Assembly: GCA_010093705.1 (NCBI GenBank)
Contig: MU006090.1
Coordinates: forward strand, 1,639,817 to 1,703,816
Direction of reading: 5' to 3'
Length of the DNA stretch: 64,000 nucleotides
Source of the DNA: Patellaria atrata CBS 101060
Lineage: Eukaryota
In this document: positions 1-64,000 of the stretch, in pieces
Numbering within the stretch: the first letter of the stretch is position 1
How the letters are laid out: each line of letters opens with the position of its first letter
Made by a program: the position numbers and the translations under genes
The notes under the pieces: generated by a model
Database searches by the model: none
What the model saw: the letters and a program-made list of their open reading frames with translations, nothing else
What the model was told of the DNA's origin: nothing

Positions 1-42
1 GCATTAGCTGAGTGGTGGTAATTTTCCTTTGTCATATTTCCT

Positions 43-285
43 TCAGTCAATTTTCTATCAGTCAATTTTCTATCAGTCAATTTTCTATCAGTCAATTTTC
101 TATCAGTCAANNNNNNNNNNNNNNNNNNNNNNNNNNNNNNNNNNNNNNNNNNNNNNNNNNNNNNNNNNNNNNNNNNNNNNNNNNNNNNNNNNNNNNNNNN
201 NNNNNNNNNNTCAGTCAATTTTCTATCAGTCAATTTTCTATCAGTCAATTTTCTATCAGTCAATTTTCTATCAGTCAACTTTCTA
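43..285. repeat. Tandem minisatellite, 15-bp unit TCAGTCAATTTTCTA, interrupted by a 100-N gap (111-210)
   Basis: Identical 15-mers are visible on both sides of the gap. True copy number is unknown. Confidence 0.95.
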
Positions 286-989
286 AGCCCTTAATTCGAG
301 CCCTGGGTCCACCAAAATATAAGGTTAAATGCGTTTGCCGGGTTAACTTTCCCTCCAAGGGGGTTTTCTTTTGTTTTTTTTTTTTCCCTTTTTTCTATTT
401 TTTTTTCCTATTTTATTTTTCCTATTTTTTTCTTCCTATTGTTTTTTTCCTATTTTTTTTTCCTAATTTTTAAAGGTTCTATTAGGAGTGAGAGGAGATA
501 TATTTTATTTTTATCATGATATGGAGATTCACCCATACTCGTATATATATCTCCTCAAGATAACTAACTGGGAAATGAGATGCTATAGTAACTTAACATC
601 AACGGACAGAATATCATCATATTTCAGGAGCCAGACTAGGTGATTCACAGCGTACAGAATCTAACGATACTTTCGTCCAGATGCTATATTGATATCCCGT
701 CAGAAGGGTATGTCAGTGAGGGATGATAGAGGTGGCTGGAAGCTTAAGCTCAATACGAATTCTGTTGATATGATTGGTCAGCAAGCCGGAACAGCAAGTT
801 TATCCGGCCATGATCTAACCTCCCCCCTAAAGCTTGCAAGCTGTTGCGCTGAAACCACCACGCGACTGGGGGTAGAATCTGCCCAACCTGCCGCCCACGA
901 CCGTCATCGCGACCTGCATTCGTTCATTCAAGCTTCAACTCCATTATTATCTTCTCAACTTCCCTTTTGATCCAAAAATTGTCCTTGCA

Positions 990-2125
990 ATGCTCGGTCG
1001 CGGCCTCATCAGCCGTTTCTCGGCCGATGTACCCAAAACATCAACACTGGATGTCACGCAGCTCTCGCGATGTCTACAACGACTTGTGCGAGCACATAAG
1101 ACTAGCTCATTACTCAGATCAGGATACTCTTCGCAGCTACCATTCCGTCCAATTGGTCGACATTACGCTACCGCCGGAGCTAAGAAAACGGGAACCCCGA
1201 CTACGAAGGTGAAGAAAGATGTTAAAAAGTCCACACACACATCCACAAGGGTCAGGACGCCCGCGAAGAAGACCGGTACAAAGAAAGCTGCTACGAAGAA
1301 AGCTGCACCAAAGAAGAGCAAGGTAGCGAAGAAGGCTGCACCGAAGAAACCGAGGAAGAGAGTGTTGACAGAGAAGGCGAAAGAGAGACGCGCCGTCCAA
1401 GCGACCAGGGACAGGATCAAGGAGCTCAAAGCCAAAGCATTGAAGGTGCCCAAGGGCGCCAGTCAACGAGGGCTCAGTGCGTACAATGTCTTTACCCAGG
1501 AGAAGCTGAAGGACAAAACTCCCCTCCAAGAAGCCTCGAAGATGTGGAAGGACCTCAGCGCCGCTGACATTGAGGTACCTCCCTCCCTCTCACCTTTCCT
1601 CACAATCAGCAACCCACTAACCTCATCCACAGCACTATAATCATCTCGCCAGGGAAAAGTCCACCGTCGCCCAAGCGGCTTACAAAGCCTGGGTCGAATC
1701 CCATTCCCCGGATGAAATCCGCATCGCCAACAACGCACGCAACTTATTAGGTCGCCGTCTCGACAAGACCAAGGCCGGCCGGAAGCGGCACGATTGCAAC
1801 TTCGCGACCATCCACGACGAGCGCGCACTAAAGACACCCCCGAACCCGTATGCTCGCTTCGCGAGCTCGCGCTGGGACTCAGGGGACATGCGACATATCC
1901 CGGTAACGCAGGCGTCGAAGTTGATCGCGCAGGAGTGGAAGGCGTTGAGTGAGAGCGAGAAGAACGTATGTTTCCCGTTTATGCGAGAAGTGATTTGGAA
2001 TCGTGCTGACTGTGTGATAGGTCTTTAGAGACGCTTATAAGGCGGAGAAGGAGAGCTATGATAGGGAGTTTGTAAGGTTGTATGGACATAAGCCTGGTGT
2101 TAGTGTTGCGAAGGCGACCGCATAG
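990..2125 (+). CDS. HMG-box protein, probably a mitochondrial nucleoid/DNA-packaging protein (3 exons)
   Basis: R/S/L-rich presequence-like N-terminus, K/A/P-rich linker, HMG-like segments LSAYNVF...ASKMWKDLS and PPNPYARF...IAQEWKALSESEK. Introns 1575-1632 and 1966-2020 (GT..CTRAC..AG). Stop TAG 2123-2125. Confidence 0.8.
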
Positions 2126-2556
2126 ATGATTGCACTCGCATCGTTCACGGATGAATTCGCTATATCTAGATTTGTCTCTAGGGTCCCTTTGCTGCGAGAC
2201 GTATTGCCCTGATTCTGTTGCTTTGATTAGAGGTGATGGATAGGGCGGCTTGTACCGTGTCTAATATCTGGCGCTTGAGATTTGTCGATAGGGTTACTCT
2301 GCACTCTCGTACTCATATATTGGTCTTACTCACGTAGTTTCTTTATGTGCAAGTAGGATAAGACTTTAGTTGAATACCGCGATAATGGGAATTTTGTACG
2401 TCTTCGTCTATCGGTAATGAATTATCTTTGGCGTGTGAGAGTGGGTGAGATGTGCTGTAGGAAGTATCAAGAGGGTTTGATACTCCTGTACTGGACTAGA
2501 GACTGGTATAATGGTATATACTACTTTATTTTATTATGATTCGGCTTCTACTATTC

Positions 2557-2732
2557 ATTTCCTACCTGTATATTTCCTACCTGTATATTTCCTACCTGTA
2601 TATTTCCTACCTGTATATTTCCTACCTGTATATTTCCTACCTGTATATTTCCTACTCGCTGTATATTTGCTGCCTGTATATTTCCTACCTGTATATTTCC
2701 TACTCGCTGTATATTTGCTGCCTGTACATTTC
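2557..2732. repeat. Tandem minisatellite, 15-bp unit ATTTCCTACCTGTAT (about 11 copies, variants at the 3' end)
   Basis: Directly visible tandem copies. Confidence 0.95.
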
Positions 2733-3985
2733 CCAATCACACACTCGTCTCTAAGCGATACACTTCGTATCGTATACTCGTCTTAGAGAGTATACTTATT
2801 CCGTATAGAATGCTCCTCTTCGTAAGGTACTCTCTACTCACTCCGTACTCTACATTTAATATGTACGACACGATTATCCGTACTTTACACTCATCTTGTA
2901 CTCTACACTCATCTTGTACTCTACATTCATCTCGTACTACACCTATCTCATGCTCCCCATTCATCTCCTACTCCCCACTCAATTCTCATCTAATACAGTC
3001 ACACCGCCACATCCCCACAACCACTCCTCTCACCTCCATTCCCCTCCCACCCTTCAACCATCCCCCGAACCACACCCAGATTCATGAGTACTATATCTCC
3101 TCTAACGATCCATTATCCATGCTGACTACCGCCCACCCCCTACACATTATCCGTCTATACTGAAAAGAAATTACTCTGTGCGTACGTTTTCTTTCCCGGT
3201 AGGTTGTTCCCTCGGAGTGGTTTCCCCCCTTAAGCTGCACGTTTGCCCTAAAAGGCTACAAACCATTTTTCCCACATAAGATCGTGTTCCCCGAACTGCG
3301 GCAGTATCCCGTATCCGCATGCCCGATGTCCCTCCTCACCCGACAGTTGACAGTTCACAGGATCGAGAGACCGGGCGAGACCGGAAATTGGCTCCGGGAA
3401 CCCACGGCACGACGGTAAACCACCCGCCCCCATCGGTCAGTCGAGATACGGATTACCCTAGCACACCAGGAGGTTACTTGCTCAATCCCGACCACAGTTC
3501 TCAGTCACAATCTCACTCAGTCACAAAAAGGGGCCAAGTAAAGTGAGTTAAGTATTCCCCTAAACTATTCCACCTAACCTGAACAAAACCGTTTCATCCC
3601 TCTACCCCCATCAGCAGCGAGGGCGGATATAAAAGCCATATTAGCACTAAGCATTACACGCTCACACTTCTGCATCCAAAAAAAAAAAACCGCCGTTTGA
3701 ACCTTCGCACCGTACAAAGCCATCTCCAACGAAGAAAACAAAGAAGAAAACAAAGAAGAAAGCGGGGGTATGTAACAAGACGCAAAAGCCATCTCTCTTC
3801 TCTCAACAAGAGAAGAAAAAAAACGCCATGATCATAACGGGGCATAGCCTTACGGTAAGGAGGGTATTCGGGTCAGTCAAAGTATAAATTCATAAATAAG
3901 ATAGTCTCAACCCCCCCCAAAAAAAAAGCATTTAAGCGGGGCGGAATGTGTCATAAGATAAACAAGGTAAGTTTTTTCTTTACTT

Positions 3986-5861
3986 CTAAGGCATCGGCTG
4001 CGCCGCAAGTTCGCCCTCGATTGTTTTCCGCCAATGTTGCGGTAGGCAGACGCATACGAGCTATGAGACGTATTAGTCTAATCATCCCTCTCGAAATCTT
4101 GCGGGATTGATCATAACTCACCGGAAACGCCTTAATCTCTCCATCCACCTCAACCTGACTCGACCCCGGTCTCTTACTGCCATTGCTCATCCCACTATCT
4201 CTCTGCCCATCATGCGCCTCCTCGCCCCAATGCTCCGCTCTGTCCCTGATCTTTGTGCCCGTGGCCCAGCCGTCATCCCAGATCCCGACGACCTTCAGCA
4301 TATCACCCCGTTCTAGCTCCCACTCGTCGTTCGCTCTGGGTTGGTATGCCCAAAGCGTGGCAACGACGTTATTGGGGTGGATCTCATCTTGCGAGTAATA
4401 GTCCTTGAACGACTGCAGCTGTTCCGACTGTCCGCTGTGCACTCCCTCCGGCGACGAAAATTGGTCACGGCCACTACCTGATAGAGGCGAGCTGGGGTCT
4501 TCTCCTAACGCCAATGCAGAACCAGACGATAGGGATCCAGTCCGCTTTGGTGCTCCCGATTTGAGAGTCCCGGTGTGTTGAGATTCAGGGCTATCATCGA
4601 AGCGGTCCGATTCGGAGTGTCGGTATCCGAGCACGCCACCATTTCGTGGACTGGCTGCTGATGATACTGAGCTGCTTTCCAATGCGGTCATACGAGCTAC
4701 ACGTCCACCAGGTACCATTTCAGGTTGTCGGTTCGCACCATCCGTGAAAGTCATTTGGGGAGCGTAGGTAGGTGAACGACGGGCAGGCGACGGTTGGTTG
4801 AATATACTACCTGCTTGAGATTGTCTCCGGCGACGTGCAAGGATACACAAGAAGATAACAAGACCAAGGATAAGAAGTGCACCGAGGATGGACCCAATGA
4901 CGATTCCAGCAATTGCACCACCTGATAAGCCATCATCCGAGCTAGGATCAGCCGCGGCAGTATCGGCTGGTACGGCTGACGAGGTCGCGTTTGGGAACAG
5001 AGGAGCCATCGGAGTGGTTACCGGGAGGTGAACATTCTGGCAACGGCTCTCTACTTGAGAATTGACGCAGCAGGAATCGGTTGAATTTGGTGAACTGGAA
5101 GCGCAAAACGAGCAAAGGCCTCCGAGATTGGACTGGTAACCGCAATCAAACGGTTCGTTCTCTACACCTCGAACGCATTCTCCAGTAGTTATTGAATTTG
5201 CTGGTAATGCACATTCTATGAAATCGGCGCGTAACTGGGTCATGGCGTTATCCCCGGAGGTACCACATAGCTCTGGAGTGGACACTATTCTCTGCTCACT
5301 CATCGCATATTGGACCTATGAATCATCAGTTTTTGAGGGAAGGGAATACTATAGGTGCCACGTACACAGGTATCAGCACATAGAGGCCGTGTTTGATCCT
5401 GTGAAATGGAACAAGACTCTACAGAGTTTTGTATTATCGCGTTACAGAGAACGCTGGTGGTGTATCGGGCGTAGATATCTGTAGTGTCTGTGAGGTTTAA
5501 GCTTGAACATCCTATTTGCTGTTCGTATCTATGGAGCCGTTAGGTCGATCAATGGACATTATTTTAGGTTGAAGCGTACCTCAGCGCTGAAAAGGCAGTT
5601 GAAATATATCGTCGTAAACCATCATCAAAAGACTGTACATCTGATACGAAAGAAAGAAAAGGACTGGAAGAGTAGATTAGCGACTGTCAATGTATTCCTC
5701 AGCGTCAGTGAAGCTCACAATAGTCTGGACACGGAAGCATCGGTGGAGATGGAAGACTGATTGAACGCGGGACACGTCGTGGACCCTTCTAGTCGGATAC
5801 AATTCTGAGCCATCGCAGACCGTATCGTCGCGGCCAGCGTCAAGAAGGCTGCGGCTTTCAT
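3986..5861 (-). CDS. Single-pass membrane protein: signal peptide, Cys-rich ectodomain, TM helix, cytoplasmic SH3 domain (multi-exon)
   Basis: ATG 5861 MKAAAFLTLAA... signal peptide; Cys-rich region; TM GAIAGIVIGSILGALLILGLVIFLCIL-RRRR; SH3 motif LWAYQPRANDEWELERGD...WDDGWATG...AFP|LVCV; spliced last exon ends at TAG 3986-3988. Confidence 0.8.
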
Positions 5862-8141
5862 GCTGGATGATCGACCGGAAGAAAATCTGAAGGAATTATC
5901 GTTCGATCGGGTCGACGTGCTCTACGGTCGCGAGCCTTCCGTAGAGTTATTGAGTTTCCGCGACACCAGTCGGGTTGTTGTATATCCAGCTTTTTGACAA
6001 GACAAATGTGTATTTCATCCGTATCTCTCTTCAATATTATGCTTTGCAGATAGCCGCCTTCACCTCTTGCTCGATCAACGATTAGCCTATGGAGCAGGGC
6101 ATGGGTAAGGTATTATCGCGGTAACTGTAAGGGGAAATTAAAGTGAAGCCGTAAGAGAAAGTTAAAGAAGTGAAAAGACCGTAGGGTAAAGTGAACGAGT
6201 GACTGGGTGAGATCCGAGGTCGTTTGCACCTGCAGATTCTACCAAGAAAGAAATCAATTGGGAAGTAGCGACTCTCTCGTTGCTTATCGGATGGAGAGAG
6301 AGAAGAGAGAGGTGAGGAAAGCAGGAGCCAGGACGGGAGGAACGGGCCAATTCTTTTTCGTATGGAAGCCGGTAAAGCTGCGACACGGTGACTGAGCGTC
6401 TTGACTGTCTCAAGAGATTGGCGTTGAAAGATGAGAGGAGAGAGGATCTCAGCAAGAACCTTGCGCCGTTGGTTTGGGCATTGAATTTGTCCATTGAGTG
6501 TGCGGGTTTCCAGGCAATATGGCGTCTTGCCTAATTCGACAGTGCACCTAACCTTCTAACAGCCATTGTCCAATTGAACTTCGCCGACGAACTGACACGC
6601 GAAATTACGCGGAGCTCCATATCCACTAGAATCTGCCAAAATAGAATAACAAGATCCAAGAAGGAATCTCTGAACGGAACGATGCTTCTCTCATTCTCCC
6701 CCATTATTATTTATCGAATGTACAGTATAATAATCAATCAATTCTATCTTTTTCATTTGATATATTTTCGTCTACCTTTTCACTATCCGTAACGTGGTAC
6801 AGTCGTAAGCTCCAAAACCGCAGAGATTAGCCATGTGGGAGGCACGTTACCGAACCCTTATTAGTCCCCTTGTGCCTTGCATCGCGACGCTTATGACAGT
6901 TCATGTAACTTCTAGTAGTCCTCCCACATGCCAGTTGTATCAAGAAATCAGAATCATTATCTACTAGTTCAACGGCTGACAATTCCCACTGATCGAATTG
7001 ATGTGCATAACCCGAAATCCCCTTCTTCACGACTCGAAACACTTCAACACGCGGCTCTGCGTTTCCGAAACCTCACAGCCTATCGCGATGAAAGAGAACG
7101 AGGCTGGCATGGACCATTACCTTACCCACCAGAAACGATATCAAAGCCGTTATGAAGCCCCCGTCGCAATGCGAGAATTGTATGAGCAGATATCTCTCCA
7201 ACAACCGTAGAACCCTTATTGTATCATTTGCACCGAGTACAGTACATAAGCTACTTCCCATCGATAGCGCTAAGTTTAATGTTTGAGTCCTGATCAACAC
7301 GCGTCTTCTTAGCGAATAATATTCCGAGTCCCGACCGAAGACACTTGCACCGCAAACACCGAGAAGATCCGTTCTGCTGGTCGGGATCGGCACCCAAATG
7401 CCCTGCCGTGTCACCATGTGCACCGCCACATATTGTGGCTCAATTGTGGCTTGTAACTTCGTCACTGAGGTGTAAAAGGGGTAAGGCTGATCATTTTTGC
7501 TGAGTGCATATAGGGTGTCGGAGGCCGCGATAGGATTTTCGTTGCATCCAGACAGTCGACGAATGGTTTTTTCACCTGAGGACTACCGCGTATGCAATGT
7601 ATATTCTAAGAGGGAGGCGGTGTGAACGTGGTGAGATCTAGGCGTGGTGGAGCTGAAGAGTAGAGGTTGTGGATGAAACACTGGGTCCAAATGGGTTTGG
7701 ATATGGGCCGAGACCGTGATCTTCGGATAAATCTACAAGCAAGAAAGTGTACGTTCTCGATGAATTCGCGCTGAACTTCACGGTCCTAGAACCCTGCTGT
7801 GAGAAAACCAAGTCTAAAAAAGTTCCTAACATATCTGCATGAATAAAGTTGAAGGTAGAAATGAAGTTTATATAAAAACAAACCTGAAGACTTGTTTCTA
7901 TAGAAATGAAAGGGTTGCCTAAGTCTTGTTGTTTCGAATGATCATCATTATATCCAAGTGAACTAAATGAAAAAGTGCCAGCACTGTGGAAATAGAAAAA
8001 CGCTATGGTAACACTAAAGGACTTGTAGCGAATGTCATAGGAAATAAAAGGATAAGCAAAAGAGGAAGAAAGAAAGAAACAAGATTCAAGGATAAGAAGG
8101 TCGAGTGTCACGTCGTCGGAAAAACTCTCAGTCGAATTCTT

Positions 8142-9378
8142 CTAACCACGCAGACGCCTCAGCAACACGTCCAACCGAACACCGGCAGAAGCAGCATCCC
8201 TTGCTAGGCTATGATTCAACCACGAGACGGGGTGATGTGACCCAAGTTCTTCGATCAAGATGGTCCGTAACATCGGGAAACTGACAAGTTTGTACCGCAC
8301 GATTTCCGTGAGCCATTTATACCAGTCTTCGTCGACCTCATCGTCATCATCCCAAAATGATTCCTCGTCTTCTTCTGTAAGATAGAATAACCCAGTGTCA
8401 TTGGTGAAGTATATCTGTTACATGATATTAGTATCGACTTGAAATGTCCCAGTAAGGGGGAATACTGACTCGTAGATACTCAAGTGATGCGGGAAGGTGC
8501 TGATGCAAGAAGTTCCGAGATCTGTCCCGTACCTTCGCTCTAAACACACAACTACTTGGTACGTCCAGTACTCTCAACTTCCCATACTCCTTGAGATCCA
8601 TTCTACTACCATCATGAACTCCATCACGGAACACTTGCTGGTGTCCGCGAATGACCAGTTCCTCGAGAGTGTCTTTGGCAGCGTCAAGTGCTTGCGTGAT
8701 CTCCTTTGGAGAAAAAACGTATGTATTGCTGGCGAGCTCAAAGGTGAGTTTTCTGATATTGGGTCTATACTGAAGAAGACGTTGAATTATAGCCGGTGCA
8801 AAGAAACACTCTTTTAAATCCAGTGATTCTAGAAGGGCATAGACCGTCCTCGTCGGTCGACCGAGGAATCGTTCTGGTAGGCTTGCCAAACTGTTTGCCC
8901 CTATTGTTTGGATTTGTGGATGAAGTAGTGCCTTGCAAAGCGTGGAGACAGATCCACGAACAACGCAGAAGTGACGAAGCATCGGCATGGCGTTTTCCAA
9001 GTCAAATGTAAGCTCGAAGGGCACTGTGCCAGCATGTTGCTTGAGTGTCAGAGATGAGAGACCTGGTAGATTTGACAAGAGTCCATTGACTCTAGCACTA
9101 AGGATAGTATTATCCACATTCCAAAAAAGCTCCAAGGTCTGGATCTGTCTTTTAAGCTCAGGCCTTCGTTGTATGGCGGAAAGGAAAAGCTCAAACCGTT
9201 CCGCGGAAGGTGTACGGGGATGGTCGAGCCTAAATGAGACATGTCTTACTAGATAGACTTGGACTAGTTCGTTGAAACGACGAGATATTGTTGCAAATTC
9301 ACGAAGCTTGTTTGGCTCGTACTCGAAGTAAGAGAGAATTTGGTGGAGGCAGTCTTCGTTGAGGTCGTTTAAACTCAT
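8142..9378 (-). CDS. F-box protein with LRR-like C-terminal region (2 exons)
   Basis: N-terminal F-box MSLNDLNEDCLHQILSYF...ISRRFNELV; LxxLxL repeats; intron near 8415-8470 leads to a final exon IYFTNDTG...LRRLRG*. Confidence 0.75.
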
Positions 9379-12300
9379 ATTGAATATTTCACGGGAAGAA
9401 GATGATTGTCGATATTGAAGTCTGAGACAGACTAGTTCAGCTTAAGTATTCTTGCTTCGGCATGTTCAATGATAAGATGGCACGCGGTGTTGTACAAGAG
9501 TACTATTATAAAGTGAAAGATGCCTGATCAAACCTCAGCATGAATTTTTTTTATTTGTCGGTTGGGAGAATCCCGAGATCGATCAACAATGAGATGTGCG
9601 ATATCGAAAGCAGCATGTGAAGAAGAGAAAGCATAAGTCCGAGATAATGACATAAATTTTGAACAACTCTAGCCAATTAGCAGAAATGAAAAAGGTCGGA
9701 TGGTTCAATACCTGACTGAGTTGCTGAAGCTGATTTGCTGCAAGACTGTAGATACCTAGTTAATCTGCAGAGGTCGGACTGGAACTTGATATTCCCCGTA
9801 AGGGGGTAGATAGTTTGTGATACATTATCTGTAGATTTGTTTGGATGTAGTATAAAAAAACCGTTGGTACAAATCTTAAGCTCTTTGATTTGTTTAGGCG
9901 TGAAGTAATGGAGCAATAAGCATATGCTGGAATCATCACTGCGCCTTGTGCAGAATGGAATTGCGAGTTCTGGAAACAGGCCTCGACAGGGGTTTCGGCA
10001 AGTAGTTTGGTTGTTCGAATGGTGATCTTGTAAAATCCGCCGCATTACGCAGCGCCCCTTGATTAAGAAAGGGTTAGTTCTGACGGAGAAATAACCTCAA
10101 TTCGAAACGTCCAAGCACTCTCGTATCGGTATAGAGTCAGTTGACGCGAGAACAGACACATGATCATAGAAGAAAAGTCGTGCATTCAATAGGAAGTATG
10201 TGTACTGGAATTGTCGGGGGAACAACCCCTTGAAGGCTGCGCCGCGTATGTACAAATTCGATGCCTGGCTGAGAATCTGGAAGGTCTATGAGAAGAGGGA
10301 TATAGATTTTCTACTGAAGTTCTGATCAATTGGAGGTTTCGGAGCATAATGCAAGGCTTCCATGGGATAACGGACTATTTCTGGCCCCCGTAATGCTGAC
10401 CAGCCAGTTAGCACTGTTGGTTCGGGCGGTAAGGTAGTACACGATCGCCGCAAATCTAATAATGAGCGAACCGGACAGGGGATGTATGATAGGTGAACGA
10501 GATGCGTTGAGCTGAAATATCCATAAGGCTGATTTTTCTATACTTCTTGTCTCCTAGCCACGTGTGACTACCCCTAGAAGTACATTAGCTCTAGATCAGC
10601 TATGATGTTAATTGATGCCCGATAACCTTAATACACTACGAGCATATTTACACTTTGTTCTCACAAAATATGTAAATGGTAAATGATACTCTGCTTGCTC
10701 GCCCCTTTTCGGAAAGAAGACTGACAAGGGGTAAGATCTTCCTCACCAAGGACTAGATCGGAAAAAGATCCATTGACCGTCCTCGCAGGCGATCAACTTG
10801 TCAATTTTTTGCTTGAACGACGTATGAATGTGGGAAATAATTTTATGTGTCTAAAGTGCATTTTGGTGGTTGTTCTGATCTCGTTCTTCGGAGTAGCCGT
10901 CTAGAATTAAGCGACCAGGTAAAGAACCCTGACCTTTCAAATTGAATGTTGTACAACATCTGGCCTTACAGGAACACAGGAACAAAGGGTGCATTGCATG
11001 GAATATTAACCGCGAGAAAATCAGTCCGCGCTGCTGGGTTCGTCTGCGCGCTTAGTACGTCAAAGTGAGGCGCGGAAAGCTACTCCAGCAGAGTTGCATG
11101 ACCTTGTGTAAGGTAATATGCCTCTGCAGCTTCATCTGTAATATAAAAAGTTCGGTATTTTTACATTCGGCCTTTCCGACCTTTTAGACGCGTGTCGCGT
11201 GCTGCGGTTTTGTCAAACGATATCTTCACGCTGCGCTCCTCTCCTGAATATCCTTCCGGTGGGAAATGTCAATGAACTTTGATGTAACCACTCAATAATA
11301 TCTAGAGTTGTAAACATCGCTTCGTGTCGCTACTGTGTCCCGCTCTAGCCGAGATGGTGTGGGTAGGGACAGATTCCCAGTTATCGCAGGAAGTTGGTTA
11401 GAAGTAATTATTAGCATAGCATCATTGAACCCCACGTTCATACATGTCTGCCTCATGTCCACTATCTTTGGTGGACTAACACGGCCGAGTGATTGTAACA
11501 GTAATCTTGTTTCATCGGCAATAAATATAGCATTCTTCGCCACGAGTACAGGTTAGGCTGCAATGAGGGAAACCTTAACTCATCCCAGCCAACAGTATTT
11601 TTGGTTAGGAACCGGGTACGTCAATTGGTAGCCGAGAAAGATTTGGTCTCGAAACAGGTCCAACACAAGAGCCGAAAAGCCCACAGATTAGGGCTTTGGG
11701 GGTATGTGACAACGGAAAGCGATCACATGCTCCCAAAATCGAAGGGATCATATTCAAGGAATATATCCTACAATTGGTGAGCTTTCGGGTGAACATAGAC
11801 AAGATGTCCGAGAGATTAACGCCATTAGAAGATGCCTTGGGGATTCGAAACGATCGAGAGAACTGTGCTCAACTATCCGAGAACATATGGACGGCTTGTT
11901 TGGGCTTGAGCGTAAGAGGCCTCCTGCTCAAGCGTGAGGATATAGATAATAATAGGTCTCGAGTAGAGTGCTATAACCGTCGAAATGGGGGTGGATCGCC
12001 CCCTCCCGAATTAGCATCGAACACAGAAGCATTACAGATGTCTTACTCTGCACGAAAGACATAATAGCGATTGTTTGTACATAGGAGAATATTATATGGT
12101 GGTATATAAAAGACACATAAAATAACGTCGGTGTAAACGGAGTAGGTGCAAGGTAATATGGTTACTGTAGCTTTTCCTTAGGATGATAGCGCTTGGATTC
12201 CGGTTCGACCTCATTATTTTACAATGAAATCCTGCCAACGCCGTTTCATGACGAAGGTGGTATCCATGCTCTTCTCAATCCAACCTAACATAGAAACACT

Positions 12301-12407
12301 ACCATAGAAACCATCTTTGGAGATGGCCCTCATACGAGCTCCAGTAGTGACAATAGTAGCTTGTTCTGGCCTCATCGTTTAATCTAGGTATAACACTAAT
12401 CTGCAGC

Positions 12408-12575
12408 TCAGCTCTTCACTTTTTGACCCGCAGGAATAGCATCAGCTTTTCGCTCTTTTGATAATTCGACCCCGTCTTTAGCGTTGACTTCGAGGAAATG
12501 GTACAGCACGATCATCAACATAGCCGCGCTTCCCAGGAATATCGCAAGAGTGTAGAGGGTATTATCGGATATCAT
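12408..12575 (-). CDS. OST4: Oligosaccharyltransferase subunit Ost4 (55 aa, not in the ORF track)
   Basis: Manual translation MISDNTLYTLAIFLGSAAMLMIVLYHFLEVNAKDGVELSKERKADAIPAGQKVKS matches the Ost4 pattern MISD..L..LAI..G..MM.LIV.YH. Confidence 0.9.
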   Translation of the reverse strand: MISDNTLYTLAIFLGSAAMLMIVLYHFLEVNAKDGVELSKERKADAIPAGQKVKS

Positions 12576-13099
12576 GATGGAGGCTTATTACTGCGAAGTA
12601 CCTTTTGACTTGAGAGGACTATTCTAAGTTATTAGAGGCTGTGCAGTCACTTTGAGTTGGGGGTTACCGCTGACCTTGCAGAACAACAAATAAGAGCTTG
12701 CGGGGACGAGCGGAGAGTTGTTCTGTAGGATGCTATGATGGGTTTGTTTTAAGTCTAGATTTATCGTGACAGTATGTTGGTAAACTCTGCAATGGCTCAC
12801 GTCGTGTTTATAGCAGTTTCAAGGCGACGTGGAGCATTGGAGAGCATCTCTCGCTTGAACATCGGGAATCTCTTTACTGTACCTCGAACTTCATCCCACC
12901 GCACGGATGCCTTCGTCATTCTTCAATATCGCCTTCAGCCTCAGGTCACTGAATAGGAACAAGCACCCTACTGGTGACTCACCAACTTTATCGACATTCC
13001 TTCCTGTCATTTAGTTCTGCCCCAGCACTTATAGGCTCGAAATAATTCCTAAAACGGAACCTACACTCCAGGGAACGGCTACAGTATAATATACCCATC

Positions 13100-14307
13100 A
13101 TGCCTCCAAAGAAAGATCAGGGCAAAGCCAAGGCGGATAAGGTCGCCCAGGATAAGACATTTGGGATGAAAAATAAGAAAGGCGGTGCCGCACAGAAACA
13201 GATTAAACAAATACAACAAGCCGCCGCTTCTTCGAAAACACCCGAACAGAAGAAGAAGGAAGCAGAGAAGTTACAAAGAGAAAAGGAGAAGAAGGCTGCG
13301 GAAGATGCCCGAAAGGAGACTGCAGAGTTATTTAAGCCTGTTCAAGTTCAGAAAGTCCCGTTCGGCGTAGATCCCAAAACCGTCTTGTGCCAATTCTTCA
13401 AGAAAGGCTCATGCGAAAAGGGTAAACCTTCAAATTCCTATTATATGTTGTTATCTAGGGGACGATTTACTGATTCTATCTGTTGACTATTCCAGGGAAG
13501 AAATGCAAGTTTTCTCACGATCCTGCTGTAGAACGAAAACAGGAGAAGAGGTCTTTATACACAGACACACGAGAGGGAGAAGAGGAGAAGAAAAAGGATG
13601 ACATGGCCGACTGGGACGAAGAGAAGCTGCGTAGCGTTGTACTCTCAAAGCATGGTAATCCCAAGACGACAACCGACAAGGTCTGCAAATACTTCATCGA
13701 GGCGGTAGAAAACCAGAAGTACGGTTGGTTCTGGGCTTGTCCAAACGGTGGCGACAAGTGCATGTATAAACACTCATTACCACCTGGGTATGTTAACCAC
13801 AACCATTTACACAAACCCTACCCACATACACCCCGTAGCGCAATTGTCATTACCAGATGTACTAAGAAATGTCGCAGTTTCGTCCTAAAGACCAAGGAAC
13901 AGCGGGCCGCGGAAAAAGCACTGATGGACAAATCACCCTTGAATACACTAACGCTCGAAGACTTCCTCGAGTCCGAACGACACAAACTCACCGGCAGCCT
14001 GACACCAGTAACTCCTGAGACATTCACCAAATGGAAGAAAGAACGATTAGACAAGAAGGCTGCAGAAGAGGAAGCCAAGGCCTTGAAAGAGGCAACTGGC
14101 AGAGCCATGTTCGAAAAGGGTGACTGGCAGGCCAGCAGCGGCGAAGAAGATGACGAAGACGACGATGATGGTGCCGACGACGTATGGAACCTCGAGGCAC
14201 TAAGACAGGAGACTGAAGCAGCCCGGCAAAGGAAAGAAGAGGAGCGACTAGCTGGTCTGAACGGGGATGGTGAACCTGTTACTAACGGCAACGGAGAGGT
14301 GTCGTGA
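13100..14307 (+). CDS. TMA46: Translation machinery-associated protein 46 (CCCH zinc fingers, DRG/Rbg1 regulator DFRP1), 3 exons
   Basis: [75 protein letters not shown]. Introns ~13422-13495 and 13788-13877. Confidence 0.92.
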
Positions 14308-14636
14308 ATAGCGGCAAATTCTGGTGAATATGGAAGACGCAGATGATGAGATTGATGAGCATTTCATGACGTGGTGTTCTGAGCGTGGGTTTGGCGCATT
14401 TACAGGCTGCATCTGGACACAAACAGGGTAGACACCCATTTGGACAGGCACGGAGAGGGAGGTCGTTATGCGCTTCCCATCTATAGGCCCTTTATACATA
14501 TTTTCCGACGCATCACTGTCTTCTCGTCCAATCTAGATCTCACATGCGACCCTTTCCCATCCATCCATCCAACCATCTCTTATCATAACTCTTCCACCCT
14601 TCTATCAACTCTACTCCCTCGATCACCTTCACCCTC

Positions 14637-15465
14637 TCACTCCTCCAAAGACAACAACCCCCTCTCCTGCAAATACCCCACAATCAGCACCACCGCCTCC
14701 TCCACACTCGTCTCCGCACTCTTAATCCTGATCTCCGGGTCTTCCGGCTCCTCATATGGCGCACTAACCCCCGTAAACTCCCTAATCTCCCCCTTCCTCG
14801 CTTTCTTATACAACTCCTTCGGATCCCTCTGCTCCGCCACCTCAAGGGGCACATCCACCCACACCTCCACAAAAGGCAGCGGCGGATTATCCCCCTGGCT
14901 CCCACTTTCACTCCCCGCAACCGGGGCCGCGTGGAGCTCCCTAGCCACGGCCCTGTCGCGGCGGTACGGGCTGATGAAGCTCGTGATGGCGATGGTGCTG
15001 CTGTCCGCGAACAGCTTGGCCACCTCAGCGATGCGCCGGATGTTCTCCGTCCTGTCGCTTTCGCTGAAACCGAGGTCTTTGTTCAGCCCGAAGCGCACGT
15101 TGTCGCCGTCGAGACGGTAGGCCGCGAGGCCGAGGTGCAGGAGGTGCTGCTCCAGCGCCGTTGCGATGGTGGATTTGCCGGACGCGCTGAGGCCTGTGAA
15201 CCAGATTGTGAGGCCGCGTTGTTTGCGGTTGGCGTTGCGCTCGCGCCGGGAGAGCGAGGCGTGCCATGTTATGTTTCTTTTTTGAGAGAGAGAGGGACGG
15301 TTAGTGGATGTTTAAGAAGGATGGAGGGGACTGAGGATGTTTATGGGCAAGTAAGGTAGGGTAAGGTGTTGTTTGGGGGGCTCCTCGTGGAGGATTAGAT
15401 GCGTTGATAGTATGAATGGAGGAGGGGTAGTGGGGTAAAAGTGCAGGAGTGACTTACGTCGCCAT
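14637..15465 (-). CDS. MET14: Adenylyl-sulfate (APS) kinase
   Basis: Spliced N-terminus [21 protein letters not shown]-loop; [37 protein letters not shown]. Confidence 0.95.
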
Positions 15466-15980
15466 TGTGAACTGTGTTCTATCGAAAATCAATTGGAGGA
15501 TAGTGAGGTAGGGACTAACTGTAAAATAATCCTTTCGACAAAGGTTTTGTCCGCAAAGGGACACCTTCGTGCTTTATCCATTTTTAAACCTACAGGGTAG
15601 AGATTACGTCCCAGCAAAATATTCTTTAGCGTGATGACGTGCTGCGGTAGCCGAATTACTCTATTCGGTAGTCCTTCTTCTCCTAAGAGCCAAGTATACG
15701 TCTTTTAACTCAATTTCTAACATTATATGCTTAAGATACTATCACTATGAAATGCCGAATAAAAAAGACCCTAGTGTTCATCTCAAGCATAGCAGGGGAC
15801 TGTTCGATGAACCTGGTATTGTGAGCTGCTGAGACAAAAGGAAGAGACAAAGTCCGAACCCCCTCGGAATGTATAATATAAATTATGTATTTTGACACCT
15901 AGATACCTTTCATGTGACTAGTCCTATCATCCATAGATAATAGGTACTTGGACTGTACAAGTACGTTGATAAGATCGAAC

Positions 15981-17901
15981 CTAGAAATCCTCACGGGCAC
16001 GCTTACTCCTCTTCCTGATTGAAGCGCCATAATACCATAGCACGAACGGAATCGGGATAAAGGCAATCCCAAGGAACGCCAGAAGACTACTTGCCCAGTC
16101 CACACCAAGGCGACGGTACATGGCAATAGCGAGTAGGGGAAATCCCGCACCGAACGATGAACGGAAAAGCTCATTCCCAGCGAGCACAGAAGCAGCATAC
16201 TCCGAGAATGCGTCCTGAAGATAGTGGAGGACGCCGTTGGAAAGCAGAAAAGCACCGACGGTAAAGAACCTGGAGCCGACTATAGGCATGAGCCAGTGGA
16301 TTTCCGGTCTGGCGCTCCAACTAAACCAGAAGAGACATATGGGGATGAAGAAACCACCTACGCAAGCTGGGGGAAGAACGTTTCTCAGGCTGAATTTCGC
16401 CGCGGTCGTTGATCTTGGGTTCTTGTACCTTGTATAGATAGAGAAAGAACGGAGGGATTTGTTACAAGGGCTCCAATAAGTATACCTAGAATGCTGGCCC
16501 TTGCAGCCCCAAATCGAAATGATATATCTGAATGAAGACGATGAGGAAGGACTCGAACCAGATATATAACAACCCATAAATGAGAGCAATATACAAGTTC
16601 AGTAAAAATACCACAGGCTCGGTAGGGTTCAGGGTGAATGGCCGGACGAGGGTCATAAGGGTGGTGTCTCTTCGTGTCATTTGCTCGGCCATAATTTTAG
16701 GTTCACACTTTAGTTCTCCGTTACATTTAAGCTTTCGAAGTCGGCGTGTGCGGCGATAGAGAATATTTTGTGCACTGGTTTCAGGAAGAAAGAAGAAAAT
16801 GATAACAAGACAAAAACCAGAAAGGCTTCAAACGTGTCAGCAAAATATTTCAAACGAATATGAATACACTTACCACATAGTTTCCCATATCGTCCATGTC
16901 TAGCCTTTTGCTTGTGCTGTGAAACCACCCCCTAGCGGACCCAAAACTGGCCCACATATGGCGAATAAGCCCCAGATTGATATTTCGTACGCACGCTTTG
17001 CGGGTCTGTACATATCCCTAAGTGATGTTCTACCGGTTGCGAGCACTGGGGAGCCAAAGAACCCGGTCAAGAAACGGAATGCTAAAAACATACCGAAGTT
17101 GGTGGCTAAAGCAGTTGGGACCTGAAAGACAACGAATACAACTAGCGTCCTAAAATAAATCGGGTTGCGGCCAATGTAGGGAACTTCTGATATCGGTGAC
17201 CAGAGCATCTATACATTCGTCAATTTTCATTTCCATCATTTGTGGTAGTAAAAAAAAAAATACTGACGGGTCCCACACCGTAACCAGCGACAAAAGTTGT
17301 GAGCCCTGAGAGAGCAGCCACCTCACCGACGCCGAAGACTCGCATCACATCCAGTACTCCCGCGCTGTAAATCGCAGAGCGTATGTAAACGCTTACAGTC
17401 AAGAGGCAAATTTGGAAAGTGACAAAAGACTTCTTGAATAGCGACCAATTCATAGGATTCTACGAGTGACTTCTCAGTAACAGATGATCAACAGTATCAG
17501 CATATTTCACCGAGCACCTCTGGGTCGTCTGGACCGGACCAGTAGATAATATGCACATCTTTTCCCCTTTCCAGGTCCAATCTGACAGCGCTTGTCTAAT
17601 TGTATATTGTATCACAATCGTGGGCGTAAGTCGCGGATGAAGCCACAGTATGACCTCTCGGGTCTTACCATTGAGAATCTCCATCTCGGTCACCGTTACT
17701 CTGTTTTGCAGGCTGTTCCTTTGCGTCGGAAGCCCCTTGCTGTGGTCCCACGCGGCCGTGATGCGCGACGTTGGCTAACTTCTCTGTGGACAAGCTTTCC
17801 CATATTGTCGGATCTCTTTCCTCTGCGTAATGCAGATACCTTTCACCCGTAATGAAACGAATACAATGTCCGAAGATGCTGTCTCGAATGAGTTCAGTTA
17901 T
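15981..17901 (-). pseudogene. Disrupted MFS multidrug transporter (DHA1 family, Flr1/Caf5-like)
   Basis: Motifs (M)TELIRDSIFG, WSGPDDPE|NPMNWS..KK, WSPISEVPYIGRNP, RFLTGFFGSP, YAASVLAGN..RS.FGAGFPL are spread over several frames. In-frame TAG at 16900-16902 where Trp is expected (KG*TWTIWE). Likely start ATG is now ATA. Frameshifts present. Confidence 0.85.
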
Positions 17902-20245
17902 CTCGAGATTCTTCTGGCGAACTGAAGGACCAAATGAAAAGGCTTTCACCTTCACATCGGGTGATGTGGGATAAGAAGCAAAGAAAACGCGAGAATGAGC
18001 AACGAGAAGGTGCAAACTTACCTGCTGGGGTTATAACTCGTACCTACTGTAAAGAGGTTTCTGGATGCTGTCGTGATAATCTTGAAATTACACAGACCTT
18101 GGCGTGCCGCTACTTTGAAGGGAGATGGACTTGAAACGAGTTCTCAACATTAGGGTATCGATATTGAGACGTAAAGTTGATTGTTGAAATTTTGAAAGCC
18201 GTGGCCGGAAAGCATTGATAACGCCATCTCTCTACTATTTGTAGCGGTAGACACCTTACTTGATCGTCAGGCATCAAATATAGCGATGAAATCTATTCGG
18301 CCATTAATTTACTGAAGAACCATGTATCAGGAATAGCTCTCGCCTATTCCCATCCGCAGTTGTAACGTCACTTCCTTTGATATAACCTCGTTCGCACGCG
18401 TTGATAGAGATAACTCCTTTATCGGTATCAACTCGATACGTATCCACCATCTTTTTTTGGACAGGAAAACATACCATGATCCCGAGTAGCTCATGGTAAT
18501 CTTCCATAAATTTTAGCTTTTACGAATATGTTCCAGTTAGTCACTTTTTTCCTGGCAAACTTCTGCTTGTTTGTATAAATGATATTCATGTTCCCCCTTT
18601 TTCTTCAAAACTTCAGTCATGATAACTGGACAACCTAATCAATGTAAATCTTTCTTGTGGTCTAGCAAACCGGAAAGTATTTGATACGGTGGCAGAGCGA
18701 GACGGATGGATGATAATCTCGTCTACCTGTGCGTGATGATTCCCTCCTTGAAGGCCTAGGTCTTGTAGTATGGTACGAGGTCCGCATCGGCTTTGTCATT
18801 CAGAAGGGTGTTTGCAGTGTACAAGAGCGGAGTATTACGACGTAATACAGCTGTAGTCTTCCTTGGAATACTCCGAGGATATACTGATGCATGTCACTCA
18901 TCGCTGAGATTAAAGGGCGAACATCCTACGATAACCTTGAATATCATTAGTACCTTTAAGTTAGCAGTGCAGACATGTTCGGCTACCAGGTCCGATGTAA
19001 CACAGTGAAGAGATTGAGGGGAGATGTGATCCCAAGGATGTTCGAGTTTCGAGTTCCGAGTCGGAGCTAGAGAGCAACTTCTCTTCTGTATCAGCAGGAT
19101 TGTGCTCGATGTTATGCCAGAATCTCTGTAAATGCTGTCCAAACATGTATCTATTTTATACGTCCCTACTTTTAATTGAATGATAGCTATCAGGGGTTAC
19201 TGGGGTCAGCCGATAACAAGTTGGAAAGGATATACTGTGCCAACACTCGACTCCTCTTAGGTCTAATGGTTTGTTGGCTAGGTCTTGCATGATCTAAAAG
19301 TTGGACGTAGATCTAGTGCATAGGTGGAAATGGAGTAGATCCCCGCTGTTTGGTCTGCTCGAGAGAAGAGAGTGAGGGTGCTGTCCGTAAGGTAGTGTTC
19401 CGTTGCACTTTAGCGTATAAGGGATGACCGGAGCGAGCTCCGTTTCCGCAACAAGGAGGGTGGATAAAGAAGGAGAACAGAGCCAGTCATTGTTCAAATG
19501 TAGCGGCCCTGACTCCGAAGACGTTCGACGATATTTCTCTGTTTTTCCAGATTGGGAACAAAGAATGACAGGAAAAATTTGATCAGTGGTTGAGGCAATT
19601 GGTACAGAAGTGTGTCGGCCAGAGAACTAGGAGTTCAGGACGGGACTGACTCCAAGAGGGTGGGCCCCTGAGCTGGCACTACGGGTGCACCCGAACCACA
19701 AAGTAGCGCACAAAAGTGGACAACCCTGATCCCCATATCAAACTTTCCCGTGTTGATTATCGTATTTCTTTTCAGGTTCTGCTTGTGTACTGTTAAACGG
19801 CAGTCAGCCCACACAACTGTCCCACGACTTCACTGTGCCCTGGTGCCATTCATGATATCCCAACCTAACAAGCCCTACCTCCATAGACAAGTCTCGATCG
19901 CGGAGAAAACCTTTGGCCGAATATCCCATGAGTCCCAGAATGGATCTTTGCATACAGTGAAGGGAGCTCAGTCCTGTTGACCCGACTCGACGGGAGTGAC
20001 CTTATCGACTGGTGAACCCTGGTATTTCCGCCCAATAATCGAGCTACGGTGGAAGTTCGTCTTCTCAGTTTCCGGATCCAGGGCCGTCCGTCTTGGAGGA
20101 TTATGTAGAATATAATAACGCAAGGACCGAGGTTCGAAATAAAGGAGTGCAGCTGTCGGAGCGACGTAAGAGGTTCCGGTCAAAACTGGTACAAGAAGAG
20201 AGTCCACAACGAGTTTTACCATTCTTTAGGTATTTCAGTTACAGA

Positions 20246-20301
20246 GCAGTTCTCTGCCGCAGTTCTCTGCCGCAGTTCTCTGCCGCAGTTCTCTGCCGCA
20301 G
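20246..20301. repeat. Tandem repeat, 13-bp unit GCAGTTCTCTGCC, about 4.3 copies
   Basis: Directly visible. Confidence 0.95.
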
Positions 20302-23097
20302 GATTCCGCCTGTTCTCATTGAAGATGGTCGATGGTGCCAGTTCCCCTTGTATTCCCTTATTGAATCTCGATTGATCAAGCGATGAAGGAACGTAGAGTT
20401 ACTCGTCATAGAACTAAAGTACTCAACATGATATCGTCAAACCACCATGGAGAGGTGGTTGTTACTTCGGCTGACTCCAATCGGCCGAGTCATCGTCTGA
20501 TACTAAAGTATGGTACTTCACCATGAGCCCCCCCAAGCCGTAGCCGTTCCCTATGCTATGTATAAGCTATGCCTTAGGTGCCTGGGTGTTGGCTGGCATA
20601 CATCCCTTTATACATCTCATGTGCATTCAGTTACGCAGGCTTGATTGCATTTTCTGAGTCTGTAGCATGAGAACTAATACTCTATACTGAGCGTGAAGAA
20701 GCTCTAAATCCTGTCATCATGGATGAGAATGGTATATCGCAGCTCCAATAACATTGGGAAGCGCAAGGACATAACCTTTGACAGCGATATAGCCAAGGAT
20801 AGTCCACAAACTCCAGTTAGTCTCTACAAGCAAATAAAAGTAGGGAAATACGAAAATCTGTTAGACAATAGTGGACCTACCTGATAGGGGCTTTCTTCAT
20901 GTTATGTTAATGTAGTCCGTCAATAATGACAGACTAATATTGCAGAAAGTGAGCCCAAAAGCTCTGTACTCATTGCTTATTCACACTAAGGAGCAAATAG
21001 ACTCGGCAAGATACCTTACCGACAGTCAAAATGAGACAATATCTAGGTCCATTCGATGATTGACCAAAAAGGACCACGAGCATATATTGTATTTACCAGA
21101 AGACCAATCATTAATCCTGGTGTAAAGGCCACCGATCAGGTATTCACCGTACGTATTTTCTAGCTGTGTAGACCGTATACGATAGCTTAATCATAGATTG
21201 TGCGTTCTTCTTTTAAGCGAGACCTCCGCAACGTCGAACAGACATGATCAAAAAGAAGGAAAGAAGCGCTCCTTATGATACATTACGATCGATTCTTGCG
21301 GGTAGAAGGACGAGCATTCCAAACTTAAAGGCTAAGTTTCTGACTAAGCGAGGGACTGCATAAGAATATCTTGAAGGACGGTCCGATCCTGCAGGTGAAT
21401 CATCAATGATTCTTCAGTTAGGGTGCTAAGTACCCGGACGACATGAGTAAGCTTGGTAAGGCATGTATGCGATCCACGTTGTTGAGGCTTGAGCGAAGTT
21501 ACTCGTAAGGTAGTTCTGAAGGTCTTCTCTCTTCGATGCTCAGAAATAAGAAAACTTCACATCGGGGACTGTCCCTGCTCTGACAAGACGTTCGACGATA
21601 TTAATTCCATCTACCCCTTTCGGTAAGTGAATGCTGGACATGATTGGTGATCTCGTCGTCAAGGGACGTTAGCATGACATCGATTCCGTCAGGGTCTTCA
21701 AGATATCTTGTCGGAGAGGAGTCCTGCTCCGACAAGACGTTCGACGATTTTTACAATTAATTTCTTCTTTGGTAAATGACTACCTCTGTACGGAGTACTA
21801 CTGTACAGTATTCGACGTTACGAGGTAGCCTAGGTAGCATAGATCTCGATCTCTTGATACTGATGGTCATGGCTTCCGTCGGGGAGGAGTCCTGCTCTGT
21901 CATGACGTTCGACAATATTTCGAACAAATAACTGTTTTTGAAAGTAACTGCTAGATCTAGCGATCAGGTAGTGTTTAGTTCGATTGAGCCACAGTAAGGG
22001 TCCACGGGTTCCTGCCCTTGGGTGCAGAAGCAAGATTGATTCGGATGGATGGCACGTCACCTAAAGATACCTTGGAAGAGGTTTGACACCTCGGTCGACA
22101 CCTCGGATAACCCTAAAGGGGCTTTCTTTCGTCCTCTTTTTGAATGTCCAGTTCCCCGCCACATGGTCAATGACGATCGAAGCTGGTCGTGAAACTTAGA
22201 CGTTAAGGGATGCTCCCAATTTTTCAGTTTTGAGTTTCCATACTCTCAATTAAGGCAAGCAGCTTCCCCCGTTGTTCAAATATCAGACACCAACTTAGGA
22301 TCATGAACCATCTAGGTCTTACTGCCATCAATGAAGCCGTATTACAGTATTGAAGCCCTACATTACGAACTCAAATTTAATAAATATGGTCTTTGGATAT
22401 TGGTTCCTCCCGTCGTGTTCGCAGATCGAAGTGGCGACAATTTACCCTCTACTGTCGATCCCAGATACAGCCATCTTAGGTCCATTTGAAAAAGCCGTTG
22501 TTTTACGAGCGGAGGGAAGGTTAGACGGAGTATACAAATAGGAATCAAGGCTGGTTATGAAATTATTCTGAATCATCACAAAGTTGTTCGTATAACTTCG
22601 CTGAGCAGGATCAGACATTGAGAAAACTTACCATGTGGCGGTGATTCTGGCATTTGTCTTCCCACCATACCAACCACTCAGAGGCCGCGGAATATCACTA
22701 GCGTGTGATTTTGGTGGTTGGGTTACCGGCCATTGGCGAATTTTGGCGGCAAAATCACGAGCACTTGAGGCCCAAAAGGGCTAGCGGTATGGCGTAAACA
22801 AGCCCCTTAAGGCTGGGCAACCTGCCATCTCAGCTGTCACCTCAGTGACGCGGCTGGAACACAACACGTTAAACATAAAAGAGTGTATTCATTGCATTCA
22901 TCGTGACAACATACAATCGCAAGACATCACAATCACATCTAATCCATGAGTCTCTGATCACATCTGATTCAAACAATTAGATACCGAGTCATATTACTCT
23001 CAACTCGCGCCATCTACCAAATTCCAAATTTTTTCTAAAACAGCCCCTGAGCTCAATCCAAACAATCAACCACGGTACCATCTTATCAACCATCACA

Positions 23098-23682
23098 ATG
23101 CGCGCTTCAATCTGCATCACCGCTCTCTTCGCGTCCGCCGCCCTCTCTCAAACCTTAGTTGAACCCTCAACCGGTGCGCCTACTGACGCGCCCACCGACG
23201 CGATCCCGACACCGTCTTCAATCCCTTACACAAACCCCAACACACATTTCCTCACGATGACCGACTCGAGGGGCGTCATCACCGGGCAACCTACCCTACC
23301 CACTCTGCCCACTCTCCCCACTGCTGTAACCACGCAGCCCGTGCTAGAGACCTTCCAACCGTCGGTCATAACCTCGCAGCCGGAGGTCGCCACCATCCCG
23401 GCGGGTTTGCCGACTGGCGTTAGGACCATCCAGCTCCCGTCGAGCAGCTTTTTCGTCATCAGTGTGGGTCGCAGCTCTACTGTAGTATTCACGCCTTCGA
23501 CCTCCACATCCTCTGCTGAGGAGACTGGGACTGCTGGTGACTCCACGGCTACCGATTCCGAGGAACCAACTGGCACTGAGACCAGTGAGGGTGCTGCAAC
23601 TAGCACCGGTGCGGCTGCTGTCCTCAAGGGGGCCTCTGGTGCTGTTCTTGGTGCGGGTGCGTTTGTTGCCATGTTCTTGTAA
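23098..23682 (+). CDS. Ser/Thr/Pro-rich secreted, probably GPI-anchored cell-wall protein
   Basis: Signal peptide MRASICITALFASAALS, T/P/S-rich body, C-terminal GPI-type signal STGAAAVLKGASGAVLGAGAFVAMFL. Confidence 0.85.
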   Translation: MRASICITALFASAALSQTLVEPSTGAPTDAPTDAIPTPSSIPYTNPNTHFLTMTDSRGVITGQPTLPTLPTLPTAVTTQPVLETFQPSVITSQPEVATIPAGLPTGVRTIQLPSSSFFVISVGRSSTVVFTPSTSTSSAEETGTAGDSTATDSEEPTGTETSEGAATSTGAAAVLKGASGAVLGAGAFVAMFL

Positions 23683-23982
23683 GGAGGATGTAAAAGTTTC
23701 GCATATCTCGGCTTGTATTTTGTATTTGTATTATACCCCTTGATGGATGAGTGGAGGGCTGAGCATTTGGCGTTCGCGACTCGTGGACATTCAAGATTTG
23801 GTCGGTATTTAACTAGCCGTGTGGGCATCTCGGATGTGTTTGTCCATAGTGTAAAGACCTCTTAATAATAAAACATATCTTCAGTGTAAGAATTCATCCG
23901 AATATTCCTTTAGTGTGACTCCTTTCGTGTCTTACGCCTCCGTGATAGTGTACGAGGAAGGTAAATCTAAAGATTCAAGCGC

Positions 23983-24743
23983 TCAACTTAGTCTTTGCAG
24001 ATAACCCTGTGCAATAAGTCGTTCCACATCCGCCTGCCGAACATAGAACTGACTATTCTTCGTCAAAGTAATAGCTCTATTCCACCGCGTTAGCCAAACT
24101 CCCACATCAAGAGGCACACCCGTAAAATCAAACTGATCAACTCACCCATACTCCGTCTGAATCTCCCCCGCATCCTTCAACACCCTAACATCGATAAACA
24201 GATCTCTCGGCGGCTCCAACGGGCCCGTCAAATCAATATCCGTCCACTGTCCCTTATACGCGGCAAGCAGATCTCCATACCGCCTCGCGTACTCCTCCTC
24301 CTCGGGGCTCAGCGAACTGCCCTCTGCGTCGCTAGCACCTTCTTGCCTCTGCGCCGCCGACCGCTCCAGCACGTCGACGCCGCTCCAACACATCTCCTCC
24401 AGCCGATCGGCGCGCACCCGGTGGTATGCTAATAGGCACCGCTTGTTGCGCCGCATGCAGAGGTAGTTCACGAGCACTTGGCAGGCGGTCGCGGGGTCGG
24501 AGGACGGGTCGATGGACCCGCCTAGAGAGGTTAGTGTGGAGGTTACGGAGCGGTCTAGCTCGCGCACTTCGCGGATCATGGAGCGGATTATTTCGGCGGC
24601 GTAGGGGGGGAGGTGGGGGAGTGTGAGGGTGCGTTTGGCGTGTTGGACCTAGGTGGGGGGTGGGGAGTTAGTGGGTGTGGTGTGGTTGGGCAGGGAGAGG
24701 AAGGGGAGGACAATACCAGTTTGTTTCCGAGTTCGCCGTACAT
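23983..24743 (-). CDS. PSF1: GINS complex subunit Psf1 (3 exons)
   Basis: MYGELGNKL|VQHAKRT, MRRNKRCLLAYHRVR, DLTGPLEPPRDLFIDVRVLKDAGEIQTEYG, final exon ...FYVRQADVERLIAQGYLQRLS*. Confidence 0.95.
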
Positions 24744-25313
24744 TGCGTCCCGCTGGTATGAGGAAGCTCAGGAGAGTACTGTTGTAGGTTGAAGTGAGAG
24801 TCGACGGGAACGCCAGGGCAGTGGGATCAATATGTTCGGGCGAACTAGCCGTATCGGGCCCTTTTCACGATTTTTGTTGAACGTCTTGTGAATAACGTTA
24901 CTTTGACCCCTGGTAAGTAATGACTCTAAGAGTTAAAGCATCACTGTCACGGCAAACGTTTCCAAGATTTTGAATGAATGTCTCATGTAAGGGGGCGGGT
25001 GGAATAGAAGTATTGATGAGCGTTTTCAATTGCCCACAGGTACTCGAGATTTGTAGTTTAATTCTTAGTAAGGGAGATGAGAATGAGAAGCAATGTATGT
25101 GACCAAATCAGGTAATACTCCTAAAAATATAGTCGAACGCCGTGAAAGCTTGGCCAGTGTCAGAGCTTATTCCAAACCATTTCTGACGTCGTTCAACAAC
25201 CCCCCATACTCCACCAATAAGCACCTTAACCCCACTCTTTCAAATTCCTTATCAGTCATGCATAGTAAAAAGTTATAAGCTATACTTACCGGCAAGGCCC
25301 GATAATCAACACT

Positions 25314-25478
25314 GGGAAGGTGGCCGAGTGGTTATGGCGTTACGGTTTGTACTAACTTCCCTCCCCCCTACCTTTGAATTACGTATGCTAATAAGTTGTG
25401 CAGTTTAGGTTAAAGCGTTCCAGCTTAACGAACTTTCCGTAATTCGAAAGAGCGTGGGTTCGATCCCCACCCTTCTCA
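25314..25478 (+). tRNA. tRNA-Leu, anticodon TAG, with two intervening sequences (25345-25403 spliceosomal-like; 25410-25436 canonical position 37/38)
   Basis: Acceptor stem GGGAAGG/CCTTCTC+A; A box TGGCCGAGTGG; anticodon stem TTACG/CGTAA; loop TT-TAG-G..C after removing both inserts; long variable arm TTCGAAAGA; T arm GTGGG-TTCGATC-CCCAC; T7 run at 25485-25491. Confidence 0.85.
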
Positions 25479-25484
25479 TTATTC

Positions 25485-25491
25485 TTTTTTT
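25485..25491 (+). terminator. RNA polymerase III oligo-T terminator of the tRNA-Leu gene
   Basis: T7 run a few nt after the discriminator base. Confidence 0.7.
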
Positions 25492-25754
25492 GAGTTTTTA
25501 TCTTTTCCCTATTTGGTGGTGTTGTTGTTGTGATGGAGAGTTGAATTTTTGGTTGTGGAGACGAGCGTGAGGATAAGTGAGTTGGAGATATTGCAAGGAT
25601 AAGGGAGTATTATCATTTATATTTAGATTTCGAAGATTATGGTAGACAGAAGCAGCTTGTTAAGTTCTTGATCATTTTGTGGTCTGTTCTCTGAACATCT
25701 ATGGAAATACATAATTGCCGCGTACTTTTCACAATCCATACGCACAGTGCTGCT

Positions 25755-27364
25755 CTACGTACTCCCAGGACCACCCAGTAATGCGAATCTTCTCACGATG
25801 CTCGGACCAATCTCATCATATTCTGCCTTTGTGTGGCAGTAACTTCTAAATTCAGGCGTTTGGCCCAGAAGACTGCCTCCGAACCAAGGGCCGTGTCTTT
25901 GTCGTTTGTGAGTAATGACTTGCACCTCAAGACCTCCACTCTTTGCCCCACCACTGCGTGCTTCTGAGGCTCTGATCCTATCGTCTACGAGGTGACGGAT
26001 ATCTCGCTGTAATCTGCGCCCGAAGTCCTTGTATAATGTCGAACCTCCGGACAGAACAATGTTTTTGTAGAGACCGCGCCGCACGTCAATAGGGGAGGTT
26101 TGAATAACAGTATCGACAATATTCGGTAATGGGGTTAGAAAATCAGAGGAGTAAATCTCCGGGTTAAAGAAAATTTCGGGGGCCAAGAATCGTTCATATC
26201 CTACGTCAACGACGACTGACTTCCCGTTCGGGTACTTTACTGTGTGCTTGCCGAACCTTTCCGGTTCCCGGTCAAATCTCGAGAATTCCTTTACGATATC
26301 AGGACATACGTAGCAGAACTCCTCTTTGATACGTTCTGCAGTCTTCAAACTGCTATCTGGCTCTCCTCGATCTCGCAGAAGCGATTGAACGAAATAGGTG
26401 ATATCTCGACCTGCAATAGGAATACTCTTGATGGAAGAACCGATGACATAACCTTCTGCTACTGGAATAACGTGGGTCACACCTTCACCAGAATCGATGA
26501 CTGTTCCTGTTAGGGATCGGTCCTGGACCTTTGAGGAAGTCCAAGATGCGGCGAGAGCAAGGACTGCTTGCACGGCGATATATAAACCGGCGCAATTAAA
26601 AGATTCAAACATGATCTCGGCGGTATTCTCTCGGTTTTCTGGAGGATTCAGGGGCTAAATGATAGTCAGTACAAGTAAACGGAATCAAGAGACGTAACCC
26701 ATACTGGTTCTGTGAGTAGAAAGTAATGGTCTTCCGGTTCTACTCTGAGATATTTGAAGATGGAATTCGACCAGAACCGCTCCATATGATCCTAATTGCA
26801 TTGTTAGTATCCATGTGTCTTTTTCAAGAGTGCTCCTTTACCCAATTCTCTATTTGTCCGTGCCGTATAGGATAGTGAATGCCATAACCTGACCATATCA
26901 ACGTCTATTCCACGTCCATGCATTTTGCCCTATATAAACATACCGGGTCCAGCTGACGCTGCCAGAGCTTCATCCCCAATGAAGAAGTCTAGATCTTCCG
27001 TTCCGCGCTTCCCTGAAAGATGCCCGCTCGGTCCGGCTCCACCGGTAAGGAAAGAAGGTTTATTTGCGACTGCCGGCCTCCCCGACCCTGAACCTCCAGC
27101 ACCACCACCTGCGCCTTTAGTTGCAATTGCGGTAGGAAACACGAAGGAGGGAGAATCATTTCCAGCAAATCCTGTCGCGGGACATCAGCTCAGTACGTAA
27201 TTGAAGGTATTTGATATTGCCAACCTAGTTTAGAATACCCCGTGCCGCTGTAATGATATCTTGTTAGCTCTCTTCAATCACAATGTACGGGAAGCGAACT
27301 ATAAGGCCACAGAATAAATGGTCACTTACTTGTCCATGACAACGGCTGGGGTTTGAGAAGCCAT
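25755..27364 (-). CDS. ARP3: Actin-related protein 3 (Arp2/3 complex), multi-exon
   Basis: [12 protein letters not shown]..., FPTAIAT...[60 protein letters not shown]. Confidence 0.97.
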
Positions 27365-28495
27365 ATTGCCGATAGCTCAACTATCGACAGAGCTACTAAG
27401 CAAACAAAACTTCTTGGGCAATGGTTCCGCCGGCCCCAGTGTTCGTAGGTAGCAAATATTGGTCTGAAAGAAGAGCTGCGTAATGAGGTCTTATCTCGAC
27501 GTGTGGGCGGTGGAATTGGCTGCGGGATCCGCCCCGCCAAAACCTGCCAAGATGTATGCAGCTCGGCTGACAGCTTCCTACAAATAGTGCTCTAGATATA
27601 CCTACATAGGGTAGGTAGCGTCGCGCTTCGAGATAGCTTTTACCTTGACGTATCCAAACGACTTCCCTTTGAGGCGACATAAATGCACTTTTCATCGGAT
27701 TAGTTGAAGAGGTGCGGTATTGCTATATACTTTAGTGTTTGTATACTTTATTACCCAAGGGTGATTCACATCGGGTGTTTGAAAGTTGTGAATGAGTTAA
27801 TCGCGTGGTCCAACATCTTCGTTTTAGGAAGTCACGTCCAACGAACCTAAGATTGAGATCAAAATGGCAATACATAGGCCTTTCTAAAAACAATTTCTTT
27901 CTCATAACCTTTCTCTTATTCCTTACACCTACCTACTCTCACCTCTCAGACTCGCGTCTCTCTACTCAATCATACAGGAGCAATTCTCTTGTACTCATTA
28001 GTGCTATCAACATACATCCCCTTAGGGAATTTTCATTCTTTTGCTTGATTCCGTTAACCTACTATCACGCATCTTAGGAATAGCTTCACCCATTTCTATG
28101 CTCCGCGTTCGAACTCGACAAAACTATCCTTGCGCCCAGGAACCCATAACACACAATTGCAAGTACGAATTCGACGTCTCTATCCAAAACATCAGCACCT
28201 AGTTGTGTTGTGTTGACTGTTTAGACTACTCAACAGCGCTCACTGAGTCATAGGAGGTACACCACTCTCGGATCAACTACCGTTCGGAGGGTGCGTCCTA
28301 ACTGGAATTTACCAAAGCTTCGGCGTGCACCATAACACAGTGGAAGGTCTCGGATTGAAGCGTGTGAGGAAGGGAGAACGACTTCATCATAGATTGAGCG
28401 ACCAAATCCTCCGTCGCCATAACAACGAAGCGTCCAAAGATTCTTCGCCGCATCTAAGCGCTCTACAGAGATCCAGGAGTTATATCACGGGGAAC

Positions 28496-30440
28496 ATGTT
28501 TAACCGAAATATCGGCCGTAAAGGCCACGATATCTGCGTAATATTCGTTCATGCTGGAGCTGGATACCACAGTATCCAGAATGAGGAGGTTCATCTTCAA
28601 GCTTGCAATGAGTACGTACATTCAACTAGCGTAAATATTCCATATTTTGTTCAAGAACCAACATTGACATGTCTTAGTGCTGCTAGAGCAGCAATGGCCA
28701 TTCTCAAAGCCGGTGGGTCTGCTGTGGATGCTGTCGAGATAGCGGTAAAAGTCCTTGAAGATCGTGAAATAACGAATGCTGGTTACGGTAGCAACCTTTC
28801 TATGGACGGAGTGGTCGAATGCGATGCATCAATTGTCGACCATCAAGGACGAAGTGGTGGTGTAGGCGCGGTGACTCGTAAGTTAAAGCACTTAGGCCCT
28901 CGTACTGTGCTAACTGTGACTTGCAGAGATAAAGAACCCTATAAGCTTGGCCCGTCTTATTTACAACCTGACCATGACACCACTATCTCTACGGCGCGTA
29001 CCCCCCAACTTACTTGTCGGACAAGGGGCTGTAGACTTTGCTTTTGAACATGGTATGTCAGTCCTACCTTACGACGCCTTAGTTTCCCCTGCAGCTCGTG
29101 AGAGATGGATTAGATGGAGGGAAGATCTCCGATCGGCGGAGCGAAGGGCTCGCAAAGCATCTGCTCAGCCGAGGAGAAAGCAGCGCAACGCTGGGATTAT
29201 CAATCCACTTCAAGAGGACATTGTCCAGAACACCTTGCGGCAAGCACATACAGAAGCTATGCTGTTGGCATCCGGGCACAACTCTGACTCGGTCTATCAA
29301 CGTCCCGTCAATCTCTCCAAGGAAGATAAAACTTCCCCCACTCCGTCCAGTATCTCATCGGCGACTACATTAAGCTCATCTGGAAGGATAAGCTCGGACG
29401 ACGAGAACTTCACTGATCCTCGCGGTCCTCCAGACCCTTTAGATAATCCATCACGTAATTCCTTCATCAACAGCACTCAGCAAGTGCCCACTATTGCTAG
29501 TTTGGAATCTCACAATACTACCCATCATCAACACGCTCGTGATGCTATCATGGAAAACGAAGTTGAGATGAGCGACGTAGATGATATCCGTAAGTACCAA
29601 CGTCGCAGTCAAGATGGAGGCCAAGACGGATTATCTAGCGGAAGTGATGATGGAAGCTCCTCAGACAGTACATTACAACTTCCATCGCTCACACCAAGCC
29701 CAACCCTTCCTCCGGTCGAAGGTCCAATGGAAGGTCTAGTCAACGGTCCATTATCCGTACCGTTACCACCGACACCACCAGAGAAGGCCGAATCACCTAC
29801 CCCGAAGTCTTCTACGCCCCTTGGCCATGTGAATGAAAAACCGGGATTTCCTCCAGAACCTAATGGAGACTATATCACGGACACTGTTGGCGCTCTGGCA
29901 GTTGATTGCTTCGGCAACATCGCCTGTGGAGCATCTTCCGGCGGCATTGGTATGAAATATCGAGGTCGAGTTGGCCCAGCCGCTCTAGTGGGTGTGGGTG
30001 CAGCTGTGATCCCTGTTGAATCAGAAGACAAGGCCAAAACTACTGTTGCTGCTGTCACGAGTGGAACCGGTGAGCATATGGCTACCACTATGGCGGCGAC
30101 TATCTGCTCAGAACGTCTCTATCACGGGGTCAGGAAAACCAAAACTGGCGGATTTAATTCAACTGACGACGACGATGTCATTCGAGGTGTGATCGAGCAT
30201 GAATTCATGGACCATCCGAGCGTCAAGAATAGCATTTCATCCGGCGCAATTGGAGTCTTGTGCCTTAAGAAGACGAAGGATGGGATGTTTCTTTACTATG
30301 GACACAACACAGATTCTTTCGCTATGGCTTCCATGCATTCCGATGAAGCGGTCCCCAAGTGTACGATGAGTAGAAGCCAGGGTAGCGGTAGTATTGCACA
30401 AGGAGGGCGTGCAATCCGCTTTCCGAAGAAGAAGGCTTGA
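28496..30440 (+). CDS. Threonine aspartase (taspase-1)-like Ntn-hydrolase, asparaginase-2 family
   Basis: IFVHAGAGYHS, LEDREITNAGYGSNL, ECDASI, autocleavage/nucleophile site D-TVG, GRVGPAAL.G.G, TSGTGE. Two introns. Confidence 0.88.
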
Positions 30441-30862
30441 GGTCAGTGTTTATGCTTGAAGGTTATTAATGATTACTCTTCTTCACCCTCATCCCTTGTC
30501 ATCTTCCCCTTTACAGTCAACTTTCGGCACACTTCTCTGGGTTCTTCTGCAGAACTGTGTCCTCTTTCGACGATAGATTGCTTTGAGAAAAGCAGTGGTG
30601 TATGATATGATTAGACAGTAATGCTGGGACGAGAAATGGTGCGACGAGTCAATGGGTGAAGCAAATTCCTGTAGACTACTCTTCCTTTGGAATAATCCTA
30701 AAAATTGACTTTATCGCTTTTTCTAAACGCTGTACAATTACAAGCCAGTAGTAGTCCCTCCATGCTCATAATTGATTAAACCAAAATACCTCCATATGCG
30801 CCAGATAAGTATGCTTTATGCTATCACAACACATTTTCTCAAGATGAACTGTCGACCAGCCT

Positions 30863-32158
30863 TCATGACGGTCCTGGTGTCACCCCCTGCATTGGCGTCG
30901 AAGCGCCGGACGTGCCATCCCCAGCAATCCGCTTCTTCTTTTTCTTTTTGCGCGGAAACAGCGCCGGTGCAGGTGTTATCGCGCCGGCAAGAGATAGGCG
31001 AGAGTTGCAAGTCAAACATACGCCATCACTCAGGGGTTGGCAGAAAACTTTGTCACCCATTAGTTTCCAAGGACTCTCATTAACCAAACAACACACAGGG
31101 GATTGGATAGTGAAGAGAAGTACGTACTGCTCAAACACACCGAACACACGAAGCCAACATCCACAACCTTCCGATGACAGAAGCATGCAGCCCTGAAATC
31201 GACCTCGCCACCCCCTGGCATCACCAAATACCTTCTCGCCGTCGCATCCGGCAGAAACGCCATCATGAGATACTGCAGCAGGCCCTCCGCGACCTCCGGT
31301 TCCACGTACACACCCCCGGTCGCATCGCACGCTTGCTGCAGGAACACGGTATCTCCGGCCAGCTTGAGGATATCGATGGGGATCTTTTGCCGCTGCGCCG
31401 CGAAAATCGCATTCATGACCGAGATGTACTGGTGCGCCAGGTCGCCGGACACGCTCACGACCATGATGCGCGAGGTCAGCGGCGGACCGCGCCGCGAGGC
31501 GGGCGCGCCGTCGTTGTAGTCTGCTGTGGCATCCTGACCGGCCGAGATCGGGTCGGCGAGGGGGGAGAGCAGCACGCTTTGTTTGGCGCTGTAGGCGAGC
31601 GCCGTTGTCAGCGCGCCGGCCATCATGGTCGTCGTTGTGCTTCGGAGGGTCGAGGTCGTGGTGCTGGAGATCAGGGCGCGGAGGTTGGTGAGGATTTCGT
31701 GCTCGATGCGGGCGAAGGGGCGGTATTTGTTGGAGTCTCCCATTGTGCCGTTGATGGTGTCAGTACCGTTCGGGGCGGACCCGTTGGCGGTGGTGTTGGT
31801 GTTGGGAGTCGGCTTGGGGGGAGTAGGGTAGAGGAATACGGCGCGTTTGACGTGGCTGGCGATGAAGGCCACTTGGTTCACGTGGTTGAAAGCTAGGTGG
31901 GCGTTTATGAAGACGAGGAGATTGGCTACGACGTTAGAGAGGGTGAGGCCGGTGGTGGAAGACAGGAGCTCCCAGGCGTGGGGATTTGTATCAAGGACGA
32001 CGGTGAGGAGGGAGGGTGGAGGAGCTGGAAGAAAGCCAGTGTTAGCCGTCTGAATATCTCTGAAGCCCTAGCGATAGTGAGAGATTCGGTGAAAGGCTTT
32101 AATGAGGCCTACCATCTGTAGTTGTGGTAGCTCTGTCAGAGCCATCGATGGCGTTCAT
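30863..32158 (-). CDS. TFB4: TFIIH/NER factor subunit Tfb4 (p34)
   Basis: [76 protein letters not shown] zinc finger. Confidence 0.95.
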
Positions 32159-32539
32159 TATCGTTCTAAAGTATAATTTTTCTGAGAAACATGCGAGTGG
32201 GAGGAGCGCATGTCATCTTCTTATCCTAAGCCTCCAATTCTGTTTGCTGATAGCCAACACTGAAGATTTGGAAGACTATCCCATGAAACTATACTCAATC
32301 AAGAGCTGTTTGCTGGGGCTCCGTAGTTTCCATCTCCTGTTGAAGCTTTGAGATGAGTTTACAGATCTTGGCAGGACTGTAGGGCTGAATATTGTCTACC
32401 CCGGCTCTCACATCCCTGCGCCCTGAATCTAAAACCAGACCTTTCACACTCACACCACCATAGTGTAGTATGAAAGGTAAAGCTTAGAGATAAAATCGAT
32501 CATTTTACCAAGAAACCGTTGTCTGTGACTTTAAACATC

Positions 32540-33454
32540 ATGACCTCCAAATCTGCAGTTCCCGATGCGTGGGACGACGACTGGACGGCCGTAGCCGACG
32601 TGAGATTTCGACTGAGTCTAAGAAGCTGAGAAAGCTAACAATCAAGTAGAAGCCGGAGACTCAAGTCGCAGATGCTACTCCTGAAGCTCCAAGGAATATC
32701 ACTAGAGCTGAACTTAGAGCCCAGCACGCGGCTGCTAACAAGCAGTTGTGGGAGTCGGCGTGCGTGTTAACTTGACTGAGCTTATTTCTCATATTAATTA
32801 GTCTGCAGTGAAGCGCCTGAAAGCACTCCATATCTAATAGCTAAGAACGATCCTCCTGTAGGAGCCAATTTCAAACCCCAACTTAAGGTTCTTAGCCGAA
32901 AACCTCCTCCGAAAATTGCCAGTTGTGACGGTGTTGCTTCAGGCATAGCTGGACTTTTCATAGAAGATGACAGTGAGGAAGAGGAGCGGAAGAGAAATGC
33001 TGAGGTCTTTGCGGAACGGCAAGCGAAAGCACAGAAGGAGCGGGAAGAGAAGCAGCGAAAGTACCAGGAAGTTCGAGAACGGCTCTTTGGCACGAGCGGT
33101 ACTACATCTGAAGAGAATAAGGGGCGCTCCTCTCCTGCGAGGGACTCGAGTACTGGCAGCAGAGCATCTAGAGGGAAAGGTAGAGGCAGGGTGGACCGCG
33201 AAACTCAGATGTCATCGTCAGCAGATCAATCTCCTGTCCGGCCAAGTAGCCAGAGGAGACAGCTCTACGACCCTGGATATACCCCAAAGCCAAATTCCGT
33301 CTACTTACAAAAGCGAGGATCAGCCGAAGGGCGTTCAAGACCGGAGACCCCAATCGACGATACTATTATTCGAGCTCCAAGGGGTCCTGACGGCAGCGGC
33401 AGAGGAGGATTTGGGTTTGCACCGAGAGGAAATAAATCAGGGCCATCCGTCTAA
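32540..33454 (+). CDS. SUZ-domain RNA-binding protein (SZRD1-like), multi-exon
   Basis: VPDAWDDDW N-terminus, QLWESA, LKVLSRKP, EREEKQRKYQEVRERLFG (SUZ), IRAPRGPDGSGRGGFGF (SUZ-C). Confidence 0.85.
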
Positions 33455-34086
33455 ACAGGGGCTCATTCGCCGGGGAATTGCCACGTCGAAATTCTAGATT
33501 GGATACCGAACGGTCGCTCTCGTCTAGAAGTAGACGGTATCGACTTGCAGAACTACGAACGAACTACCATAGGCTGTAAGCTCCCATTAAAAAGGTTACT
33601 GGGTTCTTCTGATACGACAATGGACTGTAAATGTCTTGGCAATAATGGTGACTTCAAGTGTTGAGATTCCGCCCATGGAGGAAAGGAAACCTATAATGTT
33701 GCCTTGCACGTTCACGAGGCTCGGAGGTACCCTTAAAACACCTGTGGTCCAAATTATCTGGACGAACGCTTAACTTGGCAAGCAAGGGTAGATATGACAA
33801 GAAGTTTAATAGCACGTCTCGTGTGTTTACTTTTCCATTTACTGGAATGCTAAATTTGCAGAACGTATACTCCTTACGTACCCCACAAAGCTCACAAGAA
33901 TGCACCTTGTTGCTCCTTCCGAAGCACTTGGCCCGAGATACTCAATATGTGTATTTTTCCCATGTTCGTTGTAAGAATAGCACTCGAAAGTGTGGCGTTC
34001 ATTCGTTCGAACCCTCTTTCAGAACTACTCCGTACTCTCACTCTCATCCGAGTCTTGCCTCAATCATGGCCAGGCGCAAACATTCA

Positions 34087-36317
34087 ATGCGTCCGAAAGC
34101 ATTTTTGGGCCTTTTGGCTCTGAACTCTCGCTCTCTCGTTCTCTCGTAGCTGGTCTACCTTCAATCCCTTCAACAGTCAGCTTCAGCACTAGCGTGTCAA
34201 CTGTCGCTGCTAACGCCGGTCTGGGTCTAATGTACCACTGCCGACTCCCGCTGGAGTGCTGATTCCAAATTTTGCAGCTCCAACGGTACCCGGTTTAGCT
34301 GTGCCGGCTTGGTGCCAGTTTGGTCTGGTCTACCAGCTCTCAGCTCTGAATCGTTGATTCCGCCCGTTCCTGGGTTGCCAGGTCCCGCGCTTCCTGGTTT
34401 GTCAGTTCCCGCGCTTCCTGGCTTACCAATTCCCCCTATCCCTAGTGTACCTTCTACTCCCGAAGACGCAACTATGAGCATACTTCCTGTGCCTCCCCTT
34501 CCCGGTGACTCTGGCGAGCTTCCTATCCCTGGTCTACCCGACCTACTGGTGCCTGGTCTACCAATTCCTGGCCTACCGATCCCCGATCTACCGATCCTCG
34601 GCCTGCCGATCCCTGGTCTACCAGTCCCTGAATTGCCAGGTCTTGATGGCTCACTTCCTGTTCCTACAGAGCTGAATTCTGATATTCTCACCTCCGTCCT
34701 TGGCCTCGGAGCTAAAATCTTATCGATCGTTTTAGGCATATTCTCCGCAGGCGGGCTCCCGTCCCTCGGGCTTGGTACTGGTGTCGGACCGGTAGGAGGC
34801 TTGACAAGCTCCGCTGGAGCAACTGCAAATCCAAGCCTTATTAACGGCCAGCTCGGTCTCCCAGGCATTCCATTACCCAACGGAGGCCTGGGTCTCAACC
34901 CTGCAGCATTAGGCTCTCTGCCGCTGTTAGGCAATCTTCCCCTTCCCGCTCTGAATATTCCAAAGACAGGACTTCCTTTTCCAGGTCTGGAAGATGGACT
35001 TCCAAATCTACCAATTCCTGGTCTTCCTCTCGCCGACCTAACCCCTGGGGGTGTATCAAGTCTTATTCCAAAATTCCCTCTTCCAAACCTACCCATCATT
35101 GGAGGTCTCCCCCTTCCCCTACAAATCTTCCTCTTCCAGACCTCCCTATCATCGGGAATCCTCTTGGTAGAGGGAGTCCCATTGGAGGTATCTCCTCTCT
35201 CCCAGGGCTTAGCCTGCTTTCTCCGATCACAGGTATTGCGCTCACCGTTGTTGCGTTGTTGGACTCTGGACTCGGCGGTGCTGCCGGCATAGGTTCGCTC
35301 ACCAGCAACTTGGTGCCCGTCCCGGACATACTTTCTCGCCAACTGGGTCTCGGAGCTGGCGCAGGCGCCGCGGGTGGGTTGACTGGAGGTTTGACTGGAA
35401 CCTTGGGTGGAAAACTGCCTCTTCCACTCCCCGGTGCGGGTGGTCTACCATCTCTACAGGCTCTACCACTGCCAGGCCTTGGAGGTGGTTCAGCAGGGCC
35501 GGCACTCCCGTTACCAAATCTTCCGCTACCAAATCTTCCACTTCCTAATCTTCCACTTCCTAATCCTCCTCTCCCTAATCTTCCTCTTCCTAATATTCCT
35601 CTTCCTAATCTTCCTTTTCCTAATCTTCCTCTACCCGACCTTCCTGTTCCCCTTCCGAATCTTCCAGTTCCTCTCCCGGGTAGCTCATCTCCCGGCTCAA
35701 GCAACCCCTCACTCCCCAATCTCCCGGTACCTCTTCCCAATCTCCCAGTACCCCTCCCCAACCTGTCGCTCCCGATCCCTGACATTCCAATTCCCGATCT
35801 ACCAATTCCGGACCTCCGGCTTCCCATCCCCGCGCTCGAGCAACTAGAAGTCGCGACCATCGTCTCCAGCCTTATCAACGCCCTCCCACTTCCAGCGGGC
35901 CTGGGGAACCTCATCCCGATAATCGACTCAGTACTCACGCTCGCGGTCTCCGACATCATCGCCGCCATTTCGGCCGTCTAGGAAGTCGCACTCATCCTCT
36001 CAATGTTCCAGATGCTAGGTGCCATGAACCCAGAGAAGTTCGGCGGCCTATCCGGACTCACCAGCCTCGGTGCCCTCAATTCCGCCGCTTCTGGCCTCTC
36101 GCCTGCGGATTTGACCGCTGTTTCGGGTATCTTGGCGGATACACCAGCGGCACCTGTGGGGAGCTTGATTGAGCAGCTCATTGCGATGGTGAGTATCTTT
36201 GCGAAGATGGCGCCGCTTATGGGTGATATTCCGGGCGCGTTCAGTTTGGCGGCGCTTAACAGGTTGGGCTTGCCGTTGCCTGTTGATTTGCCTTTGCCTT
36301 TACCTGTTAAGGGATAA
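34087..36317 (+). pseudogene. Disrupted gene for a secreted-type Pro/Leu/Gly-rich repetitive protein
   Basis: Signal-like start MRPKAFLGLLAL. (P)NLPL/GLPI repeats continue across a frameshift at ~35121 and an in-frame TAG at 35979-35981 (ORFs 35256 and 36003 share a frame). Further frame breaks at 34130-34310. Confidence 0.65.
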
Positions 36318-36712
36318 GGTGTGAGTGATGGAAGGGGATGTTGAAGGAAAGCTCAAAAATTTGGTTGTGCTGTTTTGCTGGTCTAAAAGTTTAGTTGTCG
36401 TCTCTTTTTGAGGATTCATTCTTATTCTCAGTCTCGTCTATGTGCGAGACCAATATTTTATCACGCGTTCCAGGATTTCAGTAGCGTTCAGAAGAGTTTT
36501 TGGCCTGATCCACTTAGCTAGCTAGTATCAATGCAGAAGTTGGACGTCGTAACGAAACAAGGTTGATCGTAAATGCATATATATTTCACATGAATGAGGT
36601 ATATCAATAATAAAGAGAGAAACAATCCGAAGCAGCATCTCTAGCCAATAACTAGCGAGGACTTCTCACTATATCCCTTCACCCTCTACCCTAGAAATTT
36701 CATTCAGATCGT

Positions 36713-37794
36713 TTACGGGAGACATTGGCCTGAGAATGAGTCAGTCATACTGTGCACAAGGTTATACGAGAAAAAGGGTGACTTACTGTAGTATTGGCTG
36801 CTAACTTTGCAAGTACCCGAAGCGCAAGTAGTAGGTCCCGTCCAGCCATCACCACCGCACTGAGCATACAGCGCCGCAGTACCTTGAGAAGAACCACCGG
36901 AGGTAGGAGGTTGCGGCTGCTGGGAGCCGGAGTCAGAGCCACCGCTGTTAGCACCGCACTGGAAGAGCGGGGGTCCCGGGATCTGGTACGCCTTGCCGCC
37001 ATTATCGGGCTGGCCGGTGGTACCGTAGATGGAGATCTGGATGCCGGGGTGGTTGGACTGGTACGCGCCCGGGAAACTGACGGTGTTGGAGGGGGTGGAG
37101 GTACCGCTACCCTGCACGTTGATCTGGGCGCACTCCATGTAGAACTGCGCGCCGTTGGCGGAGTAGGCGTTGTGGAGCGCGATCAGCTCGACGCGCATGA
37201 GGTAGTTGCCCGGCGCGATACAAGAGGGCATGGTGAAGTAGTTCCAGCCGTCGTTTGCGATCATGCGGTCGACGGCCCACTTGCCGCCCGAGAGGCCGTC
37301 TTCGGAAATCTTGAACCATTTCAGACCTGTGGTGCCGGTCGTCGCGGCGTTGTCGACTTTGGCGAGGTAGACAATGATGGGACCTTTGTGAGAGGCGGCG
37401 ATGGGATGATCAGGGTCGTTGGCGCCTTGCTTGCCGCCGATAACATGGCCCCACCATGCGCCGACTTTGGCACCGGCGGGGATGTTGATGATGGTGCTGT
37501 CTTTGTGGTTGATGTTCTTGTTGCAGGCGAATGAACCGTCGTTCACGTTCTCGATGGGCTGTATATGGTAAGTCTATGGGCATAAATCATGAGAGGGCGA
37601 AACGTACGTAGTCAGAATCTGGGGCGCGAACGCCTTTGAGCTGGCCTTGGTCTACACCATTCACGGATACTTTCTATTTTCGAGTTATTACAAGACGTCT
37701 ATAAGAGGGACATGGTCCAAAATACCTGGAAGATGGTATGAGCTTGAACTGCTGCAGCAGAGATAGCTAAAGAAGCGAATGTAGAGAACTTCAT
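36713..37794 (-). CDS. AA9 lytic polysaccharide monooxygenase with C-terminal CBM1
   Basis: Signal peptide then His1 (VQA-HTIFQ), [35 protein letters not shown]1 [18 protein letters not shown]...YYSQCL. Confidence 0.95.
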
Positions 37795-39850
37795 TTTGAA
37801 AATGATCGTATAAGAACTAGACGACAAAGACCTGATCGATGTAGAACTGAAAACGAGATACTGCTACCTAAGAAAAGTTGAAAAGACATTGCTGGTAGTT
37901 CTCTATATCTTAAATCTTTCGGTACCTACCGCCCATAGCGGATACGGTGAGTTGTCCTCCGTCGGAACGACCAGGACAATGTAGTAGTTCGCAATAAGAA
38001 TGCTTGGAAACTATGAAACCCAAATGATGGTCAATAGGATCAAGGATTGACTGGGTAGACTTAGAAAACATGGACTGATCACGAGTGGTTGCTATTCGTC
38101 GAAAATATATGAAAGCATAGACCTCCCTACTATATAAAACATTGTATCCGACTTGGCTGTGGTTTCGACTAGTATCTTTCGCCACATCGCGTCCTTTATG
38201 CACCCCACACCAAGCTATTTCTTCGCGTACTGACCCAGGTCATGATCTCCCTACATTTATCGGCCGTTTCTCGATGATACGGTGTTGGGCGCTGAGTGCG
38301 TCGGGAAGGCGCCCAGTTTATTGCACAACGTCATAATGGAACCCAGATCCCTACTTGGAGGAACAAAACCAGAACTCTGAGCTGACAAAATCAATGAGAT
38401 AGACGTCCAGGAAAAGTGATATAGATATAGTTCATCAAAAATCTTCGTTGGACGGCAGTTTTTGGCTTGAGAGGTATCTCTTCGATGTAAGATCACTTTT
38501 CCACTGAGATAACCTCCCATCTTACCCACTAAAAGAAGCTTCAACCTTGAAGAAACAAGACATGCCAGGTGCAGATCCGGTCTCGAGTCCCAGAAGCCGA
38601 AAATAGTCGAGAGTTTAGCATTAACAGAGGGCTTCGGCTCCAATGCAGTAAGGATTCTGTCGATTTTGTCACTTACGGAAGAACCGTGATCAAGACGATG
38701 ATGAGGCCTCCACGGACGCTAAAAACCGTCATATAGAAGACTATCAGATGTAATATTAATGGGCTCTGTGGAAGTTCTTGGAAATGCGTCTATAAGTTGT
38801 AGGATATTAATCAAGGATGTCAGGGGTAGTTTGGAACCGGTAGCCGTGGCGGAAATCAAAGGCTTAGTCAGCCTCAGCGGTTAGTTTTGAGTATCATCCA
38901 CTACCTTACCATCCGACGCTTCTGCGAGTTACCTTAGGGAGTATACGATATTGATTTGATTTTTGTTCGGCTTCATCACATCTCTCATCATCCTGTATAC
39001 TGCGAAGCTTGTAAGCTTCACGAAAATGAGATCTACGAGGAGTGAAACTTTATTACACACTCTGCGGATTGGGATGCTGCATCGAGCATGAGAGATGATA
39101 AGGCGAGCACTAAGAGGTTATGCCAGACTTGCGCCCTTAAGACTATCCTCAAAGTTCCTAGTAACTTTATATAAGATGTACCGTTTAAACTTCAAAGCCT
39201 TAGAACTAAACCTGATCGATCAGTGAACCTAGAAGAAGGCTTCCAGGAACGTCCCGTCAGAGCCCGCCATAGTCGACCATCGAAACCTCTTATCATTATG
39301 CTACCGCTTCTAGCTAATACGTAATCATGGGATGCCATTGGGCAGTCGAGAACTCAAAGAGTCGTACTTTTATATCTATTCCATAGTTCTACTCTTTCAA
39401 ATGTTTCATACAACCCTCGCTGAACGGGTTTTCTGGATTTCATTCGTCATATAGTTACTCGAAGCTCCACTAGGGTATGTTCTAGATGTATACTCAAAAT
39501 ACCGTTCGGCACTGAAAACAAGTTTTAGCCCGTAAGTAATATACGAACCCCCGTGGTACTTTATAGTAACACCATTTGTGTCATGCCGTAGGTTTCATGT
39601 TATCTACTGGAAGGAAGAATATCAAAGCGCTCCATTTAAGCATTGTTCTACTAGACAGCTAGGGTCTGAAGGACAAAGCGAACTTGTTGAGCTGCTGTTT
39701 TGACCCTAAGAGAAAAATATCGCTCTAAGCGTGCCTTTCCCCTTATTTTACTATGTAGACAACTATACCTCGTTAGTCACTAGGTCGACGTATGGCCCAG
39801 AGAGTTATTTTATTTATTGCATTCTTCTCTTCATTCGAATCTTTGAAAGA

Positions 39851-41524
39851 TCATAGATTGACCAACAACGCCTCTGAAGCTGCAAGAGTAAACGTAACTC
39901 TCCCAGCACTAACCTCAGCAGTCTCCACCTTCGCCGTGCCAGTCGCTAGGCACGAACCGTTCTCAAATGATTGTCCTCCGAACGTCGGTGTCTGCCCTTG
40001 ATCCTGCCTGGACTCGGCACTAGGGGCCGTCAATCTTTTCGCCGACACTGTCTCTCCACTTAAGCCCGTTAAGATAAACTGCTGACTGCTCCTTGACCCG
40101 CTACCAGAGAAGTAATCCGAGTTATGCACGGAAACACGAATAGGCGCTCCCGCAGAATCGTAGACGACATAGCCGCCATAGTTAGAGCTCCCGGTATCCA
40201 GAGGTGCAATCTTTGCGCCCCCAGCCATGACTGCTGTTGCGAAAACTGCGCCGTAGTACGGCGCACCGACATTGTAGCGGCCCCACCAGCAGTACTGGCA
40301 GTTGCCGATGGTGCCGTGATGGAAGTAAGAGCGCGAGATTCCTGCGGTTGCGGCGCGGAGGGATACGTCTGCGACCCAGAGAGCGGCGCCAAATTTGGGG
40401 CTTACGCCTGAGGCTCCTCCTCCCGTGGCTGATGCTCGAATTAGACACTCCATCTCTCAAAGTGCTCAACCCACTCACCGGAATTCATCTCTCCGAAAAC
40501 ATACGGCTTTCCCGCGTTCTTGGCAGCCTGTACGTCGGCGCTAAAGGAGCCGATGTTCCTGATTACATTGCTATGGCTCATCAACGACTGCACGGTACCA
40601 CCTGGGTAGTTGTGGTGGGAGATCGTCTTAATGTGCGACACTGCCGTTGCATTTTGGACATTCAAGAGCTGTATCGCGCCCCATTCTGGAGGATTTTTAA
40701 GAGAGTTCGCAGCCTGGATTAAGGGCGTCGTCCCCACGCCGTTTCCTACAGCAATCTGCCAGTTCCCTTGAGCTTGTGCGTCTGATCTCGCATTCGCATT
40801 TCTCCAGTCTGTCCCTCGAGTTAGTACGGGGTATAGGGTCATCTAGCAGCGGAGTCAATCTACATTCCGGTTCGTTACCAAGCTCAATAGCTAAGAGATT
40901 GGGAATCTTCGCTTTTGCCTCTCTCGCAGCCGCAATCGTATTTGCTTGGTTATTCTTTTCCCTGTTCAAACCTGGCCAAGTTAGTCGGAGTTGATGAACT
41001 TTTCCTTCATGTATTCTTACCTACGACGACACTGCCGGCATACGTCCCAGCAATCGACATAAAAGAGGGACCGAAAGTTAGCGTCATGGGAGCATCTTTC
41101 TCGTTCGCGACCGAGTAGGTGACCGCTGCTGAGGACGCAGCGTCGTATGTCGCCCGGTCTCTACAGGTAGGTCAATAATCAACGACCGGATAGGTATTCC
41201 CCATATGACACCATGCTTACTGGGTAGTCCCGCCAATTCTAATAGGCGGCCATGTACCTGAGAGGTCTCTCATATTTTGCATACATTGTTTCGTAGATGC
41301 AACATCGTTCATGTACGCGGGGAATGTAAAGAACTCGTAACTACGCACATATCAGACCATACATTTCAGGAAGCTATAATAACGCTTTGACTGTCTACTC
41401 ACGATATCCCCACGGGCGCGGGATCCAGAGCAGAAGCAGATGCGGGCGCTGTTGCTGGGACGTTAAAGGTAACAGCCAACGACCTGCTCGCGAGGAACGC
41501 GATAATAATGATGTCTCGCCTCAT
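39851..41524 (-). CDS. Secreted glycoside hydrolase family 79 (beta-glucuronidase-like), multi-exon
   Basis: Signal peptide MRRDIIIIAFLA; IRIGGTTQ; AIELGNEP (acid/base); SHHNYP; YVFGEMNS (nucleophile); FGAALW; APYYG. Confidence 0.9.
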
Positions 41525-41920
41525 ATTACAATGCGCCAGAAGGTATAAAGCTTGAAAACTCGAGGTGGGACAAAGTATCTCTTTTACATCTTCGCCAAGT
41601 TTACTTGAATATATTCGGTCGGGATGTGCACAGCAGTAGATATATTATATTAACAGCCTCCTCACAGAACTGGCCGAATAGAGTGCAAAATCCCATGTAC
41701 AAGCTCGTCCAATTCGTTTTGTAAGAGTCATTAAGGGCACTGTGTCATCTCCCGGATTGGCTAAAGCCACTAGCTTCCACTTAGGGCTGCATCTATGGCC
41801 TCAGTTATGATTCGAGACTCTCTTGTCACTTTTGTAGAAAAGAAGAAAGAAATGTTAATCCACGAATCCGTTCCAAGTCCCTTTCGGGCCGGTCATATAA
41901 GTTTCTGGGGCAAGTCAATA

Positions 41921-42109
41921 TACCGTTAAAACTCACCTGTTGTGGCATAGCGCAGAGCTAGCTAAAGGGGGTGCTAGTCTACTCATATTCCTCCTGGATC
42001 GTAAAATAGTACCTAGAGCGCTAGGACGACTACGAGTAAACTAATACCGCCTTAGGTTAGAACTAGTTTACGCTATGCCACTGGAGACAACAGGTGAGTT
42101 TTTACAGTA
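41921..42109. mobile_element. MITE-like non-autonomous element with TA-flanked terminal inverted repeats (Tc1/mariner-pogo type)
   Basis: Left TA-CCGTTAAAACTCACCTGTTGT-GGCATAGCG versus reverse complement of right end TA-CTGTAAAAACTCACCTGTTGT(ctccagt)GGCATAGCG. No ORF inside. Confidence 0.7.
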
Positions 42110-42526
42110 AGATAGTAGGGAAATGCTATTGTTAATCTGTCATTAGCGACACATCCATACTACAGTAGAACTAGGCAACAAGGATCCAATTTTGCGTTTA
42201 AAGGTAGTACGGCACCCTTTGTTGCTATTGCTATTGCTACATGATCTTCTGTCTAGTGTACATTCTTATTAGGTAGATGGTTGGCCCCTGGAATTCGTGA
42301 GTCCACGTTGGTTAGAGTAATAAGACGAGGCAAAACCGAGTCCAGAATCCAGATACCGTGCAAGACCCGCGAGAGCAGACCAAGGTTGAATATATCTGTC
42401 CAGATGAGCTAACTCAAATAGAATTGTGTGCATACACCAACCGACCAGATGGTCGAGATAAGAAGCACTAATGATATTTCTACTTGCTGATTAGGTATGG
42501 GGAGTAGCGTCCTTCCACCATATCCC

Positions 42527-44951
<2,425 letters not shown>

Positions 44952-45348
44952 TATGCTTTGAGATATGAAAAGTCACGGCAGGTATGTAGAATGGGAGCAA
45001 ACGAGCGAGTCGCGCTGTCAGCAAATCGTTTTCCAAAAATGTTGTCGGGCGATTCGAAGTTATACGGCATATCTTCGGTACTTCTACAAGCGTTTGTAGG
45101 AATACCAGACGAGACGCTGCCGTCTCACGTGGCATGACATAGTCAGAATTTCTCATAATACGATTGATTTTAATATTCTCGTCCGCATGATTTTTCTTTC
45201 ACATTATAAGCAATGATTACTATTCCGTCTGTTTGCACAAAGTTCTGTTCGGCTTATGTCGGTTTGATTTTGGACTACATCTTTTCATATTCTCTGAAAT
45301 ACCCCTTCGAAAGAAATTCCTGCATCCCTACTTTTCTTGCCGACTAAA

Positions 45349-47971
45349 ATGTACTCACCAACCCCCAGTAGTGCGGAGATTATGCCTATTTTCTATATAG
45401 GTCAACATGAGACTAATCGTTCTCTTCCTGTATCGGACCAACTTCTCCGTCAGGCTCAGGATTTCAACGTAAAGTGATTCCCAGATTGATATTGAAAGGG
45501 AGCTAATTCCCTCTGCAGTATGATATGCTCAGCACCCCTATCACAACTTCTCAGTTTCATTCCAATGTTTTGACGCTCCTTTCGAATTACATGGCGCATA
45601 TTGAGGGGAGCGTACCTGAAGAAGAGATCCCAATGCCTCTTATTCCACCTTTAACCTCCTTAGACACGAATTTGACGCCTAACGAAACCATTTCTCAACT
45701 GATAGCTTTCACAAGTCCTTGGATTGATCTAGCTTCTCCGGATCCTGTCATAGCTAGTCTATCGAAGCAAGTTTTCAATCTGGAAATCGCTTATGCTGCC
45801 TTCTGCGGGATTGGTAATGTAATCATACAAGGACTAGCTCTTAATCATGGCGTTACACCAGGTAGCGGTATATCCCAGTACGCTAGGGTCATACAGGAAG
45901 CCCTAGGTGCTGGGCCATACCTTCACCTTCAAATTCTGATGCAGATGAGAGAGGATTCAATATCATCCAGCGCTGACACCATGGGGAGTTTGTCACAGTT
46001 TGCGAGACAGCAGTATCTCGAAAAGGCTTCACACGCATCTGCAACTGAACGTGAGGCTGATTTGTTCAGCACCTGGGATACCTGGAATGTTATTAGATCT
46101 GTGTGTAAATATTCCTCACGATTATCTATCGGTAAGATTCAAAATACATCTCACCTCTGTTTGGCACCAGGCAATTCTCAACCCTAATCAATGAAGGAAT
46201 TATGCGCCATAGTTTCCCTCTCTTAACCGTCAATTTCTTGGAGAACTGTGATTGCTGACTTGTCTAATATCAGCTTTATTGTTACCAAAGCAGCTTCCGC
46301 CAATGCCACTCCAGTCAAGGTGGTTTTCGGAGCCTTTGAAGGAGTTGATATTTCCCGAAACTTCTTTTCTGAAGAATGCAAAAGGTTATCCCGTACTTTC
46401 GAAGTCTCACCAAGCTTTGATCTCGCGATATATGCGTCTTCGAAATTCTCCCTGGCTGCTGCTCAGTGATGTTGGGCAGATCCCTGGGGTAGATGAGCAA
46501 ACGAAGATTTTCAGTAGCCCCAGAGATAACTCACCAGGACTGAACGCCTCAAGGGGGAGTATGTCCTCGTCTCCTACTCCTGCTGAGGCTGCACAGCAAG
46601 ACGCAGGATCACGAAGAAGAATAAAAGACCCCACTCCTCATCTGAGTTATATGAGACATCTCCAGGCAAATCAGCCGCCGAAGTCTGCAATTGAACGTTT
46701 CGGGGCCGGATATCAGGATTATCTTCAAGCTCCCCTCCAGCCCCTGACGGACAATCTGGAAAGCATAACTTATGAAGTCTTCGAGAAAGATCCTGTGAAA
46801 TATGACTGGTACGAGATGGCAATCTGTAACGCACTAAACGACTGGATGGCGCTAGGTAGATCTACCTCTTCTTCAACTGGAGCTGTAGTCATTGCTGTGG
46901 TGGGCGCTGGCCGTGGACCTTTGGTCACCCGTGCGCTTCGCGCTGCGGAAAAGAGTGGAGTCTTGGTGGATGTATATGCAGTTGAAAAGAACCCAAATGC
47001 TTATGTTCTTCTCCAACGCCATAACCATGAGGATTGGAATATGGCTGTCACGGTGATCAAATCAGACATGAGGTTCTGGAAAGGGCCATTACAGCCTGAC
47101 GGCTCCCATGGACGTGTCGACATTCTTGTATCAGAGCTTCTAGGCTCTTTTGCGGATAACGAACTTTCCCCGGAGTGTCTTGACGGAGTTCAACATGTCT
47201 TAAATCCACTACATGGCATCTCTATACCGTCTTCATACACGGCGCACATGACTCCAATCGCGGCTCCGCGTCTTCATGCTGATTGTCTCGGCCGTAGCTT
47301 TTCCGATCCTACAGTTTTCGAAACACCTTACGTTGTGATGTTACATGCACTCGACTTCCTATCCACTATTCAACCACATTCTGATTCTTCAGCAAAGCAA
47401 GAGTTGATACCGCTTCTACCAGATGTGAAAACCGCTTGGGCTTTTAGCCATCCAATCCCTCCCGGCATCATTCTACAGTCAAATCTTCGCCGTGGTGGAG
47501 GTGTTAATGGTGGAGGGGGAGGAAATATGGGCGGCGACGGCGCGAACGAACATAATGTGAGGTATAGTCGCCTAAATTTCCATTGCCCTAATCGAGGAGT
47601 CTGCCATGGGATTGCAGGATACTTTGAGACTGTGTTATATCGCGGACCTTCAGGAACGGTTGAGTTAAGCACCAACCCGGTGACCATGGAGTCTAAAAGC
47701 AAAGATATGATAAGCTGGTTTCCAATCTTCTTTCCTCTCAAGGTTAGTCTTAGTTCTTACTTATTCAACTTTCTCTAACGAGCGATAAATGCAGACTCCC
47801 GTCTATATTCCTGATAATTCTGAACTAGAGATTAGCATGTGGCGTCAGACTGACGACAGGAAAGTGTGGTATGAATGGCTTGTAGAGGTTTTCATGGTCG
47901 ATGCTCATCGAAGGATACGACTCGGTGTGTCTGATATTCATTCAAGCAAGAAAAACGGCTGCCTTATGTAA
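45349..47971 (+). CDS. PRMT5: Type II protein arginine methyltransferase PRMT5 (Skb1/Hsl7), multi-exon
   Basis: YQDYLQAPLQPLTDNLES.TYEVFEKDPVKY, VVGAGRGPLV, VEKNPNA, VSELLGSFADNELSPECLDG, MISWFPIFFPL, KVWYEW. Confidence 0.95.
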
Positions 47972-48240
47972 CCGTACGAATAATTCTGAATGTGAAATGT
48001 GTAGATTGGGATGTAACAGTCAGTTGGATAGAAATTCACGAAGCTAATATTTCACGTTATATCGGCACAACACAACATTGTTAATGGTACTCGCCTTATC
48101 CTACTTTCAACAACCTTTACTTTCCACATTTCCTCCCAAGTTATACTACGCACGCTGAATTTTTTTTCTCGAAGAGTTTACATAAAACACATCCCTTACC
48201 TAATCCCACGGAGTCCAACTTTTGGATCCCCGACACCATC

Positions 48241-50632
48241 ATGGACACGGAACTCATCAGAGGAGACTATAAACAGTACAAAAGCGATACAGAATTTGTT
48301 GCATGGTGGCTCGCAACTACCGCGAAGGAATATGGTTTTAAGTCTGAGAATGCAAGCCTGGATCCATGCTGGCGCTCGAACGTCAAGTTGAACTCCTACC
48401 TCATCGCGATTAGGGACTTTATTCCCTTAGCGCAATATATCAAAGGGCACTACGAAACAAACATTCCCTCAGCATTTCGCAACGCCCTCGATCGAGCTAT
48501 TAGACTACGGAAGCGCTTCCACGTATGGTTTCGTAATAGACCTCGAAAGGACAACAAATCCACCGAAGGTGCTTCGGACAAGAGTCATCGCCATTTCGTC
48601 GAGGTTCTCGAACGGGTGAGAGATATACTCTTGTACCAACCGCCCCAAGAAAGGGTGCAAGGATATTCGACGCTGTCTGAAGAGATCGTACAAAACGGCA
48701 TGGGCAATCTTCCCGCTAATATCTTCGACTTACTCACTCTCGAGGAACCAACTGAGGAATCTGCACGCACAAAAAAGGCCGCAACAATTCAATCTTCTAA
48801 GAGTACAGTATCTATTGAATATTCTTTTGAAGAAGTTCAAGACGATGAAGATGAAATGACACTGGCTCTATTCCTACTATTTTCTGAGACAGACTGTATT
48901 CGGAGTGCGATATGTGGCACCTGGTCCCGCTACCATAAGGGAGAAATTGATGTTATAGCAGCCTCGCTAGCAACCGAAACGGGTATATGGGCAGTACGAG
49001 ACATGGAACAGCAGTTCCCAGAGCTCTATCCCAGGTTCGACGATATCGAATCCTTGATCCTCGGCATATGCAACGTACAGTGCGAAAAAACAGGAGCAGC
49101 TCCCGTTGTAACAGATGTAGGAATCGAGGAAACCTCACCGGTGATATACGAAATCAAAGAAAAGTCCTTCTATTTGCCGTGGAGGGTGCTGAGTTTATCG
49201 TTTCAAAGCGCCGAATATTCTACATTACTGCAAATGGGTAGCTATTTCTTATGCGAATATGATTCATCCAAGGATCTTGAAACACTGTCGATGGTAGAAA
49301 AGCAGGAGGAGGACATACGTATCCTTGACGGGATCTTAAGAGTACTTTATACTGCTTACAGTATGTGCCTTGACGATCCCAAAAATCCTCCTCTAACCGC
49401 TGAGGATGCGCTCGTTCGATTGTTCCGGGATGCATACGGGACGGGAAAGACCACCCTGGCGGTAGTCTTCGCTATGCAAGTCTACCTTGATATACACCAT
49501 GAAATGAGAAACGATGTCTCAAAAGGATACGTCGATCTTCGCAAGACAGCAAATGCTGTGAAGACCACAATAAATCAGACCGCCAATCTTCACGCCACAC
49601 TAGGCGCTCGGGTTTGGATTACACGAGAGAATGAAATGTTCTCCTACCTTATAACGCTCATTGAAACAGTAGCTGGAGCAGAGCTCCCTTCAGAAATTCC
49701 AACAGGACTGGTGAGTTGCGGTGTATCCATTTATACATTATCTTTAGAGAGCCGGAGAGCCAGAAAGTTGGAGAAACCTAACGATTAGTTTAATAGCGCT
49801 CTACTATTATATCTAGTTACTAACCTGCTTTTAGGAGCATGAACCGCTCAGCTGGTTGCTCGAGGTACTCACAAACCACCCGTGGCAATGTGGACTGATA
49901 CGATATTGTCTCCAAATGAACGTGCAGGAAGTTGGTCTGAGGATAGCTTCTACCTGGGGTTCGATCATTTTCAGTGCCCATCTTTACAACGCAGTCCGTC
50001 AAGAACAGATTCTGGAAGAGAGATGGAAAGATATGGACACCCTCATGGTGATACACGGGCAGAACGCATTCTTTCCTGGTGGTGTCCCTAAAACTCCACC
50101 TGATTATGTCAAACGGTGCGGGTTAAAGATGGGCGTGTCTTTGGCCAACTGGGCCCCCAATCGAAGAGATAACGGACTTACTATAACACAATCGCAACTT
50201 AAGGGCCTAGAACAAGTCTCTCCGGTGAGCCGGATCTTTAAAGAACGATACTGTGAGGGGAAACACTGTCCGAATCTGTCCGAGAAAGAAATTGAGACTG
50301 TGTTATCGAAGGGTTCTACAAATGCTGTTTTGAGTTGCTGGCGTAATAAGGAGATGGTTGACGAGCATACTGTCCTAAATTCTCTCTGCGATGCTATCCA
50401 GACTGAGTTGTTTGAGATATATTTTGACTATCTGAGCATGCACCGGACTTGTATGGTCATGTTACGCCAGGTCAGAACATCTTTCTATTCTAACGGTAAT
50501 CAATCCGGTATTTCTACCGGCGCAGGCTCAAGAGTAGACGATAGAGAATTTGCCATTGTAGTTTACGAAATTTTACGAACAGGAAGCCTGCAGAACGGGG
50601 TCGGAACCTGTATACAAGAAATCAAGGCCTAG
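48241..50632 (+). CDS. DUF6604-domain protein (2 exons; intron 49711-49834); frame continues past the TAG to 50809
   Basis: N-terminal YKQYKSDT..VAWWLATTAKEYG...LDRAIRLRK...DKSHRHFVEVLERVRDIL...NIFDLLTLEEP pattern typical of fungal DUF6604 proteins; HLYNA..QE..L...WKDM motif in exon 2. Confidence 0.75.
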
Positions 50633-50978
50633 GGGGGACGACCTTTCAGTATGGAACAGTGGCTTGGATTGGAACGACACCTGGAGTCTCGGCCGCTGGA
50701 AGAATCTAGCAAAATCCTCGGAAGGAATCTTAAGTCTGGATTAGGGGAGCTAGAGGTCAGGGTATTGAAAGCCAAATACGGGCTTGATGTCGAGGAGCGG
50801 CCGAAGTAGTATTGACTGCGTCAGACGGTCGCAGACTGAGCTATATGCTTTTGCTGAATTAATTCTAGTACGATGCTCCAATACGTCTGAAACTAGTTTC
50901 GCATACTGAGCGAATTACTGTTCTTGATAACGTAGTTAGGATAGTATATTATAGACTGATAAACTTAAGTACAGTACA

Positions 50979-51854
50979 TCACACCAGTTCGAAACATCTC
51001 ACATCACTCTGCTGATCCTCGTCGTCTACAATCTGAATGTGAACACCACTTTCTCCCTCGTCGGAACTCACCTCGATCTCCTCATCGCTCTCCCCACTGA
51101 ATGCCCGATGGTACGCTTTTGCTCTCTTCGCTTGACCAACTTTCGCAGTCTTCTTGACGAACCTTGGGGCTGATCTATCAAAGGTGCGGTCTATTTCCAC
51201 AGGACAGTATGCCACTGCAAATATTTCTTCTTCGACAACCTGCATTGTACGCTCATGCTTTATTCCAGTGGTGATAGAAGGGTTGATGCTAGGATCCAAA
51301 AGGCCGGGTAATGGTACAGCAGACAAAACAGATAAAGGCGCCGTGACTGAGAACCCGGTCGTACGAGTTTCATCATTCCTTAGTCTCCATACTGTGCCAG
51401 TCGTTGTAAGAAATCCGATAACAAGATAAGCACGGCCATGATTTTGAAGTATCTTAGTTACGTCTTCGGCATATTGCGTATTGGTCATTAACTTTTCAAA
51501 GTACATTTCGGGATTGTTCAATGTATAACGTTTGACCTGCTGACTCTCCAATCCAGTGTGATTGTCGTGCCCTCGAGCGAAATCGAGTCCGAAGAAAGCT
51601 GTAAGTCCAAATGAGATACCCTTCTCTCTTACAAATTCTAAAATCTCTTTGCGAGTAGTTGATGACGATGGTGCGGGAAGAATATTCGGTATTATGTCGT
51701 CAGTGTGGTGGGAAACGTCCGATGGCGATAATGATTGAAAGGGGGCAAATTTATGAAGAGGAAGATATTTGTCCACTACAACACGGCACATCATATGCTT
51801 AATCTCAGTCGCTGGACATGTTTCATCGAGGAGGAAGAACCTGCGTCGACTCAT
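50979..51854 (-). CDS. Gasdermin-like pore-forming protein (fungal HET-Q1/RCD-1-type), 291 aa
   Basis: Recognised pattern: (L/M)xRVVxDxxxPxxxxxP; VKRYTLNNPEMYFEKL; AYLVIGFLT; amphipathic beta-strand region TGFSVTAP...SITTG; EEIFAVAYCPV; acidic C-terminal tail. Adjacent to a CHAT protease gene. Confidence 0.7.
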   Translation of the reverse strand: MSRRRFFLLDETCPATEIKHMMCRVVVDKYLPLHKFAPFQSLSPSDVSHHTDDIIPNILPAPSSSTTRKEILEFVREKGISFGLTAFFGLDFARGHDNHTGLESQQVKRYTLNNPEMYFEKLMTNTQYAEDVTKILQNHGRAYLVIGFLTTTGTVWRLRNDETRTTGFSVTAPLSVLSAVPLPGLLDPSINPSITTGIKHERTMQVVEEEIFAVAYCPVEIDRTFDRSAPRFVKKTAKVGQAKRAKAYHRAFSGESDEEIEVSSDEGESGVHIQIVDDEDQQSDVRCFELV

Positions 51855-52286
51855 TATGATTCGCGGTTCGAAATCCCACGTTTGACGACCGCTTTAATGT
51901 AGGTATGCTCTTTCTGTTAGATACTTGCGCTTGGAAGTACCGTAGAAATCTTTTGTACAGTACAGGAGGCAGGTGAAAGACTTTTTTTTCATATTATATA
52001 GGAATTGTCCCAGCCTTGTTGCCTAAGGGCGTCTTCATCCTCTAGACGGCTATTGCGAATGGTTTTGTGGCTGAGGGCTAGCCCATACTCCTACCTTTAG
52101 CGCGCTACGGCTGAGCGTCTGAGGGTTGATAAATGCGAAGAAGTTCCCCTAGAGGTAGCTGAGATGGAAGAAGTAATTCTCTTTGTATAACAGTCTCATT
52201 TCCAGGTCGATATGTAAAGTGAGGTACAAGTAAGGTATTGTCCATACCGAAAATCTTATCCAAATTCTCCCTAGTGCAGATCTAGA

Positions 52287-55200
52287 ATGTGCGCGGCACT
52301 CATGACGATCCCAGCGATCCAGCCCTTGCACGTCAGGCTCACTTTGCAAGCTCGGCATCAACCTTCATGGAACGACATCCCTACCAGACGGTGCTGGACG
52401 GTAGATGTTCTCGAAGGGAACGAGAAGGTAACGGAAGACTTGCAGCTTTCGGATCCTTTGAGTAAGGAGGAAGCGGCGACGTGCCGTTGGTATCTGGAAC
52501 AATATGTCCAGAGTTCCCCTTTCTCCATTTCTCAAGCTCGTGCCGCTGAAGCATTATTGAAGGGGTATCCGAAGAACATAATCAACCAACTGAATCTTAG
52601 AGAGATACTACAGTCACGAGCACCCTCTATCAATGGTCAGCCTACAGTTCTTTCACTGCTCATCAAAGAATCGATCAACAGCCCAGATGCCACTGTGCAT
52701 CAGCTTCATTGGGAAGCCCTCGAAGATCCAGAATGTTGGAATAACCCCAACCTTCGAGTCGAGGTCAAACGCGCCGCCCTCAACAAAGAGATACTCCAGA
52801 AGCCCTTAGCAAGGGTCAAAACCCGCCAGGATGAGCAAGGCGCTACCGGGACACTCAATATTCTTCTAGTTGTTGCGCGAGACACTTCTCACAATCCGGC
52901 TATTTATAGCGACGTAAATCCATTTCTTGTCTCCGATATCCTTTCACAGATACGAAAGAATCTCCGACAATCTGAACATGCCGTACGAATGAATGTAGAA
53001 ATTGTACGACCAGGGAGTTTAAAAAGTTTGGAAGAGCATCTTCAACGTGCTGAAGCTATTCACGGAACCAACTATTTCCACATCATCCATTTTGACCTCC
53101 ACGGTAAAGTAGGTCTGAGAAAGAAAGGTCCTACACGTGTCAAAAATGCTTTCCTTTATTTTTGCGATCCGCATTCTAACGCCACTAGAGCTGAAAGTGC
53201 CACCAAAGTTGGTAAGATCCTAAAAAGGCACTCCGTCCCATTGGTAGTTCTCAATGCATGCGAGTCTGCTAGGGCTAATTGTGGGGATGACGCAAACATT
53301 GCAAAGATCTTCGAACAGGAGGGTGTTCAAAAGGTTCTAGCAATGTCATTCAAGATTTCAAGTAGCGCAGCCAATTTATTTCTCTCCAAATTTTATAATG
53401 AGTTTCTCATAACCGGAACTTCATTTTCCAGAGCTGCGGCGGAGGCACGTAGCTTTCTTCGAACCTTCTCTATTAGACAAGCTCGTTTCGGGTTGGAGCT
53501 ACCCCTGAAAGATTGGTTTGTGCCGGTGATATACGGTTCTGACCACGACGTGGTGATACGCCAGGAGAAAACGCCAGGAGAAGATTCAGTGGACAGAGGG
53601 ATTGACAAACCTTTCGTTAGTACGGCTAAGCCCGATCTGTCAACGGATTCTACCCCTGTTGGACGTGAATTCGACATCTTGAGGATCGAGAAGTTGCTAT
53701 GTCAAAATCACACCCTTTATTTGCATGGGCCTCCAGGATCCGGAAAATCAGCCCTCATACGATACCTTGCCTCTGTCTGGAAGGAGACTTCCTTCGTAGA
53801 TGGATACGTCTACGTGGATTTCAAGAATATTAAGATCACTCAAGCAAATGACTTTATCGAAAATATTGCTAGCCAGCTAGTTGCTAGATTCCTGGCTTCC
53901 AACATGAATCTCTGGACGGTGAATACACTATCGGTTCAGTCTTACGACCACGAGTCCTTAAAGGACATTATCAAAAGTATCGTCAAAGAATATCGTGTTG
54001 CCATGATCTTTGATAACATTCAAGTATCCCACTCGAATATAGTCCCGATGTCTCTCGATGATGTATTGCTTACTGAAATCAATAATTTCTTGAGTCCCTT
54101 CTTAGATTCACCAGGTAGCAACCTGTCTGCCAATATAACGACTACCAAACCATTCGTCCTCTTCATAGGCCGCCGTTCGGATGTGCAGTGGATCTCGAAC
54201 ATAATTGGTTATGACTTTTTGAATCAACACTACAAAATCTCTGGACTAGAACTTCCAGATGCCATTGAATTAGCTCAATCAACTCTACGAGACGCAGGGG
54301 AGAACCTAGACGAGTGGCAACATGAAGATTTTAACACGCTTGAACTTGTTCTTGAGCTCCTTCAGAGAATACCTGACGCGATTCTCCAAGTCCTTCCCAT
54401 GGCTAGACGGTTGCGGATTCCGTGGCGTGAATTCCATCACCGCGTTCATACCCAGCTTATCTCATCAACGGAGGCCAGACGGGTGGTTGATGAGAACAAT
54501 GATTTCCACAAGGAATTCCGCAACTATGAAGAAATCTTACCCCATGTGATTTTCCCGTATTTTCTGCTTCTCGGCTTCTTTTGGCGCGAGGGTCCAATTG
54601 CAGCATCGCTAGTCGATGCTGTGATATCAATCGCAGAAAATATTGGTACTGATAGCGCAACCGAAGACCAAGTTAGAGAGGCTATTGAGACTGTCATCCG
54701 AGCCGCCATGCTATTCGCTCGTGACCGGGGGCTACTGGAGTATGACAACTCAGGAAGAATCAATTGGATACATCCATTATTTACCCTATACTCTAAAGGG
54801 CCACGGCTTGCACAATCCGACGAGGAATGTCCAGAAGACCATAAGAGGGATCAGTCTATCGCAGAGAAAGAAGTGGTCGAAGATGATTCCCCAACAAATT
54901 TTCAATCCATGAGCATAGCGTCAATTCTTCCTATTATTAAAACTATCGAAGAAAGGGCATATCTCCAATTCATGGTCAATGTCTACACTGGTAGTGACTA
55001 TAGTCAACTCCGTATTGACTATTCCGCTGCATTCCCGAACCTACTTACATGCATAAAGCATTGCATAGTTGCAGATGATATTATATCATTAAATGACTGG
55101 CCTATGACTCTTTTCACGCTTTTCGCCCCCCACATAAGGCTAGTAGGCACCACCACGGACTGCATACTTTTTGCAGACGCATATGAGCAACTACTGTCAG

Positions 55201-57383
55201 CATTTTTCCGATTAAACAAGGGCTATGCAGTGCCGGAAAAGTATCAAACCTTTGCCTTCAACGTTATCAATTACTTGACAGTTACCCATCGTGCTGAAGT
55301 CAAACTAATATCTGAGGATTCCCTCCGCTTCTCAAATATAGGAATGAGTATGATTGAGCAAACGGAGGCTAAGTACGGCCGGATAGTTGATCAATTTCAA
55401 AAGAGCCTTGTCTATCGCTACCGAACATTTATCTTCCTGGACAAAGGGATGCATTCAGAGGCTAGAGCATGCTGGCACAATATGACCACTATTGATGATG
55501 TGCTATTTGGTTCTGGTAAAGAGCGTCTCATCCCGCCAATGGAAAATCGTGAAGTCCTAAAAGAATCCATGCAAATGATTAACATACTTGCAAAAACTGA
55601 GGAAGAGAAAGCGGCGATGAAATCGCGACTTGATGCTAAACCCGGATATGCCGTTGGAGCAGCTTTCTATAAGAGTCGCAAAAAACTTGGCCACATTATT
55701 GATCTTCTGTGTGCTGGAGAGTCTCTGGAAGTGGATGGGCCCAACGGTTCAACTTATATTAAGTGGCTGAATGATCAGAGCCAAGAGCTCCAGAAAATTC
55801 ATGGTGTTACCGAAGCTGTTGGGATGAGAGGTCTCGAGATGGATGAGCGATGGTGGCCCGAAAATTTTGACATGGTCAAACAGCATACTACGCTCGAGGA
55901 TCCGTCACATCGACTCAGTGCTATAGAGGAAGCAAGAGACACAGGCAACTGGGCAGATGCCGCCGAGCAACATCAAGGTCTCTTACTCCGGGCGCTCCAG
56001 GAGGTTGACTTTGAAGAAGTCCTAGTTCACATCCGTTCTCTTATTGCAATATATCGAAGATCGCCTATCTTTGCTATGAAGATAAAAGAGATAATTGGCT
56101 TGCAGAAGTTCATAGAAGCTCTAGCACCTTTATATGAGAATTTCGTTCAACTACTCGAAAATCGAACTGAGAAAGCTGTAGAGGAGAACCTTCGTCTTAG
56201 TGACCGCCTCGTCCATGTCATTAGAGAGGTCAATCCCTCGGAAGAGAATTTACAAATAACGGACGGCTTTCAAGATTTGTGGAAAAGGTCATTGCAAGGA
56301 CCAGCCTCGATTAGGTTTACCAAAGAATGGCTGCAAGAGACGTTCCGGAAACATCTCAGAAATTTGAGGAAACCTGGGTATCAGAACCGTGTCATTGAAA
56401 TGGCTCTTCGGTTCAAAGATATTTATCGTCGTATGATTGCTGCTGAAGATGCTCACGATTATGAGACTTGCCTTGAAGTACTAGACTACATGGATGAACT
56501 TACTGATGGTGAATTAGAGAGTGACTTTTTCACCAGAGAAGAGGTTGAACGAGATCGAGAAATGTATAAATGGAAACGGGATTACTGGGCTCTATCGGAC
56601 GGACTAGGTGATGCTATTGTGGAAAACGAATTTGATATTGCTCGAGAATGTCTGCGAGGCATGAAAGATCTCCTGTGCGCAAGGGACGTCTCCTTGAGCC
56701 AAGAAAAGGGCCTATACGACCTATACGAACTCATTGAGAGAATGCACTGGAATCATGAGTGGCAGAAGGTCATTTCGGCAACGAAAGAACACAGATGGAG
56801 GGATGCTGTTAGAATCTGTAGTACGCTAGAAATGCTCTCTCAAGACGGCCTCTTCGATCACCTCAAAAACGATCCTTTCAGAACAGCCAAATCTACCCGT
56901 CTTATGGCACTATATCAACAGTCAGATGCCGGAAAAGACTGGGACTCTTGTCTTAAGTATTGCGATGATTGGGTTGAACTCAATGCAGACAAACTTAAGG
57001 ATAACCCCCGAGCCCACGACCTTGTTATCAGCATGCACGAGACCGCTGAGATGGAGAAATACAACACGGTTGCGCTAGTGCTGGATCAACAGTGCGAGTT
57101 TGAGCGTGCTCTTAAGCACTTTGAAATACTAGAGAAGATATTCCAACGCCAACAGCAGACACCAGAAGTCAAGAGGACGTCGGTGATATTGTTGCCTAAA
57201 GTCATAGCAGATATGCGAAGTCAGTTGGAATCGAAGGTCGCTATGATGCAATTGATGGGTCCAACCTTGGGAAAGCAATGGGTGTTGAGTGTAAGGGAAA
57301 AGATAGGGTATACACCTCAGTACAAACCCATGGACGAGTTGAAGAAGAATGCACATGAGAAACTGTTCGGTTCCGGCGTATGA
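52287..57383 (+). CDS. CHAT (caspase-like) protease + STAND-type P-loop NTPase + helical/TPR-like repeats; NLR-like protein, 1698 aa, no introns
   Basis: LHWEALE, NILLVVAR, IVRPG; catalytic His HFDLHG (~53085-53105) and Cys LNACES (~53250-53267); VLAMS, FY..F, DWFVPVIY. Then VGREFDIL, Walker A GPPGSGKS (~53728-53750), Walker B MIFDN, IHPLFT, and a long helical C-terminus. Confidence 0.88.
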   Translation: MCAALMTIPAIQPLHVRLTLQARHQPSWNDIPTRRCWTVDVLEGNEKVTEDLQLSDPLSKEEAATCRWYLEQYVQSSPFSISQARAAEALLKGYPKNIINQLNLREILQSRAPSINGQPTVLSLLIKESINSPDATVHQLHWEALEDPECWNNPNLRVEVKRAALNKEILQKPLARVKTRQDEQGATGTLNILLVVARDTSHNPAIYSDVNPFLVSDILSQIRKNLRQSEHAVRMNVEIVRPGSLKSLEEHLQRAEAIHGTNYFHIIHFDLHGKVGLRKKGPTRVKNAFLYFCDPHSNATRAESATKVGKILKRHSVPLVVLNACESARANCGDDANIAKIFEQEGVQKVLAMSFKISSSAANLFLSKFYNEFLITGTSFSRAAAEARSFLRTFSIRQARFGLELPLKDWFVPVIYGSDHDVVIRQEKTPGEDSVDRGIDKPFVSTAKPDLSTDSTPVGREFDILRIEKLLCQNHTLYLHGPPGSGKSALIRYLASVWKETSFVDGYVYVDFKNIKITQANDFIENIASQLVARFLASNMNLWTVNTLSVQSYDHESLKDIIKSIVKEYRVAMIFDNIQVSHSNIVPMSLDDVLLTEINNFLSPFLDSPGSNLSANITTTKPFVLFIGRRSDVQWISNIIGYDFLNQHYKISGLELPDAIELAQSTLRDAGENLDEWQHEDFNTLELVLELLQRIPDAILQVLPMARRLRIPWREFHHRVHTQLISSTEARRVVDENNDFHKEFRNYEEILPHVIFPYFLLLGFFWREGPIAASLVDAVISIAENIGTDSATEDQVREAIETVIRAAMLFARDRGLLEYDNSGRINWIHPLFTLYSKGPRLAQSDEECPEDHKRDQSIAEKEVVEDDSPTNFQSMSIASILPIIKTIEERAYLQFMVNVYTGSDYSQLRIDYSAAFPNLLTCIKHCIVADDIISLNDWPMTLFTLFAPHIRLVGTTTDCILFADAYEQLLSAFFRLNKGYAVPEKYQTFAFNVINYLTVTHRAEVKLISEDSLRFSNIGMSMIEQTEAKYGRIVDQFQKSLVYRYRTFIFLDKGMHSEARACWHNMTTIDDVLFGSGKERLIPPMENREVLKESMQMINILAKTEEEKAAMKSRLDAKPGYAVGAAFYKSRKKLGHIIDLLCAGESLEVDGPNGSTYIKWLNDQSQELQKIHGVTEAVGMRGLEMDERWWPENFDMVKQHTTLEDPSHRLSAIEEARDTGNWADAAEQHQGLLLRALQEVDFEEVLVHIRSLIAIYRRSPIFAMKIKEIIGLQKFIEALAPLYENFVQLLENRTEKAVEENLRLSDRLVHVIREVNPSEENLQITDGFQDLWKRSLQGPASIRFTKEWLQETFRKHLRNLRKPGYQNRVIEMALRFKDIYRRMIAAEDAHDYETCLEVLDYMDELTDGELESDFFTREEVERDREMYKWKRDYWALSDGLGDAIVENEFDIARECLRGMKDLLCARDVSLSQEKGLYDLYELIERMHWNHEWQKVISATKEHRWRDAVRICSTLEMLSQDGLFDHLKNDPFRTAKSTRLMALYQQSDAGKDWDSCLKYCDDWVELNADKLKDNPRAHDLVISMHETAEMEKYNTVALVLDQQCEFERALKHFEILEKIFQRQQQTPEVKRTSVILLPKVIADMRSQLESKVAMMQLMGPTLGKQWVLSVREKIGYTPQYKPMDELKKNAHEKLFGSGV

Positions 57384-57968
57384 AAACTGTACTCTACGCC
57401 TTCATCCAATTCTCTAGTTGAATACAGTTTTCTTTATTATTCAATGTATCATGATGAACTCCATTTCATCTAAACTAGCAGAGAGACATGTTTCCAGGGA
57501 TATTGGTCTGGAATATGGACTTTCTATGAACGGGCAGAAACCCCCATCGACACCCCCTGTTCTTTCCCGGCTGCGCTTGGTATCCTTCCGTTGATATACA
57601 TTCGTTGTAATATACTGGAGTATTATCAAGTTCCACAAGGGGCGAAGTTTCAGCGGTTCCTACAGTTCAGTCAGAAATCTTCTCAAATTAATTGTACAGG
57701 TTCTACGCGGGCCGACGTAAACTGGAGATCAATCTTAACACTCTAATCAACCTAGGTGGTTACAAAAGGAACTCGTAAGACAAGACATATATGCCGTCCT
57801 TTTCGTACATGATGTAAATCTCAACATACTATAAGGCATTAGATAAACTTTTTCAAAGTACGGTATGCATTCCCTCCTCTTATCAGATATACCCTGTCTT
57901 CAGAGCATACAAAATGCGTTCACCATATCTTTCGCGATCTCGAGTATGACTCCTCCTCTTCCAATCGG

Positions 57969-58261
57969 CTAGTTCCATGAGATTTGCTCTGGGTACTGTC
58001 TCTCCAACCGGTCGAGATTTCTCTTTATCTCCCGTTTCCTTTCGCGCAACTCGTCTTTCCTCACATTTCGCTCTTGCCGTCGCGTATTGTATCTACGCAG
58101 CTTCTCTAGCAGCATCAACGTGGGTGGCTGTTGCCGACCTTCCTCCGTGGTGATCTCTCTTGGGGGAGAGACTGTACATGTTTTAGTAAGATTGAACAAG
58201 AAGCGGGGGTTATACAGGACTTACTGTTTTCCCTTTTACAAGAAGAGAAGCAATTTCCCAT
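57969..58261 (-). CDS. Putative 79-aa microprotein with N-terminal MGNC lipidation motif and charged coiled coil (intron 58172-58224)
   Basis: Exon 1 (37 nt) + intron GTAAGT...TACTAA...CAG (53 nt) + exon 2 (203 nt) give the open frame MGNCFSSCKRENISPPREITTEEGRQQPPTLMLLEKLRRYNTRRQERNVRKDELRERKREIKRNLDRLERQYPEQISWN*. Confidence 0.55.
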
Positions 58262-60069
58262 CGTGACCGTACGGATGCTTGACTTGGTTTTGAGAAACCC
58301 CGCGGTAAAGGAGGACGTGAGAAATGGAGAGGAGAAGAGCACAGCTAGAGACGGAAAGGGGAGTATCTCTGTGTTCCAGGAATGCCTGTGGCGTATGACA
58401 GTATTGTTACTCGATAGTGATAACTGTTTAACTGTACTGCCAGACACTGACTCGATGTCTCTGAGTGAGGACGAAGGATCTGAAGAAGAAATGGAAAGAC
58501 TGAGAGCAAAGAAGCTTTTTTTTTAAGAGCCGACATCTTGGTCAATATTGCAACTCCGGCTTTGACGGTTGAGAGAAGAGGTGAGTGGGGATTTGGTGCT
58601 GGTCAAAGACTCAATTGCAGCAGTGGAATGGTTATACAATTGGATTTCCACGGGATTGTGTATGAGAAGAGAAAAAGAACTTATGTTCAATCAATAATCA
58701 TTTTAAGGGAAAGGGTCCTCGCTATTTCCACATTTCGTTTGGTACGTTTGAAACGCTACCCTGGTACTGAAGAGGGTAGTTAGTGAAATACGAAAGAGCG
58801 TCACGACAAATACAGCTCGTCCAAAGCAAGTGCAAATAAAGTAAAGCAATATCATTCTATAGAAAATGTCAAAAGATTCCCACTGTTACCTATGTATTCT
58901 GCTATCATTTTTCGATCTCAGCTTCTGTTTCTCAATTTCAGAAAGAAAGTGCTCTTTGCTTACCATGAGACCGTATCCCGCCTAATATTCCTACTTTCTT
59001 ATTTATACTCTATCTCATAGGTACTTTCACCAGCCGCTCTTGATCATATCCAGGGCTCACGTCCCCGTCCGTAGCAGAGAAAACCAGATTGTTTGAACGG
59101 AACCTGGGGGTACTCGCGGTCAGACGTTACTACCTGGCTCACATTTTGACCACTTGCATGTTCATTCACAATAAGGTAGTCATCTCATGTTCTAGCAATT
59201 GTAGCCGCAAGAGCAATCGTCATCTCCCAAAGGTGCGTCATACTTCCCTCCTGACGTTAACTTTGAGGTATGTTATCACGTAGACAACCGCAGTACATGA
59301 CTCTCAAGCTACGCTGGACCTTGTAAGGACCCTCACTTTCCTCCTTGTATTTTCAACCTAGTATGGGCTTACTCAAAGGAGACCCCTATCTAGCCTCACA
59401 ACACAAGTGGAATAGTATGTTTACCTAAGAGAAGAAATGACGTTGGTTCTATGTCCGGTAGCGGGTTCGATGAACTTTATCGCAGCAAAATTTTCCTATT
59501 TGTTTACCTCGGGCCACCGCCTTCGGCCCCGTTGTCACAGCAACGCGTCTCCCACCACCACCACCCACAACCTTCCCGCCCTCGCACTTTCACCAGCCAC
59601 TTGGTACCGCCCGGCAACTGCTCAAGCTCGGGCCAAATGCCGTCAAAGCATCACGTCGTTAACCCACAAAATGATGAGTTCCTCATTCGGCTAGTCGGTT
59701 TACTTGCGCAATCTCTGAATATATCTTTCCAACTTCTCACCCAAACCTCCATTCTTCTTTCCTTCCATTCTAACCATCACAGATCTCAAAGTCTCCTGAC
59801 AGCTTCTGATTTTCCTTGGACATGCTGACAGTTGTTCTTCTAGACTCAACTTTTTTAAGTCACTAGGTGCCCTGGGTCGTGGTGGCTCGTGTCATGGTCT
59901 GTCTTCGTAAGTTCTATCCCCACTGCCCATTTCTTCACATGCATGTGCTTATCTGATCATACCTAGCTTCCATAGTAACTAGATTCTCCTTTCTCTCACA
60001 ACCATCTCGCATCATCTCACCTCATCTCACTTCCCACTCCCCCAACCCCAATCCTCACGTCTAGTTTGT

Positions 60070-60262
60070 CTGCCAGTTCGTTTACCAGTTCGCCTTCCAG
60101 TTTGCCTTCCCCCTCCCCAGTCTCCCACCTCTCCAGTCTTCCCCTTTCCCAGTCTTCCCCTTCCCCAGTCTTCCCTCCAGTCTTCGCTCCAGCCTTCTCC
60201 CCAGCCTTCCCCCAGTCTTTCCCCAGTCTTTCCCCCCTAGTCTCCCCTCTCTACAGTCATCT
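60070..60262. repeat. Degenerate pyrimidine-rich tandem repeat (CCCAGTCTTC-like units)
   Basis: Repeated CCAGTCT/CCAGCCTT motifs at 11-16 bp spacing. Confidence 0.7.
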
Positions 60263-61042
60263 CTAGATTTTCGTTTCCTTCCTTCGTCAGTCCCAGTCAC
60301 TGTGTGTGCTAACCCTTGATTTCCGCTGGACTGAAGATTGACAGATGAAGCGACACAGTTGGTCATTGGTAAGTCCAACCTCTTTTCTCGATAGTGGCTT
60401 GCCTGCTTAGCTTGAGACTCTGGTGGGTCTTAGATAGCAATTAATAGATCTTGTTCTGCTCAAATACTTCCCCAAGTGACTTTCCTTACGATGACCTTCG
60501 TGCTTACCCCCACCTCATAACCATCTACGATTGTCGCCTTGGTGCTCTACTCGAGGTGTCTTGCGTCTGATGGTCTTTTCGCGGGTTGAGCCCCCGTAAG
60601 GGATTGCTTCTACCCCGACGTGCCACGTACCTGACGCGTCCGTCGCCCATGTTCCATGAAGATTTTTGGTGTTTTGGTGCGCCGCAACGATTAATTCATC
60701 TATCGTGATATATCTTCCCACCAATTATCTTCTTCGTATCTTCCTACGAGTAACAAAGATCTTCAACCCGCTAGCTCACGCAGACATATTTGAACCCCCA
60801 TCGCGCATTGACCTCACACCACCAATGCGTAAACAAGGATGAGCGGCCATAGACGTCAACGTTCATTTTCATTCTAATTCATGAGAGGTAGCTAACGGTC
60901 TATTGTTTGAAGTCTTCTCGATTTCGCTAATAGAGGTAATGACATAAACGCATCCCATCCGACAGACCTGTTCCGACGCCTGATCTAGTATCCAACTGGA
61001 AAACGTTCAGATGCCAAGGTCAGAGCGCAAGGCTTATAGTTC

Positions 61043-61230
61043 GAAGCTCAAAGCTCACAGATCGCAACTCAAAGCCCGAAGCCCACAGCTCCCTTCAGAG
61101 CCCACAGCTCAAAGCTCAAAGGCCACAGTTTATAATTCAAGCTCAACTCCTAAAGTTCTAAAGTCCAAAGCTCACAGCTGAAGCTCAAACCTCACACCTC
61201 CCGCCCACACCTCACAGCCCAACCTCAAAC
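61043..61230. repeat. Degenerate short-unit repeat (AAGCTCA / GCCCACAG) downstream of the SCY1-like gene stop
   Basis: Repeated 7-mer variants are visible. Confidence 0.6.
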
Positions 61231-61250
61231 CCTAACCCGATGCCTTCCAC

Positions 61251-64000
61251 CTATAACAAACTCTCATACTTATCCATGCCCTGCTTCTGACTCTGTCCGC
61301 GTCCTCCACCCTGCGCACCGATCCCAGCAGCCCTCCCCATTTCTCCACCCACCAAGCCCGACCCAGAAGGCGGCGGGGCAAGCGCGAACCCCGCATACGG
61401 CGAACTAGTTGGAGGTAGAGGAATCCCAAATGCGCCCGTCGATCGCTGGGGCGCGAGGACGTTGTGTGACATCTGTCCGGCGCTCATAGTGTTCATAGAG
61501 GACGAGGGGGTGGACCATGGGTTCGCTGGGGCTGCGGCGGTGGACCAATCGACGGTGTTTAGATGCTGTGCTGGGAAGGAGGAGGTGGGTTGGAGGGGTT
61601 GGGTATAAGAGTGGTTATGTTGCGTATATGGATTTGGTTGTAGCGGTTGTGTGAAGGAGGAGGGTGTTGGTTGGAGGGGCTGGGAGAAGGTGGAAGGGGG
61701 TGCATGGGATGTTAGGTTTGAGGGAGTGAGGGCGGACATGGAGCTGAGGGCTTGGTCGGGGGTTATGGCGCGGGAAGAGGAGTTAGCGGAGAGCATCCTG
61801 GGTTGCGTAGGCGCTTGTGGTGTCGACCATGAGAATGCGGGAGATTGGGAGCGCTGGGTTTGGGAGTCGAGGCGTTGGGTCGATGGACGAGACGGAAGGG
61901 AGGCAGTGGAGGAAGTACCCCATTCATTCGGACTCGCAAGAGGGTTTGTATTGGAGCTTGTTTTGCCACGGCCAAGGACAAGACTCTCAAAGTTGGCTTC
62001 ATCACCGTTTACAGGGCTATTAAGGCCGTTGCTACTTGGGACGCCGAAGTTCATGAAGTCATCTGAGCGTGTAGCGGTAGCATTGGAGGAGGATAGCTCT
62101 TGGAGCTTGCGGGTTTGTTCTTGTTCAATTTTAGAGGAGAGGGATTTGATGAGCTTCATGTAGGATTGGAATTGTTGAAGGTTCAGGAGGGGACCAAGGC
62201 TGAAGGCCCAGATGATGGGCAGAGCTTCCATTGCTAGGAAGTCAGAGTCTGCCACTTTCCCTACTTGGGTAAAGACATCTAACGCTGCCATCTGTACGTC
62301 CCGTTAATACTATTCCCTCAATTGAAGACTTAGACATTTTCGTACCATTACAGCGGGTTCCTTCGTCTTGATACCTTTCAAGAGAGGTACTACTTTCTCT
62401 TGAACAGTATACTTATCCAAAATAGCACTGCTCGATGGTTTCGGTTTCGGTTTGCCTGCTACTACGCCGTCTAGACCGTCACCTTGAGGTGTCGCAGTCC
62501 CGTTAGTTCCGCCACACAGAACATTAAGCGCTTCCAGTCCTCGAATCTTGATTCCCATGCTACTTGTCTTCGCGAAGACAGTTGCTATGACGGGGAATAG
62601 CTCGTTTTTGATGGTGGAAAAATCAAGGACGGGTAAAACATCCGCCAATGTCTTTAACGCCGCATCAATGAGAGAATGAGTTGGGGACTCGAGCGCTAAA
62701 TTTATCAAGGGCAGTATATCTATCGTAAGTTAGTACCGTCTCAGAGTGTTAGGTCATAGCTACATACCATCCTTGAACTCCTTGCCCGAAGAGTTCTCCG
62801 CAATGACACCCATATTCTCCAGAAGTACCATCAGTCCAGCCTCTTTCAGATTTTCTTTTTCCGCTGTTTTGTCCTTTGCAGATCCAGCGCCAAGGAAGAT
62901 CTCCCGCAGACGTGGAATTACCTTCTCGGAAAAGGCGCGTTTGCTTGATGGTAGGACATTAATAATCTTCAAGACGTTCTGTAGCACTAGAGACAAAAGC
63001 TCCCGATCCTTCATCTCTTCTAATAGAGCAGGGAGGACTTTCTTTTCTAAGACAGACTTGGGGAATTGGTTTAGAATGCGGGGCAGACCGCGCATGAATT
63101 GAGACTTTTCATTCGGCGTCTTCGCTGGCAAGGAGTCGAGAAACCGGATAGAAGACACTAGTATGTTGTCAAAGTAATCCGCCTGCTGGAATTCACGAGC
63201 ATTCATTCTCTGGGCAGGTCTTCTTGTGATTAAGCGAGGTAGCAATCCAGTAACGAGAGCTCTGGGTAACGGTTGAGCTGATAGGAAGTTATTGTGCTGA
63301 CTTGGGACATTTGAAGACGATGAGAAAAGACGTTTATACGTCGATGGGCTCCCATTGGATTCCAAGGGACTCTTATGGGGCGAGTTATAGAGTGCAATTA
63401 TGAGAAGACCAAGGGAGAACATATCGGCAGCAGAACTTATATTGGTATCCATAACGAAATCAGGAGACGTGTAGTCAAGGTTCAGTTGTACACTTCGAGG
63501 CAGTCTCGGATCGTGGTTGAGCACTTCAGATAGGGAAATTGGGATAACAGATGTGGGCGTAGTTGAGTTGTCCGGCGGGCTGGCAAATCCAAGTCCAGAT
63601 ATTTTCCAATCAGACTATCACATCAGTCATCAGCGAAGGCACATTAGGAAAAAAAGGTGAAATAAGCCCTACTTTTGCATTGACAAATATAGCATCAGGA
63701 GTGAGATTCGCATGTACAAGCCCTGCGCTCTCGTGTAGAAACTCAAGTCCTTTCCCTATCTGTAATAAACCCTTCTGTATTTCCAACTCATCAATCTCGA
63801 GCTCTCTTCGTTTTCTATTACCATCTGCTTCTTCTATCACATATCGACTCCGTCGTCCGCCCACTCCCCCCGCCTTCTCCTGGTCATCTTTCTCCTGGAG
63901 CACGACAGCTAGCGATGCTGTCACAGGTTCTGTAGCAAATTGTAGCCCTCCACTTCGCGTTTCCTCGACTGGTTCTACTAACTCAAGTATACTCGGATGG
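61251..64000 (-). CDS. SCY1-like pseudokinase (SCYL2/Ppk32-type), 5' end beyond the window
   Basis: EIQKGLLQIGKGLEFLHESAGLVHANLTPDAIFVNAK|SDWKISGLGF, NLDYTSPD, HEAT region (KSQFMRGL), C-terminal DKYESLL. Confidence 0.9.

Follow-up and report, generated by a model that had tools for sequence, protein, structure and literature searches.

Structure of the tRNA-Leu(UAG) locus

The window analysed here is a stretch of 64,000 nt of Patellaria atrata CBS 101060 (assembly GCA_010093705.1, contig MU006090.1, positions 1,639,817-1,703,816 of the forward strand), and the positions given below refer to this window. Direct reading and ARAGORN identify a type II tRNA-Leu(UAG) gene on its plus strand (25314-25478), with an A box, a B box, A73 and a T7 terminator. 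The gene is flanked by an ARP3-like gene (actin family) and a PSF1-like gene (GINS/Sld5 family), according to Pfam. Its cloverleaf forms only after removal of two stretches, one of 59 nt between tRNA positions 31 and 32 (insert 1) and one of 27 nt between positions 37 and 38 (insert 2). A preliminary description of this DNA had given coordinates and strings for the gene and for both inserts; direct reading and the ARAGORN constructs described below found all of them exact (Table 1).

Table 1. Features of the tRNA-Leu(UAG) gene, its two inserts and its 3' flank
Feature	Position	Strand	Basis or remark
5' exon, tRNA positions 1-31	25314-25344	+	direct reading; ARAGORN cloverleaf without inserts
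A box TGGCCGAGTGG	25321-25331	+	direct reading
Insert 1, spliceosomal-type intron, 59 nt, position 31/32	25345-25403	+	splice signals, tRNA fold, relative's contig
Donor GTTTGT	25345-25350	+	insert 1
TACTAAC	25350-25356	+	insert 1; too near the 5' splice site for branch use
C/T-rich tract	25357-25375	+	insert 1
Intronic segment complementary to 25438-25448	25373-25383	+	inverted repeat, 91%
Branch site TGCTAAT, branch A 25391	25386-25392	+	insert 1; branch A 12 nt before the insert end
Acceptor CAG	25401-25403	+	insert 1
Middle piece TTTAGG, positions 32-37: U33, anticodon TAG (25406-25408), G37	25404-25409	+	direct reading; ARAGORN
Insert 2, canonical tRNA intron, 27 nt, position 37/38	25410-25436	+	ARAGORN -i; relative's contig
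3' exon, 42 nt, positions 38-73	25437-25478	+	direct reading; ARAGORN
Variable arm, 11 nt	25443-25453	+	direct reading
B box GGTTCGATCCC	25457-25467	+	direct reading
T7 run, Pol III terminator-like, 6 nt past the gene	25485-25491	+	direct reading

The 31-nt 5' exon supplies the acceptor strand GGGAAGG, U8, a D arm with a GCC/GGC stem, G26 and the anticodon-stem strand TTACG. The 3' exon begins with C38 and CGTAA and continues through the variable arm and the T arm (GTGGG/TTCGATC/CCCAC) to the acceptor strand CCTTCTC and A73. We take TGGCCGAGTGG and GGTTCGATCCC to be the A and B boxes on the box consensus; they lie about 125 bp apart, which is above the usual spacing. The longest T run within the gene is three, so that neither insert holds a T4, as had been claimed before, and the transcript is presumably made by Pol III. 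An overlapping mRNA as the owner of the GT-AG ends was considered and dropped, the plus-strand ORFs at 25187-25408 and 25409-25570 not being coding-like.

Detection of the gene by tRNA finders

We ran ARAGORN on four constructs, intact or edited. Without the intron option, the program called one of the four, the construct that lacks both inserts, as Leu(tag). With the option -i, the program called Leu(tag) once insert 1 alone had been taken out, and placed a 27-nt intron at the canonical site. For the intact sequence it proposed Thr(tgt), an implausible call that involves an 84-nt intron and displaces a stem by one base; with insert 2 alone taken out, the call was Ser(tga). We consider the Thr(tgt) and Ser(tga) calls as artefacts, because ARAGORN -i forces one single intron. 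In this comparison before and after in silico removal, which the preliminary description had proposed and for which we used ARAGORN, Leu(tag) was recovered only without insert 1.

At default settings, ARAGORN found no gene across the 64-kb window, and Rfam gave no match in the window at the gathering score. In E-value mode, the score of RF00005 was 18.3 bits, below its cut-off of 29, and the match was limited to the T-arm side. Together with the Thr(tgt) call, these results bear out the expectation that the gene would be missed or mis-called by standard finders. At a low threshold, ARAGORN made calls at 15961-16050 and 34880-35047, which are mismatched false positives; therefore there is no second tRNA in the window.

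Insert 1 carries the signals of a spliceosomal intron

The boundaries of insert 1 leave no free choice, because they are set by the tRNA fold; its ends are ambiguous by 1 nt, since G25344 and G25403 are the same base. To obtain a chance count, we took every 59-mer on either strand of the window, 127,884 in all. GT..AG ends are present in 480 of these, 45 of which also have a CTRAY motif 8-30 nt from the end, and GTNNGT..YAG is present in 12. The complete signal set is found in only two (about 1.6e-5 per 59-mer), namely insert 1 and a likely mRNA intron of the minus strand (44567-44625). Past the branch site of insert 1, the first YAG is the CAG that ends the insert and the following one is the anticodon TAG itself. 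Under the usual "first YAG" rule, and by our own reading of the sequence, the correct junction would therefore be chosen.

We then compared insert 1 with the introns of the two flanking genes, six in all, as read from the reading frames. These measure 53, 55, 50, 50, 68 and 69 nt; they have GTNNGN-type donors and end in a CAG or TAG acceptor, with a YTRAY branch at a distance of 9-19 nt from the end. Two of the six (26792-26841 and 26889-26943) are corroborated by their absence from relatives' contigs. With its 59 nt, insert 1 falls in the middle of this range (50-69 nt). It has the donor, the CTRAY branch, the YAG and the local intron size of a U2-type GT-AG intron. The earlier claim that insert 1 shares the architecture and length of the neighbouring mRNA introns is confirmed by the two hits among 127,884 59-mers and by these six introns.

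The first intron of PSF1 also has a C-rich tract in the style of that of insert 1. Other GTTTGT candidates in the window (45988-46069 and 53516-53564) are ambiguous as introns.

The GUUUGU donor is weak, having U at both +3 and +4. Moreover, G25345 can pair with C25437, giving a 6-bp anticodon stem that reaches over the 5' splice site. We consider it highly probable that an intron sequence of the spliceosomal type sits within this otherwise perfect tRNA gene.

Relatives, origin and copy number

Contigs of two relatives, X20 and X24, align with the window over the 3' part of the gene only. The X20 contig aligns from 25432 on; upstream of this point it reads TTACG followed directly by TTTAGG. 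After TTTAGG comes an intron body which is unrelated to insert 2, the last five intron bases being common to both. The X24 contig covers 25432-25478 with a single differing letter in 47 nt. From the TTACG-TTTAGG junction of X20 we infer that insert 1 was gained later, exactly to the base, and that its excision would restore the ancestral tRNA. On this comparison, the ancestral state is a Leu(UAG) gene with the 37/38 intron only. Insert 2 has the features of a canonical SEN-type intron: it lies at the 37/38 site, it is short and its body differs between species. Its description as an ordinary 37/38 tRNA intron agrees with both the ARAGORN -i call and the X20 intron at the same site.

A repeat search of the 64-kb window found no second copy of insert 1 or of insert 2. 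The best other match to insert 1 in the window is the first PSF1 intron (18 nt, 89%, E = 2.4); we rejected homology between the two and judged the match to be a resemblance of branch site and C tract. Insert 1 is flanked by neither terminal inverted nor direct repeats. A metagenome scan for the 5' exon followed by a purine, with a pattern too loose in the D loop, found no orthologue carrying the insert: its 27 matches include no tRNA gene and are all due to chance in high-GC sequence. The one relative contig that spans the 31/32 site, X20, is without the insert.

The k-mer contigs of runs X1 (30,729 nt) and X2 (6,964 nt) continue unbroken through the 42-nt 3' exon, those of X2 breaking elsewhere in the stretch. 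An identical second copy of this exon is unlikely, because we would expect contigs to break there, and the tRNA-Leu(UAG) gene may thus be single-copy, a weak inference from expected contig behaviour. X1 and X2 are two DNA runs of one sample, and their contigs show no difference across the gene; they do not count as independent support, because this sample is possibly the window's own source.

Folding of the precursor and access of SEN

We overlaid the geometry of a bulge-helix-bulge (BHB; 3-nt bulges at the cut sites, a 4-bp central helix and flanking helices) on both junctions of insert 1. No BHB is formed at the ends of the insert. Pairing is possible at 2/4 positions of the central helix, 2/4 of the outer helix (all G-U) and 1/4 of the inner helix; a slide of 1 nt gives 3/4, 2/4 and 4/4, respectively, almost all of them G-U or A-U. 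The ends of insert 1 are not brought together in the MFE or the centroid fold, and the stability of the precursor equals that of shuffled sequences (z = -0.07 and 0.09).

Fungal SEN locates its cut sites by a ruler distance from the tRNA body. On the intact RNA, this ruler would cut after 25350, which is 6 nt into insert 1, and at 25436/25437. The product would have the loop GUUUGUC, which would close on itself through a G32-C38 pair. SEN alone would yield no sensible tRNA and therefore insert 1 would have to go before SEN acts.

The complementary intronic segment (Table 1) forms an 11-bp helix with 25438-25448, that is, with the 3' strand of the anticodon stem and the start of the variable arm. 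This helix contains one G-U pair and is present in both the MFE and the centroid folds. Its duplex energy is matched by 48 of 2000 dinucleotide shuffles, which makes it only mildly unusual. As modelled, the helix could compete with the true anticodon stem. More speculatively, it could be a trace of the origin of insert 1, or it could hold the donor single-stranded and keep the SEN substrate unformed until the spliceosome acts.

A possible maturation by the spliceosome, then SEN

We propose the following pathway, all steps of which are putative. The ancestor would have been a nuclear tRNA-Leu(UAG) gene with the 37/38 intron alone, in a genome of the filamentous-fungus kind. A 59-nt GT-AG intron of U2 type would later have been gained, base-exact, between positions 31 and 32, most likely via intron transposition, for instance by reverse splicing into a nuclear, intron-bearing pre-tRNA followed by copying to DNA. 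The intact A and B boxes of the present gene would direct its transcription through to the T7 run, there being no T4 inside the inserts. The nuclear spliceosome would pair with GUUUGU, branch at A25391 in UGCUAAU and join G31 to U32. Normal geometry of the anticodon arm would thereby be restored, SEN would measure and excise the 27-nt intron, and tRNA ligase would seal the halves. The order would be forced, because the SEN ruler would cut 6 nt inside insert 1 if the latter were still present, giving an aberrant loop. That a tRNA is really made in this way, by the spliceosome and then SEN, is a serious possibility which we place just short of probable.

Splicing of insert 1 is favoured because removal of both inserts leaves a complete, canonical tRNA, and because the A box, the B box, A73, U33, G37 and T7 are intact with no T4 in between. 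It is also favoured by the intact GTNNGT, CTRAY and YAG, in a length and layout that match the six flanking introns, by the absence of a BHB at the ends of the insert and by the near identity of the compared exon to X24 (1/47 nt differing). In addition, fungi splice the U6 RNA made by Pol III, at least as summarised in PMC5855946. On the other side, the case for splicing is weakened by the weak GUUUGU donor and the G25345-C25437 pairing over the 5' splice site, by the outcome of the metagenome scan (no insert-bearing orthologue, 0/27 matches being tRNA genes) and because a recent insertion in a redundant gene would appear identical. Pol III transcripts are reportedly left unspliced in mammalian cells, which also counts against splicing.

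This evidence has to be weighed against a dead or dying gene copy, in which a 59-nt intron-like insertion gives a transcript that is no substrate for the spliceosome and yields no functional tRNA. The insertion could then stem from intron transposition, from an introner-like element or from filler DNA at a repaired break; CUA would be read by other Leu tRNAs (through IAG wobble or other UAG copies), and the exons would be intact only because the event is recent. We consider such a loss of function plausible without being the expected outcome, and about as likely as maturation by two machines. The weak donor fits with it, as does its possible burial in a 6-bp stem, and the 11-bp helix between intron and exon would cause the tRNA body to misfold. 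Reviewing passages usually read non-canonical inserts in eukaryotic tRNA genes, when they lie in one of several synonymous genes, as marks of a pseudogene (PMC4090602), and spliceosomal introns are presented as Pol II features, with no tRNA case named in the available part of the text (PMC12530127). Against a dead copy, no tRNA invariant is lost, the two promoter boxes, the terminator and the three splice signals are intact, and the 3' exon region has kept all but one of the 47 nt compared with X24. The contigs unbroken through the 42-nt exon weakly suggest, from the way contigs are expected to behave, that there is no identical second copy, and the splicing of Pol III-made U6 shows that fungi have the capacity to process such transcripts (PMC5855946, in part).

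The remaining explanations are clearly less probable. Insert 1 could be a non-canonical tRNA intron removed by SEN, in the style of Cyanidioschyzon, nucleomorphs or archaea, its GT-AG ends being incidental. Non-canonical or multiple introns, some of them in the anticodon stem-loop, are indeed spliced in some eukaryotes, according to the relevant passages of PMC4090602. The 1-nt shift also allows a weak, mostly G-U helix here (central 3/4, inner 4/4), but no proper BHB results (outer 2/4, all G-U; central 2-3/4) and none appears in the MFE or centroid folds. Removal by SEN would moreover leave the full spliceosomal signal set, at about 1.6e-5 per 59-mer, unexplained, and the fungal ruler would cut after 25350 and not at 25344/25345; we therefore judge it improbable. 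Still more improbable is one long SEN intron that recodes the anticodon on a Leu body, with a loop taken from the start of insert 1. The outcome would be either Thr(UGU) with an 84-nt intron (25352-25435), as called by ARAGORN -i on the intact sequence, or the ruler loop GUUUGUC with anticodon UUG. A change of anticodon through a change of intron boundary has reportedly been proposed for the yeast CUG-clade tRNA, which counts for recoding. However, the ARAGORN call works only with a displaced stem and with two bases separating the D stem from the anticodon stem, and in the ruler version G-C pairing of 32 with 38 reduces the loop to 5 nt. The supposed intron would also contain the ancestral TTTAGG loop, undamaged and with its own intron, and A35 and G37, which are Leu identity bases, would be lost. 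Finally, a chimeric join in the assembly, or another sequencing artefact, might have put intron-like DNA in the tRNA gene. The sequence is indeed found in one organism's runs, possibly the assembly's own source, but contigs of two runs, with word depths of 318 and 435, span the gene with no difference, no alternative contig exists at the junctions and the insert ends are base-exact relative to the tRNA. We give an artefact hardly any credence.

Overall, the interpretation given in the preliminary description is partly supported: its claims on the sequence hold, and the functional maturation is a hypothesis. If the transcript is spliced as proposed, this would tentatively be the first known tRNA whose maturation depends on two unrelated splicing machines, acting in a fixed order (the spliceosome at 31/32 and then the endonuclease and ligase at 37/38); we regard this as a real possibility rather than as probable.

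Significance

In textbooks and in the recent literature, the intron types of eukaryotes are treated separately: spliceosomal introns are assigned to Pol II transcripts, U6 being the exceptional Pol III case, and introns cut by an endonuclease to tRNAs (PMC12530127, in the part available). If insert 1 is spliced, the novelty would be a spliceosomal intron in a tRNA that also has a SEN intron, spliceosomal introns in non-mRNA genes being already known. An ordinary Pol III tRNA precursor would then lie within reach of the spliceosome, and intron transposition would be able to reach any abundant nuclear RNA. The gene would also offer a natural substrate with which to study the order of the two pathways across nucleus and cytoplasm. 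There could then be a hidden class of spliceosomal introns in tRNA genes, discarded by tRNA finders. Annotations may silently lose such genes, and "missing" isoacceptors of fungi and algae should therefore be searched again with models that allow a GT-AG insert. Even if the gene is dead, it would still be a clean, datable case of a spliceosomal-type intron entering a non-mRNA gene, which bears on the origin of introns.

Comparison with known systems

Among open-licence PMC papers and bioRxiv preprints we found no description of a spliceosomal intron in a tRNA gene; subscription journals may hold one. The tL(UAG) genes of S. cerevisiae have a short 37/38 intron. Like an ordinary nuclear tRNA-Leu(UAG) gene, the gene described here is of type II, with UAG, G37, A73, a 37/38 intron, A and B boxes and a T run; it differs by the additional 59-nt insert at 31/32. 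Fungal introner-like elements and algal introners are recent and precise gains of spliceosomal introns that occur as families of many near-identical copies. In the 64-kb window, insert 1 has no second copy.

Two interruptions of a tRNA gene, at 37/38 and at another site of the anticodon arm, are known from Cyanidioschyzon merolae, from the nucleomorphs of cryptophytes and chlorarachniophytes and from archaea, and those genes are likewise missed by standard finders, according to the passages of PMC4090602 on which we draw. The introns concerned are recognised through a BHB or are very short (3-24 nt in Guillardia), and they are cut by the endonuclease (PMC4090602). In contrast, insert 1 has no BHB but has a GT, a branch site and an AG.

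Closer parallels are offered by fungal non-coding RNA genes. Spliceosomal introns occur in U1, U2 and U5 (Takahashi 1993/1996) and in ascomycete rRNA (Bhattacharya 2000), as cited by PMC5855946, and fungal U3 genes bear them as well (PMC5832005, in part). These are, as in our case, small introns of spliceosomal type in fungal non-coding genes, some of which are not transcribed by Pol II, and in these summaries they are recognised via the three signals that insert 1 carries. The host RNA and the polymerases are different.

The nearest case is U6. In S. pombe, the Pol III-made U6 snRNA is freed of a spliceosomal intron, and such introns are predicted in many fungal U6 genes (Tani & Ohshima 1989/1991; Canzler 2016; as summarised in PMC5855946). 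Splicing has been demonstrated for the S. pombe intron, according to the same summary, and is a proposal for insert 1. In both settings a short GT-AG intron with a branch site lies in the gene of a small, structured, non-coding Pol III RNA. The U6 introns are summarised there as lineage-specific gains with only their signals conserved and with reverse splicing suspected, to which insert 1 may be likened. Unlike U6, however, the host here is a tRNA and no component of the spliceosome; closeness to the catalytic centre can therefore not explain the insertion. The tRNA-Leu(UAG) gene differs from U6 also by its SEN-type intron, so that two systems would act on a single precursor of 165 nt.

Pairing and motifs in and around insert 1

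An inverted-repeat search revealed an 11-nt repeat (91%) linking insert 1, the 59-nt GT-AG insert of the tRNA-Leu(UAG) gene, to the 3' strand of the anticodon stem and the first bases of the variable arm. Fold prediction for the tRNA precursor with both inserts in place gives this pairing as the dominant helix, and its duplex energy was reached in 48 of 2000 shuffles.

Insert 1 also contains a perfect branch-site consensus, TACTAAC, only 5 nt past its donor GT, which is unable to serve this insert because it lies too near the donor. The motif plus the C-rich tract next to it on the 3' side resembles the 3' part of intron 1 of the PSF1-like gene, though the match (18 nt, 89%, E = 2.4) is not significant. 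Upstream of the tRNA gene, a TATAA motif located about 36-40 nt 5' of tRNA position 1 may act as a promoter element.

Coordinates of the features analyzed in the window
Feature	Position	Strand	Description
Helix arm	25373-25383		Within insert 1
Helix arm	25438-25448		Anticodon stem 3' strand and start of variable arm
TACTAAC	25350-25356
PSF1 intron 1 segment	24655-24672	minus	Resembles part of insert 1, not significant
TATAA	25274-25278
tRNA-Leu(cag) candidate	15961-16050	minus	ARAGORN, low threshold
tRNA-Thr(ggt) candidate	34880-35047	minus	ARAGORN, low threshold
Open frame	22981-23682	plus	233 codons
ARP3-like predicted intron	26792-26841	minus	50 nt
ARP3-like predicted intron	26889-26943	minus	55 nt

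Other features of the window

Two further tRNA candidates were called by ARAGORN at a lowered threshold only; both cloverleaves carry several mismatches and are likely false positives. The open frame starts with a signal-peptide-like segment, continues through a long middle rich in Ser/Thr/Pro and has a hydrophobic end. The predicted product resembles a GPI-anchored cell-wall or mucin-like protein.

Comparison with contigs from X20 and X24, two sequencing runs of relatives, showed that they omit exactly both predicted introns of the ARP3-like gene. This omission corroborates their prediction as introns, and suggests that the runs represent either RNA or relatives lacking both.

Follow-up and report, generated by a model that had tools for sequence, protein, structure and literature searches.

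RCD-1 of Neurospora crassa, the fungal gasdermin whose solved structures (8jyz, 8jyx and 8jyy; Z 10.2, 9.1 and 8.6) come closest to the small protein considered here, is activated when two allelic forms pair, with no cleavage involved. It has no partner protease and is 11–14% identical to that small protein. In the allelic HET-Q1/HET-Q2 system of Podospora anserina, HET-Q1 carries a short C-terminal inhibitory fragment that is removed by the product of the neighboring gene, HET-Q2, a serine protease of the subtilisin-like kind that lacks sensor domains; the cut after F238 frees about 5 kDa (PMC8851545). For the Podospora anserina pair Q1-6/Q2L-6 there is experimental evidence that the isolated CHAT domain processes the adjoining gasdermin and causes a barrage, and in Q2L-6 the TPRs are N-terminal, the CHAT domain lies at the C-terminus and an NTPase is absent (PMC8851545).

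More generally, Clave et al. 2022 (PMC8851545) describe gasdermin genes adjoining CHAT-protease and CHAT-NLR genes, and the legend of their Fig. 6 presents a model leading from a CHAT-NLR-like protein to HET-Q1. In their catalogue (Dataset S1 row 549, Dataset S2 row 443), KAF1810199.1, a CHAT protein with a C-terminal P-loop_NTPase, adjoins the het-Q1 homolog KAF1810200.1. The class of gasdermin plus CHAT-NLR pairs has thus been in print since 2022, the locus reported here is not a new kind, and the original prediction, which knew of no characterized fungal example, overstated its novelty.

This locus lies in the window, a stretch of 64,000 nucleotides from Patellaria atrata CBS 101060. Its 1698-aa protein is an ortholog of KAF1810199.1 of Eremomyces bilateralis (P0049), with 40% identity over the first 700 residues (E 1.5e-144), and the same orthologous family takes in the Eremomyces pair KAF1810200.1/KAF1810199.1 and Fusarium proliferatum CVL11809.1 (PMC8851545, Datasets S1 and S2). 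These published entries differ from ours in species and sequence and, as they stand in the datasets, are catalogue rows with neither structure, cut site nor experiment. The window pair resembles Q1-6/Q2L-6 in that a gasdermin gene adjoins a CHAT-protease gene, but in the window protein the CHAT domain is N-terminal and is followed by an NB-ARC-like NTPase and then by a non-TPR solenoid.

Head-to-head arrangement of the two genes

The locus is a fungal gasdermin gene head-to-head with a gene for a CHAT protease joined to a STAND NTPase, and the pair is confirmed as real. The ORF list puts both reading frames where, and at the size that, they had been predicted, with their ATGs pointing apart and the expected 432 bp between them:

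50979..51854, minus strand: gasdermin-like gene, 291 aa plus stop codon (ORF list, Ascomycota homologs, fold)
51855..52286, no strand: shared divergent intergenic region, 432 bp from ATG to ATG
52287..57383, plus strand: CHAT-NLR gene, 1698 aa plus stop codon, intron not required (ORF list, colinear orthologs)

Co-location in other genomes, which the original prediction had made a test of the pairing, is seen both in the published Eremomyces pair and in metagenomic loci: among the 19 that retain at least 870 bp upstream, 17 have the CHAT-NTPase gene head-to-head with a gasdermin gene, over a range of 28–56% gasdermin identity and with extrapolated start-to-start gaps of 313–620 bp. Since L009/L010/L012 and L019/L020/L021 are near-copies, these 17 loci represent some 10 independent lineages, an estimate made without formal clustering. 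There are five further pairs of gasdermin and CHAT matches whose contigs are equal in size; L005 has no partner match in its 893 bp upstream, and L028 is the C-terminal half of a gasdermin only, without a partner. DNA contigs from two public runs span the window locus with zero differences; both runs derive from one sample; they may be the source of the window sequence itself and do not count as independent support.

The small protein and its acidic tail

That the 291-aa protein is a gasdermin had been predicted from a motif pattern; it is the fold, and not the motif, that bears this out. Pfam has no family matching this protein or any of 56 family members, and the A1 profile alone did not find a gasdermin among the PDB sequences. 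Its membership consequently rests mainly on a moderate-confidence AlphaFold (AF2) model (pLDDT 70), which Foldseek matches in the PDB to the RCD-1 pore (E 1.6e-5), with gasdermins throughout ranks 1–11. A Foldseek-independent scan of 48,161 PDB chains again put the RCD-1 pore on top, its 12 best matches all being gasdermins, and VIA-align superimposed model residues 3–253 on the RCD-1 pore protomer 8jyz_A with a Z of 10.2 and an rmsd of 3.8 over 190 aligned residues. A profile of the 56 family members retrieved RCD-1-1 (E 0.0012), RCD-1-2 (E 0.0013) and the HET-Q1 pore, the link to the latter reaching only E 0.11; five of its six matches are fungal gasdermins. On this model the gasdermin fold, closest to fungal RCD-1, can be taken as confirmed for a protein that has 41 homologs in the Ascomycota. 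Three features can be distinguished in it:

51099..51854, minus strand: predicted pore-forming domain, residues 1–252, pI 9.1 (AF2 model alignment to 8jyz_A)
51096..51155, minus strand: conserved basic motif, residues 234–253 (column counts over 39 sequences)
50982..51098, minus strand: acidic C-terminal tail, residues 253–291, 39 aa, 4.3 kDa, pI 4.05

The tail, anticipated at about 40 residues, contains 14 D/E and a single K/R, its pI of 4.05 contrasting with 9.1 for the first 252 residues. It is modeled at pLDDT below 50 and has a hydrophobic patch (I273–V276) as well as F288 near the terminus; its layout is conserved across 39 sequences, 34 of which retain F288. Presumably it acts as an inhibitory peptide. 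The basic motif that precedes it has the family consensus KKxPV[ILV]G[RP]PKRAxA[RK]HLAFG in the same 39 sequences. Our guess for a cleavage site is after F252, in the (K/R)HLAF-G element, because this position is analogous to that of the HET-Q1 cut after F238; the latter follows Leu-Phe, whereas the window protein has Ala-Phe (251–252) before its 4.3-kDa tail.

The CHAT-NLR protein and its bacterial relatives

Starting at residue 1, the 1698-aa reading frame aligns colinearly with its 21 fungal orthologs (1387–1776 aa), which makes the predicted intronless gene credible. The protein has four parts, namely a pre-CHAT N-terminus, the CHAT domain, an NB-ARC-like STAND NTPase and a helical C-terminus of 820 residues, and each of the four motifs originally quoted from it was located:

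52287..52679, plus strand: conserved pre-CHAT N-terminal region, residues 1–131 (alignment of 22 fungal sequences)
52680..53459, plus strand: CHAT (clan CD, caspase-like) protease domain, residues 132–391 (Pfam PF12770)
53088..53105, plus strand: His motif HFDLHG, residues 268–273
53250..53267, plus strand: Cys motif LNACES, residues 322–327, with the catalytic Cys C325
53667..54794, plus strand: NB-ARC-like STAND NTPase module (NBD, helical domain, winged-helix-like), residues 461–836 (Pfam, AF2, Foldseek)
53727–53750, plus strand: Walker A GPPGSGKS, residues 481–488
54003–54017, plus strand: Walker B MIFDN, residues 573–577
54915..57380, plus strand: all-helical C-terminal solenoid, residues 877–1698 (AF2 model, ortholog identity)

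In the pre-CHAT region, which can also be aligned to bacterial relatives beginning at residue 54, P57, W68, Y69, P78 and Y94 are invariant in the 22 fungal sequences. The proposed CHAT assignment holds up well, PF12770 scoring 55.5 bits (cut-off 24, E 7.6e-15), and the dyad is invariant: H268, D270, H272 and G273 do not vary in the 22 fungal sequences, nor their equivalents in 17 bacterial ones, while L322, N323, C325 and S327 are invariant in the fungi and LNAC in the 17 bacterial relatives. We take H272 to be the catalytic His, following the His-Gly pattern of clan CD. The NLR-type NTPase was likewise recovered: NPHP3_N scores 32.2 bits (cut-off 24.8), the Walker A residues G481, G484, G486 and K487 are invariant in the 22 fungal sequences, and in the Walker B region the window reads MIFDN and the family consensus ILDGL. 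Foldseek matches of the AF2 model (6mfv, plant CNL resistosomes, CED-4 and Apaf-1, at E 9e-7 to 1e-4) support the view that this P-loop NTPase folds like NB-ARC STAND proteins. As to the "TPR-like" helical repeats that had been suggested for the C-terminus, the helical character stands, residues 877 to 1624 being exclusively helices in the AF2 model, but TPR repeats are not shown, there being no match to a Pfam TPR family at E ≤ 1 and no internal sequence repeats in a search for them. The solenoid is presumably the sensor and autoinhibitory domain, although the lack of recognizable ligand-binding repeats in it counts against this. Mean identity to the orthologs falls from 45.6% in the CHAT domain to 29.8% in the NOD and 19.2% in the solenoid, a sensor-like gradient in which the solenoid evolves fast.

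A protein encoded on a Muricoccus radiodurans plasmid (P0071) is colinear with window residues 54–704 (28% identity, E 3e-54), the alignment covering the pre-CHAT region, the dyad, Walker A/B and a GxP-like motif. There are at least 572 such CHAT-NOD-TPR loci in prokaryote species genomes, and the bacterial proteins carry true TPRs (Pfam), whereas the window C-terminus has no TPR match. Among 80 loci of the closest bacterial relatives, 76 of them with flanking ORFs, no recurrent gasdermin-sized neighbor was found; a gasdermin is not required by the CHAT-NOD module in every setting. Published bacterial gasdermin operons use adjacent proteases (Johnson et al.).

Proposed mechanism and alternative readings

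The locus is probably a two-gene regulated-cell-death module of the het-Q1/het-Q2-like type, in a CHAT plus P-loop subtype. At the level of fold, domains and co-location the original interpretation is supported, each computational check suggested with it having turned out in its favor. The basic pore-forming domain of the gasdermin (residues 1–252) would be kept inactive by the 39-residue acidic C-terminal peptide, and its partner would be an NLR-type receptor having the CHAT protease as effector, the NB-ARC-like NTPase as switch and, presumably, the helical solenoid as sensor. The activation sequence that we infer, from cue to pore and with the cut site included, would begin with a cue bound or released at the solenoid, followed by nucleotide exchange at the NTPase and oligomerization. 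The CHAT domains, brought into proximity, would become active and cut the gasdermin at or adjoining (K/R)HLAF-G, probably after F252. The acidic tail would then depart and the N-terminal domain oligomerize into a membrane pore, leading to cell death.

Instead of sensing foreign cues, the pair could be an allorecognition (heterokaryon incompatibility) locus, in which strain-differing protease/gasdermin alleles or idiomorphs bring about death on hyphal fusion, as with het-Q1/het-Q2 and A. fumigatus hetB. This differs from our preferred explanation in biological role and not in biochemistry, and is compatible with it. Both HET-Q1/HET-Q2 and RCD-1 are such systems (PMC8851545), and the A. fumigatus hetB idiomorph encodes a CHAT protein of 1,327 residues (PMC11138114). 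Nevertheless, the window protein is full length, with its switch and presumed sensor domains, whereas the literature describes HET-Q2 as a derivative reduced to its protease (PMC8851545), and no variant occurs over the locus in the two public DNA runs, both of one sample; an allorecognition role seems rather unlikely. It is even less probable that activation of the gasdermin bypasses proteolysis, in the style of RCD-1 or by some other trigger, with the CHAT-NLR acting on other substrates or on itself and the shared promoter serving co-regulation only. RCD-1 is indeed the best structural match, and the bacterial relatives manage without a gasdermin-sized neighbor, but beyond its pore-forming domain the family retains a conserved basic motif followed by an acidic tail. 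RCD-1 is not known to have such a combination. The head-to-head pairing kept in nearly all informative loci and the processing of a gasdermin by the Podospora CHAT domain (PMC8851545) also argue against it. Finally, that the module is inert here, a decaying or silenced copy whose intact ORFs mirror recent and not present function, can scarcely be credited: decayed copies do occur elsewhere (such as the L028 half gasdermin) and MIFDN departs from the Walker B consensus, but neither ORF is truncated, each runs colinear with its orthologs, and every invariant catalytic and P-loop residue is retained.

The cell-death module that we favor departs from the mammalian inflammasome in several respects: protease and NLR share a single chain, and there is no CARD/PYD adaptor; a CHAT protease takes the place of the caspase; the gasdermin ends in a tail of 39 residues instead of a folded C-terminal domain; and the cut, to judge from the motif, would not be made at an Asp. 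The match of the NOD model to CED-4, Apaf-1 and plant CNLs also invites comparison with Apaf-1/CED-4 and their caspases, caspase-9/CED-3. The logic would nonetheless be the same as that of mammalian NLR, caspase-1 and gasdermin D, in which a STAND NTPase platform acts through a clan CD cysteine protease to free a gasdermin.

The gene pair and its chromosomal setting

Both open reading frames of the original prediction are present, each as a single copy within the 64-kb window, and their divergent start codons lie 432 bp apart:

50979-51854, minus strand: small protein, 291 aa, gasdermin-like
52287-57383, plus strand: large protein, 1698 aa, CHAT-NLR product

The two genes are adjacent, inside the 10-kb limit of the pair definition of Clave et al. 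2022 (PMC8851545), by which a gasdermin gene and a gene encoding a protease domain of the S8 or CHAT type are no more than 10 kb apart. The neighbourhood is that of an ordinary filamentous-fungus chromosome, with genes for a DEAH helicase, PRMT5, a DUF6604 protein, an AA9 enzyme with CBM1 and an actin-like gene. The two public runs that match the locus are DNA contigs from one sample. The DUF6604 protein (Pfam E 1.6e-55) is encoded just past the 3' end of the gasdermin gene, at 48241-50632 on the plus strand, and a second ORF on the same strand, 49916-50632, may be a further exon of its gene. The stretch 59000-61250 is without long ORFs and has strongly negative GC and AT skews (GC skew down to -0.40); inside it, at 60106-60249 and 61045-61231, are short tandem repeats rich in C and T.

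Fold and acidic tail of the small protein

The small protein matched none of the Pfam, PADLOC and NCBIfam models and none of the PDB sequences; with PADLOC and NCBIfam, the two proteins of the pair gave only weak P-loop matches. Its 41 homologs are of similar length and all annotated as hypothetical, those that could be named belonging to Lecanoromycetes, Dothideomycetes, Sordariomycetes and Pezizomycetes. Two alignments were employed for profile searches: a narrow one (A1), which leaves out three short homologs of the 41 (P0033, P0039 and P0042), and a broad one (A3), made of the window protein and 55 further proteins (56 sequences). The 39-sequence profile retrieved 1,110 cluster representatives at E <= 0.001, and Pfam, run on the 56 gasdermin-family members, produced only scattered single-member matches (E >= 0.0009).

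An AlphaFold (AF2) model, built on the 39-sequence alignment, has a mean pLDDT of 70 and a confident core, the low-confidence parts being the loops 67-96, 164-173 and 188-196 and the tail 253-291 (tail pLDDT below 50). When this model was compared with the PDB by Foldseek, the Neurospora RCD-1 pore came first (E 1.6e-5) and ranks 1-11 were all gasdermins; a VIA-align superposition on the RCD-1 pore 8jyz_A gave Z 10.2 and an rmsd of 3.8 A over 190 aligned residues. A scan of 48,161 representative chains, independent of Foldseek, likewise placed gasdermins in all of the top 12 positions and in the same order: RCD-1 entries (Z 10.2, 9.1 and 8.6), bacterial gasdermins (8.2 and 8.0) and animal gasdermins (6.1-5.2), followed by proteins of the cholesterol-dependent cytolysin (CDC)/MACPF type at Z <=5, with rank 50 at 2.9. 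By its predicted fold the small protein is a gasdermin, and the proposal to that effect is borne out by the agreement of the AF2 model with RCD-1 in all three comparisons. A link to known gasdermins, weak but specific, is also suggested at the level of sequence profiles. The narrow profile found no gasdermin among the PDB sequences; the broad one matched RCD-1-1 (E 0.0012), RCD-1-2 (0.0013) and the HET-Q1 pore 9uv9 (0.11), together with two more RCD-1 constructs and a single unrelated protein, EMC5 (E 0.025).

The pore state of RCD-1 fits the model better than its crystal form does because AlphaFold draws both hairpins (residues ~141-167 and 193-225) fully extended; this extension is a property of the prediction and says nothing about the resting state. 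With respect to the start codon, the annotation of roughly every second homolog begins at an internal MMCRVV. The longer, upstream start looks right, since the 20 residues ahead of MMCRVV show conservation and form a strand in the model.

The C-terminal part of the protein has a layout, a basic motif and then an acidic tail, that is conserved across the 39 sequences:

Residues 234-253, after the last strand: basic motif KKxPV[ILV]G[RP]PKRAxA[RK]HLAFG, family consensus of 39 sequences

Past this motif come a run of Asp, Glu and Ser, a short hydrophobic patch (I273-V276) and a near-terminal phenylalanine, F288, which is retained in 34 of the 39 sequences. The acidic tail, put at about 40 aa when the locus was first described, measures 39 residues, 14 of them acidic and one basic, with a pI of 4.05 against 9.1 for residues 1-252, and it could be an inhibitory peptide. 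HET-Q1 is cut after F238, with both L237 and F238 required and about 5 kDa freed (PMC8851545). Arguing from this analogy only, a cut after F252 would release 39 residues (4.3 kDa) from the present protein, and F252, within the conserved motif, offers a concrete candidate cut site for the pair. A complex prediction of the CHAT region (1-440) with the gasdermin, run without controls and without the family alignments, scored 0.00, which speaks neither for nor against their interaction.

Protease, NTPase and helical domains of the large protein

On residues 132-391 of the large protein the Pfam CHAT model (PF12770) scores 55.5 bits (E 7.6e-15), above its cut-off of 24, and the motifs read from the sequence at the outset are all in place: HFDLHG at 268-273, LNACES at 322-327, GPPGSGKS at 481-488 and MIFDN at 573-577. 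In the fungal CHAT-NLR alignment (A2), from which three of the 24 orthologs were omitted (P0050, P0058 and P0067; a further alignment, A4, also omits P0046 and P0061), the residues H268, D270, H272, G273, L322, N323, C325, S327, G481, G484, G486 and K487 are invariant in the window protein and 21 fungal orthologs. From the clan CD pattern we take H272-G273 and C325 to be the catalytic pair. The claim of an intact CHAT His/Cys dyad thus stands, these residues being invariant in 22 fungal sequences and the CHAT Pfam cut-off being passed, and the large protein carries a predicted CHAT protease domain. A search of the PDB sequences with the A2 profile returned no CHAT structure, only the P-loop of NLRP5/NLRP14 (weakly, E 0.005) and designed helical proteins.

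The evidence for the P-loop NTPase module comes from motifs, domain models and a predicted structure. The Walker A motif is GPPGSGKS, and the Walker B motif reads MIFDN where the family consensus has ILDGL. Among the Pfam P-loop domains NPHP3_N scored 32.2 bits, above its cut-off of 24.8; NACHT, at 17.4 bits, fell short of the 26.7 required, ATPase_2 and AAA_16 were also under their cut-offs, and NB-ARC was absent from the listing. In the precomputed Pfam annotation of the orthologs, NACHT appears in some and NB-ARC in one. There is a GxP-like motif (RIPDAI in the window protein, GIPAAL in the family consensus) that, we presume, suggests the NB-ARC side of the STAND NTPases. The AlphaFold model of residues 440-1639 (pLDDT 79.7) comprises an alpha/beta NTPase, a helical domain, winged-helix-like strands and a disordered linker, and from 877 to 1624 it consists of helices alone. 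Its NTPase part was matched by Foldseek to 6mfv, a STAND protein with TPR (E 8.9e-7), to the CNL resistosomes of wheat, tomato and Arabidopsis, and to CED-4, Apaf-1 and Avs3/Avs4, all with probability 1.00; SAMD9 was likewise matched. The module is predicted from this model to be a STAND NTPase of the NB-ARC kind, and the STAND assignment made originally agrees with the invariant Walker A motif, the NPHP3_N score and the structural matches.

The C-terminus had been described as a helical-repeat region of TPR-like type. Its helical nature is upheld by the AlphaFold model (877-1624), but the repeats and the likeness to TPR are not: Pfam gave no TPR or other repeat family on the large protein at E <= 1, and the C-terminus had neither tandem DNA repeats by TRF nor self-similarity by BLASTP. 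It is also the least conserved part of the protein, with a mean identity to orthologs of 19.2%, compared to 45.6% for the CHAT domain and 29.8% for the NTPase module. Taken together, the CHAT domain, the NTPase module and the poorly conserved helical C-terminus therefore make up an NLR-like architecture of effector, switch and presumed sensor.

Conservation, relatives and precedent of the pair

When metagenome contigs were scanned with the gasdermin alignment, 28 loci were confirmed, and in 18 of them tblastn with the large protein found a match. In 17 of these 18 the CHAT match lies upstream and reads in the other direction; its N-terminal end is the one nearest the gasdermin, and the extrapolated start-to-start distance is 313-620 bp. 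The eighteenth, on a contig of 1,144 bp (L022), was set aside; its gasdermin (121-280) and CHAT (222-274) matches abut or overlap oddly, and the contig may be rearranged or chimeric. Ten loci had no CHAT match, and since eight of them have at most 369 bp, or nothing, upstream of the gasdermin start, the informative loci are the 19 with at least 870 bp there, of which 17 have the head-to-head arrangement. No CHAT match was detected by tblastn in the 893 bp upstream of the gasdermin in locus L005, nor any CHAT gene in the 1,109 bp upstream of the gasdermin remnant in L028. This remnant (L028:1344-1955) has an open frame that covers only the C-terminal half of the gasdermin, from about residue 116, and the module in L028 appears to have decayed. 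Some of the paired loci are near-copies of each other, so that they represent roughly ten independent lineages. Moreover, in the protein searches five pairs of gasdermin and CHAT matches report a longest contig of equal length (152,267 bp in Lojkania enalia, for example), which suggests that the members of each pair are on the same contig. Co-location across fungi, on which the prediction was to be judged, is accordingly what 17 of the 19 informative loci display.

Residues 1-700 of the large protein have further matches among proteins in which CHAT and NACHT/NB-ARC occur together with many TPR families. The Muricoccus radiodurans protein P0071 aligns colinearly with residues 54-704, pre-CHAT region included (28% identity, E 3e-54), and in the bacterial-type alignment (A5, 17 of the 21 bacterial-type matches) the counterparts of the catalytic residues, H225-G226 and C302, are invariant in all 17 sequences. 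In prokaryote genomes sampled at one per species, CHAT-NOD-TPR loci number at least 572, and Chloroflexota and cyanobacteria contribute many of these. The encoded proteins, bacterial and in some cases archaeal, run colinear with residues 1-700 of the fungal protein, and they appear as stand-alone genes. The fungal gasdermin HMMs matched none of 610 flanking ORFs at 80 prokaryote loci, and no gasdermin-sized neighbour family recurs among 76 loci, the largest family being present in 19 of the 76 with a median of 145 aa and mixed strands. For 114 ORFs (170-420 aa, no more than 1.3 kb away, 58 loci) the PADLOC matches included other defence families but none under the name gasdermin, a weak absence since the search had no positive control and the content of the library was unverified. 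The failure to find a recurrent gasdermin neighbour beside the bacterial relatives leaves room for an independent joining of protease-NLR and gasdermin in fungi.

Some prokaryote loci have neighbours matching defence families (mad, PDC-S, CARF, pAgo-like, SoFic and MzaA), which hints that the bacterial CHAT-NOD-TPR genes are in defence islands. In 10 of the 76 loci an ORF of about 134 aa is co-oriented near the CHAT-NOD-TPR gene, upstream of it in nine of the ten; members of this neighbour-ORF family lie, for instance, at:

L087:310-750, plus strand: small ORF of the family
L083:5491-5889, plus strand: small ORF of the family

In the two examples tested there was no Pfam match, and the family may be a small partner protein of bacterial CHAT-NOD-TPR.

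Colinearity at 28% identity over 650 residues and the abundance of prokaryotic loci (at least 572) are the grounds for a reading in which the fungal CHAT-NB-ARC-like module came from, or shares a recent common origin with, bacterial CHAT-NOD-TPR, the gasdermin wiring and a swap of sensor being fungal. We regard this as rather improbable. If it were true, the TPR sensor would have been replaced in fungi by a fast-evolving, non-repetitive solenoid, and the conserved (K/R)HLAF-G would be a non-Asp cleavage code of the CHAT clade.

With respect to published precedent, 353 of the 1,884 fungal het-Q1 homologs reported by Clave et al. have a CHAT-protease gene no more than 10 kb away, and some of the protease partners are NLR-like; the CHAT domain of one TPR-CHAT protein, Q2L-6, processes the neighbouring Q1-6 and causes barrage, and the legend of their Fig. 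6 describes, beside NLRC4/caspase-1/GSDMD, how an NLR-like protein with CHAT activates a HET-Q1 protein (PMC8851545). The same point is made in a survey of fungal NLRs from 2022 (PMC9815663) and in a review from 2025 (PMC12881547); in the review the TPR-CHAT pair alone is named as tested, and the regulation of such receptors is called a question still open. One idiomorph of the A. fumigatus incompatibility gene hetB encodes a CHAT protein of 1,327 residues (PMC11138114). Among the papers listed by our literature searches, none was a functional study of how a fungal CHAT-NLR of full length is switched on.

The present type of pair is itself catalogued. Dataset S1 of Clave et al. (PMC8851545) lists, in row 549, the Eremomyces bilateralis proteins KAF1810200.1 (het-Q1 homolog) and KAF1810199.1 (CHAT), and row 443 of Dataset S2 divides the latter into 118 N-terminal residues, the CHAT domain and 1,128 C-terminal residues with P-loop_NTPase; a further row of this kind is that of Fusarium proliferatum CVL11809.1. 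The term P-loop_NTPase occurs 83 times in Dataset S2, and both S8 and CHAT types are among the 11 matches listed. The Eremomyces ortholog P0049 is identical over its first 118 residues to the printed N-terminus of KAF1810199.1 and matches the large protein of the window with E 1.5e-144. The window pair would thus be orthologous to the Eremomyces pair, as judged by sequence match for the large protein and by inference for the small one. The novelty first claimed for the locus is consequently lost: it adds no new principle, CHAT/gasdermin and protease-NLR neighbours having been published and one CHAT/gasdermin pair tested.

Fold, domains and pairing provide computational support for the overall reading of the pair as a cell-death module of gasdermin and CHAT-NLR, which quite probably works by the published CHAT-NLR to gasdermin model. 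Folds, residues, pairing and orthology are observations; each step of the mechanism we infer. A cue would be sensed or released by the solenoid, the NB-ARC-like NTPase would oligomerise, and the N-terminal CHAT domains would be activated by proximity; the gasdermin would then be cleaved where its basic motif gives way to the acidic tail, and the gasdermin domain so released would form pores. The pair is compact, intronless and complete, its catalytic and nucleotide-binding residues are all intact and a clear domain map is available, and it could serve to reconstitute the step at which a CHAT-NLR is switched on.
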